This document shows, one piece after another, positions 1 through 64,000 of a stretch of DNA of 64,000 bases. A program made the position numbers and the translations under genes. Position 1 is the first letter of the stretch. Each line of letters starts with the position of its first letter. The DNA is taken from contig VRMN01000001.1 of assembly GCA_008690995.1 (NCBI GenBank), forward strand, positions 2,852,001-2,916,000, written 5' to 3'. The DNA is from Porphyridium purpureum (Eukaryota). Under the pieces are notes generated by a model that had not been told where the DNA came from, made no database searches, and saw only the letters and a list, made by a program, of their open reading frames with translations.

Positions 1-286
1 CTTGCTCCGCATATCAGTTCATTCACTCTTTCACTCGATTCTCAGACGGCCGCACCTACTTCGATCTTTAATACGTCACCTTCACAACCACAACTTGAAC
101 CAGCTTTGGATCGCAAGACGCTGCCTTGTCCACGCTTGCCAAGTGCGCGATACACTTTCGCAAACTGTGGCGACGCTGCCATCAAGCTCATCAGGCGGAA
201 GCTGTCGACAGCTTCGGAGACGAGCAAGAGGCAGTGAAAAGATCTTCCGGAATCGAGACCCAGAGCACGAACCTTTGTTGACGACT

Positions 287-1708
287 ATGGGATCGGCAGG
301 CGAAGCGGCGTTCGGCAGACCACTGGCCTTTCTCGTCGGATGTGTTCAGAGACCTTCTGTCTCAACCGCAACCCCACGCAAAAGTCGTGAAAGGATTCGC
401 ATGTGTCGCCAGCCAGAGTCGCACGTAATCCGTGTGGTCGGCGCCGGTGTAGCTGGGCTCGCGACCGCGCTGGCTGTGCTGCACCTGGACGCTGGTTCCA
501 AGAGGGTGGTGCGTCGAGTGCTAATTTATGATCAAGCCGAGAATGAGACCCAGCTGCTGGCAGACGCGGGAGCTGCCCTCAACTTGAATGGAGGTGTCGC
601 CGTTCTGCAAAGATTGGGGTTGTTGGAACGCTTGCGTGACGCTGGCATCACGAATTCGAGCGCGACATCAACATTGGTGAATGGCGAAGGGAACGAGCGC
701 CAGCTCTTTAGGATTGATTTCAGTCGTTTTCGCGACAAAGCACGTTCATTGGTAGCGAAAGATGGCAAACAGGTGACGCTTTGCATCATGCGAAAGGCAC
801 TGCTTGCTCTTCTCTTAAACGCCGTACTTCAGGATCCTCGAGCCGAAATCAAGTACGGGGCTAAACTCAAGGGGTGTCGTGAAGACGGCGTTTTGGAATT
901 CGCTGACGGTTCCGTTTCGGAACCGTGCACAGTGTGCATTGGAGCCGACGGAATTCGTTCGAGTGTGCGAGCATTTGTGCTAAATAAGAAAATTGGTGAC
1001 CGGCCGATTTACACAAACATTCGCGTCGTTTTTGCGATTGGTCCGAAGAGATCTCGCATCGAGTCACATCGAGCAGACGACGCCGAACTGAAGCAGTACT
1101 TCAGCGACAGATTCTTTATGCTTTGCTTCACAGGTGGTTGTGGACCAGGCGTCTGCCAAGACATCGTGGCGTTGGTTTTTCGAGACAAATCTGCGGACTT
1201 TGAGAATCCATCATATCGGCGCTGGGATGAAGAAGCCGTGAAAAAGGACGCCTTAGAGCGCATCGCACAAATTACAGTCCCGGCGGATGTTCGCAAATGC
1301 CTCCAACACGCCGACCAATGGATTTCAATACCAGTATTCCAGCGTCGGCCAATACGGCAATGGTCACGTGGAAGATATGTGCTGGTCGGTGACGCAGCAC
1401 ACGCCAGCGCTCCCTTCCTCGGACAAGGGGCAAATCAAGCAATTCAGGATGCTTATTGCCTAGCTACGGAATTGGTTTCGAAGTTGGATAGCGAGAGCTA
1501 CACGGATCTCGAACCGGCCTTCAGACGCTACACGACAAAGCGGTTTCTGCCAACGACAAAGATCATCATTGAAAGCGTCTTGATCGGCTCCATTGAAGCC
1601 CCAGCAGGTGCTCTGGGCGTGATCTTTCGTAACGCGCTTTTCTCCATGCTTGGTAGACTTGGCGTTCCAGAAAAGGTGTATGTGAGTGGGGCGTTGCCGC
1701 GAGTATGA
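287..1708 (+). CDS. FAD-dependent monooxygenase (salicylate hydroxylase/zeaxanthin epoxidase-like), probably organelle-targeted
   Basis: GxGxxG (VVGAGVAG), DG motif (IGADGIRSSVR) and GD motif (LVGDAAHASAPFLGQGANQAIQDA). The frame is open from the window edge; first in-frame ATG is 287. Confidence 0.88.
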   Translation: MGSAGEAAFGRPLAFLVGCVQRPSVSTATPRKSRERIRMCRQPESHVIRVVGAGVAGLATALAVLHLDAGSKRVVRRVLIYDQAENETQLLADAGAALNLNGGVAVLQRLGLLERLRDAGITNSSATSTLVNGEGNERQLFRIDFSRFRDKARSLVAKDGKQVTLCIMRKALLALLLNAVLQDPRAEIKYGAKLKGCREDGVLEFADGSVSEPCTVCIGADGIRSSVRAFVLNKKIGDRPIYTNIRVVFAIGPKRSRIESHRADDAELKQYFSDRFFMLCFTGGCGPGVCQDIVALVFRDKSADFENPSYRRWDEEAVKKDALERIAQITVPADVRKCLQHADQWISIPVFQRRPIRQWSRGRYVLVGDAAHASAPFLGQGANQAIQDAYCLATELVSKLDSESYTDLEPAFRRYTTKRFLPTTKIIIESVLIGSIEAPAGALGVIFRNALFSMLGRLGVPEKVYVSGALPRV

Positions 1709-1787
1709 GAGGCCAAAACATGATGATTGGACCCTTTTTCTTTAGTTGCTTCACTTTGAACCCTCATGTTCTCCGTTCCTGGAATTT

Positions 1788-3641
1788 CTACTTGTTAGTT
1801 TCTTCAACAGCCGAGTAAAAAAGCATGTAGCCCGTCGTGCTCGTAAAAGCAAAATGGTACATGTTACCAAAGGCGCGATTTACGGCCGCCTCACTGCGAA
1901 GTTCCACAACATCATCGTCAAAGAGTACCCATCGCGGACCGGACCTGACAAGAGCAATGTAGTGACCGTGCCCGGCATTCATTCCGATGTGCACTACGAT
2001 CCCGCTCAATTCGTACTTGAAGTCCAATGCGTGCGGAGCTGCTTCCGCATCCGGTGCAAACTCGGCCATATCCAGCGCACTTGGAAACGCCAAGCGCGAA
2101 TTAATTTTCTGAAAGCGCTGTGACACCTCCATGTATTTGAAGCGCTTGAGATGGAACACTAGAACTCGCGGCAATGACCGAATACAAAGCATGCGCTGCG
2201 CTTCTTGGTAGGTGTTACAGCTCTCGCAAAAAAATTTGTCATTACCACGCAAAACTTCTGGTATCATCATGCCACGAATGCACTGCGCAAGAGTTGTGTG
2301 CTTTTCAATGTCCAGCGACAAATCGAAAAACTCCTCATGGCGCTGCGTGACGGCTTCGCATGATAAGCACCGCACCTTGCTCGTGATTTCGCCACCAAAG
2401 ATTGAATGTATTAATGTTTTGAAGTGGCGCGGCGGAATTCTTTCTTGGCCTCGTAGGGGCTGCTGCTGGCTGCTGCAAGACGTGCACGAGGTGCAGTCTT
2501 CACTGCTCTTGATCGTATTATTCGAACGCCCCAAATCCAAGCGCGACTGAAAGCCGTGTGCACTTTGTGCGTGCCCTGCCGCATTCCCGTTGCTGCGCAT
2601 GTGGGCATCTAATAGGCTCCTCTTTGCTGCCACAATCCTGGAAAGACGTGTCTTGTCTTCTTTCAGTAGCGCCTCCGCAAGGTCATTCACCAAGTACATA
2701 AATAGTTCGTGTGCGTCCTGATGGTCACGGCCCCGAAACTGCTCGTTCACGCGGCGCAGAGTGGTCATAAATGCCGCCGGCGTAATGCTCCCAACCTGAC
2801 GGCTTTGTATTTGGATATTCTGAAACAAGGCAATCAACGCATTCAGCAGATCGTCACGCACGGGATCAAAGTACGTGACCTCTGTCTCAAAGTCGTCACC
2901 TCCGTAGTATTGGTACATTCTTGACAAAGTATTATCTTCAATGCGGGCAAATCGATGGCCGTTCTCTCCGCAGTTTTGGCAGTTCGTCGTCGCCCTTGTG
3001 CGCACGTGCGAGTGCGAGATGGACTGCGACTGCGACTGCGACTGCGACGCATGCGAGCTTCCTATTTCCAAACCCACTTTTCTTCTGCTGCTCGTCTTTT
3101 GCTCACGTGCCTTCATCGGCGTTGATCCATCTCCTGGCGTCGCAGCGCTCTTGACCAAAGTTGAGCGCGAGTGCTCGTGGTGATGCTTGCCCCTTTTTGT
3201 GGACATGGATCCATCATGAAGTGGGGCTATGGTGCGCAATCCTCTATCCGGAGTTTGAAATGCAAGTTTGAATGATTGACTTTCGTGTTCAGGGCTCCGT
3301 ATATTGCCGCTTTTGTTTGGAGAACTGGCCACCATGCCGACGGCAGGTCCTGCAGCGGCTGTCGAATGACCGGCTCCACTGCCGTGTTCATGATTCTTCT
3401 GCGCCGCACCACTCCAGTACACGCGCCTCAGCCTGTCATACTCGAGCAGCTGCTCGCGAAACGGCGGGCAAAAGTAGAGAACTTGCAGCAAGCTGTTGCA
3501 GTAGCACGTGTTGCCGCAGTTGCGGAGCCCAATATACCGTTCCTCGTTCAATGCATCATTAGCCAACGCCCGTTCCAACCGATAAGAAGCGCCGAATGGA
3601 CTAGGCAGCGACCCGCCAAGTCCTCCGAACGTGTTGCCCAT
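1788..3641 (-). CDS. Ubiquitin carboxyl-terminal hydrolase, USP12/USP46 (plant UBP3/4)-like
   Basis: Cys box GLRNCGNTCYCNSLLQVLY, QDAHE motif, two CxxC pairs, LKRF, His box GHGHYIALVR..WVLFDDDVV, GYMLFY; N-terminal MG suggests myristoylation. Confidence 0.93.
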   Translation of the reverse strand: MGNTFGGLGGSLPSPFGASYRLERALANDALNEERYIGLRNCGNTCYCNSLLQVLYFCPPFREQLLEYDRLRRVYWSGAAQKNHEHGSGAGHSTAAAGPAVGMVASSPNKSGNIRSPEHESQSFKLAFQTPDRGLRTIAPLHDGSMSTKRGKHHHEHSRSTLVKSAATPGDGSTPMKAREQKTSSRRKVGLEIGSSHASQSQSQSQSISHSHVRTRATTNCQNCGENGHRFARIEDNTLSRMYQYYGGDDFETEVTYFDPVRDDLLNALIALFQNIQIQSRQVGSITPAAFMTTLRRVNEQFRGRDHQDAHELFMYLVNDLAEALLKEDKTRLSRIVAAKRSLLDAHMRSNGNAAGHAQSAHGFQSRLDLGRSNNTIKSSEDCTSCTSCSSQQQPLRGQERIPPRHFKTLIHSIFGGEITSKVRCLSCEAVTQRHEEFFDLSLDIEKHTTLAQCIRGMMIPEVLRGNDKFFCESCNTYQEAQRMLCIRSLPRVLVFHLKRFKYMEVSQRFQKINSRLAFPSALDMAEFAPDAEAAPHALDFKYELSGIVVHIGMNAGHGHYIALVRSGPRWVLFDDDVVELRSEAAVNRAFGNMYHFAFTSTTGYMLFYSAVEETNK

Positions 3642-3896
3642 CCAGCGTTCCTGCGACTCGGCCGCTAAACGTCTCGCTCGTTCATTCTTCTACAACTGCC
3701 TCAAACCATGCATGGCGCCGCTCTCGCGCAATCACGCGTATCGACTTCTCAGTTTAACGGCTTAACAGCTTAGCGGCTTATCGGCGCACTTTGTGTTGCG
3801 AACGCGAATGGCAAGCAAACGGCTGAGGCACACGTGCTTCAAAGTTGCGCGGGCAGCAAGAGATGGCTTGTTCTGCACAGAGGCAAGGCGCCGAGG

Positions 3897-5495
3897 ATGG
3901 ATGCGTTGAGCACGCAGAGGGCATGCGACGAAGACGCTGGCTCACAAAGATACAGTCGCGGTTCTGGTTCGGGTTTGAGCCCACAGAGGCAATCGGCACT
4001 GCGGTCGCCGGTTCGTCAAGCGCAGGACCAGCACGGTCACAGCGAACGAGGAGAACAAGCGGCTCGTACATTATCGCATCCGCGTGGAGGCAGCAGCAGC
4101 AGCAGTATTAGTAGTAGCGATCGCTGCTCATCATTGGAAGCTCTAGACTGTGAGCTAGATTCCGGACCATCGCGGCTGCTGTCTGATCGTGCGTCGCATG
4201 GCATTTTCCTAGTGCTTGGGATTGGAATCCTCTCTCCATGGAATGTGCTCGTCGCAGCGACAAGCTACCTGCAAAGCGTCCATCCTGGTAAGCCAGTGGA
4301 GTTTGCGGTTGCCGTTTTTTACTTTTGGCCACTCTTCCTCTCCGCCGCAGTGATTTTTCTACTGCAGCTCAGACCAGGCTTGTTGTCGTCGATAGCAGGT
4401 GGCTTTGTACTGTTCGGAATCATTCTGATGCTTTTGCCCGTAGGTGCGGCGCGGTCCATGTTCGTCTTGCTCCTGCTAGTGACCGTGCTTAGTATTGCTG
4501 ACGCTTTCGCCCAAGGTGCACTGTGGGCTGCGGCCGGGATCTACGGTGATGACGACTTTGCTCCCGCGAGTGCGCTCAACGTCGGCATGGGCATTGCGGG
4601 CGTACTCGTCTTGCTGGTTCAGGCACTTCTTTCTACGTCTACTAAGGAAGTCACGACTGACTCGGGTGGAGGTGGGTCTGTGAAGGCGATTTTGGTGTTT
4701 TTTTGGAGCGCGGCGTTCTTTTCATTTGCATGTGCCGCTTTATTCGCCTACTTGAGGACGCAGAATCTGCCGTTCATTCGCGCACTGCAAGCCAGTCGAT
4801 ACAGCCGGCAAATCGACAAGGCACAGGCTGGAGAGCGCCAGTCGATTTCGTACGACGATCAGCGCGAGCAAGTGCAAGGAAGATTATCGATTTCTGGCAT
4901 ATCAGTGGTCTCCAGAATACGAGCTTCGTGGCAGCTCTTCCTACTCATGCTCCCGGACGCGGCGACTGTGTTTTCTGTCTTTTTCGTGACTTTGAGCTTG
5001 TTCCCGGGAGTGCTAGTGCGGTGTCTTCAGAGAGCACCCGAGCGCAACCTGACATTGTGCTTTCATCATGGAAAGGCATGGTGTGCGATGACGCCAGGCA
5101 GTGCAACGTTTGTGCTCATTCTTACCTTTGCCGTGTTCGACTTGGTCGGAAAGCTGCTCGCGTCGCCAGCCGTTCGTCTTGTCTCCTCGCGTGCCACCTT
5201 GGCATGCGCACTTTCTCGCCTTGGTTTTGTTCCCTTGTTCGCGCTCTTGTTTGTGCACGCCGGCACGATGATGACGTCTGCGTTGCGGGTTGTTTCGTTT
5301 TTGGTCATGGTGGCTCTTTTCGCCGTATCAAATGGTCTTCTTGCTGGCGTTGCGATGCTTCAAGGTCCCAAGCAAGTAGAGTCCGACCAGCGCGAGCTGG
5401 CCGGGTTTGTCATGAGCTTTGCTCTGATGGCTGGTCTTGCATGTGGGTCCGCGCTTGGACTCGCTGTCGCCAGCGCGCTTATGAAAGAAACTTGA
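3897..5495 (+). CDS. Equilibrative nucleoside transporter (ENT/SLC29)
   Basis: LGIGILSPWN (TM1), FFVTLSLFPG, FDLVGK, SNG motifs; about 11 hydrophobic segments; first ATG at 3897. Confidence 0.9.
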   Translation: MDALSTQRACDEDAGSQRYSRGSGSGLSPQRQSALRSPVRQAQDQHGHSERGEQAARTLSHPRGGSSSSSISSSDRCSSLEALDCELDSGPSRLLSDRASHGIFLVLGIGILSPWNVLVAATSYLQSVHPGKPVEFAVAVFYFWPLFLSAAVIFLLQLRPGLLSSIAGGFVLFGIILMLLPVGAARSMFVLLLLVTVLSIADAFAQGALWAAAGIYGDDDFAPASALNVGMGIAGVLVLLVQALLSTSTKEVTTDSGGGGSVKAILVFFWSAAFFSFACAALFAYLRTQNLPFIRALQASRYSRQIDKAQAGERQSISYDDQREQVQGRLSISGISVVSRIRASWQLFLLMLPDAATVFSVFFVTLSLFPGVLVRCLQRAPERNLTLCFHHGKAWCAMTPGSATFVLILTFAVFDLVGKLLASPAVRLVSSRATLACALSRLGFVPLFALLFVHAGTMMTSALRVVSFLVMVALFAVSNGLLAGVAMLQGPKQVESDQRELAGFVMSFALMAGLACGSALGLAVASALMKET

Positions 5496-5544
5496 GCGGT
5501 CTGCCAGCCTTTCTCCGGGACGCCACCTACGGCAATAGTAGAAT

Positions 5545-5973
5545 TCAAGAGTCTGATTGAAGAATTTCGAGCACGGCGTCCAGCACGTGCAGCTGCTCCG
5601 GCTTGCTCGCACTCAGCCCACTGTCGATCATGTGTTTCCTGGCGTCACAGACGGAGAACCATTGGCGCTTGCGCTGAAACCGCTCCGCCCATTCCTCCTC
5701 CGGAAGCTCGCGCGCCTCGTCCAGAAGCCATACATGCATGACGCTGCCTTCTCGATACGGAAACTCGCCCACAAAGGCACCAAGAACGCCGCAAACACCT
5801 GCCTCTTCTCGGGCCTCGCGAAGTGCGGCATCCTGTGCGCGCTCGTCGGGCTCGACGGTGCCTTTTGGCAGCACCCAAAACTGAGGTTTGGAGCGTGCGC
5901 TCACAAGCAGAACGTGCGGAATGCCACCGCGCGTCTGGACGGCAAGCGCAGTTGCAGAGTGCTTGCCTGTCAT
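5545..5973 (-). CDS. Nudix hydrolase (diphosphoinositol polyphosphate phosphohydrolase-like)
   Basis: Nudix box GTVEPDERAQDAALREAREEAGV preceded by VLLVS..WVLPKG; WAERFQRKRQWF resembles the DIPP subfamily; start codon uncertain. Confidence 0.88.
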   Translation of the reverse strand: MTGKHSATALAVQTRGGIPHVLLVSARSKPQFWVLPKGTVEPDERAQDAALREAREEAGVCGVLGAFVGEFPYREGSVMHVWLLDEARELPEEEWAERFQRKRQWFSVCDARKHMIDSGLSASKPEQLHVLDAVLEILQSDS

Positions 5974-6212
5974 TGGAGGATTAATCACGTGCACCTGCCG
6001 TCCCGTTCCAAACGCGTAATTGGGCTTTCGGCACAACCTTTTGGTCACCGATGGGTTTAGGTTGTTCACTTAAGTATATAGATTTACAGCAAAACAAAAG
6101 GGAGAATGACAACGGGGAGTCCCGAAAACAGGAGCACAGAGGCGAAGCGCACGAACGGCAGAAGCACTAACCGCGCGCCGAGCACGAGCGCGCGACGTTC
6201 AAGTGCGTCACG

Positions 6213-6956
6213 CTATCGGGACGCATACACTGTTTGCGGGACAAACCGCGCGACTTCAAGCTCCGGCTCGGTGGACAGCGGGCACGCATTATCGCCGTAC
6301 ACTTTTTCGTATTCGTAACTCTCGACGAGCGCGTCAATGACGGCATTGTAACCCGACGAAGAAAGAATGAGCGCATACTTGGCAAACTCTGCCTCGCCCT
6401 GGACGGGCCGTCCCAACACCTTGAGAACGGTGCTCTCCACAAACAGCGGCGTGCTCTTATTGAGGAAGAAGAGCTTCTTGTAGGTTTCAGACTTGAGCAC
6501 GAGCGACACAAAGCCGCGCAGCGAGAGACAGCCGTCGAACAACAAGCGTTCGGCGCTGTACAGCGCGTCGTCAGACTCGAAGACCTCACGCCACGCCATG
6601 CCGAACATGCGGCTGTAGACGCCGCAGACCGCGTCGTCAATCTGCTCATCATCTGCCGCAGCATCCAACACAATGCGGGCGGGCGAGCCCGCGGACCAGA
6701 GCGCAAGGCCATTGAATCGGGCAGCGCCGCTTTCCCAACCGTGCTGCACCACGCTCTGTGCGCGCGCACCTTGCGCGGCGGCTCCTCCCCTCACGCCCGC
6801 GTCATCGCCGTCTCGCGCGCCGCTCATCCTGGTCGCACACCTTCCGCTCACCGCGCGCACGCCCGCATTGCCCTGCCCCGCCGCCGCCGCAACACATCCC
6901 GCCGTTCCCCGGACCACACATGATCTCGTCCCCACCAACGCCACCCCAAACGCCAT
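6213..6956 (-). CDS. Nucleus-encoded phycobilisome linker polypeptide (PBS linker domain) with plastid transit peptide
   Basis: MAFGVA transit-peptide start; linker-domain motifs SLRGFVSLVLKSETYKKLF, VLGRP, GYNAVIDALVESYEYEKVYGDN. Confidence 0.85.
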   Translation of the reverse strand: MAFGVALVGTRSCVVRGTAGCVAAAAGQGNAGVRAVSGRCATRMSGARDGDDAGVRGGAAAQGARAQSVVQHGWESGAARFNGLALWSAGSPARIVLDAAADDEQIDDAVCGVYSRMFGMAWREVFESDDALYSAERLLFDGCLSLRGFVSLVLKSETYKKLFFLNKSTPLFVESTVLKVLGRPVQGEAEFAKYALILSSSGYNAVIDALVESYEYEKVYGDNACPLSTEPELEVARFVPQTVYASR

Positions 6957-7766
6957 CTTCCCCAACTCTTCCCCCCCTCTACTCCCCACACCACCACCAA
7001 CCCGTCCGGTGCTTTCCTCACCTTTCCCCTCTCCCTCGCCCTTCTCCCTCACCCTGCCTCCCTCCCTTCTCGCCCTTTAATTTCCTCCGGCATAATCCCA
7101 AAAAACCGACCGCTCTAACAAAGCGCATCAAACCCGATGCAAACACACCGCACCAATACCCACCCGCGCGGCTTCTCGATGTGAAACACCATCTCCCGCG
7201 TGTTCTTATCAAAACGCCGTTCATACAAAACGAGCAGCATTGACCAAACCCAACCTTCACCCGCCACCTTCTCACCGCCGAAAACCAAAAAAAAGGCAAA
7301 AAACCCAAGAACAACCCCTCAGCGGAAACACTGTACCTGTGTCTAAGTCGTCGGGTCCATATCACAAAACAGCAGCGTTCGGCCACAACCGCAAAGTACA
7401 GTGCGCGCTCGCAACATCTGCGCTGCGGCAAACACCAACAAAATCTCCGTCGGGCGCGCGTGGAGAAGAACCGGGGGAGGAGCGGGCAAGTCAGGTCGTG
7501 GCGACTGCGATTCGCTCTACCCTAGACGCAAATTTACGCTTCGTAGTAGTGTGGGGGCGATGAGATGCGGCATGGTATTCCCATCATCAGAACACACGAG
7601 GAAAAAAGTGGGGGGCACGGAAGATGATGTACAGTTGGAGCTGTACTTGTGCGTGAGATTTCGCGCGAGGAAGGCATGTGGGCGTGGCGGGATAGGAGGG
7701 TAGTAGGGGTGAGGTATTGGGGGCAGAAGAACGGTGGAAGAAGCAGGAAGTGATGTGGGAGAAGAC

Positions 7767-8579
7767 ATGGCATTTGGTGTGTGGGTGGCATTGAAGGCAG
7801 GTCGGAGCGTGAGCTGGAGGCGCGCGGGCGTGTGTGGTGGGGGCGGTGAGCTTGCGCGAGTTCGCGCGGTGCAGAGGGTGAGGATGGCGGCGGCGGCGGC
7901 GGATGGCATGTCGAATGTGGCCACGCTCAGGAAGGAGTATTCGGCGCAGGGCATTGAGGATGAGGATGTCGGGCTGCATGGCGACGCGCAGGATCCGTTC
8001 GCGCTGTTCAGGTTGTGGTTCCAGCAGGCAGTCGACGCACAAGTGCATGAGCCAAACGCCATGTGCCTGGCAACCGCCACCAAGAACGGCGTGCCGTCGG
8101 CGCGGTACGTCCTGTTGAAGGGCTTTGACGAGCGCGGCTTTTGCTGGTACACAAATTATGGAAGCCGGAAAGCGGCCGAGCTGGAAGAAAACCCGCACGC
8201 CGCGCTGTGCTTTTGGTGGGGTGAGATGGAGCGCTCGGTGCGCATCGAAGGACGCGTCGCTCGCGTGGACCCCGCAGAGTCACAGCAGTACTTTGACTCG
8301 CGGCCGGCGTCAGCAAGACTTGGCGCGATAGCGTCGGACCAGAGCCGGCCCATCGAAAGCCGGGCTGCGCTAGACCAGAAATTTGAAAATTTGACGCGCA
8401 CGTTCCTGGATGAGAATGGCGCGGAGAAGGTCAAGATCGAACGCCCGGCCCTTTGGGGAGGCTTCAGACTGGAACCGCGCGTGTTTGAATTTTGGAAGGG
8501 CCGCGAGAGTCGCGTGCATGACCGCATTGTCTTTACGCACAGCGGCACCGGGTGGCGCGTCGAGCGCTTGCAGCCCTGA
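7767..8579 (+). CDS. pdxH: Pyridoxine/pyridoxamine 5'-phosphate oxidase, plastid-targeted
   Basis: EPNAMCLAT, PSARYVLLKGFD, YTNYGSRK, RSVRIEG, YFDSRP, WGGF, EFWKGRESRVHDR, RLQP; MAFGV transit peptide. Confidence 0.95.
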   Translation: MAFGVWVALKAGRSVSWRRAGVCGGGGELARVRAVQRVRMAAAAADGMSNVATLRKEYSAQGIEDEDVGLHGDAQDPFALFRLWFQQAVDAQVHEPNAMCLATATKNGVPSARYVLLKGFDERGFCWYTNYGSRKAAELEENPHAALCFWWGEMERSVRIEGRVARVDPAESQQYFDSRPASARLGAIASDQSRPIESRAALDQKFENLTRTFLDENGAEKVKIERPALWGGFRLEPRVFEFWKGRESRVHDRIVFTHSGTGWRVERLQP

Positions 8580-8716
8580 AAATCTCGAATACTAATAAAA
8601 TCCGGAGTGCTTTCTGGGACGACGTTTTCTGTTGCACGAAAAGGCGCATCTGAACCGGAGGGACAGACCAAGGGGGAGAAAGCAACTCGTTCACATGTGT
8701 TGTGCGCAAAGGAAGG

Positions 8717-10108
8717 ATGCCATGTTTCGTGCCGCTGCCAGTACCCTGTCGCGGGCGTCATGGGAGGGCAGCCTTAATGTGCCGTGCGGACAAAGGTAGG
8801 TGGTGTAAATTGCGGGCCCGTGAAAACAAAACACACATGGCGTGGGACGACGATGGCGGAAATCAGAGCAGGCGGCGCCACGGCGATAGAGACGACAATC
8901 GTGATGCGGATGACGACAAGTTCAAATTTGCAGGCTGGAATCCCGCGACGCCCAGCGCGTTTATGCGTGTGTTTCTCATTCCGGACGATTTATTCAGTGA
9001 GGTGATGCTGCCTGGCCTGGAACGAACGCTGGAAATTGATACCCAAAGAAATCATAATCTGCCGCGAAACGCACCACGCCGCTCTTCGGCGTCATCTGAT
9101 GCCGACGTATACGCTGAATCGATATTCAGGGCCATTCATTCACATTCGGAAGCAAGCCCCTCTGCGCACGACCCATTCAGCGTCGGGTCGCGTGCGGTGT
9201 TTGGACAGCGCGTATCTCCCGTGCGCGGTGCGTCACCAGGTGAAAATGAGGCAAAGACGCAGGAAGGACCCTCCACTGCCGTCCTCGTCGAGAGCATTGT
9301 TCTCGCCGTCTTTGATACAAGCATGACAATCCAGCTTCGAGGTGTTTCTCGGCTACGCGTGGAGCGTGAACTCGGCAGAGAGTCGTCGCTAGACGGTGTT
9401 AAGGACGCTGGGATACCTGCTTCGCAAGCCACGTCGATGCAGCCTCAGCCCGTGCTGGCGCGAGTCTTTGAAGATGAGGCCGTGCGCTCATTCGAGCAGC
9501 GCCTGGAGCTCGCAGAAGCAGAGTGGTCTGTGTGGACGCTCGCCAAGAAGCTTGTTGAGCTGGACATGCGCATCAAGAGGGCTGAGCTAGGACTCAAGAG
9601 CTCAAGCGACGGATCTGGCTTGGCCAAAGGACGTGAGCAGAAGTTCGCACAGAATCAGTCTTTGTTGGCCGGGCTGTCGGGATATCCAGATATGGTCGAC
9701 TTCCCGGTCTCTGCGTACTTCCTGCCTCCAATGGTGCACGCGCTAGCGCCAAAAGACTACGACCGCGTAATTGAGCGGAACGAATGGGAGCAGACACCCG
9801 TGGGTATTCGCAAAATGTGGCAGGACCGTGCTTGCCGCTTTTCGTTTGCCGTGCTGGACATGTACCAGCAGAGCGAGCGCTCTGGACTGAACAGTCGGCG
9901 CTCGGATACGACACCGCTGACGCGAGCGCAGAGCATGCAGGGCGTGGGTCTACAACAAGATATTTACGAACTTGTCACGACGGTGGACACGTGCGCGCGC
10001 TTTGCCGCAATGGAGAAAAGGTTACGGGTGCGAGAGGCAGAGCAGACTGCCAAACTCGCGGTGCTGACGGCATTTATTTCAGATGGAAGCGACGATGCTA
10101 CTGATTAG
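8717..10108 (+). CDS. Hypothetical plastid protein with possible Lon protease N-terminal (substrate-binding) domain, no ATPase or protease domain
   Basis: Transit-like N-terminus (MPCFV); EVMLPG..LEI, IQLRGVSRLRV, FSFAV and ELVTTVDTCARF resemble LON_N pattern elements. Confidence 0.55.
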   Translation: MPCFVPLPVPCRGRHGRAALMCRADKGRWCKLRARENKTHMAWDDDGGNQSRRRHGDRDDNRDADDDKFKFAGWNPATPSAFMRVFLIPDDLFSEVMLPGLERTLEIDTQRNHNLPRNAPRRSSASSDADVYAESIFRAIHSHSEASPSAHDPFSVGSRAVFGQRVSPVRGASPGENEAKTQEGPSTAVLVESIVLAVFDTSMTIQLRGVSRLRVERELGRESSLDGVKDAGIPASQATSMQPQPVLARVFEDEAVRSFEQRLELAEAEWSVWTLAKKLVELDMRIKRAELGLKSSSDGSGLAKGREQKFAQNQSLLAGLSGYPDMVDFPVSAYFLPPMVHALAPKDYDRVIERNEWEQTPVGIRKMWQDRACRFSFAVLDMYQQSERSGLNSRRSDTTPLTRAQSMQGVGLQQDIYELVTTVDTCARFAAMEKRLRVREAEQTAKLAVLTAFISDGSDDATD

Positions 10109-10687
10109 TAGCCCGCTTTCCAGAGCTTCGCAAGCATGTCTCGGAGTCTAACCTCAAATGCTAGTCTGTCATCCGGACCGTCAAACTGCGTTGACTCGAC
10201 GCAACCAATAAATAGGATTTTCCGTGTCTTGCCGATGCACAACGTACAGCTGTTCGTGCGCGAGTACTTTGACGGTCGCTGCTCATCATCCAGTGTGCGC
10301 GTTTGCGCCACTAGCAAAGAAGGTCCGTCCGCAAACGCCACCTCGCATTTGATGGGCACATAGCGCAGGCCATCCACAAAAATCCCGTCCTCTATCATTG
10401 CGAGCAGCGTGGGCGCGTCGTCGGATGTCAGCATTCTGACCAGGCTCGAAAATGTACCAGAGTCTACAACCGGCACTATACCGTCAAAGTCGGGCGTGGA
10501 TGCCCATGTTTTGCCGTTGGCCAAGCCGCTGATGCAAGCGTGCGAAAAGCCGATGCACACCGCGTTCTGCTGCAAATACTAGCATACGGACAACAAGAAA
10601 GAGGCAACTCGATGATTTCGGATAATGGACAAGACCAATGCAAGAACGCACCGAGAATGATTCACAGGTCAGCAAGCTCATGTTCAT
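10105..10687 (-). CDS. Profilin-like protein, two exons (10687-10652 and 10578-10105)
   Basis: HACISGLANGKTWAST, GIFVDGLRY, IGKTRKILFIG and C-terminal LWKAGY fit profilin; a GTGCG...CTAG intron (10651-10579) joins ATG 10687 in frame. Confidence 0.75.
10579..10651 (-). other. Predicted 73-nt GT-AG spliceosomal intron in the profilin gene
   Basis: Minus strand reads TTCTCG|GTGCGT...ATGCTAG|TATTTGCAG; removal restores the frame and supplies the missing ATG. Confidence 0.65.
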
Positions 10688-10954
10688 CTCGGCATGTCGT
10701 TCGTCTTCTCTCAGCCTGCCCGCGTGAAAAAGGTCAAGACCCCCGCATAAGACGCAAAATAAAGACTCGGCTTCACGGTAGCGGCACCGCAGCAAGCACT
10801 ATGAACAGCGCGCCTTACCCCCTCTGCATACGTACCTTATCCCATTCAGACATGACTCGAGCCGTCCATTGCCCGCCTTGCTGTGCATCTTGTCCTAAAT
10901 AGGTTAAGATCTTGGGCTGGCCAGGCGTGACTGCCCTGAGTGCTGAACCGCAAG

Positions 10955-12379
10955 ATGAATGCGATGACAAAGCTAATTGAATCGTCATCATCGTTGCCAT
11001 CCACGCAGTTGCCAGACGCGGCCATAGACAGCGCAGAGGAGCCAGGAACGCCCGACGAGGGAGACGCGTTTGAGGATACTTTTGGCGAGAGGATGTCCAT
11101 GAGCTCCGCGTCCAAAACAGTGAACCAAACGTCGCTGGCCCTAGTGCTGGTGAATGTGTTTCTGAGCGGCGTGTCGCTAACACTGGTGATTCCCGTGCTG
11201 CCGAAACTGCTCATCCTTGCGCTCGGCGGGAACGCATCGTCCGCAGCGTATTACCAGGGCTCGATCCAGTTTTTCGGTGGTATTATCGAGATTTTTGCCG
11301 CGCCGTTTTGGGGTCGCCTATCCGACAGCATCGGACGCAAGCCCGTGCTGCTGATAGCCCTGCTTGGTCTTTGCGCAGAAATGCTGCTCATCTACTTCTT
11401 CTGGCACAATGTAGTGATCTTTATCGCGGCTAGAATGCTCGCGAGTGCGGCAGGCGTGTACTTTAGCACGCTGTCGACCATATACGCAGACTTGAGTGCA
11501 GGAACAGGCCGCGAGGCGCAAACGTACGGCATTTCGGGCGCTGTTTTCGGCATGTCCTTTATCTGCGGGCCCATTGCTGGTGGCTTATTGGAGAAGAAGG
11601 GCACCGGGCTGGCGGTACTTGCATCTGCCTTCTGCCTAATGTTGTCGTTTGTCTTTGCCGTTCTGTTTGTACCTGAGACAAGTTCCGGCGTCATTGCTGA
11701 CCCGTTTCTACGCGCATCATCGGTCTTGGAGCGAGTGCAGAGCATCAGGATCGCCGAAATGGACGCCAATCCTTTCCCGCGCGTGCTAAAGTTATTGCGC
11801 GACCCCGTGCTGAGTCGGCTGGCTCAGGCAATGATGCTGGATGGCTTGGCATTTGGTGGGCTGCAGAGCGTATTCTTTTTCTTCACCAGCATCCGTTTTG
11901 GGTGGGACTCGAGCGAGGCGGGAATGTTTTTCGCACTGGTCGGCGTGTGCATGCTTGTGGGTCAAGGCCTGCTGACGCCTCTGTTTTCGCAGCGCTTCCC
12001 GGACCGTGCTGTCATTTTGTTCGGCTACTTTGTCGAGACGGTGCACTGGTTGATCTATGCGCTGGCCATGACGCCGGGCATGCTGTACTTTGGCCTCTGC
12101 GTAGGCGCGTTGGGGTACCCAGCGGGTCCCACCATCAAGGGCGTTGTGGCCAGACAAGTGCAGCCAGAAGAGCAGGGCACCGTGCAGGGCAGCTTGGCCG
12201 CACTGCAGATCATGGTCCGGCCGGTGAGCCCGCTTCTTGCAAATTCGGTGTTTGCATTCTTCACCTCTGCAGCTGCGCCTGTTTTCTTTCCGGGAGCCCC
12301 ATTTGTAGTCTGTGCGGTGCTCAGCTCTCTGAGTTTGATCATTGCGTCGCGCGCGTTGAGTAATCCAGACCTAAAATGA
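10955..12379 (+). CDS. MFS transporter, TetA/HIAT1 (MFSD14)-like
   Basis: Motif A GRLSDSIGRKPVLL, motif C FGMSFICGPIAGG, EEQGTVQGSL; about 12 TM segments. Confidence 0.92.
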   Translation: MNAMTKLIESSSSLPSTQLPDAAIDSAEEPGTPDEGDAFEDTFGERMSMSSASKTVNQTSLALVLVNVFLSGVSLTLVIPVLPKLLILALGGNASSAAYYQGSIQFFGGIIEIFAAPFWGRLSDSIGRKPVLLIALLGLCAEMLLIYFFWHNVVIFIAARMLASAAGVYFSTLSTIYADLSAGTGREAQTYGISGAVFGMSFICGPIAGGLLEKKGTGLAVLASAFCLMLSFVFAVLFVPETSSGVIADPFLRASSVLERVQSIRIAEMDANPFPRVLKLLRDPVLSRLAQAMMLDGLAFGGLQSVFFFFTSIRFGWDSSEAGMFFALVGVCMLVGQGLLTPLFSQRFPDRAVILFGYFVETVHWLIYALAMTPGMLYFGLCVGALGYPAGPTIKGVVARQVQPEEQGTVQGSLAALQIMVRPVSPLLANSVFAFFTSAAAPVFFPGAPFVVCAVLSSLSLIIASRALSNPDLK

Positions 12380-12729
12380 GATGAGACGTTGCCGCGCAAA
12401 TGCTTATAATTGTATGTGTTTGTTGAAGAAGGCCCTGAAAGTCCATATGCTATAAAGTTCATTATGCGACACTCAATGTTTCCGAACCACACTGTTACCG
12501 TTTATTGAACATTGGGAAAGAAGAATGTAAACGAAACATTCAATGCTAGAGAGTAAACAGCGCACACGCGGAAACCGGCTCATACAGAGGCGAAGAATTA
12601 TTTGAGCTTGTACATCTGCCTACACTCTTCCACAGAAAGAACCAAACAACAAGAGAAATATCGATCGCTTCACCGAGACGTGACTTCAGCCCGTCCGCGC
12701 GCGAGTGGGGCAGTTGGCAGACCGAGCGC

Positions 12730-13464
12730 TTATCGGCCCTTCATGGCGCGCTCTCGCATGTACTGCTCGAACAAGCTGCCACCCGCCGCCGCCGGCTTGG
12801 ATCCGTTGCTGCTGCTGCTGCTCGCGCCATTTCCGTTCGACGCTGGCGGCGCGTACGGCAGACCAGAGGACGATCCTGCACGGTACGACGGCTTGCTCAG
12901 CGAGTCCAGGTAGCTGGACGAGCTCTGGCTCGCCGGCACAGACGAGGCCGGAGCAGAGTTCCTGGATGGAATTGGCGCGGACGACGACGGAGCTGGGGCC
13001 GAGTACGACGGCGCCGACGAGGCACCGCCACGCTTCCTCATGTACTCCTCGAACAGGCTACCGCCTGCCGCGGGCTTTGCCGCCGCTGGGGCCGGGGCCG
13101 AATACGATGGAGCCGAGTACGACGGAGCTGACGAGGCCGGCGCGGCACCGCCACGCTTCCTCATGTACTCCTCGAACAGGCTGCCTCCGGCCGCGGGCTT
13201 TGGCGCCGCTGGGGCCGGGGCCGAGTACGACGGAGCCGAGTACGACGGCGCGGCGGCAGCCGGCGCGGCGCCGCCCTCCTTGCGTGCTCGCTCGGCCATG
13301 TAGTCAGCGAAAGACTTTGGCGCGGTGTGAATTGCCGTTTGCTTGGCCTTTGGGTCATTTGGGTCAATGTACGTCGGGTTTGGGTCGCGCGTCGGCTTGT
13401 CGAAACGCACCACTCGGCTCCTTGCCGGGGCCTTGCCCACACCAATTGCTCCAACAAACGCCAT
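12730..13464 (-). CDS. Low-complexity Ala/Pro/Ser repeat protein with 4 (L)FE(E/Q)YMR(K/E)R-type motifs, probable plastid protein (short paralog)
   Basis: MAFVG start; 46-aa block shared with 15304-17124; internal 123-bp duplication; upstream TATA box; function unknown. Confidence 0.85.
   Translation of the reverse strand: MAFVGAIGVGKAPARSRVVRFDKPTRDPNPTYIDPNDPKAKQTAIHTAPKSFADYMAERARKEGGAAPAAAAPSYSAPSYSAPAPAAPKPAAGGSLFEEYMRKRGGAAPASSAPSYSAPSYSAPAPAAAKPAAGGSLFEEYMRKRGGASSAPSYSAPAPSSSAPIPSRNSAPASSVPASQSSSSYLDSLSKPSYRAGSSSGLPYAPPASNGNGASSSSSNGSKPAAAGGSLFEQYMRERAMKGR
13022..13257. repeat. Two near-identical units at 123-bp (41-codon) spacing inside the short repeat-protein gene
   Basis: gcaccgccacgcttcctcatgtactcctcgaacaggct... 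occurs at 13022 and at 13145. Confidence 0.85.
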
Positions 13465-13596
13465 CCTGTTCCTTTTCCCTTGCGCGGTCACTTCCTCCAA
13501 ACCCCCGTCACTTCCTCTCCCTTCTCCACCCTTCGACTCCTATCCTCTTTCCCCGCACGTTCTCCCGACCGTCACGCCCAACGTTACCGCGGCTTC

Positions 13597-13603
13597 TTTT
13601 ATA
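13597..13603 (-). promoter_or_regulatory. Putative TATA box (TATAAAA) of the short repeat-protein gene
   Basis: CCTATAAAAG on the minus strand about 130 bp upstream of ATG 13464 in a GC-rich context. Confidence 0.55.
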
Positions 13604-15303
13604 GGCAGAATGGCGTCGTGGCTGGCGGTGCTGCGTGCGTGATCGCAGATTCCGCCCGTCTCCGTACCAAAACGCGCACGTTCTGCTAGGCCGCGCGTCG
13701 GTAGCCACAAACGCCTTGTGGCGTGCATGGGAGGGGGACGCTTGGGCGAACTGCGGCAGGCTCGCGGCGCAATCTCCCGTGCCGCCACGCGCGCAATCAC
13801 GAATTCGGCACCGCTTTGCTACTGCCGCGCGGCTTTCCCTTCTGGACGCGTCCATTTCACGTCCAAACGCTCGCAGCGCCCGAATTCGACCCATTTTACC
13901 AGCACCAGCGCTCACGCGCCCTGCGTCTGTGAACCTTCGCGCCACAGTACACCCCCTTCTCCCCCGCCTATTTTCTCTCTCACCGTTCCATCCGCTTTTT
14001 CCGTCTTCGTGGGCGAGTCGCTGCATCTGTGCGGTCGTGATTGTCGGGCACACACACACACACGCATAAAAGCACACAACGCTGTGGGTGTCGTGTGTGC
14101 ACAAGAAACGGGCGGCAGCCAATCACACAACACATCTCCATTCATCCTTCTATCCACACACACAGCCGCCGCGTCTTACTCATACCGCTCTCGTTCTTCG
14201 ACATCCCTTGTTTTGGAAGCTGTTTGGGCGGACGCACAAAAACCTCATCCACCCATCCACGCTTTTTTTTTTTACACATGATTATCACTAGCATTACCAC
14301 GACCCCATCTGTCAAGGACCGCCAATAATAAAAAAACGCACACGCCGCCGCGTTTGAGCCTACAGTTCAGAAGCAGAACCGACACGCCGAAAAAGCTCGA
14401 ACCAGCCACCACCAGCAGCAGCAGCAGCCACCTGCGCCGCCGCTTCGTCGTCACACAGCGCCACGCGCCAAATGCGGCTTGCACGAAACGCGCGTTCGAT
14501 CGCTGTGTATTCGTTTATGTGGTGTGCGGTGTGCGATGTGCGGTGTGTCTCCGTGCAATCTGCATCAGCGCAAACTAAACGACCACGCTGTGTGAGTCCC
14601 TTTTCAGATCAAGATCACGTTAGGGTTTCGTGCGTGCTGTGTGTGTGTGTGTGTATGTGCGGGGGAGATTGCGCACACACGCGCGCGTCATCACAAAGCG
14701 GTTGGCGGGGGTAGGACGCGTTTGTCATAGCAACGTGCGGCGGTTTTGCGATGATGATGAAAAAGTCGTGACTGTTACTAGTGTGGTGGTGGGGGGACTC
14801 CGTGTGGCGGGCGGCTATCTGGCGGGGGCCCGCGCAGATTGACGTGCACACTGTGGGGCGTGAGACGTGCAGTGCAGGCTGTTTTGATACGCGCATGGGT
14901 GCGTGCCGCATGGAAATGGAGTGTGCGTTTTTGTGTGTCTCCGCGCAGCAGCCCAAAATCGACGTGTGTGTGCGCTGAATGTGCGTCGCTCGCAGCAGGC
15001 TGGGCAATCCGGTCGTTTCATGAAACGGAGAGTTAGTCTCGCAGCAAGAGGGAGGGTGAGTGTGAGTATTTATGGTAACGGAGCACGTGGTCGCGGGGAC
15101 AGTAATTGCGGTCGAGATTGCACACGGTCGACGCAGTCTGCCTGGACGTCACGCGCAAGCCGCCGCTTTCTGTTCCGGTCAAAGGCAGCGCCCGATCGCC
15201 GCGCATTAGCCTCGGAGGAACGGTGCGTCGGAGTTGAGGGCACACGCGAGGACGCAGAGCGAGACGGAGGAAGAGACAGAGGGAAAGAGGAACGCGGTGC
15301 GAC

Positions 15304-17124
15304 ATGAATGACTCGGTCGAGTCTATGATGATGTCCGGCGTCGCATTCATGCCCGGCAGTGCCGTGCCGCTGGGGGGTGGCCGCTACATCGTCAAAGGCC
15401 CGGCGTCGAGGACGGTGCGGTACGACAAGCCCACCCGCGACCCCAACCCGTCGTTCATCGATCCAAACGACCCCAAGGCGAAGCAAAAGGCGATTCACAC
15501 AGCGCCAAAGTCGTTCGCAGACTACCTGGCCGAGCGGGCTCGCAAGGAAGGGACCGCGCCTCCGGCCGCGGCCGCGGCTGCGCCAGCGCAGAACGGTAAC
15601 GGCTACAAGCCCAGCTCCGTGCAGGTGGCGCCGAGCGCTCCGAAGCCGGCTGGTGGCGCCATGTCGCCATACGAAGAATACATGGCGAAGCGCAACGGAG
15701 GCGATTCCGCCTCTGCGGCCTCGCCCGCCCCGCCCGCGCCTGCGGCAAAGGCCGGCGGCGCAATGAGCCCGTACGAAGAGTATTTGCAAAAGCGACGCGC
15801 ACAAGAAAGTGGCTCGGTGCCCGCGTACACAGCGCCTGCGGCCGCTTCGCCGCTGCCGTCGCAGTCCAGAGCGGCTCCTGCGGCAGCCAAAGAGCTCAGC
15901 CCCTATGAAGAGTACATGCGGAAACGGGCATCGCAGTCGCAGGCTCCGGCTGCCGTTCCGCAACCCGCCGCGACATCTGCCGCGCCTGTGAAGAAGGAAG
16001 CCGAACTCAGCCCCTACGAAGAATACATGAGGAAGCGCAATGGTGGTGGTTCTGTGACCGGGTCGACGGCGCCTCCGGCGCCAAAGCCGTACACGCCGCC
16101 GGCCGCGCCAAAAGCACCAGCGAGCAGTGGAAGCGCGACATTGTATGAAGAATACATGCGTGCGCGCCAGCAAAAGGAAAGTGGCCGTTCCGCGTCGTCG
16201 CCCGCCGCGTCGTATTCGCCGCCAGCAGCGTCCTACACACCGCCAGCAAGTCCGGCGAGCCCGCAACCGGTGACTGGTAATTTGTTTGAGGATTACATGA
16301 AACGACGTGCTGAAAAGGAGTATGCGCGTCCAGCGACGGGCACGGCACCAGCGCCCTCGGCGCCTCGAGCCTTTGCGCCCCCCGCAGCACCTTCCGGTGG
16401 TAGCCTATTTGAATCTTACATGCGCGAGAGGGCTGCGAAGGAGGCCGGTAGTTCGCAGGGAACGAACGCACCAGGCACTCGGGCCGCACCAGCACCCACA
16501 AAATCAAGCGCGTCTGAAACGAGTCTCTTTGATTCGTACATGCGCGAGAGAGCGGCGAAGGAGGGCGGGGCTGGCAGCAGCAGCAGCAGTAGTAGCAAGC
16601 CAGTTTCGCCGACAGCGGCACCAGCAGCGGCACCGGTTGCGGCGCCAAAGTCGGCGCCAAAGTTAGCAGCGGTGAGTGGTGGCAGCTTGTTCGAGTCGTA
16701 CATGGCTGAACGTAAGAAGAAGGAAGCCGCAGGCGGCGGTACAACCTCTGCGTCCAGCACACCCAGCGTTCCGAGGGCCGCTCCGCCTGCCTCTTCCTCT
16801 ACTTCTTCTTCTTCGAGCTCCAGCCCGTCGTTCTCTGCTCCGTCATTTTCCAAGCCGTCATTTTCGACGCCATCGATGCCCAAGCTCTTTGACTTTCTGA
16901 TTCTTGAAAAGGCGGCCAAGTCGTTCGCGAGTGAAATGCAAAAGTCGATGACCCCTTCGACTAGCAGCACAAGCAAGCCATACAAAGCAAGCAGCAGTAG
17001 CACAGCTGGGGATGGCTCCGGCGTGGCAGAGATTCACCAGGCGCTGCTTCTGATCCTAGTGGCGATGGCCATTGGCGTGCTGGCGGTGTACACGAGCTCG
17101 GGTCTTTCAGACTTCCGACCCTAA
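15304..17124 (+). CDS. Low-complexity repeat protein with 10 helical EEYMRKR-type motifs and a C-terminal TM helix (long paralog)
   Basis: 606-aa ORF; shared N-terminal block 15415-15552; motifs every 34-54 aa; hydrophobic ALLLILVAMAIGVLAVY at about 17041-17091; true start may be 15325 (MMMSGVAF). Confidence 0.87.
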   Translation: MNDSVESMMMSGVAFMPGSAVPLGGGRYIVKGPASRTVRYDKPTRDPNPSFIDPNDPKAKQKAIHTAPKSFADYLAERARKEGTAPPAAAAAAPAQNGNGYKPSSVQVAPSAPKPAGGAMSPYEEYMAKRNGGDSASAASPAPPAPAAKAGGAMSPYEEYLQKRRAQESGSVPAYTAPAAASPLPSQSRAAPAAAKELSPYEEYMRKRASQSQAPAAVPQPAATSAAPVKKEAELSPYEEYMRKRNGGGSVTGSTAPPAPKPYTPPAAPKAPASSGSATLYEEYMRARQQKESGRSASSPAASYSPPAASYTPPASPASPQPVTGNLFEDYMKRRAEKEYARPATGTAPAPSAPRAFAPPAAPSGGSLFESYMRERAAKEAGSSQGTNAPGTRAAPAPTKSSASETSLFDSYMRERAAKEGGAGSSSSSSSKPVSPTAAPAAAPVAAPKSAPKLAAVSGGSLFESYMAERKKKEAAGGGTTSASSTPSVPRAAPPASSSTSSSSSSSPSFSAPSFSKPSFSTPSMPKLFDFLILEKAAKSFASEMQKSMTPSTSSTSKPYKASSSSTAGDGSGVAEIHQALLLILVAMAIGVLAVYTSSGLSDFRP

Positions 17125-17437
17125 TTGATGTACCTGGCTCTCCCCCTTCCCTTGGAAACAAAATGCCGAGCAGAACAGTGCAATACTTCCATGCTCCCGC
17201 AGCGGGAGATTGTTTGATAAATATAGCCTCTTCCTGGTTGCCCGTCACCGTCTTGCATGTCCGCGTGTATGTCAGCGCTCTCGTCCCCCCGGGGCGGCCT
17301 TGTCACGAAACCCTAGCGCCGCAACGGCGAAGTGGCACCTGCAGGCGATATGATGGACAGATGGAAGAAGCCGAAGTAGTCGTGCGCTGTTCGTCCGTGT
17401 CTGCGGGCTGCGCTCACAGTCTTCACGAGCGGCAGGG

Positions 17438-19111
17438 ATGGGCAGGAAAAAGAAATCGGCTTCGGCTCGCGCGGGGCCGGGCGCGGCCGCGGCGGCGTCC
17501 AACGGATATGCTTCGGACAGCCTGCGTGGATCAGACGACGAGGTCATGTCCCGAAGCACGGCGTACCTGAATTCGGACGGTGAACCGGTCGAGCCGCAGC
17601 ATGCGTACGCCGGCGCTGCGGGTACGCCCGAGGACGACGCATGGCACGAAGTCGTACTTCTTCTGGCCGACAAGAACGCCCGAAACCGGATGGCAGCGCT
17701 GCGTGAGTTGCTGGTACCGATGCACTCCAAACTACAGGCTGCTGCTCTGTCCGCGCACGCAGAAGAATGCTGGCAGCTCGTTCAGGTGCATAGTGTGAAG
17801 CGAGGGGACGCAGAAGAACTGGGTCTCGCCGCAGTGCTGATGGTGTGCCTGGCGCTGCATTACTCAGATTCTGGGGAGGTGGAGGACTTGCAACAGGCTT
17901 CTGCCTTGTTGCTTCGATATGGGGCGGGGCACAACTCCCCGCGCGCTGTATATGCTGCATGTGCGCTTCTCTTTCTGGACCGTGCAGGTGGAGTACAGGA
18001 GACCGAGTTCGTTGTCGCGATGATGCGCAAGCTTGAAGCGGTGATGCACGCCGGGGTCCCAGAACTAGCGGCAGAGCTCGCCGACGTGCCTGAGCCAGAG
18101 ATCGAGCTTCTCCTGGCCGCGACGCTCTGTTTTGGTGCGCTGGCCGCTCGCTTACCGACAGAAATACTGCAGCGGAGCTTGTTTCGCGAGCCGCAGGACA
18201 CGCCGGTCGAAGTGGAATTGAGCGACGGGGATGACGAATCCGTCCACGACCTCCACATGAATCGAACACTGAATGGGGACGGAGGCGACGATGTTGCGGG
18301 AGCGGATGATGACGAAAAGCTTGCCCCTAAGCACCAACGGAAAGCGCTCGCCAAGTCAAGCAGGGCCAAACAGCGAGCAAAAGAGCGCAGACAGAGCCGT
18401 GCAGAGAAGTCGGACCTGAAACAGATAAGCGCATCCAACTACGAGTCGCGCGCGGTTTTTGCGTTGCTTCACATTGCGCGGGGAGACCCATTGCGCGTCG
18501 TGAACGATGATCGCGACTCGGCGAATCAGTTGCGCGTGACTGCCTTGTCTGTGCTGGGGATGGCTGCGCACGACACGGACTACAGTAGCGACAGCGATGA
18601 AGAAGACGAACGTGACTTCGCTGAACAAGAGCACGATGAATTTGAGGAGGAAGATGAACATGAACATGATCCGGACTACGCTTGGCGACCGACGCGACGA
18701 TCCGTCTGCGCATCGCTTGATGAGCTCCTGGAAGATATTGACGACCTGGTCGGAGGAGCTCGCCGAACGGGGAAGAAGCAGCGCTCCACCTTGAAAAGCC
18801 TTGCTGGCGTCGTTGCTGAAATCGACGAATTCGGCCAGCGCGGTAGTGAGCAAGAGATAGAACTGCCAGCTTCACACCAGACACTTGTCCTCTCGAGCCA
18901 TGCTGAACGATACACGTTTGCGGTCTTCAGTCGGGTCCTCGGTCTGCATTCGCTGCGTCTTTATTTAGAACTGAATATCCCGCTTCGTGATCTTTTTGAT
19001 CTGGGTAAACCGGCGGTAAACTCTGCTGAGCTGATTGCCCTGGCCAGTCAGAACGCTTCTGCCCAGAAGCGATCAGCTGGTAAAAGGAGCAAGCACAAGT
19101 CGAGGCGGTGA
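17438..19111 (+). CDS. Interferon-related developmental regulator (IFRD1)-like protein
   Basis: Basic N-terminus; ADKNARNRMAAL and SVKRGDAEELGLAA helical-repeat pattern; C-terminal FSRVLG..LRLYLELNIPLRDLFDLG followed by a basic tail. Confidence 0.72.
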   Translation: MGRKKKSASARAGPGAAAAASNGYASDSLRGSDDEVMSRSTAYLNSDGEPVEPQHAYAGAAGTPEDDAWHEVVLLLADKNARNRMAALRELLVPMHSKLQAAALSAHAEECWQLVQVHSVKRGDAEELGLAAVLMVCLALHYSDSGEVEDLQQASALLLRYGAGHNSPRAVYAACALLFLDRAGGVQETEFVVAMMRKLEAVMHAGVPELAAELADVPEPEIELLLAATLCFGALAARLPTEILQRSLFREPQDTPVEVELSDGDDESVHDLHMNRTLNGDGGDDVAGADDDEKLAPKHQRKALAKSSRAKQRAKERRQSRAEKSDLKQISASNYESRAVFALLHIARGDPLRVVNDDRDSANQLRVTALSVLGMAAHDTDYSSDSDEEDERDFAEQEHDEFEEEDEHEHDPDYAWRPTRRSVCASLDELLEDIDDLVGGARRTGKKQRSTLKSLAGVVAEIDEFGQRGSEQEIELPASHQTLVLSSHAERYTFAVFSRVLGLHSLRLYLELNIPLRDLFDLGKPAVNSAELIALASQNASAQKRSAGKRSKHKSRR

Positions 19112-19266
19112 GCCGTGTCGCTTGCCTTGTTGCTGATGAACTAGATGAAAGTCGAGGCAGTGACAATTTAAGCCAATGCGTTCGCAAACTTGACGAGTCA
19201 TTCTTCTCGGCGAGCAATGACCAAAATGACTTGCAAAGGTGAAGGCGGGCTACTCTGGGTTGAAAA

Positions 19267-20541
19267 TTAGGAAATTCCGCTTGCGCGCTGCTCCTCTATC
19301 TCCCGCTTGATGTCCTGTGCGCGCCCGTACAACGCATTCTTAAGCTTTGACACCTTCCCGTGGCGCTGCGCAAGTGCATTCACAACCGACACGGAGGACT
19401 TCACCGACACGCCTTGCACGATTAGCTCTCGCAAAAGTTCACCTGCGTCCACATGTAAAGGTACAGCCTCGTCTGATTCCAGTTCGAGTAAATCTGCATC
19501 CGCGCGACGTTCTTGACGTGCGACTGGTCCAACAACTAGAACAAACTCACCGCGTGGCTCACCCTCCAAACCATTCATGTGCTGCACGCACTCTGCGATA
19601 GACCCAAAACGCAAGATCTCCTCATGTACCTTTGTGAGCTCCCTCGCGACGGTGACGCCGCGTGGCTTGCCCAACTGCTCGACAACGCTTTGAATTGCTG
19701 CAAGCGTCTCGCGCACACGAAACGGTGATTCATACAGCACCACGCACTGGGAGTCCAACTTGAGCAGATTTTCAAGCGCGCTGAGCCTTTGCGTGCTTTT
19801 CTTGGGCAGAAACCCGGCAAAAGTAAATTCGTAGCACGGCTGCCCTGCAACTGATAGCGCCGAGATGAGAGCACACGGTCCCGGTATCGGTACCACTGGA
19901 ACACCCAGCAAATGCGCTTGTTCTATGAGAAGCGCACCAGGGTCGCTAATCAACGGAGTACCTGCGTCGCTCACGAGCGCAACGCGTTGCCCCTTAGCTA
20001 TGCAATTTTGTAGGATGTACTCGACTCGCTCGAGCTTGGAGTTGTGCTCATTCAGAGACACAAAAGTGCACTGTTGTGCCAAGTTGAGAGCCGCATCCTC
20101 ATCTTCTACCACTGAGGACGCGCCGATCGTCCGCCTGTGACCAAAACGACCGTTCAACCGCTCTCGCTTCAAGTGCTCGAGCAATTTGCCACTATGTCTC
20201 GTGTCTTCGGCCACAATCACATCTGCAGACAAAAGCGTCCTCGCCGCTCGAATCGAGATATCCTCAAGATTTCCAATTGGCGTGGCAACGACATACAGTG
20301 CGCCGGCAGCCCGCAGCGTTTGCGCGGAGCTGCTGCCACATAAACGCACTTGACGAACAGATGCCACTCGCCGTGCTAAATCAACGGCACGGTGCATGCC
20401 ACTCCCAACGGCAAGGAACATGGCAAATGCCGGCGCCCATGACGCTTTGATTGGTGCCAGTTTCATCTGAGCACTTGTATCCGCCTGCAAAAGATTCGAA
20501 CGGTGAGTCTGTCCTCGCCGCGCGGTGAAACGTGGATCCAT
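19267..20541 (-). CDS. rsmI: 16S rRNA (cytidine1402-2'-O)-methyltransferase RsmI, organelle-targeted
   Basis: LYVVATPIGNLEDIS, AEDTRHS, LVSDAGTPLISDPG, PIPGPCA, YESPFR, ARELTKVHEE, GEFV; true start may be one of the downstream ATGs. Confidence 0.93.
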   Translation of the reverse strand: MDPRFTARRGQTHRSNLLQADTSAQMKLAPIKASWAPAFAMFLAVGSGMHRAVDLARRVASVRQVRLCGSSSAQTLRAAGALYVVATPIGNLEDISIRAARTLLSADVIVAEDTRHSGKLLEHLKRERLNGRFGHRRTIGASSVVEDEDAALNLAQQCTFVSLNEHNSKLERVEYILQNCIAKGQRVALVSDAGTPLISDPGALLIEQAHLLGVPVVPIPGPCALISALSVAGQPCYEFTFAGFLPKKSTQRLSALENLLKLDSQCVVLYESPFRVRETLAAIQSVVEQLGKPRGVTVARELTKVHEEILRFGSIAECVQHMNGLEGEPRGEFVLVVGPVARQERRADADLLELESDEAVPLHVDAGELLRELIVQGVSVKSSVSVVNALAQRHGKVSKLKNALYGRAQDIKREIEEQRASGIS

Positions 20542-20711
20542 GCTGAATCGAGAAGCCTCGTCGGTCGCCTGACGTTTAATGTTTACTGGTGAAGTGCCAA
20601 CAAGTAAGACAAAATCTCATCGACTCCCCAAGCGCTCAAGAGCTGCGTACTGTGGAGCATCGCAAGCGCTGCAGACAAGGCCATTGAGCGATGCGTGTCG
20701 TGCGTGATGAA

Positions 20712-23700
20712 CTACATCTGGTTTGCCGCATCGTCGTCCATTTCCATGGATTCAACTGAAACTAGTGTACGATTATCCGTAGCAATGACGCCGGGAAGAC
20801 AACGGCTCATCGTCTGCACTCCAATACGGGCGCGCCGGGCTATCTGTGGTGTCACGTCCACCTCGATGACTTCGACGCGCAAGTCCTCATCTACTCCGAT
20901 ACGTTGCAGGTGGCAGCTGAGAAAAATCGACAGGGCGCCCGAAATGGAACTCACATACTGCAGCAAACTGATCTCGGCCCACTGAGTGCAGCTGCGAGCA
21001 AGAGCGCGGACGCTCGATGGCACTCCGGCCAAGTCCAGAAACGTTATGCTCGCTGGCTGGCTCCTTGGAATGTTGTCGAAGTGCACGCTCTGCTCAACAG
21101 CGCTCAAAATTACGCTGTGCATCTGCTCAGCAGCGAATACAGCGCGATCTAGAATCGCTCTCGACGCCAGAAACTCTAGCGCGCATGCATCACGGTGGAA
21201 CCGGAGCTCGTTCACGCTGCTCTGGGCCCCCTCCCTCCATGCACACGCAGCATCGTGCCACGCCAAGGCCCCGGTGGAGCCCATGATACCACATGACGGC
21301 GCGTCCAACATCACAAGCCGCCCATAGTCCGGCAATGCCTCGCAAAAGCGCTCCAGTGAATCATACATTTGCTCTCCTAAGGCGTCTGACAAGCTCACCA
21401 GACGCGTGCGTGGGAATGCCGAGTGACGCAACGTCGCCTGCAAGGTGGCACTGATACAGCGAGCGGCGCAGTCTGGAAGCCAATCCGGCACGAACATCGT
21501 TTCAGTTTTTGGTGTTGTCTCAGGTGCCGATGCACCATCACTCAGCCTACAACGATCTGGAGGACGCTCCGTCAACCGATTCACCAACGAGATCTGTGCC
21601 ACGTGCAACAGTAACACGTGCGGGCCTACGATCGCTTGGATCATCTTCCGGAAGTGCTCGTCACCCTTCTCAAGATCAGGCGCGTCGCCTGCGACTGCAC
21701 ACACAACTGCCAGGCCCGTCGCGCCACACTCACGGCGGTGCATGGATAATGCCATACTTTCAAGAAGAACATGGCTTCTTTGCGACAGAGCAAACCCTGC
21801 CTGGCCTTCCAAAACGACCTCAACGGTAGCGAGGAGAACAAATACTCCGCTTTCATTTGCAAGAACCGGCGCAACTTCCCCAGAATCTGCGAGAAAGTGT
21901 GCCACCACGCTCGTTTCACCGGTCGAGCGCACACAAGTACGCTTGCGTTTGGCAGCTCTTTTTCTGGCATTCTCAAGTTCGAAGTCGTCTGGAAGCAGCA
22001 GGACCTGCGTTCGCTCGGCACTTTGCTCGGCGCTACCGTTACAATCCCGAGGTGCGATCTCAAACACACACCGGATCCATTCAGCAACGTGCGCAGCGCT
22101 TCGATCACTCTCCTGCCATGCAACCATGACGAGCTTGAATCGCGGAATCCCGCATTTCGCCTGTTCTTCGCTTAACAGACGGGCGAACATGTCACGACGA
22201 CACCGCACAAACGCTTCGAGACGTTGCCTAGAATTCGGCGAAACCGAATGAAGACCATTAGGCGAGCGGTAACGGTGGCACAGATTAGTTGGGGTGTGAC
22301 CGGCAAGCGACGGGCGCGTCATGGCAGCAAGCACGGCTCGCTTACGCTCCCGTTTGCGCTGCAGTGTCTCGTACTGATGGAAGACCTCGGACATGAACTC
22401 TGCAATCTTGTCCACAAGCAGCTGTACTTTAGATCTCAACGCGGTGTATAGATCCCAAACCGCTTCAGTGTTGCTGTTCCTGCCACTGCCCTTTCCATCA
22501 TCTACAACCACTGACTGAATAATTTCGTCTGCCGCAATGCTGGTGCTCTCGAGGCGTTTCGTCCATGTTTCGCTTTCGTACAGGATTGTCTCTAGTTCAG
22601 CCATTGCATTGGCTTCATTTTGCAGAAAATGGACATTTTGCAACTGCGACTGCGTCTGTGACGACACCAACGACGTACGAAAAAGAGGCAGCGCCAAGGC
22701 GTCGAAGCGACCCATTGCGCCGTCCACGATGTGCACCTCCAGCTCTGTGAGGTCTTCTCGCAAACGATCTAGTATGCTGTGCACACGTTCGACATGTCTC
22801 ACACGCTGCCGCTGCACTTGCTTCTCGTGCTCCAGCCTCTCACGCTCCTCCTGCTCCAGAAGCCGCTGCCGCTGCTCAGCTAGCGCTCGTCGCTCTATCT
22901 GCTTCAGAACCTGAGTGTCCCGCATCTCCTGCTGCTTTTTGGCCAGCTCTTCTCTCGCGTGCCCTTCCTGTATCTGTGCATTTACCGGTACCGGTGGATT
23001 TGGTCGCAGGTTGACTTTGTTTGTTCCAAACATTTTGTCTGCCGGGGCCGAAACTGCCCCTGACTCTGCAGGCAATATCGCCCGTGCACGAATCGGATCC
23101 TCTTCATCGACTGAAGGTCTCGCGATCAGCCCTATGCCCGTCTCTAAAGCTGATTTAGAGAGCATCCGCGGCTCGGTCGTGCTCGTTGAAACAGGTGCGC
23201 GCACATTCTGTTTTACGCTCGCACCAGCTAGCACAGCCATATCTCTCGGTGAGCCTCCGCTACTAGGAAGCAATCGCGGAAAAGGTGGAGGTGGCACGGT
23301 TGTGGCCGCGCGTCCTAAGGCCGCAGAGGGTGTGGCGGTTGTGCTTTTCGCCGATACGTTAGATCCTTTCGTCTGATCAGGGATTGGGCCCTTCGGTGGT
23401 TTTTGAGCGCTCCCAAATATGCCAATTCTTTGTTCTGGAGCCGTCGCCACCGCATCTGATGCCGTCCCCTGCTCAGCAGATGACACTTGCCCTGTGCTCC
23501 CTGGAACTTTAGAACGCGATGTACAATGTTCTTCTGCAGCTTGCTCCTGTGCAGGAGATGACATTTCGGCCTCCGACACCATTGCAATACCTGCGTCAGA
23601 GACCTTCTTCTGTTGCATGAGCCGCTTCCGAAAAGCGTCCAAGCGTTTGCTGGCATCCACTTTCGGCTTCATTTCGCCCGACAAACCCGAGTCTCCCGAC

Positions 23701-26318
23701 GGCTGCAACTCTGAAGCTGGCTTTTTGGTAAGAGGGACTGTTCGCGGAATGTCAATTCCTGGTGGAGCGTCAGCACTGCTGCAGGCAGCTCCTCGTGTAA
23801 TTTGGGCCCGTGAGCCGATTAGCCGCGCCTTTGCCTCAATCAGAGGTTCGCCTTTCCCGATCGAACTCCACGGCAAGTACTGCAACAAATCAACCGGCGG
23901 ATCCGGACGGAAGTTGATGACCAGCGCATCAATCGCGAGATCCTCGTCACGCTCGTCACTGACGGCCTCGAGTCCGTAATGCTCCAGAAATTGAATACCG
24001 TCGTCTACCGAAGCAAGATCAAGAAGCCTGACAAGTTCGCCGAGCGTCATGGAGTCTTTTGTGGAGCGAGATGCCTTGGCCAGGCACATCAGCGCCGTGT
24101 GGCGCATACCGTCTAGCATTTTGTACAATAAACAGGCCATCAGATATGGGCTCATGCGAAGAACGTGGAAAAAGGTCCAGAAATCCTTCTGTTTCTCGGC
24201 AACCAAGGCACGGACCGCCAACGTGATAAGCGGCGACGCAAGCACCTCAGCGTCGAGCATGCGAAGCAGACCTTGCAGATCGCCCGTCAATACAACTTGA
24301 TAAGCCGTCATTTCGCCTTCGTGTAATCCTGAGATTGCGTGTTGGTCCTGCGTCCGTCTGAGCTCGCCATACATTTCCCTTAAGCTCGTCAGGCACTTTT
24401 TGAGCTGCTCCATGTTTTGGGCACTCGAAAAGACACTCGGATCTTCTGCCCGTAGCTCAAATTCAGATAAGATGTGGAAGCGCACAGCCTCTTCATGTAC
24501 GCGTACACAGTCCATCGAGCGAATGCCTTGGTACGTGAAGTCTTGCCGAATAGAGCGCGTGCGGTCGCGGACGAAATTGTGTACGTCTACAAACGTCGCG
24601 CCCGCGAAATTGCGCTCCCCCTTGTCCAAAATTTCATCAATCAGGTAGTCCATCGTGCGTACGAGCACCTGCGGAGGTCGAATTTGCTCCGGGCGCGCCG
24701 CTTCGGACGCTGCTGCGGAGCGCGCGTACTTTTTCACCGCATGCGCGTGGTCAACCAGCGAAGCCTCGCCATTTGCGCCGGTGCCCGGCAAAATTTCAAA
24801 AATTGAAAGATCACGCTGTTCTTGGCGATCTATTCGTTCTTTTGCAGGGCACATGTCCAAGCAAGTACCCACGAGACATTCCGACTGTTCAAGATCCTGC
24901 TTCTCACCCACCACACGCCACTCTGTTGTGACAGCTGCTCCAGAAGCGCCACGACTGGTCTCTTTGCGACTTCCTTTCTCGAATCGCTGCGCACGTGACG
25001 ACAGCGGAGACCGTCTTGAATCGAAACCTTCACCCTCAATATGTTCTTCGCCTTCGTCGCCTCCTTCGTCAATCTTGGTGTCAGAGCCGTCGGAGTCTCT
25101 GAATTCTGCGTCGTCGTCGTCTTCGTCGTCCCCTGCATCGTGACCTGGCTCAGATTCTGACCATTCCCCCGCACCTGGCTGGTTAAACGGTGCATCGGCT
25201 ACTGCGTCGCCAGTGGTGAGAGCCTGCGCCGGAGAAAGGAGAGCGGGATTTATCCACGTCGTGCGCGCACGTGCGTGCGACAAAGCCAGCCGTGATGACG
25301 AGGGTGCCTTCTCTGGCCCAGATGCATCGTGTTCTGGTCGTGCGCGTGGGGCTTTACCATCTGACTCACTGCCGGATGGTTCCGGAGCTTTCTGAAAAGA
25401 AATTCGCATATCTAATCCCGTGGTCGCCGCGCGACTTCGTTTGAGAGCTTCCTTGGCGGTTCGAGGGTCCGAAAACTTAACAACTGCACTTGTTCCCCTT
25501 GACAGGACTGTGATGCTCTCTGGCGACAACTGGATCTGATTCATAAAGAAGGAGGCAAGCTCATTGCGATTCAATACTTGAGGCGGCTTGACCGACATTC
25601 TCAAAGTATCTGAAAATGGCCGCACTTGCGCGTGCGCCGGCTGGGATCCATCTGGAAGCTTTCCGAAGGTCAAGGTGTCATGCGATGATGGCAAAGGCGC
25701 CTGAGTAGTACCGTCGGACATCATTTCGCCAGCATTGTGAGTGCTTGCTTGGCGCGAGTCTGGGCGCGCTGAAGCAGGAACCGCGTATGGCGTGAATGTA
25801 CGCGACGCACTATACTGTTGTGCCGGTTGCAAGTCGAACGCCGCGCGTACTCGACTTGCGTCGTGAGAAGGTGAACCTCCGGTTCTGAAGTCATACTCCA
25901 AGTTACCTGGCCCTGCTCCGTGCTGCTGCGGATGGGATGGTGGTGGAGCCGCGGCTCCAAACCACGCGGTGGCACTACTTGCTTTCGCTTGTGCTTGGCC
26001 ACCGCCACCCTGGATCTGGTGTGCGGAAGAGGCCGGAAACTGTGCGTGGCTGTGGCTCGCGGCCACGTTCTGATCCATTTCCGTGCTGCTGGGAACATGC
26101 GCAGCATCTGCGGTGCCGAATGCCGTCTGTCCACCAAAGCCACCACCCCCAGTCACCCATGTGCCAGTACTTCCTGCAGCATGCGCAGCAGACATGGCAA
26201 CGGAAGCTGCTGGAGCCGCACCGCCAAAGCCAAACGTCGGCGCTTGCATACCTCCAAACCCGTTGCGATTCGCAAACCCGAAAGCCGCGGGCGTCTGCGC
26301 ATCACCAGTGCGTTCCAT
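20712..26318 (-). CDS. SAC3: SAC3/GANP family protein (TREX-2 mRNA export scaffold)
   Basis: GTCLDMCPAKER, AVKKYARSAA, IRPPQVL, FVRDRTRSIRQDFTYQ, RFHIL; FG-rich N-terminus, RRM-like segment and coiled coil; ATG at 26318. Confidence 0.88.
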   Translation of the reverse strand: MERTGDAQTPAAFGFANRNGFGGMQAPTFGFGGAAPAASVAMSAAHAAGSTGTWVTGGGGFGGQTAFGTADAAHVPSSTEMDQNVAASHSHAQFPASSAHQIQGGGGQAQAKASSATAWFGAAAPPPSHPQQHGAGPGNLEYDFRTGGSPSHDASRVRAAFDLQPAQQYSASRTFTPYAVPASARPDSRQASTHNAGEMMSDGTTQAPLPSSHDTLTFGKLPDGSQPAHAQVRPFSDTLRMSVKPPQVLNRNELASFFMNQIQLSPESITVLSRGTSAVVKFSDPRTAKEALKRSRAATTGLDMRISFQKAPEPSGSESDGKAPRARPEHDASGPEKAPSSSRLALSHARARTTWINPALLSPAQALTTGDAVADAPFNQPGAGEWSESEPGHDAGDDEDDDDAEFRDSDGSDTKIDEGGDEGEEHIEGEGFDSRRSPLSSRAQRFEKGSRKETSRGASGAAVTTEWRVVGEKQDLEQSECLVGTCLDMCPAKERIDRQEQRDLSIFEILPGTGANGEASLVDHAHAVKKYARSAAASEAARPEQIRPPQVLVRTMDYLIDEILDKGERNFAGATFVDVHNFVRDRTRSIRQDFTYQGIRSMDCVRVHEEAVRFHILSEFELRAEDPSVFSSAQNMEQLKKCLTSLREMYGELRRTQDQHAISGLHEGEMTAYQVVLTGDLQGLLRMLDAEVLASPLITLAVRALVAEKQKDFWTFFHVLRMSPYLMACLLYKMLDGMRHTALMCLAKASRSTKDSMTLGELVRLLDLASVDDGIQFLEHYGLEAVSDERDEDLAIDALVINFRPDPPVDLLQYLPWSSIGKGEPLIEAKARLIGSRAQITRGAACSSADAPPGIDIPRTVPLTKKPASELQPSGDSGLSGEMKPKVDASKRLDAFRKRLMQQKKVSDAGIAMVSEAEMSSPAQEQAAEEHCTSRSKVPGSTGQVSSAEQGTASDAVATAPEQRIGIFGSAQKPPKGPIPDQTKGSNVSAKSTTATPSAALGRAATTVPPPPFPRLLPSSGGSPRDMAVLAGASVKQNVRAPVSTSTTEPRMLSKSALETGIGLIARPSVDEEDPIRARAILPAESGAVSAPADKMFGTNKVNLRPNPPVPVNAQIQEGHAREELAKKQQEMRDTQVLKQIERRALAEQRQRLLEQEERERLEHEKQVQRQRVRHVERVHSILDRLREDLTELEVHIVDGAMGRFDALALPLFRTSLVSSQTQSQLQNVHFLQNEANAMAELETILYESETWTKRLESTSIAADEIIQSVVVDDGKGSGRNSNTEAVWDLYTALRSKVQLLVDKIAEFMSEVFHQYETLQRKRERKRAVLAAMTRPSLAGHTPTNLCHRYRSPNGLHSVSPNSRQRLEAFVRCRRDMFARLLSEEQAKCGIPRFKLVMVAWQESDRSAAHVAEWIRCVFEIAPRDCNGSAEQSAERTQVLLLPDDFELENARKRAAKRKRTCVRSTGETSVVAHFLADSGEVAPVLANESGVFVLLATVEVVLEGQAGFALSQRSHVLLESMALSMHRRECGATGLAVVCAVAGDAPDLEKGDEHFRKMIQAIVGPHVLLLHVAQISLVNRLTERPPDRCRLSDGASAPETTPKTETMFVPDWLPDCAARCISATLQATLRHSAFPRTRLVSLSDALGEQMYDSLERFCEALPDYGRLVMLDAPSCGIMGSTGALAWHDAACAWREGAQSSVNELRFHRDACALEFLASRAILDRAVFAAEQMHSVILSAVEQSVHFDNIPRSQPASITFLDLAGVPSSVRALARSCTQWAEISLLQYVSSISGALSIFLSCHLQRIGVDEDLRVEVIEVDVTPQIARRARIGVQTMSRCLPGVIATDNRTLVSVESMEMDDDAANQM

Positions 26319-26769
26319 TACAACAGCCACGCTCGCGCAGGCGTGCGGGCGCGCGGGCGCATGCACACAGCCACCTCCTACTCAGCTCGGTCACATCCCT
26401 CTCTTCATCAACCCTCCGCGATGCATCTATGCCTCCGTGCCGTCCACACTGCCCGTCCCATCTACTCCCCCCAAATCCTCCCTTCCCAACCCGATCTTCG
26501 CATGCTTTCTCGCTCGCCCCACACGCAACAAACGCGCGAGAACATTAACCCTTTTAATAATATTAAACAATGGATTAATTAATGCATGGTGCGTTTCGAG
26601 CCACGATCGCTCGCTTCCACGCACGCGAATGGAACCGGGTTCTGGGGATGTGGCCGAGATTGCTTGGGCGCATGGGGTGATGGCGCTGAGCAGCGGTTCA
26701 GGACATGGGTACGCATAAAGATGATAGGAGAACAGGGGGAGACAGGTGGTGTGGGGGGGTGAAGAGCGC

Positions 26770-28875
26770 ATGCAATCTTTACTGGCAGGCGCGCGGGTGG
26801 TGGGACTGCAGACGCTAGGGTTGGTTGCACGGAAAAGGAGCAGGGGCTGGCTGGAGTGTCGTCAGCGGATCCGAGTGGGTCGAGCTTGCGCAGGTTGGGC
26901 GGCTGGATCAAAGGTGGACGGAGTGAGCAGCATGGCAGGAGTCGCGGGATCGACGACGGTGAAGCCGTTGCCGTCAGATTTCATTCAGTCTCCTGTGCCG
27001 GCTGATATCGAGATTGCGCAGGCGGTCGAGGTGCAGGATGTGCAGTTCATCGCACGCGACGTAGGCGTACGTGACGAAGAACTTGAGCTGCATGGGCGCG
27101 CCAAGGCCAAGGTGCGCCTCGAGCTGCTCAAGCGCACGGCACGGGATCCGGACGGCATGCTCGTGGTGGTGGGTGGGATATCGCCAACCCCGCTGGGTGA
27201 AGGCAAGAGCACAACCACTGTGGGATTGAGCCAGGCGTTGGGCGCGCACTTGCAACGCAAGGTGATCACGTGTATTCGTCAGCCGTCGCAGGGACCAACG
27301 TTCGGCATCAAGGGCGGCGCAGCAGGCGGTGGGTACGCCCAGGTGGTTCCCATGGAGGAATTCAATCTTCATCTCACGGGCGACATCCATGCGATTACAG
27401 CTGCAAATAATTTGCTGGCTGCGGCCATTGATGCGCGCATGTTCCACGAGGCCACTCAATCTGATGGCGCTCTGTTCAAGCGGCTTTGTCCCGAACAAGG
27501 CACGGAGGGTAAGCGCGTATTTGCGCGTGGCATGATCCCGCGATTAGAAAAGCTCGGCATCGAAACGCGAAATCCGGATGACCTTACCGAGGAGGAGCGC
27601 TCCGCGTTTGTCCGGCTTGATATAGACCCAGCGACCGTCCGATGGCAGCGCGTAGTCGATGTGAACGATCGTTTCTTGAGACAGGTGACCGTGGGTCAGG
27701 CGCCGACAGAGAAGGGGCATGAGAAACGCACGGGATTTGACATCACTGTCGCGTCGGAAATCATGGCCATCCTCGCGCTGGCAACCGACTTGGCAGACCT
27801 GCGCAGGCGCCTCGGATGCATGGTGATTGGCACGTCGCGTCTGCGCAACGCCGAGCCCATCACGGCGGACGACCTTGGAATCGGTGGCGCGCTGACGGTG
27901 CTCATGAAGGACGCACTAATGCCCACACTAATGCAGACATTGGAAGGCACGCCGGTCTTTGTGCATGCAGGGCCATTTGCGAACATTGCGCATGGTAACT
28001 CATCTGTGATCGCTGACAAGATGGCTCTCAAGCTAGTCGGCCGAGACGGATTCGTGGTGACAGAAGCTGGCTTTGGGGCCGATATAGGGCTCGAGAAGTT
28101 CTGCAATATCAAATGCCGCCAGGGAGGATTGAAGCCGTCGTGTGCTGTGCTGGTCGCCACCGTGCGGGCACTGAAAATGCACGGGGGCGGGCCACCAGTC
28201 TCGGCCGGCACGCCACTCCCTCTGGTGTACAAGGAGCCGAATGTCGAGCTAGTGCGATTAGGCTTTGCTAATCTCCAGCGCCACATTGAAAACACACGTA
28301 ACTTTGGCATGCCGGTGGTTGTGGCAGTGAACCGATTCCACACCGACTCGCAGGACGAGCTTGACTTAGTGGTGCAGCTGTGCAAGCAGGCCGGCGCGGC
28401 AGATGCTGTGATTGCGTCGCACTTTAGTCATGGCGGAAAAGGCGCGGCGGATTTGGCTCGCGCCGTGGTTGCAGCGTGTGAGCAGAACATCGAGAAGCCC
28501 TTTACGCTCACATACCCAGATGGTATGAGTCTCGAAGAGAAGATCCGCTGTGTCGCGACCAAAATTTATCGAGCAAAAGATGTGCACTTTGAGGAGCTGG
28601 CGCGCGAGAGCTTGGCGCGGTACGAAGCCATGGGATTTGGCCACTTGCCCGTGTGCTTGGCAAAAACACAGTACAGCTTCACGGCCGATCCCAACGAGAA
28701 GGGTGCCCCAGTGGACTTTACCTTGCCCATTCGCGACGTGCGCCTATCTGCAGGAGCCGGATTTGTGTATCCGTTGTGCGGCTCGTTGCCGACGATTCCT
28801 GGGCTACCGACAAAGCCTGCGTACTATGACATTGATATCGACCTTGAATCTGGGCGCGTAATTGGCCTTTCATGA
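26770..28875 (+). CDS. fhs: Formate--tetrahydrofolate ligase (FTHFS) with N-terminal extension
   Basis: [69 protein letters not shown]; second in-frame ATG at 26932. Confidence 0.96.
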
Positions 28876-29210
28876 GCAGGGAGTCCAGCCACGCCCTGCC
28901 ACAGCCGAGTTGTAGAACCTTTGAACTTGAAATATCGAGGTGGCGGAAGGTTGGGTAGAAACAAAGGAACGCAAGATCTCAAATGGCAGAGCCTCTAGAA
29001 ACCACATGATGGGTGCTCGAATAAAACCTAGATATAGGAACTGCACTTATCCACCGTGCAAGGACCTGCTGAACAAGTCGCCCGGTTCTTGTTCATTTCT
29101 TGAAATGTATTGCGCTGTCTCGCGCTTTCCGAGACAACCGCTCGGCTTTCTGATGTTTCGGGTCCGTCGGTGTGTGCATGATTGTCAAGAGATTCTAAGC
29201 GGGAGACGTC

Positions 29211-29567
29211 ATGGAAGAAGCGATCGGAACGTTGGATCGCAAGCTCGGACACTATGCAGGACGCTTGCAAGAGATCCAGGACGAGTTAACGCGGCTCGAG
29301 GGCAAGCACCAGGCGGGAACATTGTCCGAGTATGATTGCAAGGTGTGCGCCGAGCACGTGACGCAAGTGATGGAGGCGGTAGACGTACTCTCGTTGCGGC
29401 GTAGCATGGCGGAAGATGCGCTCCGTCAAGGAGAGGAAGCCTGTGCGAAGAAAGTGTGTGTGTTGTTGGTGCGGCGCAAGCGTCTGTTGTGTGATTTGAA
29501 CTCGTGCGGAGTCGCAGCTGATGCGCTCGCGACGGCGGCGAGACGGTCGGCTTTGGCGGTCGCATGA
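29211..29567 (+). CDS. Small helical protein, possible stand-alone BAG domain
   Basis: Three amphipathic helices; AEHVTQVMEAVD and LVRRKRLL resemble the BAG E..LD / RK motifs. Confidence 0.5.
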   Translation: MEEAIGTLDRKLGHYAGRLQEIQDELTRLEGKHQAGTLSEYDCKVCAEHVTQVMEAVDVLSLRRSMAEDALRQGEEACAKKVCVLLVRRKRLLCDLNSCGVAADALATAARRSALAVA

Positions 29568-30454
29568 GACGGGATGTTCACGACATCACTTAGGTCATGC
29601 TCGGCACACGAAGCAAGCAATTTGGAGCACACTGCAGGCTTTTCACATTCAGGCGCGGGCTATTGCTGGAAGAAAGCTTCATGTTTGCCATGCGTGTGCG
29701 TTTGACGAGAGCCACGTAACCGCACAGTCGGGGCCGAAGTGATGACCGAGGGGAATCTTTTAACAGGAGTCCATGATAGTTGGTTTCGTCGCGAGTGCTG
29801 CCTACACGTCCGTCCACCCGGGACCTGATGCGCAATGACGCATCTACTGCACTTCGGCTCAGGGGCCTCCTGAAAGAAAATACGGCGTCTTTCATGGGTT
29901 CAGTGTGACCGGTGGCAAAGCTGCATTCTGATATTTTCGTTGTTTGAGGTTGCGGTATCGCATTGCATGCCTTACTGTGGAAGGTTCAACCCAACAGCGG
30001 AGGCCTACTTGCCCGTATCTTGGTCTGGTTGACGCACCTTGGAAGTCTATTCGTTTCCAACGAGCAAGGAATGTCGCAACCTTTCGTGCGACGTGTTCTT
30101 CATTCACACGCAGGCCAGCCGTTCACGTCCTCATCTAAATATCGGCACGCATGTTCCTTGCCTCTGACGTTCTGCCTCAGTATCCTCGCAATCCGTTCAA
30201 AGTTGCCGTGGCATTCACAAAATTGCATAGCAAAAGATCACAGCTATCTGTCATTTTTCTATTCCCGGTTTCCAGAGAAAGGGCTCATTTACTTCACCGT
30301 AGCCGGCAAACCACTTTTAATGCCGTTGCGCTAGACAACAACGTGTTCCAATACTAAGAGTCAACAAAAAAGTTCGACTTCACCGTGATCGCAGCCGATG
30401 TCGACAAGAAGCCCTGAAGTAGCACAAGATCAAAAACAGAGTTCTCCTGGCACC

Positions 30455-31669
30455 TTAGAGTCCAAATGGAGGGTTCCCCGGGGAGCCCTGGTTCGTTGGA
30501 ATATAGTAGGAACACTCAAACTCTTCCGTGCAGGCCGGCGGCGCAAGGCACACTGTCTCAATTGGGGCGCACGGAATAGTACCGTCCGGATCCGGAATGT
30601 ACTGCACAATCATTTCGCCAGGAACACAGCTCGACTCCACTTCAAGGGCAATGCAGTCAAGATCCACTCCACAGTCGAGCGTCGATGCCAGATCCGTGAA
30701 GGTACGGAGAATGCCTTCGAAGAAGAAGCGAACATAATCAACGCCTTCAACGCCCAACTCTCCGTTTGCACCAGTCTCCAGGTTCACGAGCGAGAAAATG
30801 CCCAGGGCCGAATCTTGGGAAATCAAGTTGTCCTCACCGCCAAAGGCCAACTGATCGGCAGTGGCAAAGCCAGTGAGACCCACGCCAGGTGGGTCAGCGT
30901 GAATAAGCTCATACGAGAAGTCTGGCGGCGGACCGGACTGGAACAGCTTGAAGAAGTACTTGAAGCCACCGCCGGTACCAACACTGGAAGCATAAAGCAC
31001 GCGATCACAAGCAATGGCCAGATCACCAGCGCGATACGTGAACGACAGAGGACCCAGCGGAAAGTTCTGCGGGTTCATTGGATCCGTGGTGACGTTACGA
31101 TGCTGGTCGACAGTCGTCCTGAACAGGAAGTTGGCGGTCGCACGGTCCAGATAAGTCAACTGGCCCACAAGAATACCATTCGGCTGCTGCCTGCCTTCGC
31201 GAATGTAGGCATACATGTACAGAGTCTGATCGAATCCGGCGCCAGAGATTTCAGTCTCCGGAAGGGTGGTCACAAACTGGATTGAGTTGGACACCAAGTT
31301 CACCAAGCACAGGCGGGTCATCGTGTCACCGAAAGTGTCCCACGACGCAAAGAACAGACGCGCCTGTCCATCGTACGCTGCGGCATTCGGCGCGAACAAG
31401 TTGAACTGCCCAACCACTGGCACAATTCCGTTCGTGTAGCCGTAGCAGTTGAATGGGAACTGGGTTACCTGCGTGGTTTCGAGCACGCTCATGTTTGCCA
31501 AGAGTGTCAATGAAGGATCCGCGGCTGTCGAGTTGATCGTGAAAAACGACTTGTCATTCACCCTCTGCTCGACGGCATAGACCAGACCGACGGTCTGGGC
31601 GGATACCATTGCGGCGGATGCCGCCACGACGGCGCACAGCGCCAGCGCAATCATATGCATGCGCACCAT
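30455..31669 (-). CDS. Secreted beta-rich (propeller-like) protein with Cys-rich C-terminus, paralog 1
   Basis: Signal peptide MHMIALALCAVVAASAAMVSA; shares LYASSVGTGGGFKYFF, LTGFATADQLAF and TGANGELGVEGVD with two neighbours. Confidence 0.85.
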   Translation of the reverse strand: MVRMHMIALALCAVVAASAAMVSAQTVGLVYAVEQRVNDKSFFTINSTAADPSLTLLANMSVLETTQVTQFPFNCYGYTNGIVPVVGQFNLFAPNAAAYDGQARLFFASWDTFGDTMTRLCLVNLVSNSIQFVTTLPETEISGAGFDQTLYMYAYIREGRQQPNGILVGQLTYLDRATANFLFRTTVDQHRNVTTDPMNPQNFPLGPLSFTYRAGDLAIACDRVLYASSVGTGGGFKYFFKLFQSGPPPDFSYELIHADPPGVGLTGFATADQLAFGGEDNLISQDSALGIFSLVNLETGANGELGVEGVDYVRFFFEGILRTFTDLASTLDCGVDLDCIALEVESSCVPGEMIVQYIPDPDGTIPCAPIETVCLAPPACTEEFECSYYIPTNQGSPGNPPFGL

Positions 31670-31777
31670 CTTACTACCCCGCTCCCGTGCCACTACGAAT
31701 CTCCCCGACAAGCCCTCAGCCTTTCCCTCTCCCTGTAAAGAATGAAGCACTTAACCTTCACGCAACGTCCTGTGTTG

Positions 31778-31785
31778 CTTATATA
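31778..31785 (-). promoter_or_regulatory. Putative TATA box of secreted paralog 1
   Basis: TATATAAG on the minus strand about 110 bp upstream of ATG 31669. Confidence 0.5.
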
Positions 31786-32861
31786 TGCCGAGAGATCCCG
31801 GTGCATGCTCGGTGGTTCGAATACTCGTTGTGACGCTTCTGTGAAAAACTAGCTCCTTTTCAACGGTGGCGCGTGTCCACGCGACGCGATCTGTGGAAGA
31901 GGCAATTATGGCGCGGTCGCGCAAGTAAGTACACGCTCAAGCCGATGACGCTGGTTTAAGGATCTCCTACTAAAACGGACATGTTTTTATGCATAAACAA
32001 GACACGCAGCGCCAACGGCGAAGACAAACTTGGCCGTTTGTGTGGTGGTGATGGTAGTGGAGAGGGAGGGTTTGTGTTCCTGTTTCGGGGAAACCCCCGA
32101 TAAAACGGGGGAAATCTAGTATCACAACTGGCATGGAACGACGGGAATTAAATTCATAATCGTCTTCGAACCAACACGCATTCGATTCGACGGCATGCTA
32201 CTGCGTTCCACGAATAGAAACATATCGCGCTGTGGGTATTGTTGGCGCCAGCGTGGAGCGCTGGCGCGCAGTGTCTCCAGCACAAAGGCTGTGATTGGCT
32301 GGAGCGGAAGCCTCGTGCGCTGTGATTCGATACGCCGGTAAATGCTGGGTTTTGATTGGCGCAGCCGGCGCACAAGTGGCCCTGGCTCTTTGCCCAGTCT
32401 GCCGGTCTGGAGTGGTCATGCGCTAGCTCACGCCCACGTTTCCAACGCACGCCTTACGCCCCGCGCAGGGTTGGGCGGGCCGTCTGTGTTGGAGAGTCTG
32501 GAACCGCTGCGCGTCGGATTCCAGCACCGCGCGGCGCCATGCTCTCGCGCGCCGTTCGTGCTGCAATGGACACGACGTGGAGTGCGGCGGCGTGACCAGC
32601 ACAGCTGCGTGATCGATACCCGCTTCCCCTCACTGTCACTGACCCACACGGAACTCGCACACATGCGGGCGTTGACACCCGATGCGGAAAGAAATTTCGG
32701 GGCTCGATCGTCTTGGCGCATCGGATGACACGCACAAGCAATCAGCCGTGGCGCTCGCTAGCATCAAAGCGGGGAGATGGCCACACTGCCGTGTGAAGTA
32801 GGTCTGGCTCACCCAGTCGTAAAAAGCAGTTTCTGGCGCAAATGAACGCCGTGGTCGGCTT

Positions 32862-34073
32862 TTAGTCTGCAGCAAGAACATAAAAGATACAATCAACGGT
32901 ATCCTCGCCCTCGCACATACCTGGCAAGCGGCAGCGCCCGTCGACCGCGACGCATCGAATGTCGCCGCCTTCAGCAGGCGTCAGAATCGGCAACACACGA
33001 TCTTCGCAAGGATCTACAATTTCGGTTTCGACACAGGCCCCGACTAAGCCGCAGTCCCTGAACGAGGCAAGATCTGCAAAGGTGCGCAGCATACCCATCT
33101 CCGTGAGCCGCACGAAATCGACGCCTTCCACGCCCAGCTCGCCATTCGCACCAGTCAAGCGATTCACAACGCTAAAGATCCCCCGCTCGCTGTCCTGGCT
33201 GATCAGCCGTCCAGACGAATCAAACGCCAATTGGTCCGCCGTTGCAAACCCGGTGAGCGAGCTCACTGGACTTTGCCCGTCGCTCGGGTCAGCATGGATA
33301 AGTCTATATGCAAAAGACGTTGACGAATTCTCCTCGGTGAAGTAGTCAAGGTCAATGCTAAAGAAGTACTTGAAACCACCACCTGTGCCTACGCTACTTG
33401 CGTACAATATTCCGTTGCAGTCGACTGCCATGTCGCCCCCTCGAAATGTAAACAGCAGCTCGGCCGCCGGCGCATTAGGGTTCGTTGTCACATTCCGAAA
33501 CAAGGTGTTCGTGGTTCGATCGACGACTGTTCCCGTTGCTCTGTCCAGTCGAATGAATTGCAAAATGAGAATTCCTGCCTCTGTTTGCTCTTTGCCTTCG
33601 TCAATCCAAATGTACTGATACGTCTTGGCGTCAAAGGTAGCGCCTAGCACAATGTCGCCGAGAATGGTTGAGTATTCAAACGTATTGGTCAAGACCGAGT
33701 AAAAGCAGAGTCTGGACATTGTATCCCCAAACCGGTCAAACGCGGCAAAAAAGAGGCGCGCCTCTCCATCATATGCCAGGCCATTGGGCGAGAATTCATA
33801 CAAGGGCCCAGTGGCGGTCGCTCCGTTCACGTAACCAAAGCACCGATTCGGAAATCCCGCGGGGTCATTTGCCGCTGCCTGCGTCATGTTTGCGACCAGC
33901 GTCACGGTCGGTTCGATTTCAGCGCCGGCCGAAAAATCCAGTGCGAAAATGTTCTTCTGCACAGGGTCTCGCTCAATGCCGAAGATGATGCCGAGGTTCT
34001 GCAGTCCGTGGACGCTGTGCATCCTCAACGCCAACGCGCACAGCGCAAGCAAAATCACAGCACATCTCGCCAT
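32862..34073 (-). CDS. Secreted beta-rich (propeller-like) protein with Cys-rich C-terminus, paralog 2
   Basis: Signal peptide MARCAVILLALCALALRMHSVHG; colinear similarity to paralogs 1 and 3. Confidence 0.87.
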   Translation of the reverse strand: MARCAVILLALCALALRMHSVHGLQNLGIIFGIERDPVQKNIFALDFSAGAEIEPTVTLVANMTQAAANDPAGFPNRCFGYVNGATATGPLYEFSPNGLAYDGEARLFFAAFDRFGDTMSRLCFYSVLTNTFEYSTILGDIVLGATFDAKTYQYIWIDEGKEQTEAGILILQFIRLDRATGTVVDRTTNTLFRNVTTNPNAPAAELLFTFRGGDMAVDCNGILYASSVGTGGGFKYFFSIDLDYFTEENSSTSFAYRLIHADPSDGQSPVSSLTGFATADQLAFDSSGRLISQDSERGIFSVVNRLTGANGELGVEGVDFVRLTEMGMLRTFADLASFRDCGLVGACVETEIVDPCEDRVLPILTPAEGGDIRCVAVDGRCRLPGMCEGEDTVDCIFYVLAAD

Positions 34074-34194
34074 GGTGTTTGTGGGCCGCTGCCTCCGCCC
34101 CACAGCCCTCTCCCTGTGTCACAGCGACCTTTGGCCTGACACAATCTCTGCGCAGGCAGGTCGAAGCGTGAAGGAAGAGAGGTCATGCCTACAA

Positions 34195-34203
34195 CCTATA
34201 TAG
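34195..34203 (-). promoter_or_regulatory. Putative TATA box of secreted paralog 2
   Basis: CTATATAGG on the minus strand about 125 bp upstream of ATG 34073. Confidence 0.45.
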
Positions 34204-35116
34204 CAGACAGCCTCCTCACCACTGTGGTCGCGCGCGAAAATAAATGAGCGCAGAATCGTTTGACGCCGGCGAGACAACCGCTCTGTCTCTTCCACAGCGC
34301 GCGCTACAGTTCACCCGAGAGCCAGAACCGTCCACGTCGCCTCCTTCAAAAACACCCGCAAAAAATGAGAAGCGTGTACGTCGTTCCACAAAGCGCAAGC
34401 AGCAACGGACCCTATGCAGGGTGGTTCGATTCCGTGCGCCCACAAGTGTGCAGGAGTTCTCCGTTTTGAGAGAGAATGAGAGACGCGTACACGCCAGCAT
34501 GGATTGACGGCTGCTTACCGGGACTCTGTTCGCGCCACCCCGCTTTCTCCTGTTTGCCATTGCGGACTGTGCACCCTGTTCTCCTCGTAAGGACAGTCAA
34601 TGAAGTACGCCTCAGCTATGGGTGGGACATCAGGATTCGACGCGGCAGAGCTTTCACTTGGGGAGAGTGCAAGGCTCCTCTAGTTGCGTGGCTCTCTATT
34701 CTCATTGATTGACTGGCTGTTCCTCCTCCAGCGAATCTTTTGATCGCGCCTACCTCATCTCAAGCAATTTCTGAATGGTCTCAGGGCCCGACACGCCAAG
34801 CAGGCCAACAGTCTTGGTCGTCTTGGCCGCCGTCGCCGTAAATCCTGGGCGCTCACCATGGAGGCGGATACTGGAAGCTCAAGACCGAAAATGTCGGCCA
34901 GGCCCAAGTAAGAACGCAGTCCTGCCGCGTCTTCGGTGAGGTACATCCACTTGTCGGGATTTTCTCCCATCAGGCAGGCAAGTGTGGCAGAAGCGGATCC
35001 CTTGCCACAATATTCGGACTATGTTGCGTCTGACTTGGTATGTCCTTGCTCTATGAAATGAATCGAATCTGGCCTGCCAAACGCGCTATATCCGAGCGCA
35101 CGCATCAACGCCCGTG

Positions 35117-35152
<36 letters not shown>
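35117..35152. repeat. (CAT)12 microsatellite
   Basis: Perfect trinucleotide run read directly from the sequence. Confidence 0.95.
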
Positions 35153-35154
<2 letters not shown>

Positions 35155-36337
35155 GAGGCTTCAGTCATAAGGCACACGAACAGCGTGGCGCCGTCCTCGC
35201 AGCTGCGTATCGCGCTACCTAGGCTGTCCATTTTTTGTCGACGAAGCCGCGTGATACTCGGATGAATACTTTTGTTTGTGTTGGTCAATCCTGCAGCGAG
35301 TACGCTAGGCGTCTTCAGGAGGCGTGGAAAGATCTCATCCATCCAGCATGCGTGCAAAACGCTCATCATGGCTTGGCCATGGTTGCTATGATTTAGGCAC
35401 GGTCGCCCGAAGAGCGACAGCCGTAGGCCAGCGTATCAATGTCGGCGAGCATAGGCCCTGTGTCTAAACCCAGTGCGCGCCAAAAATTGGCCACCATTTG
35501 CGAGCCTCCAGTAGATCTCGGGTTGAGCACAACCACTGGTTATTCTATTGAGGCCGGCAAGTGGTGAACGAGTGGAAACAGCGTCATTGCAGCACGCGTG
35601 GAGGCGATGCAGACGTCGAGGTCCAAGAAGAACCAAAGCAAACTTTATTGGCAGTACAGCGATCGGATGCGTGACCGTTGCCATCCACGGAGACGCCTGC
35701 TGCGTCCATACCAATCATGGATGGCTCCATGCGTCGCCTCTCATATGGGATGGCGGGCGTAACTCGACTGCATGGCGCGCCCCGTCTTTGACCTTGACAT
35801 CGGTACCCAGTGGTTATAGACTTGCTCTACACTGAACCGCACTGCTTCATTATTGCCAAGCCACGGCAGCAGCAGCTTTCATGACACCCCGAGCTTGGTC
35901 GCCTGTTGGCCTTGAGCAAGCCTCACCATCGGCTTGACTGTACCTACCGGACTTGGTAGTGTACGTCTGCTGACACCATGGCTTACACCGTTGTAATTCC
36001 GAGGTAGCCGGCGGGAGCACGGAGCACCTGTCGAGTGCCATGTTGTGGAGCCAGCGATGCCATGTGGAATTCTGCACACGCAAGCATTATTATGTGCGGC
36101 GGGTCTTGTTGGTGTTTGGTGAGTAATCCTCATCGTGAAGCTCGTGACCTGCTGTTGCGCCGAGACGAAGGCTTCGACGCTGGGCGCACGGCCAGCTGCC
36201 ATCGACAACACAGAGTGACAAGCGTTTCCTGCTTTGAATTTGTACGCGAGATGTCTCGACATGTGGAACCTTGATTCAAGCAGCGTACAACAAGTTGTGA
36301 AGTGTACTTGCCCGCTCGTGTTCGGCAGCCTAAAGGT

Positions 36338-36345
36338 TATATAAA
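36338..36345 (+). promoter_or_regulatory. Putative TATA box of secreted paralog 3
   Basis: TATATAAA about 155 bp upstream of ATG 36501. Confidence 0.55.
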
Positions 36346-36500
36346 TGCGGAAGCGACTGCCTCTAAGCACAAAGTCCCGAGGGATGAAGAAGAGTCGCAG
36401 AGTAGCAAAGCAAACATTCAAGAGATAACGAGAACCGGGAGCGAAAGTGAACTCGACAAGAATAAGGCATAGTCTCTTATCCACTCGACGAGTGGCTGCC

Positions 36501-37763
36501 ATGATGTACCCAAGCAAGCATGGTGTGTTGGCTCCGATCATGCTCGTCTTCTGCTTTGTGTACTTCCATGTCCGAAGCATCCAGGCCCTACCAAATGCAG
36601 GTGTGATTTACGCCATTGAACGACACCCAGAACAGAAGAACATTTTCGCCCTGGACTTTTCCGCAGGCGCAGGAATGACCCCAGGCGTCACGTTGATTAC
36701 AAACATGACCCAGGCGGCGGCAGACGATCCGGAAGGTTTCCCGATGCAATGCTTTGGATACGTAAATGGCGAGACAGGCACAGGAGAGCTATATGAGTTC
36801 TCTCCAAACGGACTAGCGCATGATGCCGATTCGCGTCTGTATTTCGCAGCGTTGGACCAGTACGGCGGGACCTCATCGCGCCTTTGCTTTTATTCGATGG
36901 TGACCAATTCCTTCGAGTTCGCTGCAGAACTTGGCGAAGTCGTCATGGGTGCCACTTTCGATGCCACATTGTACCAGTACGTCTGGCTTGATGAGGGCAA
37001 GCACCAGTCGGAGGCCGGCATCCTCGTTTTACAGTTTGCGCGACTGGACAGGGCGACGGGTCAGGTTTTGGAGCGAGTGACTAATACCATGTTCCGCAAT
37101 GTGACAACAGACCCGAACGCACCGGCGGCCGAACTGCCGTTTACCTTTCGCGGGGGCGACCTCGTGATTGACTGCAACGGCGTTCTGTACGGCAGCAGCG
37201 TCGGGACCGGCGGCGGATTTAAGTACTTCTTTGCCATCAATTTGAATCACTTTGCAACGAGCCCAGGAAACGTATCCTCCATGCCGTACGAGTACCGACT
37301 CATCCACGCAGACACGAGCGATGATCCTAGCCAGGTGAGTACATTGACCGGATTTGCGACGGCAGATCAGCTGGCGTTTGACATGATGGAGAGGCTAATT
37401 AGCCAGGACAGCGAGCGAGGCATCTTCAGTGTGGTGGACCCTGGGACGGGTGCGAATGGTGAGCTAGGCGTAAAGGGTGTAGACTTCATCCAACTCACTG
37501 AGATGGGTATGCTGCGCACTTTCGCCGACCTTGCCTCGACGCTGAACTGTGATGCGCGCGTCATTGCGTCAACGTGCAGTCAGACTCAAATCATGGACCC
37601 GTGTGAGGACGAGATGGTCGATGTGATGATGCCCGACGAGGGCGGTGAAATCCAGTGCGTGCTTGTGCAAGGGCACTGCCGTCAGGCAGACTCGTGCAAC
37701 GAAGAGCACATGGTGGCTTGTGACTACTATGTTTCCATGGGCGAATGGGAGTCCGTGTTTTGA
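36501..37763 (+). CDS. Secreted beta-rich (propeller-like) protein with Cys-rich C-terminus, paralog 3
   Basis: Signal peptide (VLAPIMLVFCFVYFHVRSIQA); long identical stretches with paralog 2 (QKNIFALDFSAGA, LYEFSPNGLA, LTEMGMLRTFADLAS). Confidence 0.87.
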   Translation: MMYPSKHGVLAPIMLVFCFVYFHVRSIQALPNAGVIYAIERHPEQKNIFALDFSAGAGMTPGVTLITNMTQAAADDPEGFPMQCFGYVNGETGTGELYEFSPNGLAHDADSRLYFAALDQYGGTSSRLCFYSMVTNSFEFAAELGEVVMGATFDATLYQYVWLDEGKHQSEAGILVLQFARLDRATGQVLERVTNTMFRNVTTDPNAPAAELPFTFRGGDLVIDCNGVLYGSSVGTGGGFKYFFAINLNHFATSPGNVSSMPYEYRLIHADTSDDPSQVSTLTGFATADQLAFDMMERLISQDSERGIFSVVDPGTGANGELGVKGVDFIQLTEMGMLRTFADLASTLNCDARVIASTCSQTQIMDPCEDEMVDVMMPDEGGEIQCVLVQGHCRQADSCNEEHMVACDYYVSMGEWESVF

Positions 37764-38251
37764 ATTAAATATTTTCGATAGCTGTGATTCCGTGTAAAGT
37801 GGGATTATCCCGGGACAATCGAGGGCTCGTCATAAAGAGATCACCAACTTTTGAATCACCACCCAAACAGGAGCTTAGTGGTCACAAACTCCCCATGGCA
37901 GCTATCACGCGCCCACATGCCGTGCCGACCAAATGTGATGCCAGATTCTGAACCGTTTTACTTCATGATCCATTTGTGAAGTTAACGGTTTGGGGTTGTG
38001 TACAGTTACTGTACCATATTCCCGCATTACATGTGTTCTTAAACGACATCATTTGTTGAATCTTTCATTTCGACATTACAAAAGAATTCGACAGAGAAGA
38101 GTCAACTAGTCACTTCAAACTGATTTGTCACAACCCTAATTCTAGATAGGAACGAGCGCGGTACACGAGGGGGAAAGTTGGTTGACACGTGCGAGTATGC
38201 GTGTGACACGGAGAGAGAGAGAAAGAGCACACAGAGTCCGCGCGGCGTCAG

Positions 38252-39106
38252 ATGAAGTTTGGCGGCGCCGGAAAGGCATACAGGGGCCGCGGAGGCGGCG
38301 CGGGACAAAAGGGCCGCTCGGGCTTTGGGCATGGGTCTGGGTCGGGGGGCAGCTTCCGCCAGTACGGACAGGCACCTTCGTCACATGCGGCGCGAAAGCC
38401 AGTAGCGCGCGCGGCGCGTCAGGAGTTTGGCGGCGCACAGGATGACGACATGCAACTGCTCTCGCGGTACACAACATGGCGGAAACGCGTGCTCAAAGAG
38501 TTCAACTTGCGGCTCGAAGACTTTGGTGGCGATGAACGCAAGTACAACGACTACTTGGAGATGGTCGAGGATCTGATTCAGAAACTGGCTCACGGCGTGG
38601 ATCCAGAGGAGACCGAGGAGGCGCTGGCTAAGAATCGCGCGGATAATGCGGAAAGAATTCGAATCAACCAGATCCGGAAGGCCGAGGAGGACCGCGCGGC
38701 AGCAGAAAAGCTTGCTGTTGAGGAGCGCGAGTGGCGGCAACAATTGGAGAAATTGAGGCGCGCAGATGCCGAAATGGAACGGGAGCATAGGCTGGAACGT
38801 GAGTTACGGCGAGTGGAACAGATTGAGCGCGTTCAGGGCAAGCAAGGCAGTATGCGCGCCAAAATTGAGGCAATGCGTGGCGGAGGTGCTCACGGCGTCG
38901 AGGACCCCCAACCAACCGCGCTCGCCCCGTCGATGATGGCAACGAATCCTGTGCTTGGATTCATTCTCCCGGGCGCGGTAGTCGACGCGCGCGTGCCAGA
39001 TAAAAACGAGAAGGATCCAAATCTCGCACGAAAGGCCGCAGGCTGGGACCCGGAACTTGTCGAACAGCGCGCCATACTGGAGTTCATGCAGTCGCTGGCG
39101 CTATGA
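38252..39106 (+). CDS. MAT1: CDK-activating kinase assembly factor MAT1/Tfb3-like, no RING finger
   Basis: RKRVLKEFNLRLEDF..YNDYLEMVEDLIQKL..GVD, coiled coil, C-terminal AAGW..RAILEF. Confidence 0.82.
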   Translation: MKFGGAGKAYRGRGGGAGQKGRSGFGHGSGSGGSFRQYGQAPSSHAARKPVARAARQEFGGAQDDDMQLLSRYTTWRKRVLKEFNLRLEDFGGDERKYNDYLEMVEDLIQKLAHGVDPEETEEALAKNRADNAERIRINQIRKAEEDRAAAEKLAVEEREWRQQLEKLRRADAEMEREHRLERELRRVEQIERVQGKQGSMRAKIEAMRGGGAHGVEDPQPTALAPSMMATNPVLGFILPGAVVDARVPDKNEKDPNLARKAAGWDPELVEQRAILEFMQSLAL

Positions 39107-39148
39107 CCAACTTGACTTTTACTTCGCTATTTATGAAATAAGCACAGA

Positions 39149-41383
39149 TCAGAGCTTGTGCTGCCTTCGACGGAACAACGCACGCTGTTCCGTATTGGTG
39201 TTCGTCGCGGTTTTCAAAATATCAGTGAGGCTGGCCATCTTGTCCGCGTTTTGCTCCAGGTACTCTTGCGTGCGTTGCGCCAGGTTTTCGAGTTCGACTG
39301 GCCGCGACTCATCTAGGATTAGCTGCTCTCGTGACAACACCGGGTTCAGTCGAAAGTAAACATTGGAAGGTGCGAGGTCCTCCATTGCGTGATGCACGGC
39401 CTCGGTATCCGTTGCACTATCGATAAGCGCGCGCGCCAGGGCCAGCACGCGTACCCTCAAATTGGTCGCAGGTTGACTTGCACCTGCTGTCAGACCCGAT
39501 GAAGCTCCGGATCCAAAGGGAGAAGCAGTCGTCTTGTCCGTCTCAGCTGGTGGCAGCTCAACCTTGACGTCACCTTCGCGATGAACAGGCAGCTCGCCAT
39601 TGCGGCTCGCGATCACAGTCTGGCCACGTCGGCTGCGCAGCACGCGGAACTCTTCCTCGTCTCTCACAATTTCCTGCCGGCCAGACCCAACCGATACCAC
39701 AATTTCAAGGGGACGGTCGGGGAACAACATGCGTGCCTCGTGCACGGCAATCGCCGTGGGATTGTTGACGAGCAGCGCTCCGTCGCAAAAGAGCTCATCC
39801 CCACTCTGTAGCGGATCAAAATACGCTGGTGCTGCTGTGGTCGCGCGAGCCGCCTCCCACAGCCTATGGTGCACACCATGCGCATAACGTGACGATTTGG
39901 TTTCAGCAGCAGGGCTCATCTCACCGCTCACAGGTGACATGACCGGTGGTCGATAGTTGCTGTGCAAATACACGTCTGCCGGTGCTGATGCGGACGCACC
40001 CATGCGTGTGCTCACGGCGAACACTTTGGGAACCCGGTGGTAAGTATGACCCGAGCCCGCGGTCCCTTCGTGGGTACTTTGACACACCGAGCAGTCGGGA
40101 ACACAAAACTCATGCGCTTCCTGAGCTCGCGAATCAATGAGCCATGAACTGCCGAGCTCGCTTTTGAACACAGCTTCGAGAGCCTTGGTATCGTACTGGC
40201 CACGATTCAAGATCACGTAGCCAGTAGAGAACGCACCCTTGACAAAAATCCGACTGCTCATGTCAGTGCAAAGATCAATGCACTCCTGTACTGTCATGTT
40301 CCGCACACCGAGCGCGAGAGCTAACAGCCCGCCTGATGAAGTACCCCCAATCACATCAAAAAGGTCTCGGATGCGCCGACCTGTATCAGTTTCGATTCTT
40401 TGCAAAATTTGGAGTGCAACCACAGCTCGACTCCCGCCGCCATCGATTGAGAGCACGCGAACGCCCCGTCTACGCGGTATCGGCAGGTGAGTGGACGCTG
40501 CAAGTGATGAAGCGGTCCGCAGCAGCATTTGCGCCGCGGCAGAGCCTGCTGAAGGCGTCTGTTGACTGCTTCTGTCTTTCAAAGTACCTCGATCTGCACC
40601 GACCGCCGCGCGCAGACGCGCGTGCGCAGCCGCAATACGATGCGCCACTTCGGGAGAAAATACATCGTGGCGCTTGCTTTGGGCCAGCACACACGAACGC
40701 ACGCGTGAGGCCAATTGCATGAGTTCCATTGTGAGACCTGCGTCCAACGCAACGGTGGTGCACGCCTCGCCGCCAGCCGCGAGCGAACCAACAATTTCCA
40801 GCCCACACGCCAGGCACCTGGCAATGACTTCGGACGCCTCCTGTTCCTGTTCTGAAGGCTCATTTGCTCGTGCTTGGCGATCAAAAGTGCGAGGCCGCTG
40901 AGCCTGGAGAGACGCGACTTTTAGAGCTGTCGCTTCAACCGCACGCTTCATCAGCGGCACAAATGCGGCCCTGAGCACCTCGATAATGCCGTATGGAGGA
41001 GGCTGCACGGCCAGAAACAGTGTCGTGTCTCTCTGCACGCATCGTAAGAGTTTGTCTATGGTATGGAGCAGCGCATACAGCTGTCCAAAATTCATGTTGG
41101 CAGTGTCGTTTGCTCTGGCTTGGTTTTGGAGCCGACCGCATATCCGATTGGTACTGAAGAGCAGTGCGCGCATACCCTGTTCCCTACAAAACAGCGTGGC
41201 CAATTCACCGCGATCCTCTGCGTCCGCACACCACACGCCCAGCGCACACAATTGCAGCAGATGTGACCCAAGCCGTACATTCTCCGTCCCTATTACACTT
41301 CCACTCCCGCGCCATTGCTTCTCATCCTCCTGGATGCTCTGCAGAAGCCTGGCGGTCTCCTTCCTCACCCGTCGCGACGACAT
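39149..41383 (-). CDS. Patatin-like phospholipase (iPLA2-gamma/PNPLA8-like)
   Basis: LSIDGGGSR, GTSSG nucleophile, ATTAAPAYF, DGA catalytic Asp, NNP, VSVGSG, YFRLNP. Confidence 0.92.
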   Translation of the reverse strand: MSSRRVRKETARLLQSIQEDEKQWRGSGSVIGTENVRLGSHLLQLCALGVWCADAEDRGELATLFCREQGMRALLFSTNRICGRLQNQARANDTANMNFGQLYALLHTIDKLLRCVQRDTTLFLAVQPPPYGIIEVLRAAFVPLMKRAVEATALKVASLQAQRPRTFDRQARANEPSEQEQEASEVIARCLACGLEIVGSLAAGGEACTTVALDAGLTMELMQLASRVRSCVLAQSKRHDVFSPEVAHRIAAAHARLRAAVGADRGTLKDRSSQQTPSAGSAAAQMLLRTASSLAASTHLPIPRRRGVRVLSIDGGGSRAVVALQILQRIETDTGRRIRDLFDVIGGTSSGGLLALALGVRNMTVQECIDLCTDMSSRIFVKGAFSTGYVILNRGQYDTKALEAVFKSELGSSWLIDSRAQEAHEFCVPDCSVCQSTHEGTAGSGHTYHRVPKVFAVSTRMGASASAPADVYLHSNYRPPVMSPVSGEMSPAAETKSSRYAHGVHHRLWEAARATTAAPAYFDPLQSGDELFCDGALLVNNPTAIAVHEARMLFPDRPLEIVVSVGSGRQEIVRDEEEFRVLRSRRGQTVIASRNGELPVHREGDVKVELPPAETDKTTASPFGSGASSGLTAGASQPATNLRVRVLALARALIDSATDTEAVHHAMEDLAPSNVYFRLNPVLSREQLILDESRPVELENLAQRTQEYLEQNADKMASLTDILKTATNTNTEQRALFRRRQHKL

Positions 41384-41534
41384 GCTCTCTCCTCAGCCGC
41401 TCACACTCGCACAAAACGTGTGACATGTCCGATACCCAGAAGCTCGCAGCTGACGAACTTGGTCAAGCCCTCGTTCGTGGAATTTGTCCGAGCAGGAATC
41501 ACTCACGGCTACCGCGCGCTTTCTATTATTTGTT

Positions 41535-41990
41535 ATGGCGTTTGTCATCGCACCTGCAGGGAGCGGCACTCGCGCAGCGCGCAACGCGCGTCAGAGCCTC
41601 AGCAAGGCTGAACATGCGGTCGTGCCGGTGCGTGGCCGTGCAAGGGCGCGTCACTCAACTGCACACATGTCGGCAAGATGGTTTGAAGTCGTAGGCCGCA
41701 GCCTTCAGCAGGTATGCGGGACCCCAAGTCCTATCCCATCTCCGATGGCAATGATGGTAATGGTGGTCGTCGTCGCGACAGCAGCAGCAGAGCCCGAGAC
41801 GGTCAATGTGGTTGGTGATCGCGACCTCTACCTCAAGATCTTTGGCGGCGGGATCGGCATTATTATGTCTGGCTTCCTCGGAGCAGCCGTCATATCCGGT
41901 GCGATGAGCGAGGACCGGCTGAAGCGGTTGTCCGATCAGTACGACGAAGACCGCCGCGACAGCCTGCGAAAGGACGGTGATGACGCGTAG
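41535..41990 (+). CDS. Small plastid, probably thylakoid, membrane protein of unknown function
   Basis: MAFVIAP transit peptide; hydrophobic segment ending ATAAA; one Gly-rich TM (IFGGGIGIIMSGFLGAAVISG); charged tail. Confidence 0.65.
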   Translation: MAFVIAPAGSGTRAARNARQSLSKAEHAVVPVRGRARARHSTAHMSARWFEVVGRSLQQVCGTPSPIPSPMAMMVMVVVVATAAAEPETVNVVGDRDLYLKIFGGGIGIIMSGFLGAAVISGAMSEDRLKRLSDQYDEDRRDSLRKDGDDA

Positions 41991-42116
41991 ATTCCTTGTT
42001 GCCGCTCGGCTCTTTTCTGTCTCGTTTGCACTCGCTATGTCACTCCATGGACACATGATTACTGGACAATAAAGATCCCATGGTGGGGAGCGGGAAGGTG
42101 AGGATTCGCGTATCAA

Positions 42117-42767
42117 ATGGCGTCGGACGACGACTCGTTGGTGCACTTTGGCGTGCTGGAGCGCGTACAGGTGCCGGACGATAACAGTTGTTTGTTCAGG
42201 TCGGTCATAAACTGTCTCGGAGGTCCAACGCATGCTCCCGTGCGCACGGTGCCGGAACTGCGGGCGCTAGTGGCGGCCAAGATTGGTGCAGAGCCCGACG
42301 TGTATAGCGAGGCGGTGCTCGGAAAACCGAATCGCACGTACCAAACATGGATCACGGGTGAGAACGCGTGGGGCGGCGCGATCGAGTTGTCGATCTTTGC
42401 GTCGGTGTTTCAGATCGAGTTTGCTGCCGTGGACGTCAAGACACTTCGCATTTATCGGTACGGCGAGGACGCGAGTTACGCACAGCGTGCGTTTCTCATC
42501 TATGACGGCATTCACTACGATTCGGTTGCGCTCCGCCTCATTGGCTCGGCGCCGTCAGACCCACTCATCACCCAGTTCCCCGCGTCTGACGCTTTGGCTG
42601 TAGACAAAGTACGCGAGCTGGCACGTGAGTTCAACAGGCGCGGCGAGTATACCGATACTGCCGGGTTTACCCTCAAGTGCGCCGACTGCGGCGCCCGCCT
42701 CGTCGGCGAAAAGCAGGCTGTCCAGCATGCCCAAGCCACAGGACACGCCAACTTTACCGAGAGTTAG
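42117..42767 (+). CDS. OTU1: OTU1/YOD1-like deubiquitinase with C-terminal C2H2 zinc finger
   Basis: VPDDNSCLF, WGGAIEL, YDGIHYD, CADC...HAQATGH. Confidence 0.93.
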   Translation: MASDDDSLVHFGVLERVQVPDDNSCLFRSVINCLGGPTHAPVRTVPELRALVAAKIGAEPDVYSEAVLGKPNRTYQTWITGENAWGGAIELSIFASVFQIEFAAVDVKTLRIYRYGEDASYAQRAFLIYDGIHYDSVALRLIGSAPSDPLITQFPASDALAVDKVRELAREFNRRGEYTDTAGFTLKCADCGARLVGEKQAVQHAQATGHANFTES

Positions 42768-42873
42768 GGCCTTGAACACGGCGAGATCAAGTAAAGCGGA
42801 CGCCGAACGACATGATCGGGCAGTCAGAACGTTGAAAGGATTCTCCGGGCGTCTAGGACGATTTTCGGACACG

Positions 42874-44034
42874 ATGATCGCGAACGGCTGCTTTGTTGGC
42901 TGTGCGCCCAGCGCGCTGCATGCGTGGCACGTGCGCGATGTCTCGACTCCCGCGAAGAACAGGAGCGTTTGCTCGATTGTGCGTGTCGTGTCCTCCGACG
43001 CAAAGCGTGCGTTTGGAAAGAGGATGTTGGAGATGAGTATGGGCGAGCGCGAGTCGGGCAGCACGTTCGTGGATATTGAATGTTCAGGCTGGGTGCGGCG
43101 CTTTGACGCGCTGATGCAGGGCAAGCCGGTGACAGCGACGACGCTCGGGCAGACGGTGGAGTGGTCTGTGCCTGAAAACGCTGTGGAGCCCTTGAACATG
43201 CTGGAGCATTGGGCATGGCAAAAGTCCATCCAGCTTGATCGCGACCGCGAGAAGATGACTTTCGTGCAGCTGCGTTCCCAGGTGATGCTGATGAATCAGA
43301 CCCAGCCGGCGCGCGCGGATGTGCTGCGCGAACAGCTTCTGAGCAACGAATCCAAAAAGATATCGTTAGTCCGGCGCTTGAGCAGCCCCAATCGCGATTG
43401 GCAGCGACAGGAGCGCGATGCATCAGGTCCGGCTTCTCCGGCGTATGTTCCTGCGCAGATAGCACAGCGCCAATATGAGCAAGGCAGGAATGTGTGCGCG
43501 GTATGTGTTGATTCCGTTCTATATGGGGGCTTACTTTCGGATCTGCAGGTGGTCAGTGCCGTGGCAGAAGGTCAGCAGGCAGTCATTAGTCTCGATCTGA
43601 TCATTAATGCGTACAACATCTTTCAGCATCGGCTGCACGGGAGCGACGGAATCGTTCTGAGTGCTGCCATCTTCCCGCCAAAAGATCTGCTTTACGTTCT
43701 AAAGGCTGCCAGGGCGCTCAAGATTTTCACGATCGTGGAAGTGAATTCGGAGGCTCAAATGGATGACGTATTGGACATGTCTCGTGCTATTGGAGGCCTC
43801 ATTGATGCCGTGCTCGCTGTCGATCGCGATCTCGAGTCGTTGCAGCCGCGTCCCTGGGAGCAGACCCGCCGCCTATTCAGCAGTAGCAGCTGCCGACGAG
43901 AAAAGCCTTCCGGCGTGCTGTATATGGTCGAAGTTGCAGGCGAGGAGGAAGTAGATGCACTTTTCTCAGACGGACCAGATGGTGACGCTGCGATCGGCCG
44001 GCTGATAGACACCGTCCTGGTTCCTGCGCTTTGA
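42874..44034 (+). CDS. Indole-3-glycerol-phosphate synthase (TrpC)-like TIM barrel, catalytic residues degenerate, plastid-targeted
   Basis: PAQIAQRQYEQG, YGGLLSDL, HGSDGIVL, IVEVNSEAQM and DRDL align with the IGPS pattern; ATG 42874 avoids overlap with OTU1. Confidence 0.72.
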   Translation: MIANGCFVGCAPSALHAWHVRDVSTPAKNRSVCSIVRVVSSDAKRAFGKRMLEMSMGERESGSTFVDIECSGWVRRFDALMQGKPVTATTLGQTVEWSVPENAVEPLNMLEHWAWQKSIQLDRDREKMTFVQLRSQVMLMNQTQPARADVLREQLLSNESKKISLVRRLSSPNRDWQRQERDASGPASPAYVPAQIAQRQYEQGRNVCAVCVDSVLYGGLLSDLQVVSAVAEGQQAVISLDLIINAYNIFQHRLHGSDGIVLSAAIFPPKDLLYVLKAARALKIFTIVEVNSEAQMDDVLDMSRAIGGLIDAVLAVDRDLESLQPRPWEQTRRLFSSSSCRREKPSGVLYMVEVAGEEEVDALFSDGPDGDAAIGRLIDTVLVPAL

Positions 44035-44134
44035 GTCGGCGCGCACATGTCCCGTAGAGCTGTTATGGCTAGCTGTGAGGCTTTTCTTTGCGACTATGAT
44101 TCTTTAGCACTATACACACATCAAATCGCAAATT

Positions 44135-46291
44135 TTAAGCAACACGCTCATCCTCGTATGGGTCAACACCCTGCGATTCGGACTCGCTTTGGTCCATGAT
44201 GCTATCTTCACCAACCGTGTACAAATTACTCCCATCGACGACGACGACACCGTTGCCCGACGCCGCCAGCTTCTTTTTACGGTCGTCGCCCTCGCGCCGA
44301 GACAGCATTTCTTGCTGCTCAGCAATCAGTCGCAGGATCCGGCGCTCGTCTGCTTCGGCAACGGTGAATTTGATGCCACTGATGATCATGGACTCCCCAA
44401 CTGCAGGAATCCCGCCCATTTTATCGCACAATAGCCCGGAGATCGTTCCATAGTCGTGCAAGTCGTCTTCGTCGAGTTGCAAGCGCAGTGCCTCCACAAC
44501 GTCTTCCAGATCGGCTTGGCCGGCTACACTGAATTTGCGCTGGCCCAGCGCAGAGATATCGTCACCACCGGATTCGTCTTCCAGATCGTCTTCGTCGTAA
44601 ATTTCACCCACGAGCTCTTCTAGAATATCTTCCAAGGTAATCAGCCCGGCCGTGCCGCCGTACTCATCCACGACGATTGCCATGTGCAATCTACGTTTGC
44701 GCATTTCCTCGAGTGCCACCCAGCAGGATATGCTTTCTGGAATGAAGAATGCCGAGTCGGCAATATCTTTCACCAGATGTTCGTCCAAGTATGCTTGTTG
44801 CGCGTTGACTGGCCGTGCAGCTCTTCCCGGACGTCGCGATTCCTTTTCTTTCTCACCCACGGCTCCACCAGAGTCAGAGCCTTCAGGTGCATCGCTCCCC
44901 GGGGACACGCCCGACATTGCTTGTTGCGCTTCCTGCGGCGAAGCCACGCCGGGTTTTGATGAAAAACGCTCCATATCCAGGTAGCTGAGCAGACTTTTCG
45001 CATAGATGGTGCCAATAATGTCGTCAATGCCGGAATTAAAGACCGGCATACGGCTGAAATGGCAATCCTTTTCGATGCGCAAAAATTCACGAAGAGTTGC
45101 GTTTCCCGACACGCTCACCATGTCCACACGCGGGCACATTATTTCACGCACTGCCTTTTCGTTTAGGTCAAGCGCGTTGGTGATCAGCTTGCTTTCAAAT
45201 TGCTCAATGGATCCACTGGCATCCGCGCCCGCCACAATGAGTCGCAGCTCTTGCTCGGAGACGCCTACTTCAGTTTGGGATGGCAGATGAAACGCACGTA
45301 GCACAAGCGAGCTTGACATGGCCAGAATTCGGCCAAGAGGATAAAGAACAATTGACAGAGCCTGAATGATCGGAAACACGGCGCGCGCAACCATTTGCGA
45401 ATTGTGGACGGCCAGACTCTTCGGAAGAATCTCGCCAAAGAACAAGAATACAAGGGTGAGCAAGAATGTCACGTATACCATACCCTGTGCCCCAAAGAAT
45501 GCCGTCGCGATTTCCGTGGCAACGGAGGTGGAGAGAATGGTACACACGGTCGTAGCGATTAAAATGGTGGTTAAGTACCGAGTCACGTCCTTTTCTAGCG
45601 CCGCGAAAATCGAGCCAGGCCCTTCCTCGGCAGACAACTCGCGAATTTTCCACGGGTACAAGGTAGTGATCGCCGTCTCGGCAGCGGCAAGCGCCGAGCC
45701 GCACACAAAAAGCCCAACAAAGATTGCGATACTTGCCTGTGCGTCGCGAAAACTCATTGGCGGGGAGCTCGGATCGCGTGCGCCTTCGCCAGCTATAACC
45801 GTTGCCGGGAATGGGAGAGCAGCGGTCAGCGCAGCGGCGAGCACTGCCCTTGGTCTTAAAGATCTGCAGAAGACAAGCACTAAACAGAGCGCCAGTCCTG
45901 CTTGTACCCATGGGCGAAGCGGGGAGCCCTTAGTCTGGCTGCGCCGCCGCCAAGCCATCCACATGAATCTAGACGAACAAAGGCAGCGCCACATCCGTCG
46001 CACCACCTCGCGCAGCTGCCAAGCTACGTGCCGTTGTCGCCGTATCTGAACCGCCTCCCTCTTACCCATTTGCATTCGAGCCGGTGCTGCGTGGCACATG
46101 CCCAGGGGACGCCGTTGCTGCTCTTGCGTCCTTCTGGCCTGTGGTGCACGTGACGTGGTAGCACCCCCATCACCGACCTTCCCACGCCTCGCAAACACAC
46201 CACTATTTCTATTGTAGGCCAAAGCATGCAGCAACGGCATGTGGAAAGCCAATGCGCTCGCATTGACGGCGCGCACCCCAGCAGCACCCAT
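44135..46291 (-). CDS. CNNM/DUF21-CBS-CorC protein (Mg2+/Co2+ transport family), plastid-type
   Basis: AAETAITT, FGEILPKS, MCPRVDM, FSRMPV, AIVVDEYGGTAGLITLEDILEELVGEIYDEDD, CorC_HlyC tail. Confidence 0.93.
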   Translation of the reverse strand: MGAAGVRAVNASALAFHMPLLHALAYNRNSGVFARRGKVGDGGATTSRAPQARRTQEQQRRPLGMCHAAPARMQMGKREAVQIRRQRHVAWQLREVVRRMWRCLCSSRFMWMAWRRRSQTKGSPLRPWVQAGLALCLVLVFCRSLRPRAVLAAALTAALPFPATVIAGEGARDPSSPPMSFRDAQASIAIFVGLFVCGSALAAAETAITTLYPWKIRELSAEEGPGSIFAALEKDVTRYLTTILIATTVCTILSTSVATEIATAFFGAQGMVYVTFLLTLVFLFFGEILPKSLAVHNSQMVARAVFPIIQALSIVLYPLGRILAMSSSLVLRAFHLPSQTEVGVSEQELRLIVAGADASGSIEQFESKLITNALDLNEKAVREIMCPRVDMVSVSGNATLREFLRIEKDCHFSRMPVFNSGIDDIIGTIYAKSLLSYLDMERFSSKPGVASPQEAQQAMSGVSPGSDAPEGSDSGGAVGEKEKESRRPGRAARPVNAQQAYLDEHLVKDIADSAFFIPESISCWVALEEMRKRRLHMAIVVDEYGGTAGLITLEDILEELVGEIYDEDDLEDESGGDDISALGQRKFSVAGQADLEDVVEALRLQLDEDDLHDYGTISGLLCDKMGGIPAVGESMIISGIKFTVAEADERRILRLIAEQQEMLSRREGDDRKKKLAASGNGVVVVDGSNLYTVGEDSIMDQSESESQGVDPYEDERVA

Positions 46292-47701
46292 TATGCTTCA
46301 CGTTCTCACGCACCCCCACACACCCTCCAAACCCCCGATCCAAGACCAACGAATCGGCCTGACCCCAGGTATTCGACAGACGGCGTGAATAAGTGACGCC
46401 GCGTCGCGCTCGCCACGAGCGCACCCGCCCCGCTTTCCCGTCCGGCCCTCCCGCGTTCGTTCCTTCCCCGCTCTCTCACCCTCTGTCTCTCTCTGCCTTT
46501 CCCCCGTACGCCTCCGATCACGTGATCCAAACCGCGCCGCAAAACCAGCTTGAAGTCAACTGTACCCTATTCAGTGCCTAGGGTACACTGCATGGGCTCT
46601 CCGTTCGACGCCAGTTGGACGAGTCCGCGCGTTTCTCGCTGCTGCAGGTGGAAGCGTGACGAACGAGTCCTGAATGGACTCCCAATCTGAGTGACAGACC
46701 TGTCCTTTTGCACGTCAGCACGCGCTGCTGCTCCTCGGAATTCGCGCACTGCCGATGTGAACGGCCAATCCAAAAGGCATTCTATCGCAGCAAAGTTCAA
46801 CGTTTAGCTTTTGCCAACTCGCACTCACTGCCCAGCCTACAAGCAGCGTGGCTACGCTTTGCGTCGAGCTTTATGCGTGGTTTATGTTTATGACTTAATG
46901 GACGGTTTCTCCATGCTCCTGTCATTCTCTTACAGTCGCAGCCACTGGTCATACTTTAAAGATCAGCGTCTTCTCGGTTGCCAGATGCCGACTACCTGTT
47001 AGCCGTTTCGCCGTTCACGATCCGCGGCTTCCCTTGCATTTCCCACAGTTACTGACCTGAAAGAGTTCGGAAATTTGAGGTCCTGGTTTCAGACAAGAAG
47101 CACGTGTTTCAATGTGACTCATGCGCTGTTCCTCCAGAGGTCGAACGCGTCTACGGGCCGCTCTACGCCGGATTTTTTTCCTTTCCAGACTCAGACCATG
47201 TCAACACAACAAAGTCCGTGCCGCTGCACTCTTTGTCTGCAGGAGGGCGTGAGGGAACCGCGTCGTGGGCTTTTCGAAATTGAGCGCGGGGCACCTGGCA
47301 TGCACCGGCCACCATGCGACGGCGCACCCATTCAGCAGGCTTCACGTAGGCGAGAGAGTTCACCATCAACTCGGCTCTAGGTGTCGTTTCGAGTGAGCAG
47401 AAGTGCCGCGCGCGCGACCAAATGGGGCTTGTCAGCTGTACTTTAGACTGTACTTGATGCGGTTTCGTTTCGAGCGAGCGTGCGGTGATGGCGCACCGAA
47501 AGGATTTATGGTGGTGTGTGAGAAGGCCGGGACGGCACCGGGAGTACGTGATTCTTGGACGGCGGAGCAGCGGCGTGCGGCGACAGAGGGCGAGAAAGGT
47601 TAAAGACTGTTGCACCTGGGAGGTGAGCGTGCGCGCGGGAACTATCGTAGAGATAGGCGATTTGGTTGGGTGGTCGCTGGGGTCGGAAGAGGCGTGCGGC
47701 C

Positions 47702-48106
47702 ATGGCGGACATGAAGGAGTTCTCGATGCTCGAAGTTTTGGAACACGCCTCGCGGCAGGACTTTTGGATGGTGATTGACGGGAAGGTGTACGACGTCACT
47801 TCGTTTCTTTTGGACCATCCGGGTGGCGACGATCTCTTGCTGCAGACGCTCGGGCGCGACGCGCATCGAGAGTTCGAGGACGTGGGTCATTCCGGTGATG
47901 CGCGTCAGAAGCTGGAAGAGCTCTTCGTCGGAAAGCTGCGCGACCCCACACCGGAAGAGAGCGAGAAGATGGCAGAACTAGAGAAAGCGGGAAAGAAGGT
48001 GGGGCCCGTCGCGTCGGCGAACTCTCCGGTCCAGACTGCGCTCAAGTTCTTGTTCCCCGTGCTCATCCTCGTCATCGCGCTCGTGGTCAGAAAGTACGTC
48101 TCATAG
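47702..48106 (+). CDS. CYB5: Cytochrome b5, tail-anchored
   Basis: WMVIDGKVYDVTSFLLDHPGG, FEDVGHS, C-terminal TM. Confidence 0.96.
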   Translation: MADMKEFSMLEVLEHASRQDFWMVIDGKVYDVTSFLLDHPGGDDLLLQTLGRDAHREFEDVGHSGDARQKLEELFVGKLRDPTPEESEKMAELEKAGKKVGPVASANSPVQTALKFLFPVLILVIALVVRKYVS

Positions 48107-48277
48107 GCAAGATCGCCTCTAGATTTCTTCGTAGGGATTTAAAAAGGGGTTCAAGCCGTGGACGTGGTCGTACTCTGCGCACGTGCGTTGCCACATGTCA
48201 AAGTTCCTGGAGCATCGACACTGATGTAACACTAAGTTCTTTATCTCTGACGTTCACGCAGCGCGAAAACCATGACA

Positions 48278-49462
48278 CTAGATTGGTCCGTGGTGGCCAA
48301 GCGCGAGCCCCGTGACCAGAATTCCCAAAACCAAGAAAGGCTGCGCCGCCGCTTGGTATTTAACATCATTCTCAATCGGATCCTTCAGGAAAAACTTTTG
48401 CTGGAAGTACATTTGCGGCAGAATGAGCGCTGTAAGTGCCGCAGCGTACGTGTTTTCTCCAATGCCAAATAGAACTGCCGCCACAAGCACCTGAAAGATA
48501 TCAATCGTGCCCACGCAGATCCACTTGGCCTTCTCCACGCCGAATGCCACAGGCAAGGAATTCAGGCCCATGGCTCGGTCTCCCTCTATGCTTTTGAAGT
48601 CGTTCACAATGGCAATGCCGAGCCCGGCAAACGAGTAGAACATCGTCAGCAGCATAGTTTTCCAGTCAAGCGTCCCAAACACGAGCTGCCCAGCCCACCA
48701 GGGCAACGAGATGTAGCTCGCTCCCAGCGCGTAATTGCCGATCCAGCCGTTCTGTTTAAGCTTGAGCGGCGGGGCCGAATAAATGTACGAGATGAGCGAA
48801 CCGAATAAGGCCGCAATGAGTACATACGGTGTTTCGTGCTGTGCCCACACATCTAGCCCGTATGCCGTGCCAAGCCCAGCGCCCAACAGCAGCACGATCT
48901 GCGCCTTGACCTGACCCTCCGTGATTCTCCCCGAGGGAATTGGCCGGTAGGGCTCATTGATCGCGTCGATGTCGCGGTCGTACCAATCGTTGATTGTCTG
49001 CGTGAAGCCTGTCAGAAACGGACCCGACATTACCATGCACACCAACAACTTTGCAATATCTTCCGGGTTGTTCCACACATAATTTCCAGACGCCGCTGCG
49101 CCGCACGCGACACCCCAGATCAGCGGAATCCACGTCACCGGCTTCATCAGCTGGACACGGATTCGCATCAATGACACGTCCTCTTCATCCGCGGCGCCGC
49201 GGATGCCCATAATCTGTCGCGCGGCCGAGTTTTCTGCCGCCGAACCTTTCGCTTTGGTCTGGTCTTGCTCCTGCTCGAGTCCATTCTGATCCTGCTCCTG
49301 CTTCTGACTCATGCGCAAGAACACAGTGTTTGTCCTTCCTGTCGCACGTACGCGTCGTCGTCCAACTTCGTGCCGCGCTACACGCACCGGACTTCGCGCC
49401 AGCTGCGCGCCACGCGTCGGGCCTGCGCCCGAAGTCAAGGCATTCCAGGCGCTCACAAACAT
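48278..49462 (-). CDS. chlG: Chlorophyll synthase, plastid-targeted
   Basis: QLMKPVTWIPLIWGV, TINDWYDRDIDAINEPYRPIPSG, YSAPPLKLKQNGW, VNDFKSIEGDR, NDVKYQA. Confidence 0.97.
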   Translation of the reverse strand: MFVSAWNALTSGAGPTRGAQLARSPVRVARHEVGRRRVRATGRTNTVFLRMSQKQEQDQNGLEQEQDQTKAKGSAAENSAARQIMGIRGAADEEDVSLMRIRVQLMKPVTWIPLIWGVACGAAASGNYVWNNPEDIAKLLVCMVMSGPFLTGFTQTINDWYDRDIDAINEPYRPIPSGRITEGQVKAQIVLLLGAGLGTAYGLDVWAQHETPYVLIAALFGSLISYIYSAPPLKLKQNGWIGNYALGASYISLPWWAGQLVFGTLDWKTMLLTMFYSFAGLGIAIVNDFKSIEGDRAMGLNSLPVAFGVEKAKWICVGTIDIFQVLVAAVLFGIGENTYAAALTALILPQMYFQQKFFLKDPIENDVKYQAAAQPFLVLGILVTGLALGHHGPI

Positions 49463-49761
49463 GGCTGTGCTCTGTCCCGTGCTTCTTTCCCGAAGATCCC
49501 AACCACTGGAAATGAGTGCTCAACTCGACGTCGCCGACGTCCGCACACGAGCTCGACAGGTTAAAATTTGGATCTCGCTTGAAAAGGTGGCACCGTGTGG
49601 GGGGAGTTTATGGTCTCCCTCTGTTCACGTCCGTGGAAGTCGACCTTATTTGAAAGGGATGAATCGAGGTTGGAAAGTCTAGCTTGTCCTCAAAGGATCC
49701 GCGAGCGATGAAACGCAGCGTATGTGTGTGTTTATGTATGTTTGTGTGTGTATGCGTTATC

Positions 49762-50220
49762 CTACAGTTGTTCCGCAGTGGTGGCGCACTCATCCTTGCA
49801 CTCGCGAATGCACTCGGACCTTTCACGAGCAGGCCCAGCACGTGGGACCGTGCACTTGTAGATGCACTCGCTGAGGCACAGCTGGTACGTCTTTTCCTCC
49901 TTGGTTCCGCGTTTCGGCTTGCTTGCCACCAAAATCATCGCGAACGTCATGATCTGGCCGAGGAACGAGCGCCTGGACGCTGCGGACGTCGAGGACTCTT
50001 CGCCAGGCGCTCCATTCATGTGTCTCATGACCGCACCTCGCCAGTTTGCAATAGCTCCGCGCAGCTTCCTGCCGAGCGACCTGCTCGCTTCCGACTGACG
50101 CACGATCACTCCGTGCTGCAGAACGCCTCGCTCCGAAGCCGCGCCGTTCTTGTTCCTCACGGAAGCCGGCCATCCTGTGGGCGCGAACGCCGTGGTCGCT
50201 CCTATCCCCGTGAACACCAT
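49762..50220 (-). CDS. Small Cys-rich protein with plastid transit peptide and twin-arginine signal (putative thylakoid lumen)
   Basis: MVFTG..AFAP start; SRRSFL plus hydrophobic stretch; mature part CLSECIYKC...CIRECKDEC. Confidence 0.68.
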   Translation of the reverse strand: MVFTGIGATTAFAPTGWPASVRNKNGAASERGVLQHGVIVRQSEASRSLGRKLRGAIANWRGAVMRHMNGAPGEESSTSAASRRSFLGQIMTFAMILVASKPKRGTKEEKTYQLCLSECIYKCTVPRAGPARERSECIRECKDECATTAEQL

Positions 50221-51224
50221 TCTCCCAACCGCAATCGTCCAGAAAATGTCGCAGTGAGCCTGCCTTCCTTCAACGCCGAATCTCACGTTCACGCTCCACC
50301 CGTCAGCGCGATCTGCACGCGAACACTTTTGAGCGTGTGGGTGCACTGTTTATCAGCTGTACTACAGCTGTACTTGTGGGGCGCAAACAATGAAGCATCG
50401 GAGATTTGAGTCAATCGACACGTCGATATCATTCACGGACGCACAACCCGCACAAGACCTTGTCAGACTTGGCGATGTGCGGACTGTCACGCGGGCATTG
50501 ATTCAGTTCTCGACTAGACTGGTGTGAACGAATGTGGCACTTGGCGTCGAATACGTCCTCGCACTGTTCCTAAAGATTACTTGAGCTCGCGCGCGCGGCG
50601 ACCAGCACACACGAGCCCGAGCTCGGTTGGTACTCGCGTCATCAAGCACCACAAGCCTCGGAAACAGCAAGAGAGGAGACATCTTCTAGCAGCCCACCTC
50701 GGCTGGAAGAGAACGGCTTCATCTTGGAGAGAAAATCTGGTGATGTTCTGACGCGCAATCTGGGCTGCGTCTCCAGAGATTCAAACTGCGAGAATGGAGC
50801 ACTTACAAAAGAGCCGGGTCGCGATGATTTTCAGCACCAATAGCGGGAGTTCAAGACCCCGAGCTTGTGAGTCTTTCTTCAGAATTCGTGCGGTTCGATT
50901 CGGATCATCAATTGGGTGATGAAAACCGCATTCATGCTGCGTCCAGTTTTGGCTCCAAAATCTTCAACCGATTTGAGATGGGTTTTAAATTCAGTACATA
51001 CTCACTGCGCGACAGTTTCGTACGGTATATCAATTGAACACGGTTCCTGATGCCGCTACGTCACTATGTTCGGAACGTACTGGACGAAACTGGAGGAACG
51101 AGAACGACACCGGTTGGTCGGCGTTCCATGAAACTTGGAAGCCAGAAAAGCCCCCGCAATTTCAACGAGAGTGCCGACATCTTACACAGAAGTGCATTTT
51201 CGCTCACTCGCCGATCGAAAGCAC

Positions 51225-52226
51225 TCATTCATTCCGAGATGCGCGTTCACGACGGGCTTGACGCTCCAAAGCACGTCGCTGACTTGGCTTCAGATCCTGA
51301 AGTTGCGGAGCAGCCTCTCCTTCTCCTTGCGCGAACGGATCTTGCCCTAGCGTATCTGACAAAGATGAATTCTCTGGAAACGCGTGCGGGTCTTCGGCGG
51401 GACTTTCGTATTTAGCGGCAGGTACGTCTGTCTGGAATCCACCGGACTCGTTTCGATCCTCCGCGTAGGCGTCCACATTCCACACATCCGCTGGCTCAAA
51501 TGACCGACCGTCTACTGGGATGCTTCCGCGCGCATCATCCTGGGCGACGCGTGCAGGGAAAGATCCAGTACTTGGTGAAACTGTGGCGGCCTGCTCTGCA
51601 CGCCATTCGGGTGCATCGGGCGGATACATGAGCGGATCATTATTCCGTGGAGGCGGTCCCCTAACAGTTGCCTCCCGCCGGTCACGCTGCTCTTTCGACG
51701 GGCGACCGACGCGCTTGTCGTCTGGGATCAGCTCGCATAAACCCAAGTAGTCGTCTGTCTGTTGTACAAAGTCGTACACGGTCAGGCCAAAGGCTTGGAA
51801 ATCAATTGGCTGGATTTCGAGACGCCGTTGAAAAGGGCCCTGCAATCCTTCGACCTCTGCGAGAATAATTTTCGTTTCTATCGCGACGGGCGAATTCTCG
51901 AGCGCGGTAACCGATTTTACGAGCCGTTCGCGCTCAAAGTGGCTCATCCAGCCAGCGGACGAGAGGCCGACAAAGACGGCTCCAAAAAAGCGCAGCGGGC
52001 GTGGCGTCTTAAAGTACCGCCCGATGGCCAGCACCGCTCCCGTCGCAATGCAACCGCCCAGCAACTCGCGAAAAAAGATGGAGCTGAAGCCGGCCTTGAT
52101 CACCTTGGACTCGACCTCATTCATGCGATACCCATTATCTTGGGCGCGCAAAATCAGCTCGCGGAATACCGCGCCTGCGGAGGCCGCCTCGGGCTCGCCG
52201 TGTCTATATCCTGGTGCTTCACCCAT
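51225..52226 (-). CDS. Hypothetical two-TM membrane protein, weak OCIA-domain resemblance
   Basis: Two Gly-rich hydrophobic segments followed by LENSPVA and a disordered C-terminus. Confidence 0.6.
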   Translation of the reverse strand: MGEAPGYRHGEPEAASAGAVFRELILRAQDNGYRMNEVESKVIKAGFSSIFFRELLGGCIATGAVLAIGRYFKTPRPLRFFGAVFVGLSSAGWMSHFERERLVKSVTALENSPVAIETKIILAEVEGLQGPFQRRLEIQPIDFQAFGLTVYDFVQQTDDYLGLCELIPDDKRVGRPSKEQRDRREATVRGPPPRNNDPLMYPPDAPEWRAEQAATVSPSTGSFPARVAQDDARGSIPVDGRSFEPADVWNVDAYAEDRNESGGFQTDVPAAKYESPAEDPHAFPENSSLSDTLGQDPFAQGEGEAAPQLQDLKPSQRRALERQARRERASRNE

Positions 52227-52629
52227 CCCGGTCGTTGCACGCTTTGCCAGCCCCGCATGCCAACTCCTGCTTGTTCGCCTTGAATGGCGGACACGTTCGT
52301 GAACTTCGTGATCAAATGAGCAGATTTTCTGATGGAGCCATCGAATCGCTTTGGAGGTTTAGTGCACGAGCCAGATTGTGAAGAGCGCAGCGAAATGGCA
52401 TCGTTTCACAAACGTGCATTCGAGCACGAAGGGAGATGGGGGGAATGAGAAGGATGTTGTGGCAGGAGTGGGGTGGTGTATGGCTCGCCCACTTTTTTTA
52501 AACAGGTATTCGCTACAAAGATGATGCAGATGCTACTGTGTTTTGTTTCATAGTGGTATAAATTTATTTCGCAAATTATTTTGTTATCGTTTCCAAAATT
52601 GTTCGTCCAGAGAGACAAAAATTAGCTCG

Positions 52630-55095
52630 TTACGCTGCGCAGCGGCACTTGCAAGCGAGGATCTCTGGATCGATGGTCGCCTCGGCCTCAGAGTCGGACG
52701 ACTTTGGCTTGCCAAAACCCTTGCCCCAGAACTTGCCAAAGCCATGGTAGCCCTTGCCCTTCTTCTTAAAACGCTTGTCAGAGGCATTCATGAAACGCTT
52801 CTTATTCTTGTCTTCCTTCTCAGTGTTTGTGTCTTCCGACTCGCTCTTTTCGTTGTTTGTGTCCTCCGTCTCGCTCTTTTCGTTGTTTGTGTCCTCCGTC
52901 TCGCTCTTCTCGTTGTTTGTGTCCTCCGTCTCGCTCTTCTCCGTCTCGCTGGACTCCGAGTCGCTCTTCTCGTTGTTTGTGTCCTCCGTCTCGCTCTTCT
53001 CCGTCTCGCTGGACTCCGAGTCGCTCTTCTCGTTGTTCGTGTCCTCCGAGTCGCTCTTCTCCGTCCCGCTGGACTCCGAGTCGCTCTTCTCCGTCCCGCT
53101 GGACTCCGACTCGCTCTTCTCCGTGTCAGAGCTGTCGGCCTCGCAAACTGCGCCGGCGTCCGTGCTCTTGCAGCAGAACCTGTCCACAATTGGGGTCGGC
53201 GACGGAGTTGGCGGGGTCGTCGTCGCCACCGGCTCCTGAGTTGGCTCCGGCGCAAACGAGCACGTGTTTGGCAGCGTCGAATCGCCGTTCTGGACCACGC
53301 ACACTTGTACGTACTTGATCGCCTTGAACCCAAACTTGTTCGTCACCGTCAGCTCCGCAGTGTACGTCGCCGACGACAGCTCGCTGATGCCCGTCAAGTA
53401 GTTTGAGCGGGTGCGCGGCGAGTAACGATACATTGCATTCACCGTGCCGCTCTTCGGCTCGTTCACGTCTTGGTACGTCTCCTTCACGATCATCGGCACC
53501 GCAGTTCTGGTCGTCGGTGCTGTTGCAAAGGCGTCTGGAAGGATTGTCACCTCGCGCAGACCGCATCCCTCAGCGAGCCAGTCAAACTCCACGAAAGCCT
53601 CACCGTTCACGTCGAGCATCACCTCCGTCTTGTCCGCAGTCAGCTGTCCAGAGGGCCTCGGGATCTCATCCACGTAAATGTAGGTGCACGTCACGGACGA
53701 GTCTTCCGCAGTCGCATACTTGTGCACGAGTCGGCCATTCGCATCCAGGCTGGCCGAGTCAAGGTACATCTCCCTCTCGCCGGCGCAGCCGGTCTTGTAT
53801 GTCGGCATGGGCGGTGCCGGGCATTGACTGGACCTCAGCTCCAGCCCAACGGTCGATCCGGAAGACAAGCCGTTCTTCTTCTTCCACACCGTGTCGTCAA
53901 ACGAGCAAGTCACGTCCATCGGCGTCTTGTCGCAAATGCGAATTGAGTCCTCGGCCATGAACAACGCAGTCGTGCCCTTCGTGCCATCGCCGCAGTTGCA
54001 CACTCCGGCAACAAACTCGTACACGCCGCCCTTCTTGATTGTCATCACCGGCGCGTCCAGCCAGCTCGACCACCCAAAGGTGTCAATGCGCGGGTTCTGC
54101 TCTTTCAGCACCGAGTTGAAAAAGTCCTGGTTCGTGAACGCATTCACGTTGCCAATGGACACTTCTCCTCGCCCTCCTGGTAGGAGTGCCTTGTTCGACG
54201 GCACCATGTTCGTCACTGTGTCGTACGTGATCTCGCCCGGGTTGGCCTTGTTCGCGATTTCGCGCACGCTGATGATCGAAATGTCATTGTACAAAGTCAA
54301 ACCCTCCGAAGCATCACCATACGAGTCCCACTCATCTGATGCAACACCAAAGCCAAAGTCCAAGTTCGACTGGGTTGCGCCAGAAACGAAGACATTATCC
54401 TTTGGCGTCAGGTAGAACCTCACCAACGAGCAGTCCGACACCATCGCCTGTACCCCAGAGTACAGAGCATTGCACATGGTGTTCAGAACTCGGCCGCCGC
54501 CGAGGAACGAGTCATCGCCTCCCATCGTGTTACCTCCGGCGAGCGGGCAAAAATTGTACACGTCAATCAAGCTCGCTGCTGGAGTTGTCGAGAAGACGAC
54601 CGCCCTTGGGGCCACAGTGGAGTACTCGTGGTCGTTGAGCTCCACGATGGCCATGCCCCGGAAGCGTCCGCCCGGTCCAGACGACGTGATTGGCATGCCT
54701 GGCGTCAACTCCCATGAGTCTGTATCCACAAGGGCGTCGACAACTTCTTCGGGAGATGCATACACCGACTGCGCACTGGCATCCATACCCGGGCAGCTCT
54801 TGGCACCTGTCGCGTAATCAACCATGCAGTTATTCGACGCAACACCGAACCGATCGGCTAAGCACAACAAGTTGTAGGCGTTCTCGGCCCTGGTTCCGCC
54901 ATTGCTCGTCCCGAGCTTGCAGCCCTGGATTTCACCCGCACCATATCCGGCCGATGCGAGACAGGTGGACTCCTGCCACGAATCGTCAATAGCTGCGAAT
55001 TGTCTGAGCAGTGCGCTTGGAGCAGCGACGACCACGCCGGTGATCAACGCCACTGTCAACAAAATACTTGTTGCGGGTCGCATGTGGCTAATCAT
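52630..55095 (-). CDS. Secreted Cys-containing protein with choice-of-anchor-L-like domain and acidic decapeptide repeats
   Basis: Signal peptide ILLTVALITGVVVA; FGVASDEWDSY..ND, NKALLPG..VSIGNVN, YEFVAGVCNCGD..TALF; Pro/Thr linker; 11 x 10-aa repeat. Confidence 0.85.
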   Translation of the reverse strand: MISHMRPATSILLTVALITGVVVAAPSALLRQFAAIDDSWQESTCLASAGYGAGEIQGCKLGTSNGGTRAENAYNLLCLADRFGVASNNCMVDYATGAKSCPGMDASAQSVYASPEEVVDALVDTDSWELTPGMPITSSGPGGRFRGMAIVELNDHEYSTVAPRAVVFSTTPAASLIDVYNFCPLAGGNTMGGDDSFLGGGRVLNTMCNALYSGVQAMVSDCSLVRFYLTPKDNVFVSGATQSNLDFGFGVASDEWDSYGDASEGLTLYNDISIISVREIANKANPGEITYDTVTNMVPSNKALLPGGRGEVSIGNVNAFTNQDFFNSVLKEQNPRIDTFGWSSWLDAPVMTIKKGGVYEFVAGVCNCGDGTKGTTALFMAEDSIRICDKTPMDVTCSFDDTVWKKKNGLSSGSTVGLELRSSQCPAPPMPTYKTGCAGEREMYLDSASLDANGRLVHKYATAEDSSVTCTYIYVDEIPRPSGQLTADKTEVMLDVNGEAFVEFDWLAEGCGLREVTILPDAFATAPTTRTAVPMIVKETYQDVNEPKSGTVNAMYRYSPRTRSNYLTGISELSSATYTAELTVTNKFGFKAIKYVQVCVVQNGDSTLPNTCSFAPEPTQEPVATTTPPTPSPTPIVDRFCCKSTDAGAVCEADSSDTEKSESESSGTEKSDSESSGTEKSDSEDTNNEKSDSESSETEKSETEDTNNEKSDSESSETEKSETEDTNNEKSETEDTNNEKSETEDTNNEKSESEDTNTEKEDKNKKRFMNASDKRFKKKGKGYHGFGKFWGKGFGKPKSSDSEAEATIDPEILACKCRCAA
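52807..53136. repeat. Coding minisatellite, 11 x 30 bp (EDTNNEKSET / ESSETEKSDS types)
   Basis: Repeated gtcctccgtctcgctcttctcgttgtttgt and ggactccgagtcgctcttctccgtc units. Confidence 0.92.
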
Positions 55096-57013
55096 TTTGA
55101 GATCTCAAGCCCTGACCGTGCACCACTTCGAAGCTACGAGAACTCTCTTGCCTTCAGACTTATTCCTACTCCATCCAGCTTGTCCGTCACACCTCCCCCG
55201 GACCTCCACGCCCTTCTTATACCCATAAGGTCCACCGTTTTGCGACCTGGCAAGCGTCTACACGACACGAACCGCACGCACAGAGGTGCCAAGCGGGGTG
55301 CCGAATTCTGCTGCATACCGAGTAAAACGAGGGCGAATTCGGCACTGTGCACAGCATCATTGTTCCATTTCGAGGCAACCATCATCCACCGCCGCGGCGC
55401 AGCAGAAGTCGAACGCTCTGAATTTGACGCCTGACCGTAAGTCGGCGAACCATTGTGTGGGCTCCATTCCGCCATGGAAGAGTTGGTTGCCGTTGACGGG
55501 TGGAAACCATCGCGCATGCGCCGCAGTCGTGTTGCCCGCTCGGGCGACGGCCGGCTGTGCGTTCATCCTGGTCAAACGCGATCTGAATCAGACATCTCGT
55601 CTGTCACCCGCGCCACATCAGCTCGATGGAGCGCCGAAAAGAGACGGCAAAGCGCCGCGCGTTCCGGCTGTCACTTCCGGCACTTGATTTCGGCCCCGGC
55701 TCATATCAAACTGCGATAATTTACTAGAAACGCCTTTGGAATTCGGCGGAGAAGCATGAGCATCATCATGATCCGATGACACATGGCTTCTTACAGCACG
55801 TTCCCCCCACCCGTAAAAAGCGCGCGCGTTGTTCGGTCCGGCTTTTACGCGCCACTCGAATTCGGTTCAGAATGCAGTAGTGTACACTTCGCGTGGAATG
55901 GAGCTGTACGTCTGGCTTTGAATTTTAGTGGGCGTAGGACCGTGCCGGCTGGCGTGTCAAGCAACACGCGCTGCTGACGAGGGACTTGAGCAGGGAGTTT
56001 GGATGGTGCCGCGCTGGAGAGGTGGAATGGCCCATGCGCCACTCGTGCCCGTGGCAAATTCGTGGCACGGCGCCCTTGGCGTAGCGTGTCGCGTGGAGAA
56101 GACCTCGCGCGCTCGTTTGCTTGTGCCGTTCTCGAGGAATTCAAGACTCGCGGAATTCGTCTGTGTTCGCAGAGGTCACTGTTTGCCGTAGTGCCAACCG
56201 TCGTCAATGCTTGGCCTTTTTCGCAATCGCTTCGATGATTCCTTTCAAAAAGAAGTACCGGAAACGGGTCATGCGGGGACGGCACCAGAATAGCATTTGC
56301 CCTGCTTTCCGTCACCTCATAGTCAGTATCTGAGTCGCAGGTCTCCGAGCCTATCTTTTCCGAGTCAGAGCTCTTGGTCTCGCAAACGCTCCCGGCATCC
56401 GTGCTTTAGCAGGAAACGATGTCCACTCTGTGCATCAGCATCAGCAGCAGAGTCGGCGGAGGCGGGAGGAGGTATTCGGCACACTTGTCACCGACTACGA
56501 CGAATTTTCACCGAAGCATGCGCATGCGAGTCCGTGGGCACTCACATACATCGATTGCGGATCAGTGCCCATGCCAGGGCGGCTCGTGGCGCGCGTCGAG
56601 TGGTGGGCCGTGCAGATATTCGACGCAACACCATGGCGGTCCGCCAGACGTATCAAATTGTATGCAATCTCGGGATCTGTACTGCGTGGATGACATCAAT
56701 CCCGACCAGCCCAACATCCCCACAGCGCGGCGTCCATCATGTCCATATCGCGGCTCTCACCGCCGGCCATTTTGGATAAGGAATGATTTTGGGCTGCACA
56801 AATCGGGTCAACGGCTTTTCATTCTTTCGCTACCGCACTGCAAGCAACTTCTCAAGCACCCACAGCCAGCCGCTTGCGCTTCTGTAGAAACGCGTCTACC
56901 CATGCGTGCCTGTCTTGACGTCGTCTCAGGCCCCACTCGAGGTCGCCGCAAGCCAAGCCCGTTCTTTGCCCAACCCTGACTGCGCCCCGCTCGAGTTTGC
57001 CCTGCGATCAAAC

Positions 57014-57241
57014 CATCCGCAAACACTCGCTGTACCTGATCGCTGTACCCATTCGCTGTACCCATTCGCTGTACCCATTCGCTGTACCCATTCACTGTAC
57101 CGGTTCGCTGTACCCGTTCGCTGTACCGGTTCGCTGTACCCGTTCGCTGTACTCATCCGCAAACACTCGCTGTATCCACACGCTGTACCTATTCGTTGTA
57201 CCTACGCGCTGTACCTACGCGCTGTACCCATTCGCTGTACT
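57014..57241. repeat. Intergenic 13-bp minisatellite (consensus TCGCTGTACCCAT), 16 units in two blocks
   Basis: 10 + 6 units (last one partial), each block preceded by CATCCGCAAACAC; 15 units retain GTAC. Confidence 0.93.
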
Positions 57242-57815
57242 GCAGCGCCCATCTTCCGCGTGGCGGCGACACCACCGGCCGGTCCATACCGAACCGCGCC
57301 GTCTGGCACACGCTCAAAATCCTTCGCTAGAGCGGGGGGAAGGGGGGGGGGAGGGTGTTCTGGAATCTCGCTTCATGTCGCGTGCGTTCGGCCTTGTGGT
57401 TGGTGGTGGTGGTGATGGCCACTTCCCCCGGTTCTGAACCAGCAGCATAGCGACCTTCTCAACTATGAAGTAGGGCCATAGAATACACAGGCCAGACTTG
57501 AACATGGCTAGTAAATTTAGACTGCGATGGCGGAATAATTTGTAGTAGAAATTGTCGCAGGACGTGGTGGGAGTGAGGGCCGCGTGTGGGGGTAGAAGAG
57601 GAGGATTTTTGGAGAAGAAACAAAAGAATAAGAGAGAACGAGGGCAAGGGGAAAGCGTTTTGGCGGAGGGCGAGTATTCTCAGCCAGGGACAGGAATCTT
57701 TGTCGCTTGTGGACCTGCAGGGAGGTACTTGTGTGGCAGCCGTGGCGTGAGGATGTGCATGTGCGTTGTTGACGCGTGTGCGCCCGGGTTGGAGTGAGAA
57801 GGACGGACGGCGTGA

Positions 57816-60170
57816 ATGACGGCGGCGTGGCTGTCGTGTGGCGCGACGCGGGGGTCTGGAGCATGGGCGGCGTTTGTGGACGCGCCAGGTGTCGATCGTG
57901 TGCATCGGGCTCGCCAACAGGCAAGGACGAGCGGGGCTGCTGCGGGAACGGCCGGCGGAGCACAGAGCACTCGAGCGCGACGCGCGGCGGGAAGTGTTTG
58001 CGGGGCTGCAGTTTGTGCGGGCGGTCGGCACGACACGCACGTGCGCGCGGCGGTCAGGCACGCGCGTGGTGACGAGGCGCAACAGGACGACATGGCTGCC
58101 GTGGATGCCAATGCAGCGCATGGCGCCTGGACTGATCAGCGTCTGCGCGACTACATTGAGCGGCGCGGTGACTTCTTCAAAGTACTGCACACGGCCGAGG
58201 ATCCTGTTGTGGAGGAAAGGCCGCGCTCATACGCAGGCGCGCCCGAGCCGCAAGTACGCTTCCAGGTGCGTCCGCCGAACATGGGCTCCATGAACTCGAG
58301 TTTGCTCGGCGAGCTCAACGCCGCTGTGCAGCAAGACGTTGAGCGCATGGGCTGTGTCGAGTGTGCGGCGCGGCTTCAAGGCGCCGCAGTCTCAACATCG
58401 ACATTGGCAGCGACACCCACCGCGGCCGACAAGCCCGGCGGCGTGGCCGCCAACGAGACTGGTCGGAAGACCCCGGCCGTGCTGCACTTTGATGAAACAC
58501 AAAACGCGTTGGTTCTGAATGCGAATACCGAGTCGGCTGCGCGCTCGATGGTCAAAGCGCTCGAGGAGAAGGCACTTACGCGCTGCGTCCAGGTGCATAT
58601 CACGCAGGGTGGTGACGACCGCCTTCACCTTAACAAACAGGGCGTCAATAAGTACTACTGCCCGCCGACGCCGCTCGATCACACGCACGGTGTTGTTCTG
58701 CGCGGCTCTTGTACCTGCTCGCCTCCCACGCCACTCGGGTTCGCAAGGGCCGAGCAAGTACTGAGGTCTGTGTGGGAAAACCAAAAGTCCGTGTCGGCAG
58801 CCATGGAAGACCTGCGGACGAGGATTGCCCCTGCGCTTGGGCTCGTAGAAGGCCAGCAGGTCACCACTTTGCTGCACCCCAGCGGGTCGGACGCCGAAAT
58901 GATCCCCATGCTGATTGCTCAAATCCGCGCGCTTCGCAGCCAGTGCACACGCATCGTGAATGTGGTCGTAGCGGCGGGCGAGGTGGGTTCAGGTACGGCG
59001 AATGCTGCCGGCGGTAAGCATTTTTCAGACTTTGTGCCGAGTGGCGCGCTTGATACGAAGAACAACGCCGCGGTGCTGGGATTCCAGTTGCCTGTCGATG
59101 TGATTGAGGTTAAGCCGCGCCACGCCGACGGCCATCGCATTGCAGATTACGACGCCCGTGTCTACGAGCTAGTGGCGCTGGCACTGAGAGAGAATCCGCA
59201 CACGTACTTTGTGATGCACGCTGTGGACGGCAGCAAGACAGGGCTTCGCGTCCCGTCCAAGCAGGTTTGTGATCAGCTTTTGGACGAGTTCCCCAATAAT
59301 GTGCTGCTTACGCTGGACGCCTGCCAGGGGCGCTCGAGCACGGAAGAGTTGCTGCATTTTTTGGAACGCGACGCACCTGTCCTGTTCACCGCAAGTAAGT
59401 TCTTTTCGGCGCCCGGGTTTTGTGGCGCGGTTTTGTTGCCTGAATCATGTGCGCGTGACCTGGCCAACATGGATGCGGCAAGTGTACCATGCGGGCTCGG
59501 TGACTACTTGACCAAACTCGAGGTGCCGTCGGTACTGCGAGGTCTGCACTCGGGACTGCCCGAGGGACCGCCAAACGCGGGTCTCTTGGTACGCTGGGCC
59601 TGTGGGATTGCAGAAATGGAGGCTTTCGCTGCGCTAGGCCCTGACCGCTGCCATACTCCCATAGCAAATTGGGTGCAGCGTACCAAAGCACTTGTCGCAG
59701 AGGAGTCGGCGCGATGGCTCAAGGAGCCAAAGAGCAGCAATGGCACCGTGTCAGCATTGGATGCGATAGAAGTTGTTGACGACTCTCTTGATGGAGACCT
59801 TGCGCCTCAAACGCGACTCGGCCAGTGCAACTCGATCGTTTGCGTGCGGATCAGGAGCGCGACGGAACCAGATCGATGGCTCTCATTTGAGGAGTTGAAA
59901 GTTGTGCACAAGTGGCTTGCGTCAGATTCCTCGTCCCTACTCGAAGGTATTAGCGGATCGGCGCCTGTGGCGTCCATTGTCGCCAGCACCAAATGCTTTG
60001 TCGGTCAGCCAGTGAAGCTCGGCAAATTCGCCGTGCTGCGCCTCGCAATGAGCGCACCGCTTGCCCGCCGCTGCGCAGGTGGGCAGCACGAGTTTGCGAA
60101 AGTGCTTGAAGAGGACCGACTGGCTGTGCGCAAGATGCTTTTTGTCGCGAAATGTCTTGAATACTTATAG
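57816..60170 (+). CDS. PLP-dependent transferase-fold protein (class V aminotransferase-like), unknown substrate, organelle-targeted
   Basis: PSGSDAE (phosphate-binding helix), LDACQ (pyridine-binding Asp), TASKFFSAPGFCGAV (Schiff-base Lys); Arg/Ala-rich presequence. Confidence 0.75.
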   Translation: MTAAWLSCGATRGSGAWAAFVDAPGVDRVHRARQQARTSGAAAGTAGGAQSTRARRAAGSVCGAAVCAGGRHDTHVRAAVRHARGDEAQQDDMAAVDANAAHGAWTDQRLRDYIERRGDFFKVLHTAEDPVVEERPRSYAGAPEPQVRFQVRPPNMGSMNSSLLGELNAAVQQDVERMGCVECAARLQGAAVSTSTLAATPTAADKPGGVAANETGRKTPAVLHFDETQNALVLNANTESAARSMVKALEEKALTRCVQVHITQGGDDRLHLNKQGVNKYYCPPTPLDHTHGVVLRGSCTCSPPTPLGFARAEQVLRSVWENQKSVSAAMEDLRTRIAPALGLVEGQQVTTLLHPSGSDAEMIPMLIAQIRALRSQCTRIVNVVVAAGEVGSGTANAAGGKHFSDFVPSGALDTKNNAAVLGFQLPVDVIEVKPRHADGHRIADYDARVYELVALALRENPHTYFVMHAVDGSKTGLRVPSKQVCDQLLDEFPNNVLLTLDACQGRSSTEELLHFLERDAPVLFTASKFFSAPGFCGAVLLPESCARDLANMDAASVPCGLGDYLTKLEVPSVLRGLHSGLPEGPPNAGLLVRWACGIAEMEAFAALGPDRCHTPIANWVQRTKALVAEESARWLKEPKSSNGTVSALDAIEVVDDSLDGDLAPQTRLGQCNSIVCVRIRSATEPDRWLSFEELKVVHKWLASDSSSLLEGISGSAPVASIVASTKCFVGQPVKLGKFAVLRLAMSAPLARRCAGGQHEFAKVLEEDRLAVRKMLFVAKCLEYL

Positions 60171-60420
60171 CTTGAGGCGCATCCGACTGTAGCTCTTCCA
60201 TGCTCTTTTCTTTACAATGTCACTTCTTAGATTGCCAGTGGTAGTAGTCCCGTCATTCCCCCAATTCTTTATCTGGCGACACGTGTTCGTGTGCCTCTTT
60301 GCAGTTTTGATTCTTCGCTTTGTCATGTCCTATATTTGCGTTTCTAGACCAGATCTGAGCTCCCATAGTAGCAAAAAGGTGCTGCCGAGAAACGGCAGAA
60401 ACAATACAATAAAGCCTGGT

Positions 60421-61668
60421 TTACTTTCCCTTCTCGGTTTCATCCTGGTCTCGACTGCTTCGTCCCCACAGCGCAGCGCAGGTGATAATTGCGCCTCCTG
60501 CGAACCCCTGTACGGTGAGCGATTCATGCAAGATGAGCTGCGCAAACACAGCTGCATAAACAGGATCCATGGCATATACAAGAGCGGCCTTATCAGCGGG
60601 GATTACACGCTGCCCGCGCGCTTGCGCCCAATTTGTGAACGCAGTGGCCACTACACCCAGATAAAGCAGCGCAAACGCTTGCAGCGGGGAGAGGCCCAGT
60701 GGAGCATAGAGCAGATCCGCTGGCGATGCAAAATCACCATTCAACATGAGCCACACAAATGACAAAGCAGTAACAAAGCAAAGCGACACAGCGTTGAGCG
60801 GCCCCGCAGGATGCCTCCGTGCAAACGCTTCCAAGCGAAGGATGAACATGGCTGATGCACCTGCGGCCGCAATCGAAAGTGCATCTCCTAGGTTGAAAGA
60901 CCCAAAAATTGGGATCGCATTGGCTGAGCTTCCTTGCCCGCTTATCGTGCTTGTGGCAAGCAGCATGGTGCCGAGCACGGCAAGTGCTGCTGAGGCCCAC
61001 GTTTGCCACGGGTACCGGCGCGCGTACAAGAGCATGCCGCAAACTGGCACGAGCTTCACGTTTAGGTAAAGCAGGAACGCTGAGCGCGACGCGTCCGTAT
61101 ATTGCAAGCCAGCACTTTGCAGTGCGTACCCGGCAAACATCCAAGCGCCCAGCTCGCACCCGTCCCTGAGCAACGTGACTGGCGCCTGCCAAGTCTGCTC
61201 GGATGTCGACATGTGCTCCGATGTCACCGTGTCCGTGTTCAAGTCGGGACTACGATGCGAAGTCCACAGAGAGCCCAGCGCTGGCACGGTCACCACGGCA
61301 GACAGCGCGAAGCGCAGAGTGTTCAGTAAGGCGGGGGACATGAGCTGCGCAGTCGGATCATCTGATGCCACAGAGTCAAGCAACCACTTGATCACGGCAT
61401 GCTGTGACCCCCATGTCAGCGCAACACCGTTGAGCAGCGCGTAAGCGACGCCCACTTGCAGCTTGTTGGCGTTCAGTAGCCCCTTCGTGGCGTGCGCATC
61501 CTGATCAACTCCGGAGCTACTCTTAAGAGCACCGGATCGTCGCGCCGTCCGAGATCGCGCACGAGGTCTTGCAAAGAGTACGTGACGCTGCCGTGGTCTC
61601 GGTGCCCGCAACGCAGGCACATCCGTTTGGTGTATCGGTGTCGTGACCCACCCTGTTAAGCGCTGCAT
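60421..61668 (-). CDS. EamA/DMT family transporter, probably plastid envelope
   Basis: TWGSQHAVIK, LRF, ELGAWMFAGYALQSAGLQYTDASRSAFL, GD, QRVIPADKAALVYAMDPVYAA; 10 TM; ATG at 61668. Confidence 0.9.
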   Translation of the reverse strand: MQRLTGWVTTPIHQTDVPALRAPRPRQRHVLFARPRARSRTARRSGALKSSSGVDQDAHATKGLLNANKLQVGVAYALLNGVALTWGSQHAVIKWLLDSVASDDPTAQLMSPALLNTLRFALSAVVTVPALGSLWTSHRSPDLNTDTVTSEHMSTSEQTWQAPVTLLRDGCELGAWMFAGYALQSAGLQYTDASRSAFLLYLNVKLVPVCGMLLYARRYPWQTWASAALAVLGTMLLATSTISGQGSSANAIPIFGSFNLGDALSIAAAGASAMFILRLEAFARRHPAGPLNAVSLCFVTALSFVWLMLNGDFASPADLLYAPLGLSPLQAFALLYLGVVATAFTNWAQARGQRVIPADKAALVYAMDPVYAAVFAQLILHESLTVQGFAGGAIITCAALWGRSSRDQDETEKGK

Positions 61669-61785
61669 CCGTACAACTCCAACGAGTGCTCCCGCACATG
61701 AATGTTCGCACGTCTGGAGTCGTGGATAGGCGCGACCAAGTCGCTTGGAAGGTGTGTGGCGGCGCAGTCGCAGGCAACCGAAACG

Positions 61786-63462
61786 ATGGAGGCTGCGAAG
61801 GGAGCAGGTGATAAAATGGAGGTGCGGGAAGATCAAGTGGCGATGGCAGTCTCGTTTCTCAACGATGCGCGGGTGAAGGAAGCGCCAGCGGCGCGTTGTG
61901 TGGCGTTCTTGAAGAGGAAAGCACTGAATGATTCGGAAATCCGAGAGGCATTCAAGCGCGTGGGGCGAGAATATCCGGAGGAGGCTGAGGTAGAGCGCTC
62001 AGAAACGCAAATGAAGCAAAGCGCGGCTGTGGCTGCGGCCGCTGCGGCAAACCCACCGCATTCGGCGCCAGTGATGCCATACGCGCAGCAACCGGCATTG
62101 ATGATCCCGCAAGGCGCTCAGCTTCGGTTGGAGTACCCAGGGGAGGCGCAGCGCCAGTTGGCCGTAGCGACAAATTCGCGCACAAAGAACTGGATGATCG
62201 GTGTTTTGTCAGCAGGAAGTGCGGTGGGCGCGCTAATGGTGTTACGTGAGTTGTTAAGGAAATACGTTGTCCCGCTGTATTTCCCTGAAGAATCGAGTGC
62301 TCCTGCCGCACGTGCGGAACAGGAAAAAGCTACCGAACTGCGGGAGCTCAAAGCCACCCTGAACGAGCTCGCAAAGACAACTAAGCGCCAGCAGGAGTAC
62401 ATCGAGCACGTTGAGCGCTCGGTTACACAGGCACACTTTGCTGATCTGAAATCGGCATTACAGATGCTCAATACGAATGTAGAAAAGCTCGCCGCTGGCG
62501 GAAGCTCTGCAGCGTCGGGCGTTGAGGCGACTCGTGTGTGCGAGCTGGAAGCGCAGGTAAAGGAACTGTCCAAGTGGGTCAAACCAATTGGGTCCTCCTC
62601 ATTTGATGAGCCAAAGGAGAAGACCAAATTCACGTCGTCGTTTCCTTACGCCGGCAAGGACGCCCCCGCCCGCGAACCGCTGGACGATTTTATGAGCATC
62701 GCCCCTGCGCCCCTTCCAAAAGTCGGTCCGCATGTGCAACAGAATGATGGTCTCGCGGCAACGGCCGCCACACCGCCGAACCTTGCGACAGAGAGCCAAG
62801 TCAGGAATAGTCCTGTAGAGGAAGTGGTCGCTTCCAACCCATCTGTACCAACAGAGCAGCCAGTACGCGCAAGTGCTCCTGTTGAAACACCATCACCACC
62901 AATCTTGAGTCCAGGGACGGGCAGCACGGGGGTCGCAGAGCCACGCGCGGCATCAGATTTAAAAGGTAAGGCGCCCAAGGTGCCGCACGCTTCTACAGGG
63001 GGTTCCGCTTCCGTACAGGTCGCCCCGCCAGGAGTTGCATCAAATAGTAGTCCGACGGCAACTTCATCTGTCGGTTTACGGACGAGTGATGACGGATCCG
63101 AGGTTGCATCTAAGCCAGAGACAACGAATGAATCAAGCAGAGATGGAATGGAAAAGAGCCCGGCCGGAAGTCCTTCGGGACCTCCGCTGCCGCCATTACC
63201 TGCCCCAGCCCCGGTGGATCCGGTTTCAGGCATGATAAACGGAGAAGCGACTACTGGACTGCCGATGCGTGCCACGCTTGAGGATGGGGCGTCATCCGGT
63301 ACACCGTCGTTGAGGACATCCTCAACTTCTGGAGAGGTGCCGCCCTCACGGGGAAGTATCACCAGGCCGGGTGCTAAAGCTGCGTTTCAGAAGGCCATGC
63401 TGGCTGAGGCGCGTTCCATGGGGCAAAAAGCACCGCCACCACCAGCATTCCAACTAGACTAA
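61786..63462 (+). CDS. PEX14: Peroxisomal membrane protein PEX14
   Basis: REDQVAMAVSFLNDARVKEAP..AFLKRKALNDSEIREAF (Pex14_N), TM segment, coiled coil, disordered tail. Confidence 0.88.
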   Translation: MEAAKGAGDKMEVREDQVAMAVSFLNDARVKEAPAARCVAFLKRKALNDSEIREAFKRVGREYPEEAEVERSETQMKQSAAVAAAAAANPPHSAPVMPYAQQPALMIPQGAQLRLEYPGEAQRQLAVATNSRTKNWMIGVLSAGSAVGALMVLRELLRKYVVPLYFPEESSAPAARAEQEKATELRELKATLNELAKTTKRQQEYIEHVERSVTQAHFADLKSALQMLNTNVEKLAAGGSSAASGVEATRVCELEAQVKELSKWVKPIGSSSFDEPKEKTKFTSSFPYAGKDAPAREPLDDFMSIAPAPLPKVGPHVQQNDGLAATAATPPNLATESQVRNSPVEEVVASNPSVPTEQPVRASAPVETPSPPILSPGTGSTGVAEPRAASDLKGKAPKVPHASTGGSASVQVAPPGVASNSSPTATSSVGLRTSDDGSEVASKPETTNESSRDGMEKSPAGSPSGPPLPPLPAPAPVDPVSGMINGEATTGLPMRATLEDGASSGTPSLRTSSTSGEVPPSRGSITRPGAKAAFQKAMLAEARSMGQKAPPPPAFQLD

Positions 63463-63602
63463 AACACATTTGCTTTTATTTGGAGTTCTTTTTCTTCCCG
63501 TATTCTGGCGCTTCTCACACACTTTTCACTAGACATGGACTATTCACACACAAAGAGTTGTGAAAGACAACACGGTTGCAGCCTTTTCAAACGCCGTCTG
63601 CG

Positions 63603-64000
63603 TCACTTGTTGATTCCAAAGATGCGGACTTTGTCCATGACAGGTAGCTTTGCGACAATCATGACGACAGCAACGACAAAGTTGAGCGCATGCAGCAATG
63701 CAAAACGTTTCTCGAGCGGCGTGGCCTCGTAGCACACTAGGAATAAGAAAATGACCATCGCGACACAGAATTTGCGATTGGGGGTGGCCTGCTTCCGCAT
63801 GTCCAGCTGCTCCCACCACGTCAGTCGATCGGAGCCCGGGAACCACATTGTTTCAAACGGCGAGCCCTTAATCCAGTGAAAGGTGACAAAGGTGATGCAC
63901 GCATGCACCACATTCACGATGGTCCAGGACACGTACGGCTCTGTCTGCAGCAGCGTGCCGAGCAGAATTCTGCCCGTCAACACCAGCGAGCCATAGAACA
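63603..64000 (-). CDS. ORM1: ORMDL/ORM1 sphingolipid regulator, 5' end outside the window
   Basis: SWTIVNVVH..FHWIKGSPF, LTWWEQLD, AKLPVMDKVRIFGINK. Confidence 0.93.
   Translation of the reverse strand, partial: FYGSLVLTGRILLGTLLQTEPYVSWTIVNVVHACITFVTFHWIKGSPFETMWFPGSDRLTWWEQLDMRKQATPNRKFCVAMVIFLFLVCYEATPLEKRFALLHALNFVVAVVMIVAKLPVMDKVRIFGINK

What the first reader, a model, noticed from the sequence alone, without database searches (positions are those of the whole stretch)
12730..17124. Head-to-head pair of sticker-and-spacer repeat proteins: candidate red-algal pyrenoid Rubisco linker plus membrane tether
Seen in sequence: two divergently transcribed paralogs with plastid-transit-like starts (MAFVG; MSGVAF). 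Both are built of Ala/Pro/Ser/Gly spacers interrupted by a recurring amphipathic helix, (S/T/N)(L/P)(F/Y)(E/D)(E/S/D/Q)Y(M/L)x(K/E/R/A)R. There are 4 copies in the 244-aa soluble protein and 10 in the 606-aa protein, spaced 34-54 aa apart; only the long one ends in a TM helix. Established: pyrenoid matrices form by phase separation of Rubisco with disordered multivalent linkers (EPYC1 in Chlamydomonas, CsLinker in Chlorella, PYCO1 in Phaeodactylum) that are unrelated in sequence but share this architecture. In Chlamydomonas the same Rubisco-binding motif is reused on membrane proteins. Inference: this locus may encode an independently evolved linker/tether system for red (form ID) Rubisco; I am not aware of a characterised red-algal linker. 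An alternative partner is another multimeric plastid complex such as the phycobilisome.
Basis: partly seen in the sequence, partly recalled or inferred. Interest (0 to 1): 0.92.

Follow-up and report, generated by a model that had tools for sequence, protein, structure and literature searches.

The report
Red-algal PYP1 multivalent pyrenoid linker candidates
Two neighbouring genes of a red alga encode floppy proteins carrying 4 and 10 copies of a short helix taken from an old algal protein family of unknown function (PYP1), and the company this family keeps in other algae and in algal viruses suggests the helix likely grips the CO2-fixing enzyme Rubisco, which would make the pair the missing glue and membrane anchor of the red-algal pyrenoid.

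Summary
Observation confirmed: intronless divergent paralogs (244 and 606 aa), Ala/Pro/Ser/Gly spacers, 4 and 10 copies of an [FY]xxY[ML]xxR helix; only the long one ends in a membrane helix. The sticker is therefore not a new invention but an expansion of an ancient monovalent protein that also exists in pyrenoid-less algae. In haptophyte-plastid lineages the module is a portable tag at either end of class I and II aldolases, a CbbX-like activase, an LCIB-type carbonic anhydrase and a bestrophin, all classes known from pyrenoids, but more often of pyruvate kinase and a peroxidase, which are not. One giant-virus lineage encodes a three-helix version head-to-head with a PyShell pyrenoid-shell gene. 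No PDB chain matches, so it is not a modelled phycobilisome or photosystem subunit. Best reading (0.6): Rubisco-binding pyrenoid linker plus thylakoid tether. Binding, location and condensation are untested.

The parts
12730..13464 (-). Short paralog, 244 aa, soluble, basic (pI 10.0), one PYP1 module plus three extra helices; candidate matrix linker
   Evidence: peptide AAGGSLFEEYMR listed by mass spectrometry as 'Protein PYP1', P. purpureum FVE85_6364 / A0A5J4Z470 (PMC10456242 table); RNA contigs
13270..13416 (-). PYP1 module of the short protein (aa 17-65), ending in helix 1 (13285-13317)
   Evidence: model: extended Pro-rich arm then helix 36-49
13150..13182 (-). Helix sticker 2 (aa 95-105)
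13027..13059 (-). Helix sticker 3 (aa 136-146)
12745..12777 (-). Helix sticker 4 (aa 230-240), at the C-terminus
13007..13252 (-). Recent 123-nt tandem duplication (90% identical) that made stickers 2 and 3
   Evidence: D2
13465..15303 (.). 1.8-kb divergent intergenic region; the short gene's RNA contig reaches to 14216 in one run
15304..17124 (+). Long paralog, 606 aa (possible start at 15331), pI 9.7, one PYP1 module plus nine extra helices and a C-terminal membrane helix; candidate membrane tether
   Evidence: RNA contigs; N-terminus also alignable to metagenomic relative P0004
15409..15555 (+). PYP1 module of the long protein (aa 36-84), ending in helix 1 (15508-15540)
15664..16716 (+). 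Nine further helix stickers (15664-15696, 15766-15798, 15898-15930, 16009-16041, 16138-16170, 16279-16311, 16402-16434, 16522-16554, 16684-16716) in low-confidence spacers
16882..16950 (+). Additional predicted helix (aa 527-549), unrelated to the sticker
17017..17097 (+). Predicted transmembrane helix (aa 572-598) followed by an 8-residue tail

Best explanation
The two genes are multivalent expansions of the PYP1 module whose terminal helix likely binds red-type (form ID) Rubisco, so the soluble 4-helix protein would cross-link Rubisco into the pyrenoid matrix and the membrane-anchored 10-helix protein would tie that matrix to pyrenoid-traversing thylakoids. Shown: gene structure, paralogy, repeat counts, PYP1 membership, transcription, a peptide of the short protein in print, repeated helix-only duplication in other lineages, fusion of the module to unrelated plastid enzymes at either end, and a viral copy next to PyShell. 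Inferred: plastid import (short MAF-type presequences), Rubisco as partner, condensation, thylakoid identity of the membrane. The ancestral ~45-aa single-copy protein would be a monovalent Rubisco ligand predating pyrenoids, co-opted several times by multiplication (linker) or fusion (address tag).
For: (1) Architecture: 4 and 10 predicted helices in disordered basic spacers; spacings 34-54 aa against 52 and 48 aa quoted for EPYC1 and CsLinker (PMC13655443 section 6). (2) The helix alone is the unit duplicated elsewhere: 37 extra helices against 0.2 expected from shuffles among 392 module-bearing proteins (redundant cluster members included); 57 of 392 are multivalent; named cases Hanusia, Baffinella, Rhodomonas, Phaeocystis. 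(3) Portable tag: of 120 listed long relatives (149 found), 82 carry a Pfam cargo domain; 26 of 82 are classes reported in pyrenoids: class I aldolase 11, class II aldolase 12, CbbX-like 1, LCIB-type CA 1, bestrophin 1. Pyrenoid location of FBA I/II in Phaeodactylum (PMC3245544) and of CbbX, BST1/2 and theta-CA2 in Thalassiosira (bioRxiv 2023.10.26.564148). Tagged aldolases are in Emiliania huxleyi records, a tagged TPI and peroxidase in Chrysochromulina records. The tag is C-terminal on the CbbX-like protein and bestrophin, so it is not only a borrowed transit peptide, and it is better conserved than its cargo in pyruvate kinase (0.89 vs 0.72) and peroxidase (0.89 vs 0.79) fusions. (4) Two giant-virus MAG contigs encode a presequence-bearing 3-helix member head-to-head with a PyShell gene (PF25192, E 1.6e-85). 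(5) Porphyridium has a naked pyrenoid crossed by a dense thylakoid network, with no known linker (PMC13655443). (6) All 11 named red-algal relatives are monovalent; in the 3 named florideophytes (pyrenoid-less, recalled) the M/L position of the helix is Gln.
Against: No binding, location or condensation data. The single-copy module is strongly conserved in algae without pyrenoids (Diacronema/Pavlova lutheri, PMC5853415; Chondrus, Gracilariopsis, Agarophyton, Compsopogon, pyrenoid status recalled), so its primary role is not pyrenoid building. 54 of 82 cargo fusions are not classes I could tie to pyrenoids (peroxidase 25, pyruvate kinase 15, fasciclin 4 and others; terms absent from the two papers checked), and aldolases are general stromal enzymes; I could not tell whether the tagged class II aldolase is the FBAC1 or FBAC2 type. 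The CbbX, LCIB, bestrophin fusions are one cluster each from metagenomes (2 of 4, 3 of 4 and 1 of 1 members carry the module), and at least one other singleton (P0206) is a clear transcript chimera. The viral pairing is a single event: 2 of 10 viral PyShell loci, near-identical to each other. Red algae recalled as pyrenoid-bearing (Pyropia, Porphyra, Rhodosorus, P. aerugineum) yielded only monovalent members in my lists. The short protein's presequence is only about 17-20 aa.
Confidence: 0.6

Rival explanations
1. The module binds another abundant stromal or thylakoid-surface partner (for example FNR/photosystem I, ATP synthase or a Calvin-cycle enzyme), and the pair is a soluble and a membrane-anchored scaffold for that partner.
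For: Conserved in pyrenoid-less algae; most fusion cargo is redox or glycolytic (peroxidase 25, pyruvate kinase 15, glutaredoxin, BolA, peroxiredoxin); 4 of 10 helices of the long protein begin Ser-Pro-Tyr-x-x-Tyr, which resembles the start of the plant Tic62/TROL FNR-binding repeat (recalled, not tested).
Against: No PDB chain matches the proteins, the module or the helix profile; the family consensus is a helix, not the Pro-rich FNR motif as recalled; does not explain bestrophin, LCIB-type CA, CbbX-like cargo or the PyShell neighbour.
Confidence: 0.25
2. LEA-like hydrophilic stress protectant, or a self-associating scaffold whose helices stick to each other, with the haptophyte fusions mostly by-products of borrowing the PYP1 gene's plastid presequence.
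For: PYP1 was likened to LEA proteins on physicochemical grounds (PMC4501640); 71 of 77 scored fusions are N-terminal.
Against: Near-invariant residues over about 38 positions across three phyla; C-terminal fusions; module better conserved than cargo; retention by a virus.
Confidence: 0.11
3. Phycobilisome linker or phycobilisome-thylakoid tether.
For: Red alga with phycobilisomes; soluble plus membrane-anchored pair; flexible chains can stay unmodelled in cryo-EM maps.
Against: No match among PDB chains (chains of unknown residues are not in that library); the same module is most abundant in haptophytes, which lack phycobiliproteins (established knowledge); no hit in GTDB prokaryote genomes, cyanobacteria included.
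Confidence: 0.04

Closest known systems
PYP1 (Pyropia yezoensis, Swiss-Prot C0HJG2) and its unnamed family
   Same: The ~40-aa module (TRD...DPNDPK.KQ.AI...SF.[DE]Y) after a plastid-type presequence; 52% identity over the 50-aa query; the short protein is itself filed as 'Protein PYP1'.
   Different: PYP1 is an 81-aa single-module protein of unknown function; these paralogs replace the GKGFGGGEA lead-in, add 3 or 9 helix-only copies in long spacers, and one adds a membrane anchor.
Chlamydomonas EPYC1 and the Rubisco-binding motif system (RBMP1/2, SAGA1/2)
   Same: Short helices in disordered spacers about 40-50 aa apart; same motif on a soluble and a membrane protein; motif reused as an address tag, including on a bestrophin-type protein in both systems (RBMP1 as bestrophin is recalled).
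   Different: No sequence similarity detected; that motif is confined to Volvocales (PMC10473226) and binds green RbcS; PYP1 spans several phyla and pyrenoid-less species; binding unshown here.
Chlorella CsLinker
   Same: Helical stickers with disordered spacers; if the wide conservation reflects the partner, a conserved RbcL site is plausible as for CsLinker.
   Different: Unrelated sequence; form IB Rubisco; no tether paralog.
Phaeodactylum PYCO1
   Same: Basic (pI about 10) disordered repeat protein for form ID Rubisco.
   Different: Different stickers (KWSPRGGS, GTGYNP, C-terminal Trp helix; PMC10288592), about 80-aa repeats, no homologues outside that species; none of these motifs is in the window's proteins.

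Membership tests
PYP1 family | Conserved TRD..DPNDPK.KQ.AI..SF.[DE]Y module | tested here: met
PYP1 family | Plastid-type presequence ahead of the module | tested here: inconclusive
   MAF-type start as in other window genes and red-algal PYP1s, but 24 aa before TRD against 37-47 in complete red-algal members; no predictor available
Pyrenoid Rubisco linker (EPYC1/CsLinker/PYCO1 kind) | Repeated short structured stickers in disordered spacers at 40-60 aa | tested here: met
   one 94-aa gap in the short protein
Pyrenoid Rubisco linker (EPYC1/CsLinker/PYCO1 kind) | Expressed and abundant | tested here: inconclusive
   RNA contigs and one published peptide show expression; contigs cannot rank abundance
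Pyrenoid Rubisco linker (EPYC1/CsLinker/PYCO1 kind) | Sticker binds Rubisco | not tested
Pyrenoid Rubisco linker (EPYC1/CsLinker/PYCO1 kind) | Localises to the pyrenoid matrix and phase-separates with Rubisco | not testable with these tools
   needs microscopy and reconstitution
Pyrenoid Rubisco linker (EPYC1/CsLinker/PYCO1 kind) | Multivalent form restricted to pyrenoid-bearing species | tested here: inconclusive
   11 of 11 named red-algal relatives monovalent whatever their pyrenoid status; multivalent forms in cryptophytes and prymnesiophytes; only the best 120 of 214 and 120 of 149 hits were listed
EPYC1, CsLinker or PYCO1 sequence families | Sequence homology to the known stickers | tested here: not met
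   no PDB match at E<=10 for either protein; profile matches insignificant; PYCO1 motifs absent
RBMP-like membrane tether | Same sticker on a membrane-anchored protein | tested here: met
   predicted TM helix aa 572-598 with 10 stickers; which membrane is untested
Modelled phycobilisome or photosystem subunits | Sequence identity with a solved chain | tested here: not met
   chains of unknown residues are not searchable
Myb DNA-binding domain (PF23082) | Full three-helix domain | tested here: not met
   hit is three 19-residue stretches on profile positions 48-66 of 70, summed over the repeats

The most novel reading that the evidence does not exclude
PYP1 is an ancestral, red-plastid-wide Rubisco-binding peptide: a single copy in all red algae, multiplied independently into pyrenoid linkers and tethers in Porphyridium, cryptophytes and haptophytes, used as the pyrenoid address tag of haptophyte enzymes, and captured with PyShell by giant viruses to remodel the host pyrenoid. 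Pyrenoid linkers of these lineages would then share one origin instead of being purely convergent.
Probability: 0.4. Interest if true: 0.96.

Novelty: new variant of a known kind. Interest (0 to 1): 0.86.

Why it matters
A 2026 review states that molecular detail on rhodophyte pyrenoids remains sparse and lists no red-algal, cryptophyte or haptophyte linker (PMC13655443). These two genes give concrete, small, testable candidates in Porphyridium, and the family link extends the same test to coccolithophores and other haptophytes, major marine CO2 fixers. A sticker conserved across phyla and older than pyrenoids would explain how pyrenoids arise repeatedly, give a motif for predicting pyrenoid proteomes from sequence, and provide parts for condensing red-type Rubisco. 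A conserved monovalent Rubisco ligand would also be a lead for the missing form ID assembly or maintenance factors discussed in PMC9833100; that last step is speculation.

Tried and rejected
No whole genome is held for the window, so further paralogs in this species were not counted. The ESM Atlas did not answer. PDB sequence searches gave nothing significant and Foldseek with the 50-aa model found no match (the model is one helix and an arm, so weak). Pfam Myb hit rejected as a repeat artefact. No relative in GTDB genomes (pattern-based, limited sensitivity). Cluster member P0159 is an unrelated protein grouped with P0017 and was dropped. Singletons P0206, P0241, P0253 were discounted as possible chimeras. 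Contig depth was higher over the short gene than the long one in 3 of 3 RNA-type runs and flat in the DNA run, but contigs cannot rank genes, so this is not used. The 123-nt skip in the DNA run may be repeat collapse. Mapping the tagged E. huxleyi class II aldolase to FBAC1 or FBAC2 failed for lack of matching identifiers. Earlier scan findings: none returned. Literature searches for a red-algal or haptophyte linker, for the motif strings, for PYP1 and for viral PyShell found only PYP1 bioactive-peptide papers and reviews; the library lacks most subscription journals.
Full report
Observation. The window holds two divergent, intronless ORFs, 12730-13464 minus (244 aa) and 15304-17124 plus (606 aa), 1.8 kb apart between an MFS transporter and an IFRD-like gene. 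They carry 4 and 10 copies of an [FY]xxY[ML]xxR motif; shuffles give at most 2 and 3 copies of an even looser pattern, and no other copy exists in the 64 kb. Spacing is 34-54 aa in the long protein and 45, 41, 94 aa in the short one. Spacers are 56-61% Ala/Pro/Ser/Gly and both proteins are basic. A single-sequence AlphaFold2 model shows a helix at all 10 motifs of the long protein, low-confidence spacers, an extra helix at 527-549 and a hydrophobic helix at 572-598. RNA contigs cover both ORFs, and a published table lists the peptide AAGGSLFEEYMR, which is in the short protein, under Porphyridium purpureum 'Protein PYP1', FVE85_6364 (PMC10456242, passages and table row seen). That fixes the likely organism and shows translation.

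The first helix ends a 49-aa stretch shared by the paralogs under purifying selection (42 of 49 identical, 18 of those with different codons). Searched alone, it finds 168 clusters at 50% identity. It is the mature part of PYP1 of Pyropia yezoensis (C0HJG2), known only from bioactive-peptide work and described as function-unknown and LEA-like (PMC4501640, passages seen). Named relatives come from red algae (11 taxa), cryptophytes and haptophytes; no diatom or brown alga was named among listed hits, but most hits are unnamed and lists were cut at 120 or 150, so absence is not shown. No prokaryote genome hit was found. All 11 named red-algal members are single-module proteins of about 80 aa when start codons are trimmed, as is that of Diacronema lutheri, reported to lack a pyrenoid (PMC5853415, passages seen). 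So the sticker is old and not pyrenoid-specific; the multiplication is what is special here.

How the family is used elsewhere. First, the terminal helix is duplicated on its own in other lineages: 37 extra helices against 0.2 expected in 392 module-bearing proteins, 57 of them multivalent (redundant members included); the Hanusia copy is almost letter for letter the window's. Second, the module is a portable tag. Of 120 listed long relatives, 82 carry a cargo domain: peroxidase 25, pyruvate kinase 15, class II aldolase 12, class I aldolase 11, fasciclin 4, HbpS-like 2, and single clusters including a CbbX-like AAA protein (TIGR02880, 402 bits, below its 459 cut-off), an LCIB-type carbonic anhydrase, a bestrophin, FBPase/SBPase and TPI. 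Of 77 that my pattern scored, 71 are N-terminal and 6 C-terminal (5 were not matched by the pattern). Aldolases I and II are pyrenoid-located in Phaeodactylum (PMC3245544, passages and supplementary table S3 rows seen; its .doc supplement unreadable), and CbbX, bestrophins and theta-CA2 in Thalassiosira (bioRxiv 2023.10.26.564148, passages and section 8 seen). Against this, 54 of 82 fusions are classes I could not link to pyrenoids, the three most telling fusions are single metagenomic clusters, and some singletons are chimeras. Third, two near-identical giant-virus MAG contigs (22-27% GC) encode a presequence-bearing module plus two helices head-to-head with a PyShell gene. Only 2 of 10 viral PyShell loci have it within 8 kb, and a syntenic relative (L034) lacks it, so this is one event. 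PyShell is absent from red algae, so it cannot be the partner of the window's proteins.

Mechanism. I commit to a Rubisco-binding helix (0.6). The short protein would cross-link form ID Rubisco into the matrix; the long protein, anchored by its tail, would present ten stickers from the thylakoids that cross the naked Porphyridium pyrenoid (morphology from PMC13655443, passages and section 6 seen). This parallels the Chlamydomonas motif that serves as linker, tether and address tag (PMC10473226, passages seen). Structure, family, fusions and gene neighbourhood are shown; import, partner, condensation and membrane identity are inferred. Rivals: another stromal or thylakoid partner (0.25), LEA-like or self-associating protein with hitch-hiking fusions (0.11), phycobilisome linker (0.04; no PDB match, and the family thrives in haptophytes).

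Comparison and novelty. It is a member of the PYP1 family. It works like EPYC1/RBMP if the inference holds, but is not a member of the EPYC1, CsLinker or PYCO1 sequence families (PYCO1 stickers from PMC10288592, parts 1-3 of 6 read). Ten literature searches found no red-algal linker, no physiological role for PYP1, and no report of the tag or of viral PyShell; subscription journals and preprint supplements were not visible, and interactome tables there could bear on this. Other papers seen as passages: PMC13159521, PMC12343563, PMC9833100, bioRxiv 2023.10.25.564039. Pyrenoid status of Chondrus, Gracilariopsis, Agarophyton, Compsopogon, Pyropia, Porphyra, Rhodosorus and cryptophytes, and the Tic62/TROL resemblance, are recalled, not from calls.

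Verdict. Real, expressed, and more interesting than first read: a new variant of the pyrenoid linker/tether kind, built from a conserved cross-phylum module, directly testable with short peptides and purified Rubisco. Interest 0.86.

Noticed in passing
L025:3869-4732 (-), L027-L034 (IMG/VR giant-virus contigs): Ten viral loci encode PyShell homologues with signal-peptide-like starts; five were confirmed as PF25192 (E 4e-83 to 6e-89). No paper on viral PyShell was found. A candidate viral auxiliary gene for remodelling the host pyrenoid.
   Followed up: partly
P0124, P0132, P0134, P0135, P0143, P0154, P0116, P0020: A group of Asn/Lys/Ile-rich PYP1 members with 2-4 helices that align with the viral copy; may be further giant-virus genes, context not available.
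   Followed up: partly
P0162, P0024, P0048, P0151 and others: A second repeated motif, A[KR]xAW[LMV], occurs in 13 of 392 module-bearing proteins, up to 8 times in one 941-aa protein that also has two PYP1 modules; possibly a second sticker and a haptophyte linker candidate.
   Followed up: no
module-bearing proteins: The short xTRD[PSA] element is also repeated on its own (24 observed, 0.6 expected), suggesting the module has two separable contact elements.
   Followed up: no
P0284, P0294, P0306: The three named florideophyte members have Gln at the helix's M/L position; one clade only.
   Followed up: no
window 13299 and 15563: Strain variation: a base change at 13299 gives Met to Leu in helix 1 of the short protein in 3 of 4 runs, staying within the motif; all 4 runs lack 6 bases at 15563 in an Ala run of the long gene.
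   Followed up: no
short protein aa 184-191; L031:3740-4687, L032:7737-8681: An isolated YLxxL-type segment lies in the 94-aa gap of the short protein; similar segments occur in the disordered N-termini of two viral PyShells. May be chance.
   Followed up: no
P0180, P0194, P0197, P0210, P0222, P0075, P0078: A recurrent cargo of unknown function with a conserved Cys-containing C-terminal domain; no Pfam or PDB match. A possible unrecognised pyrenoid protein.
   Followed up: partly
window 30455-37763: Three or more related secreted-looking ORFs of about 400 aa (30455-31669, 32862-34073, 36501-37763) form a local paralog cluster.
   Followed up: no
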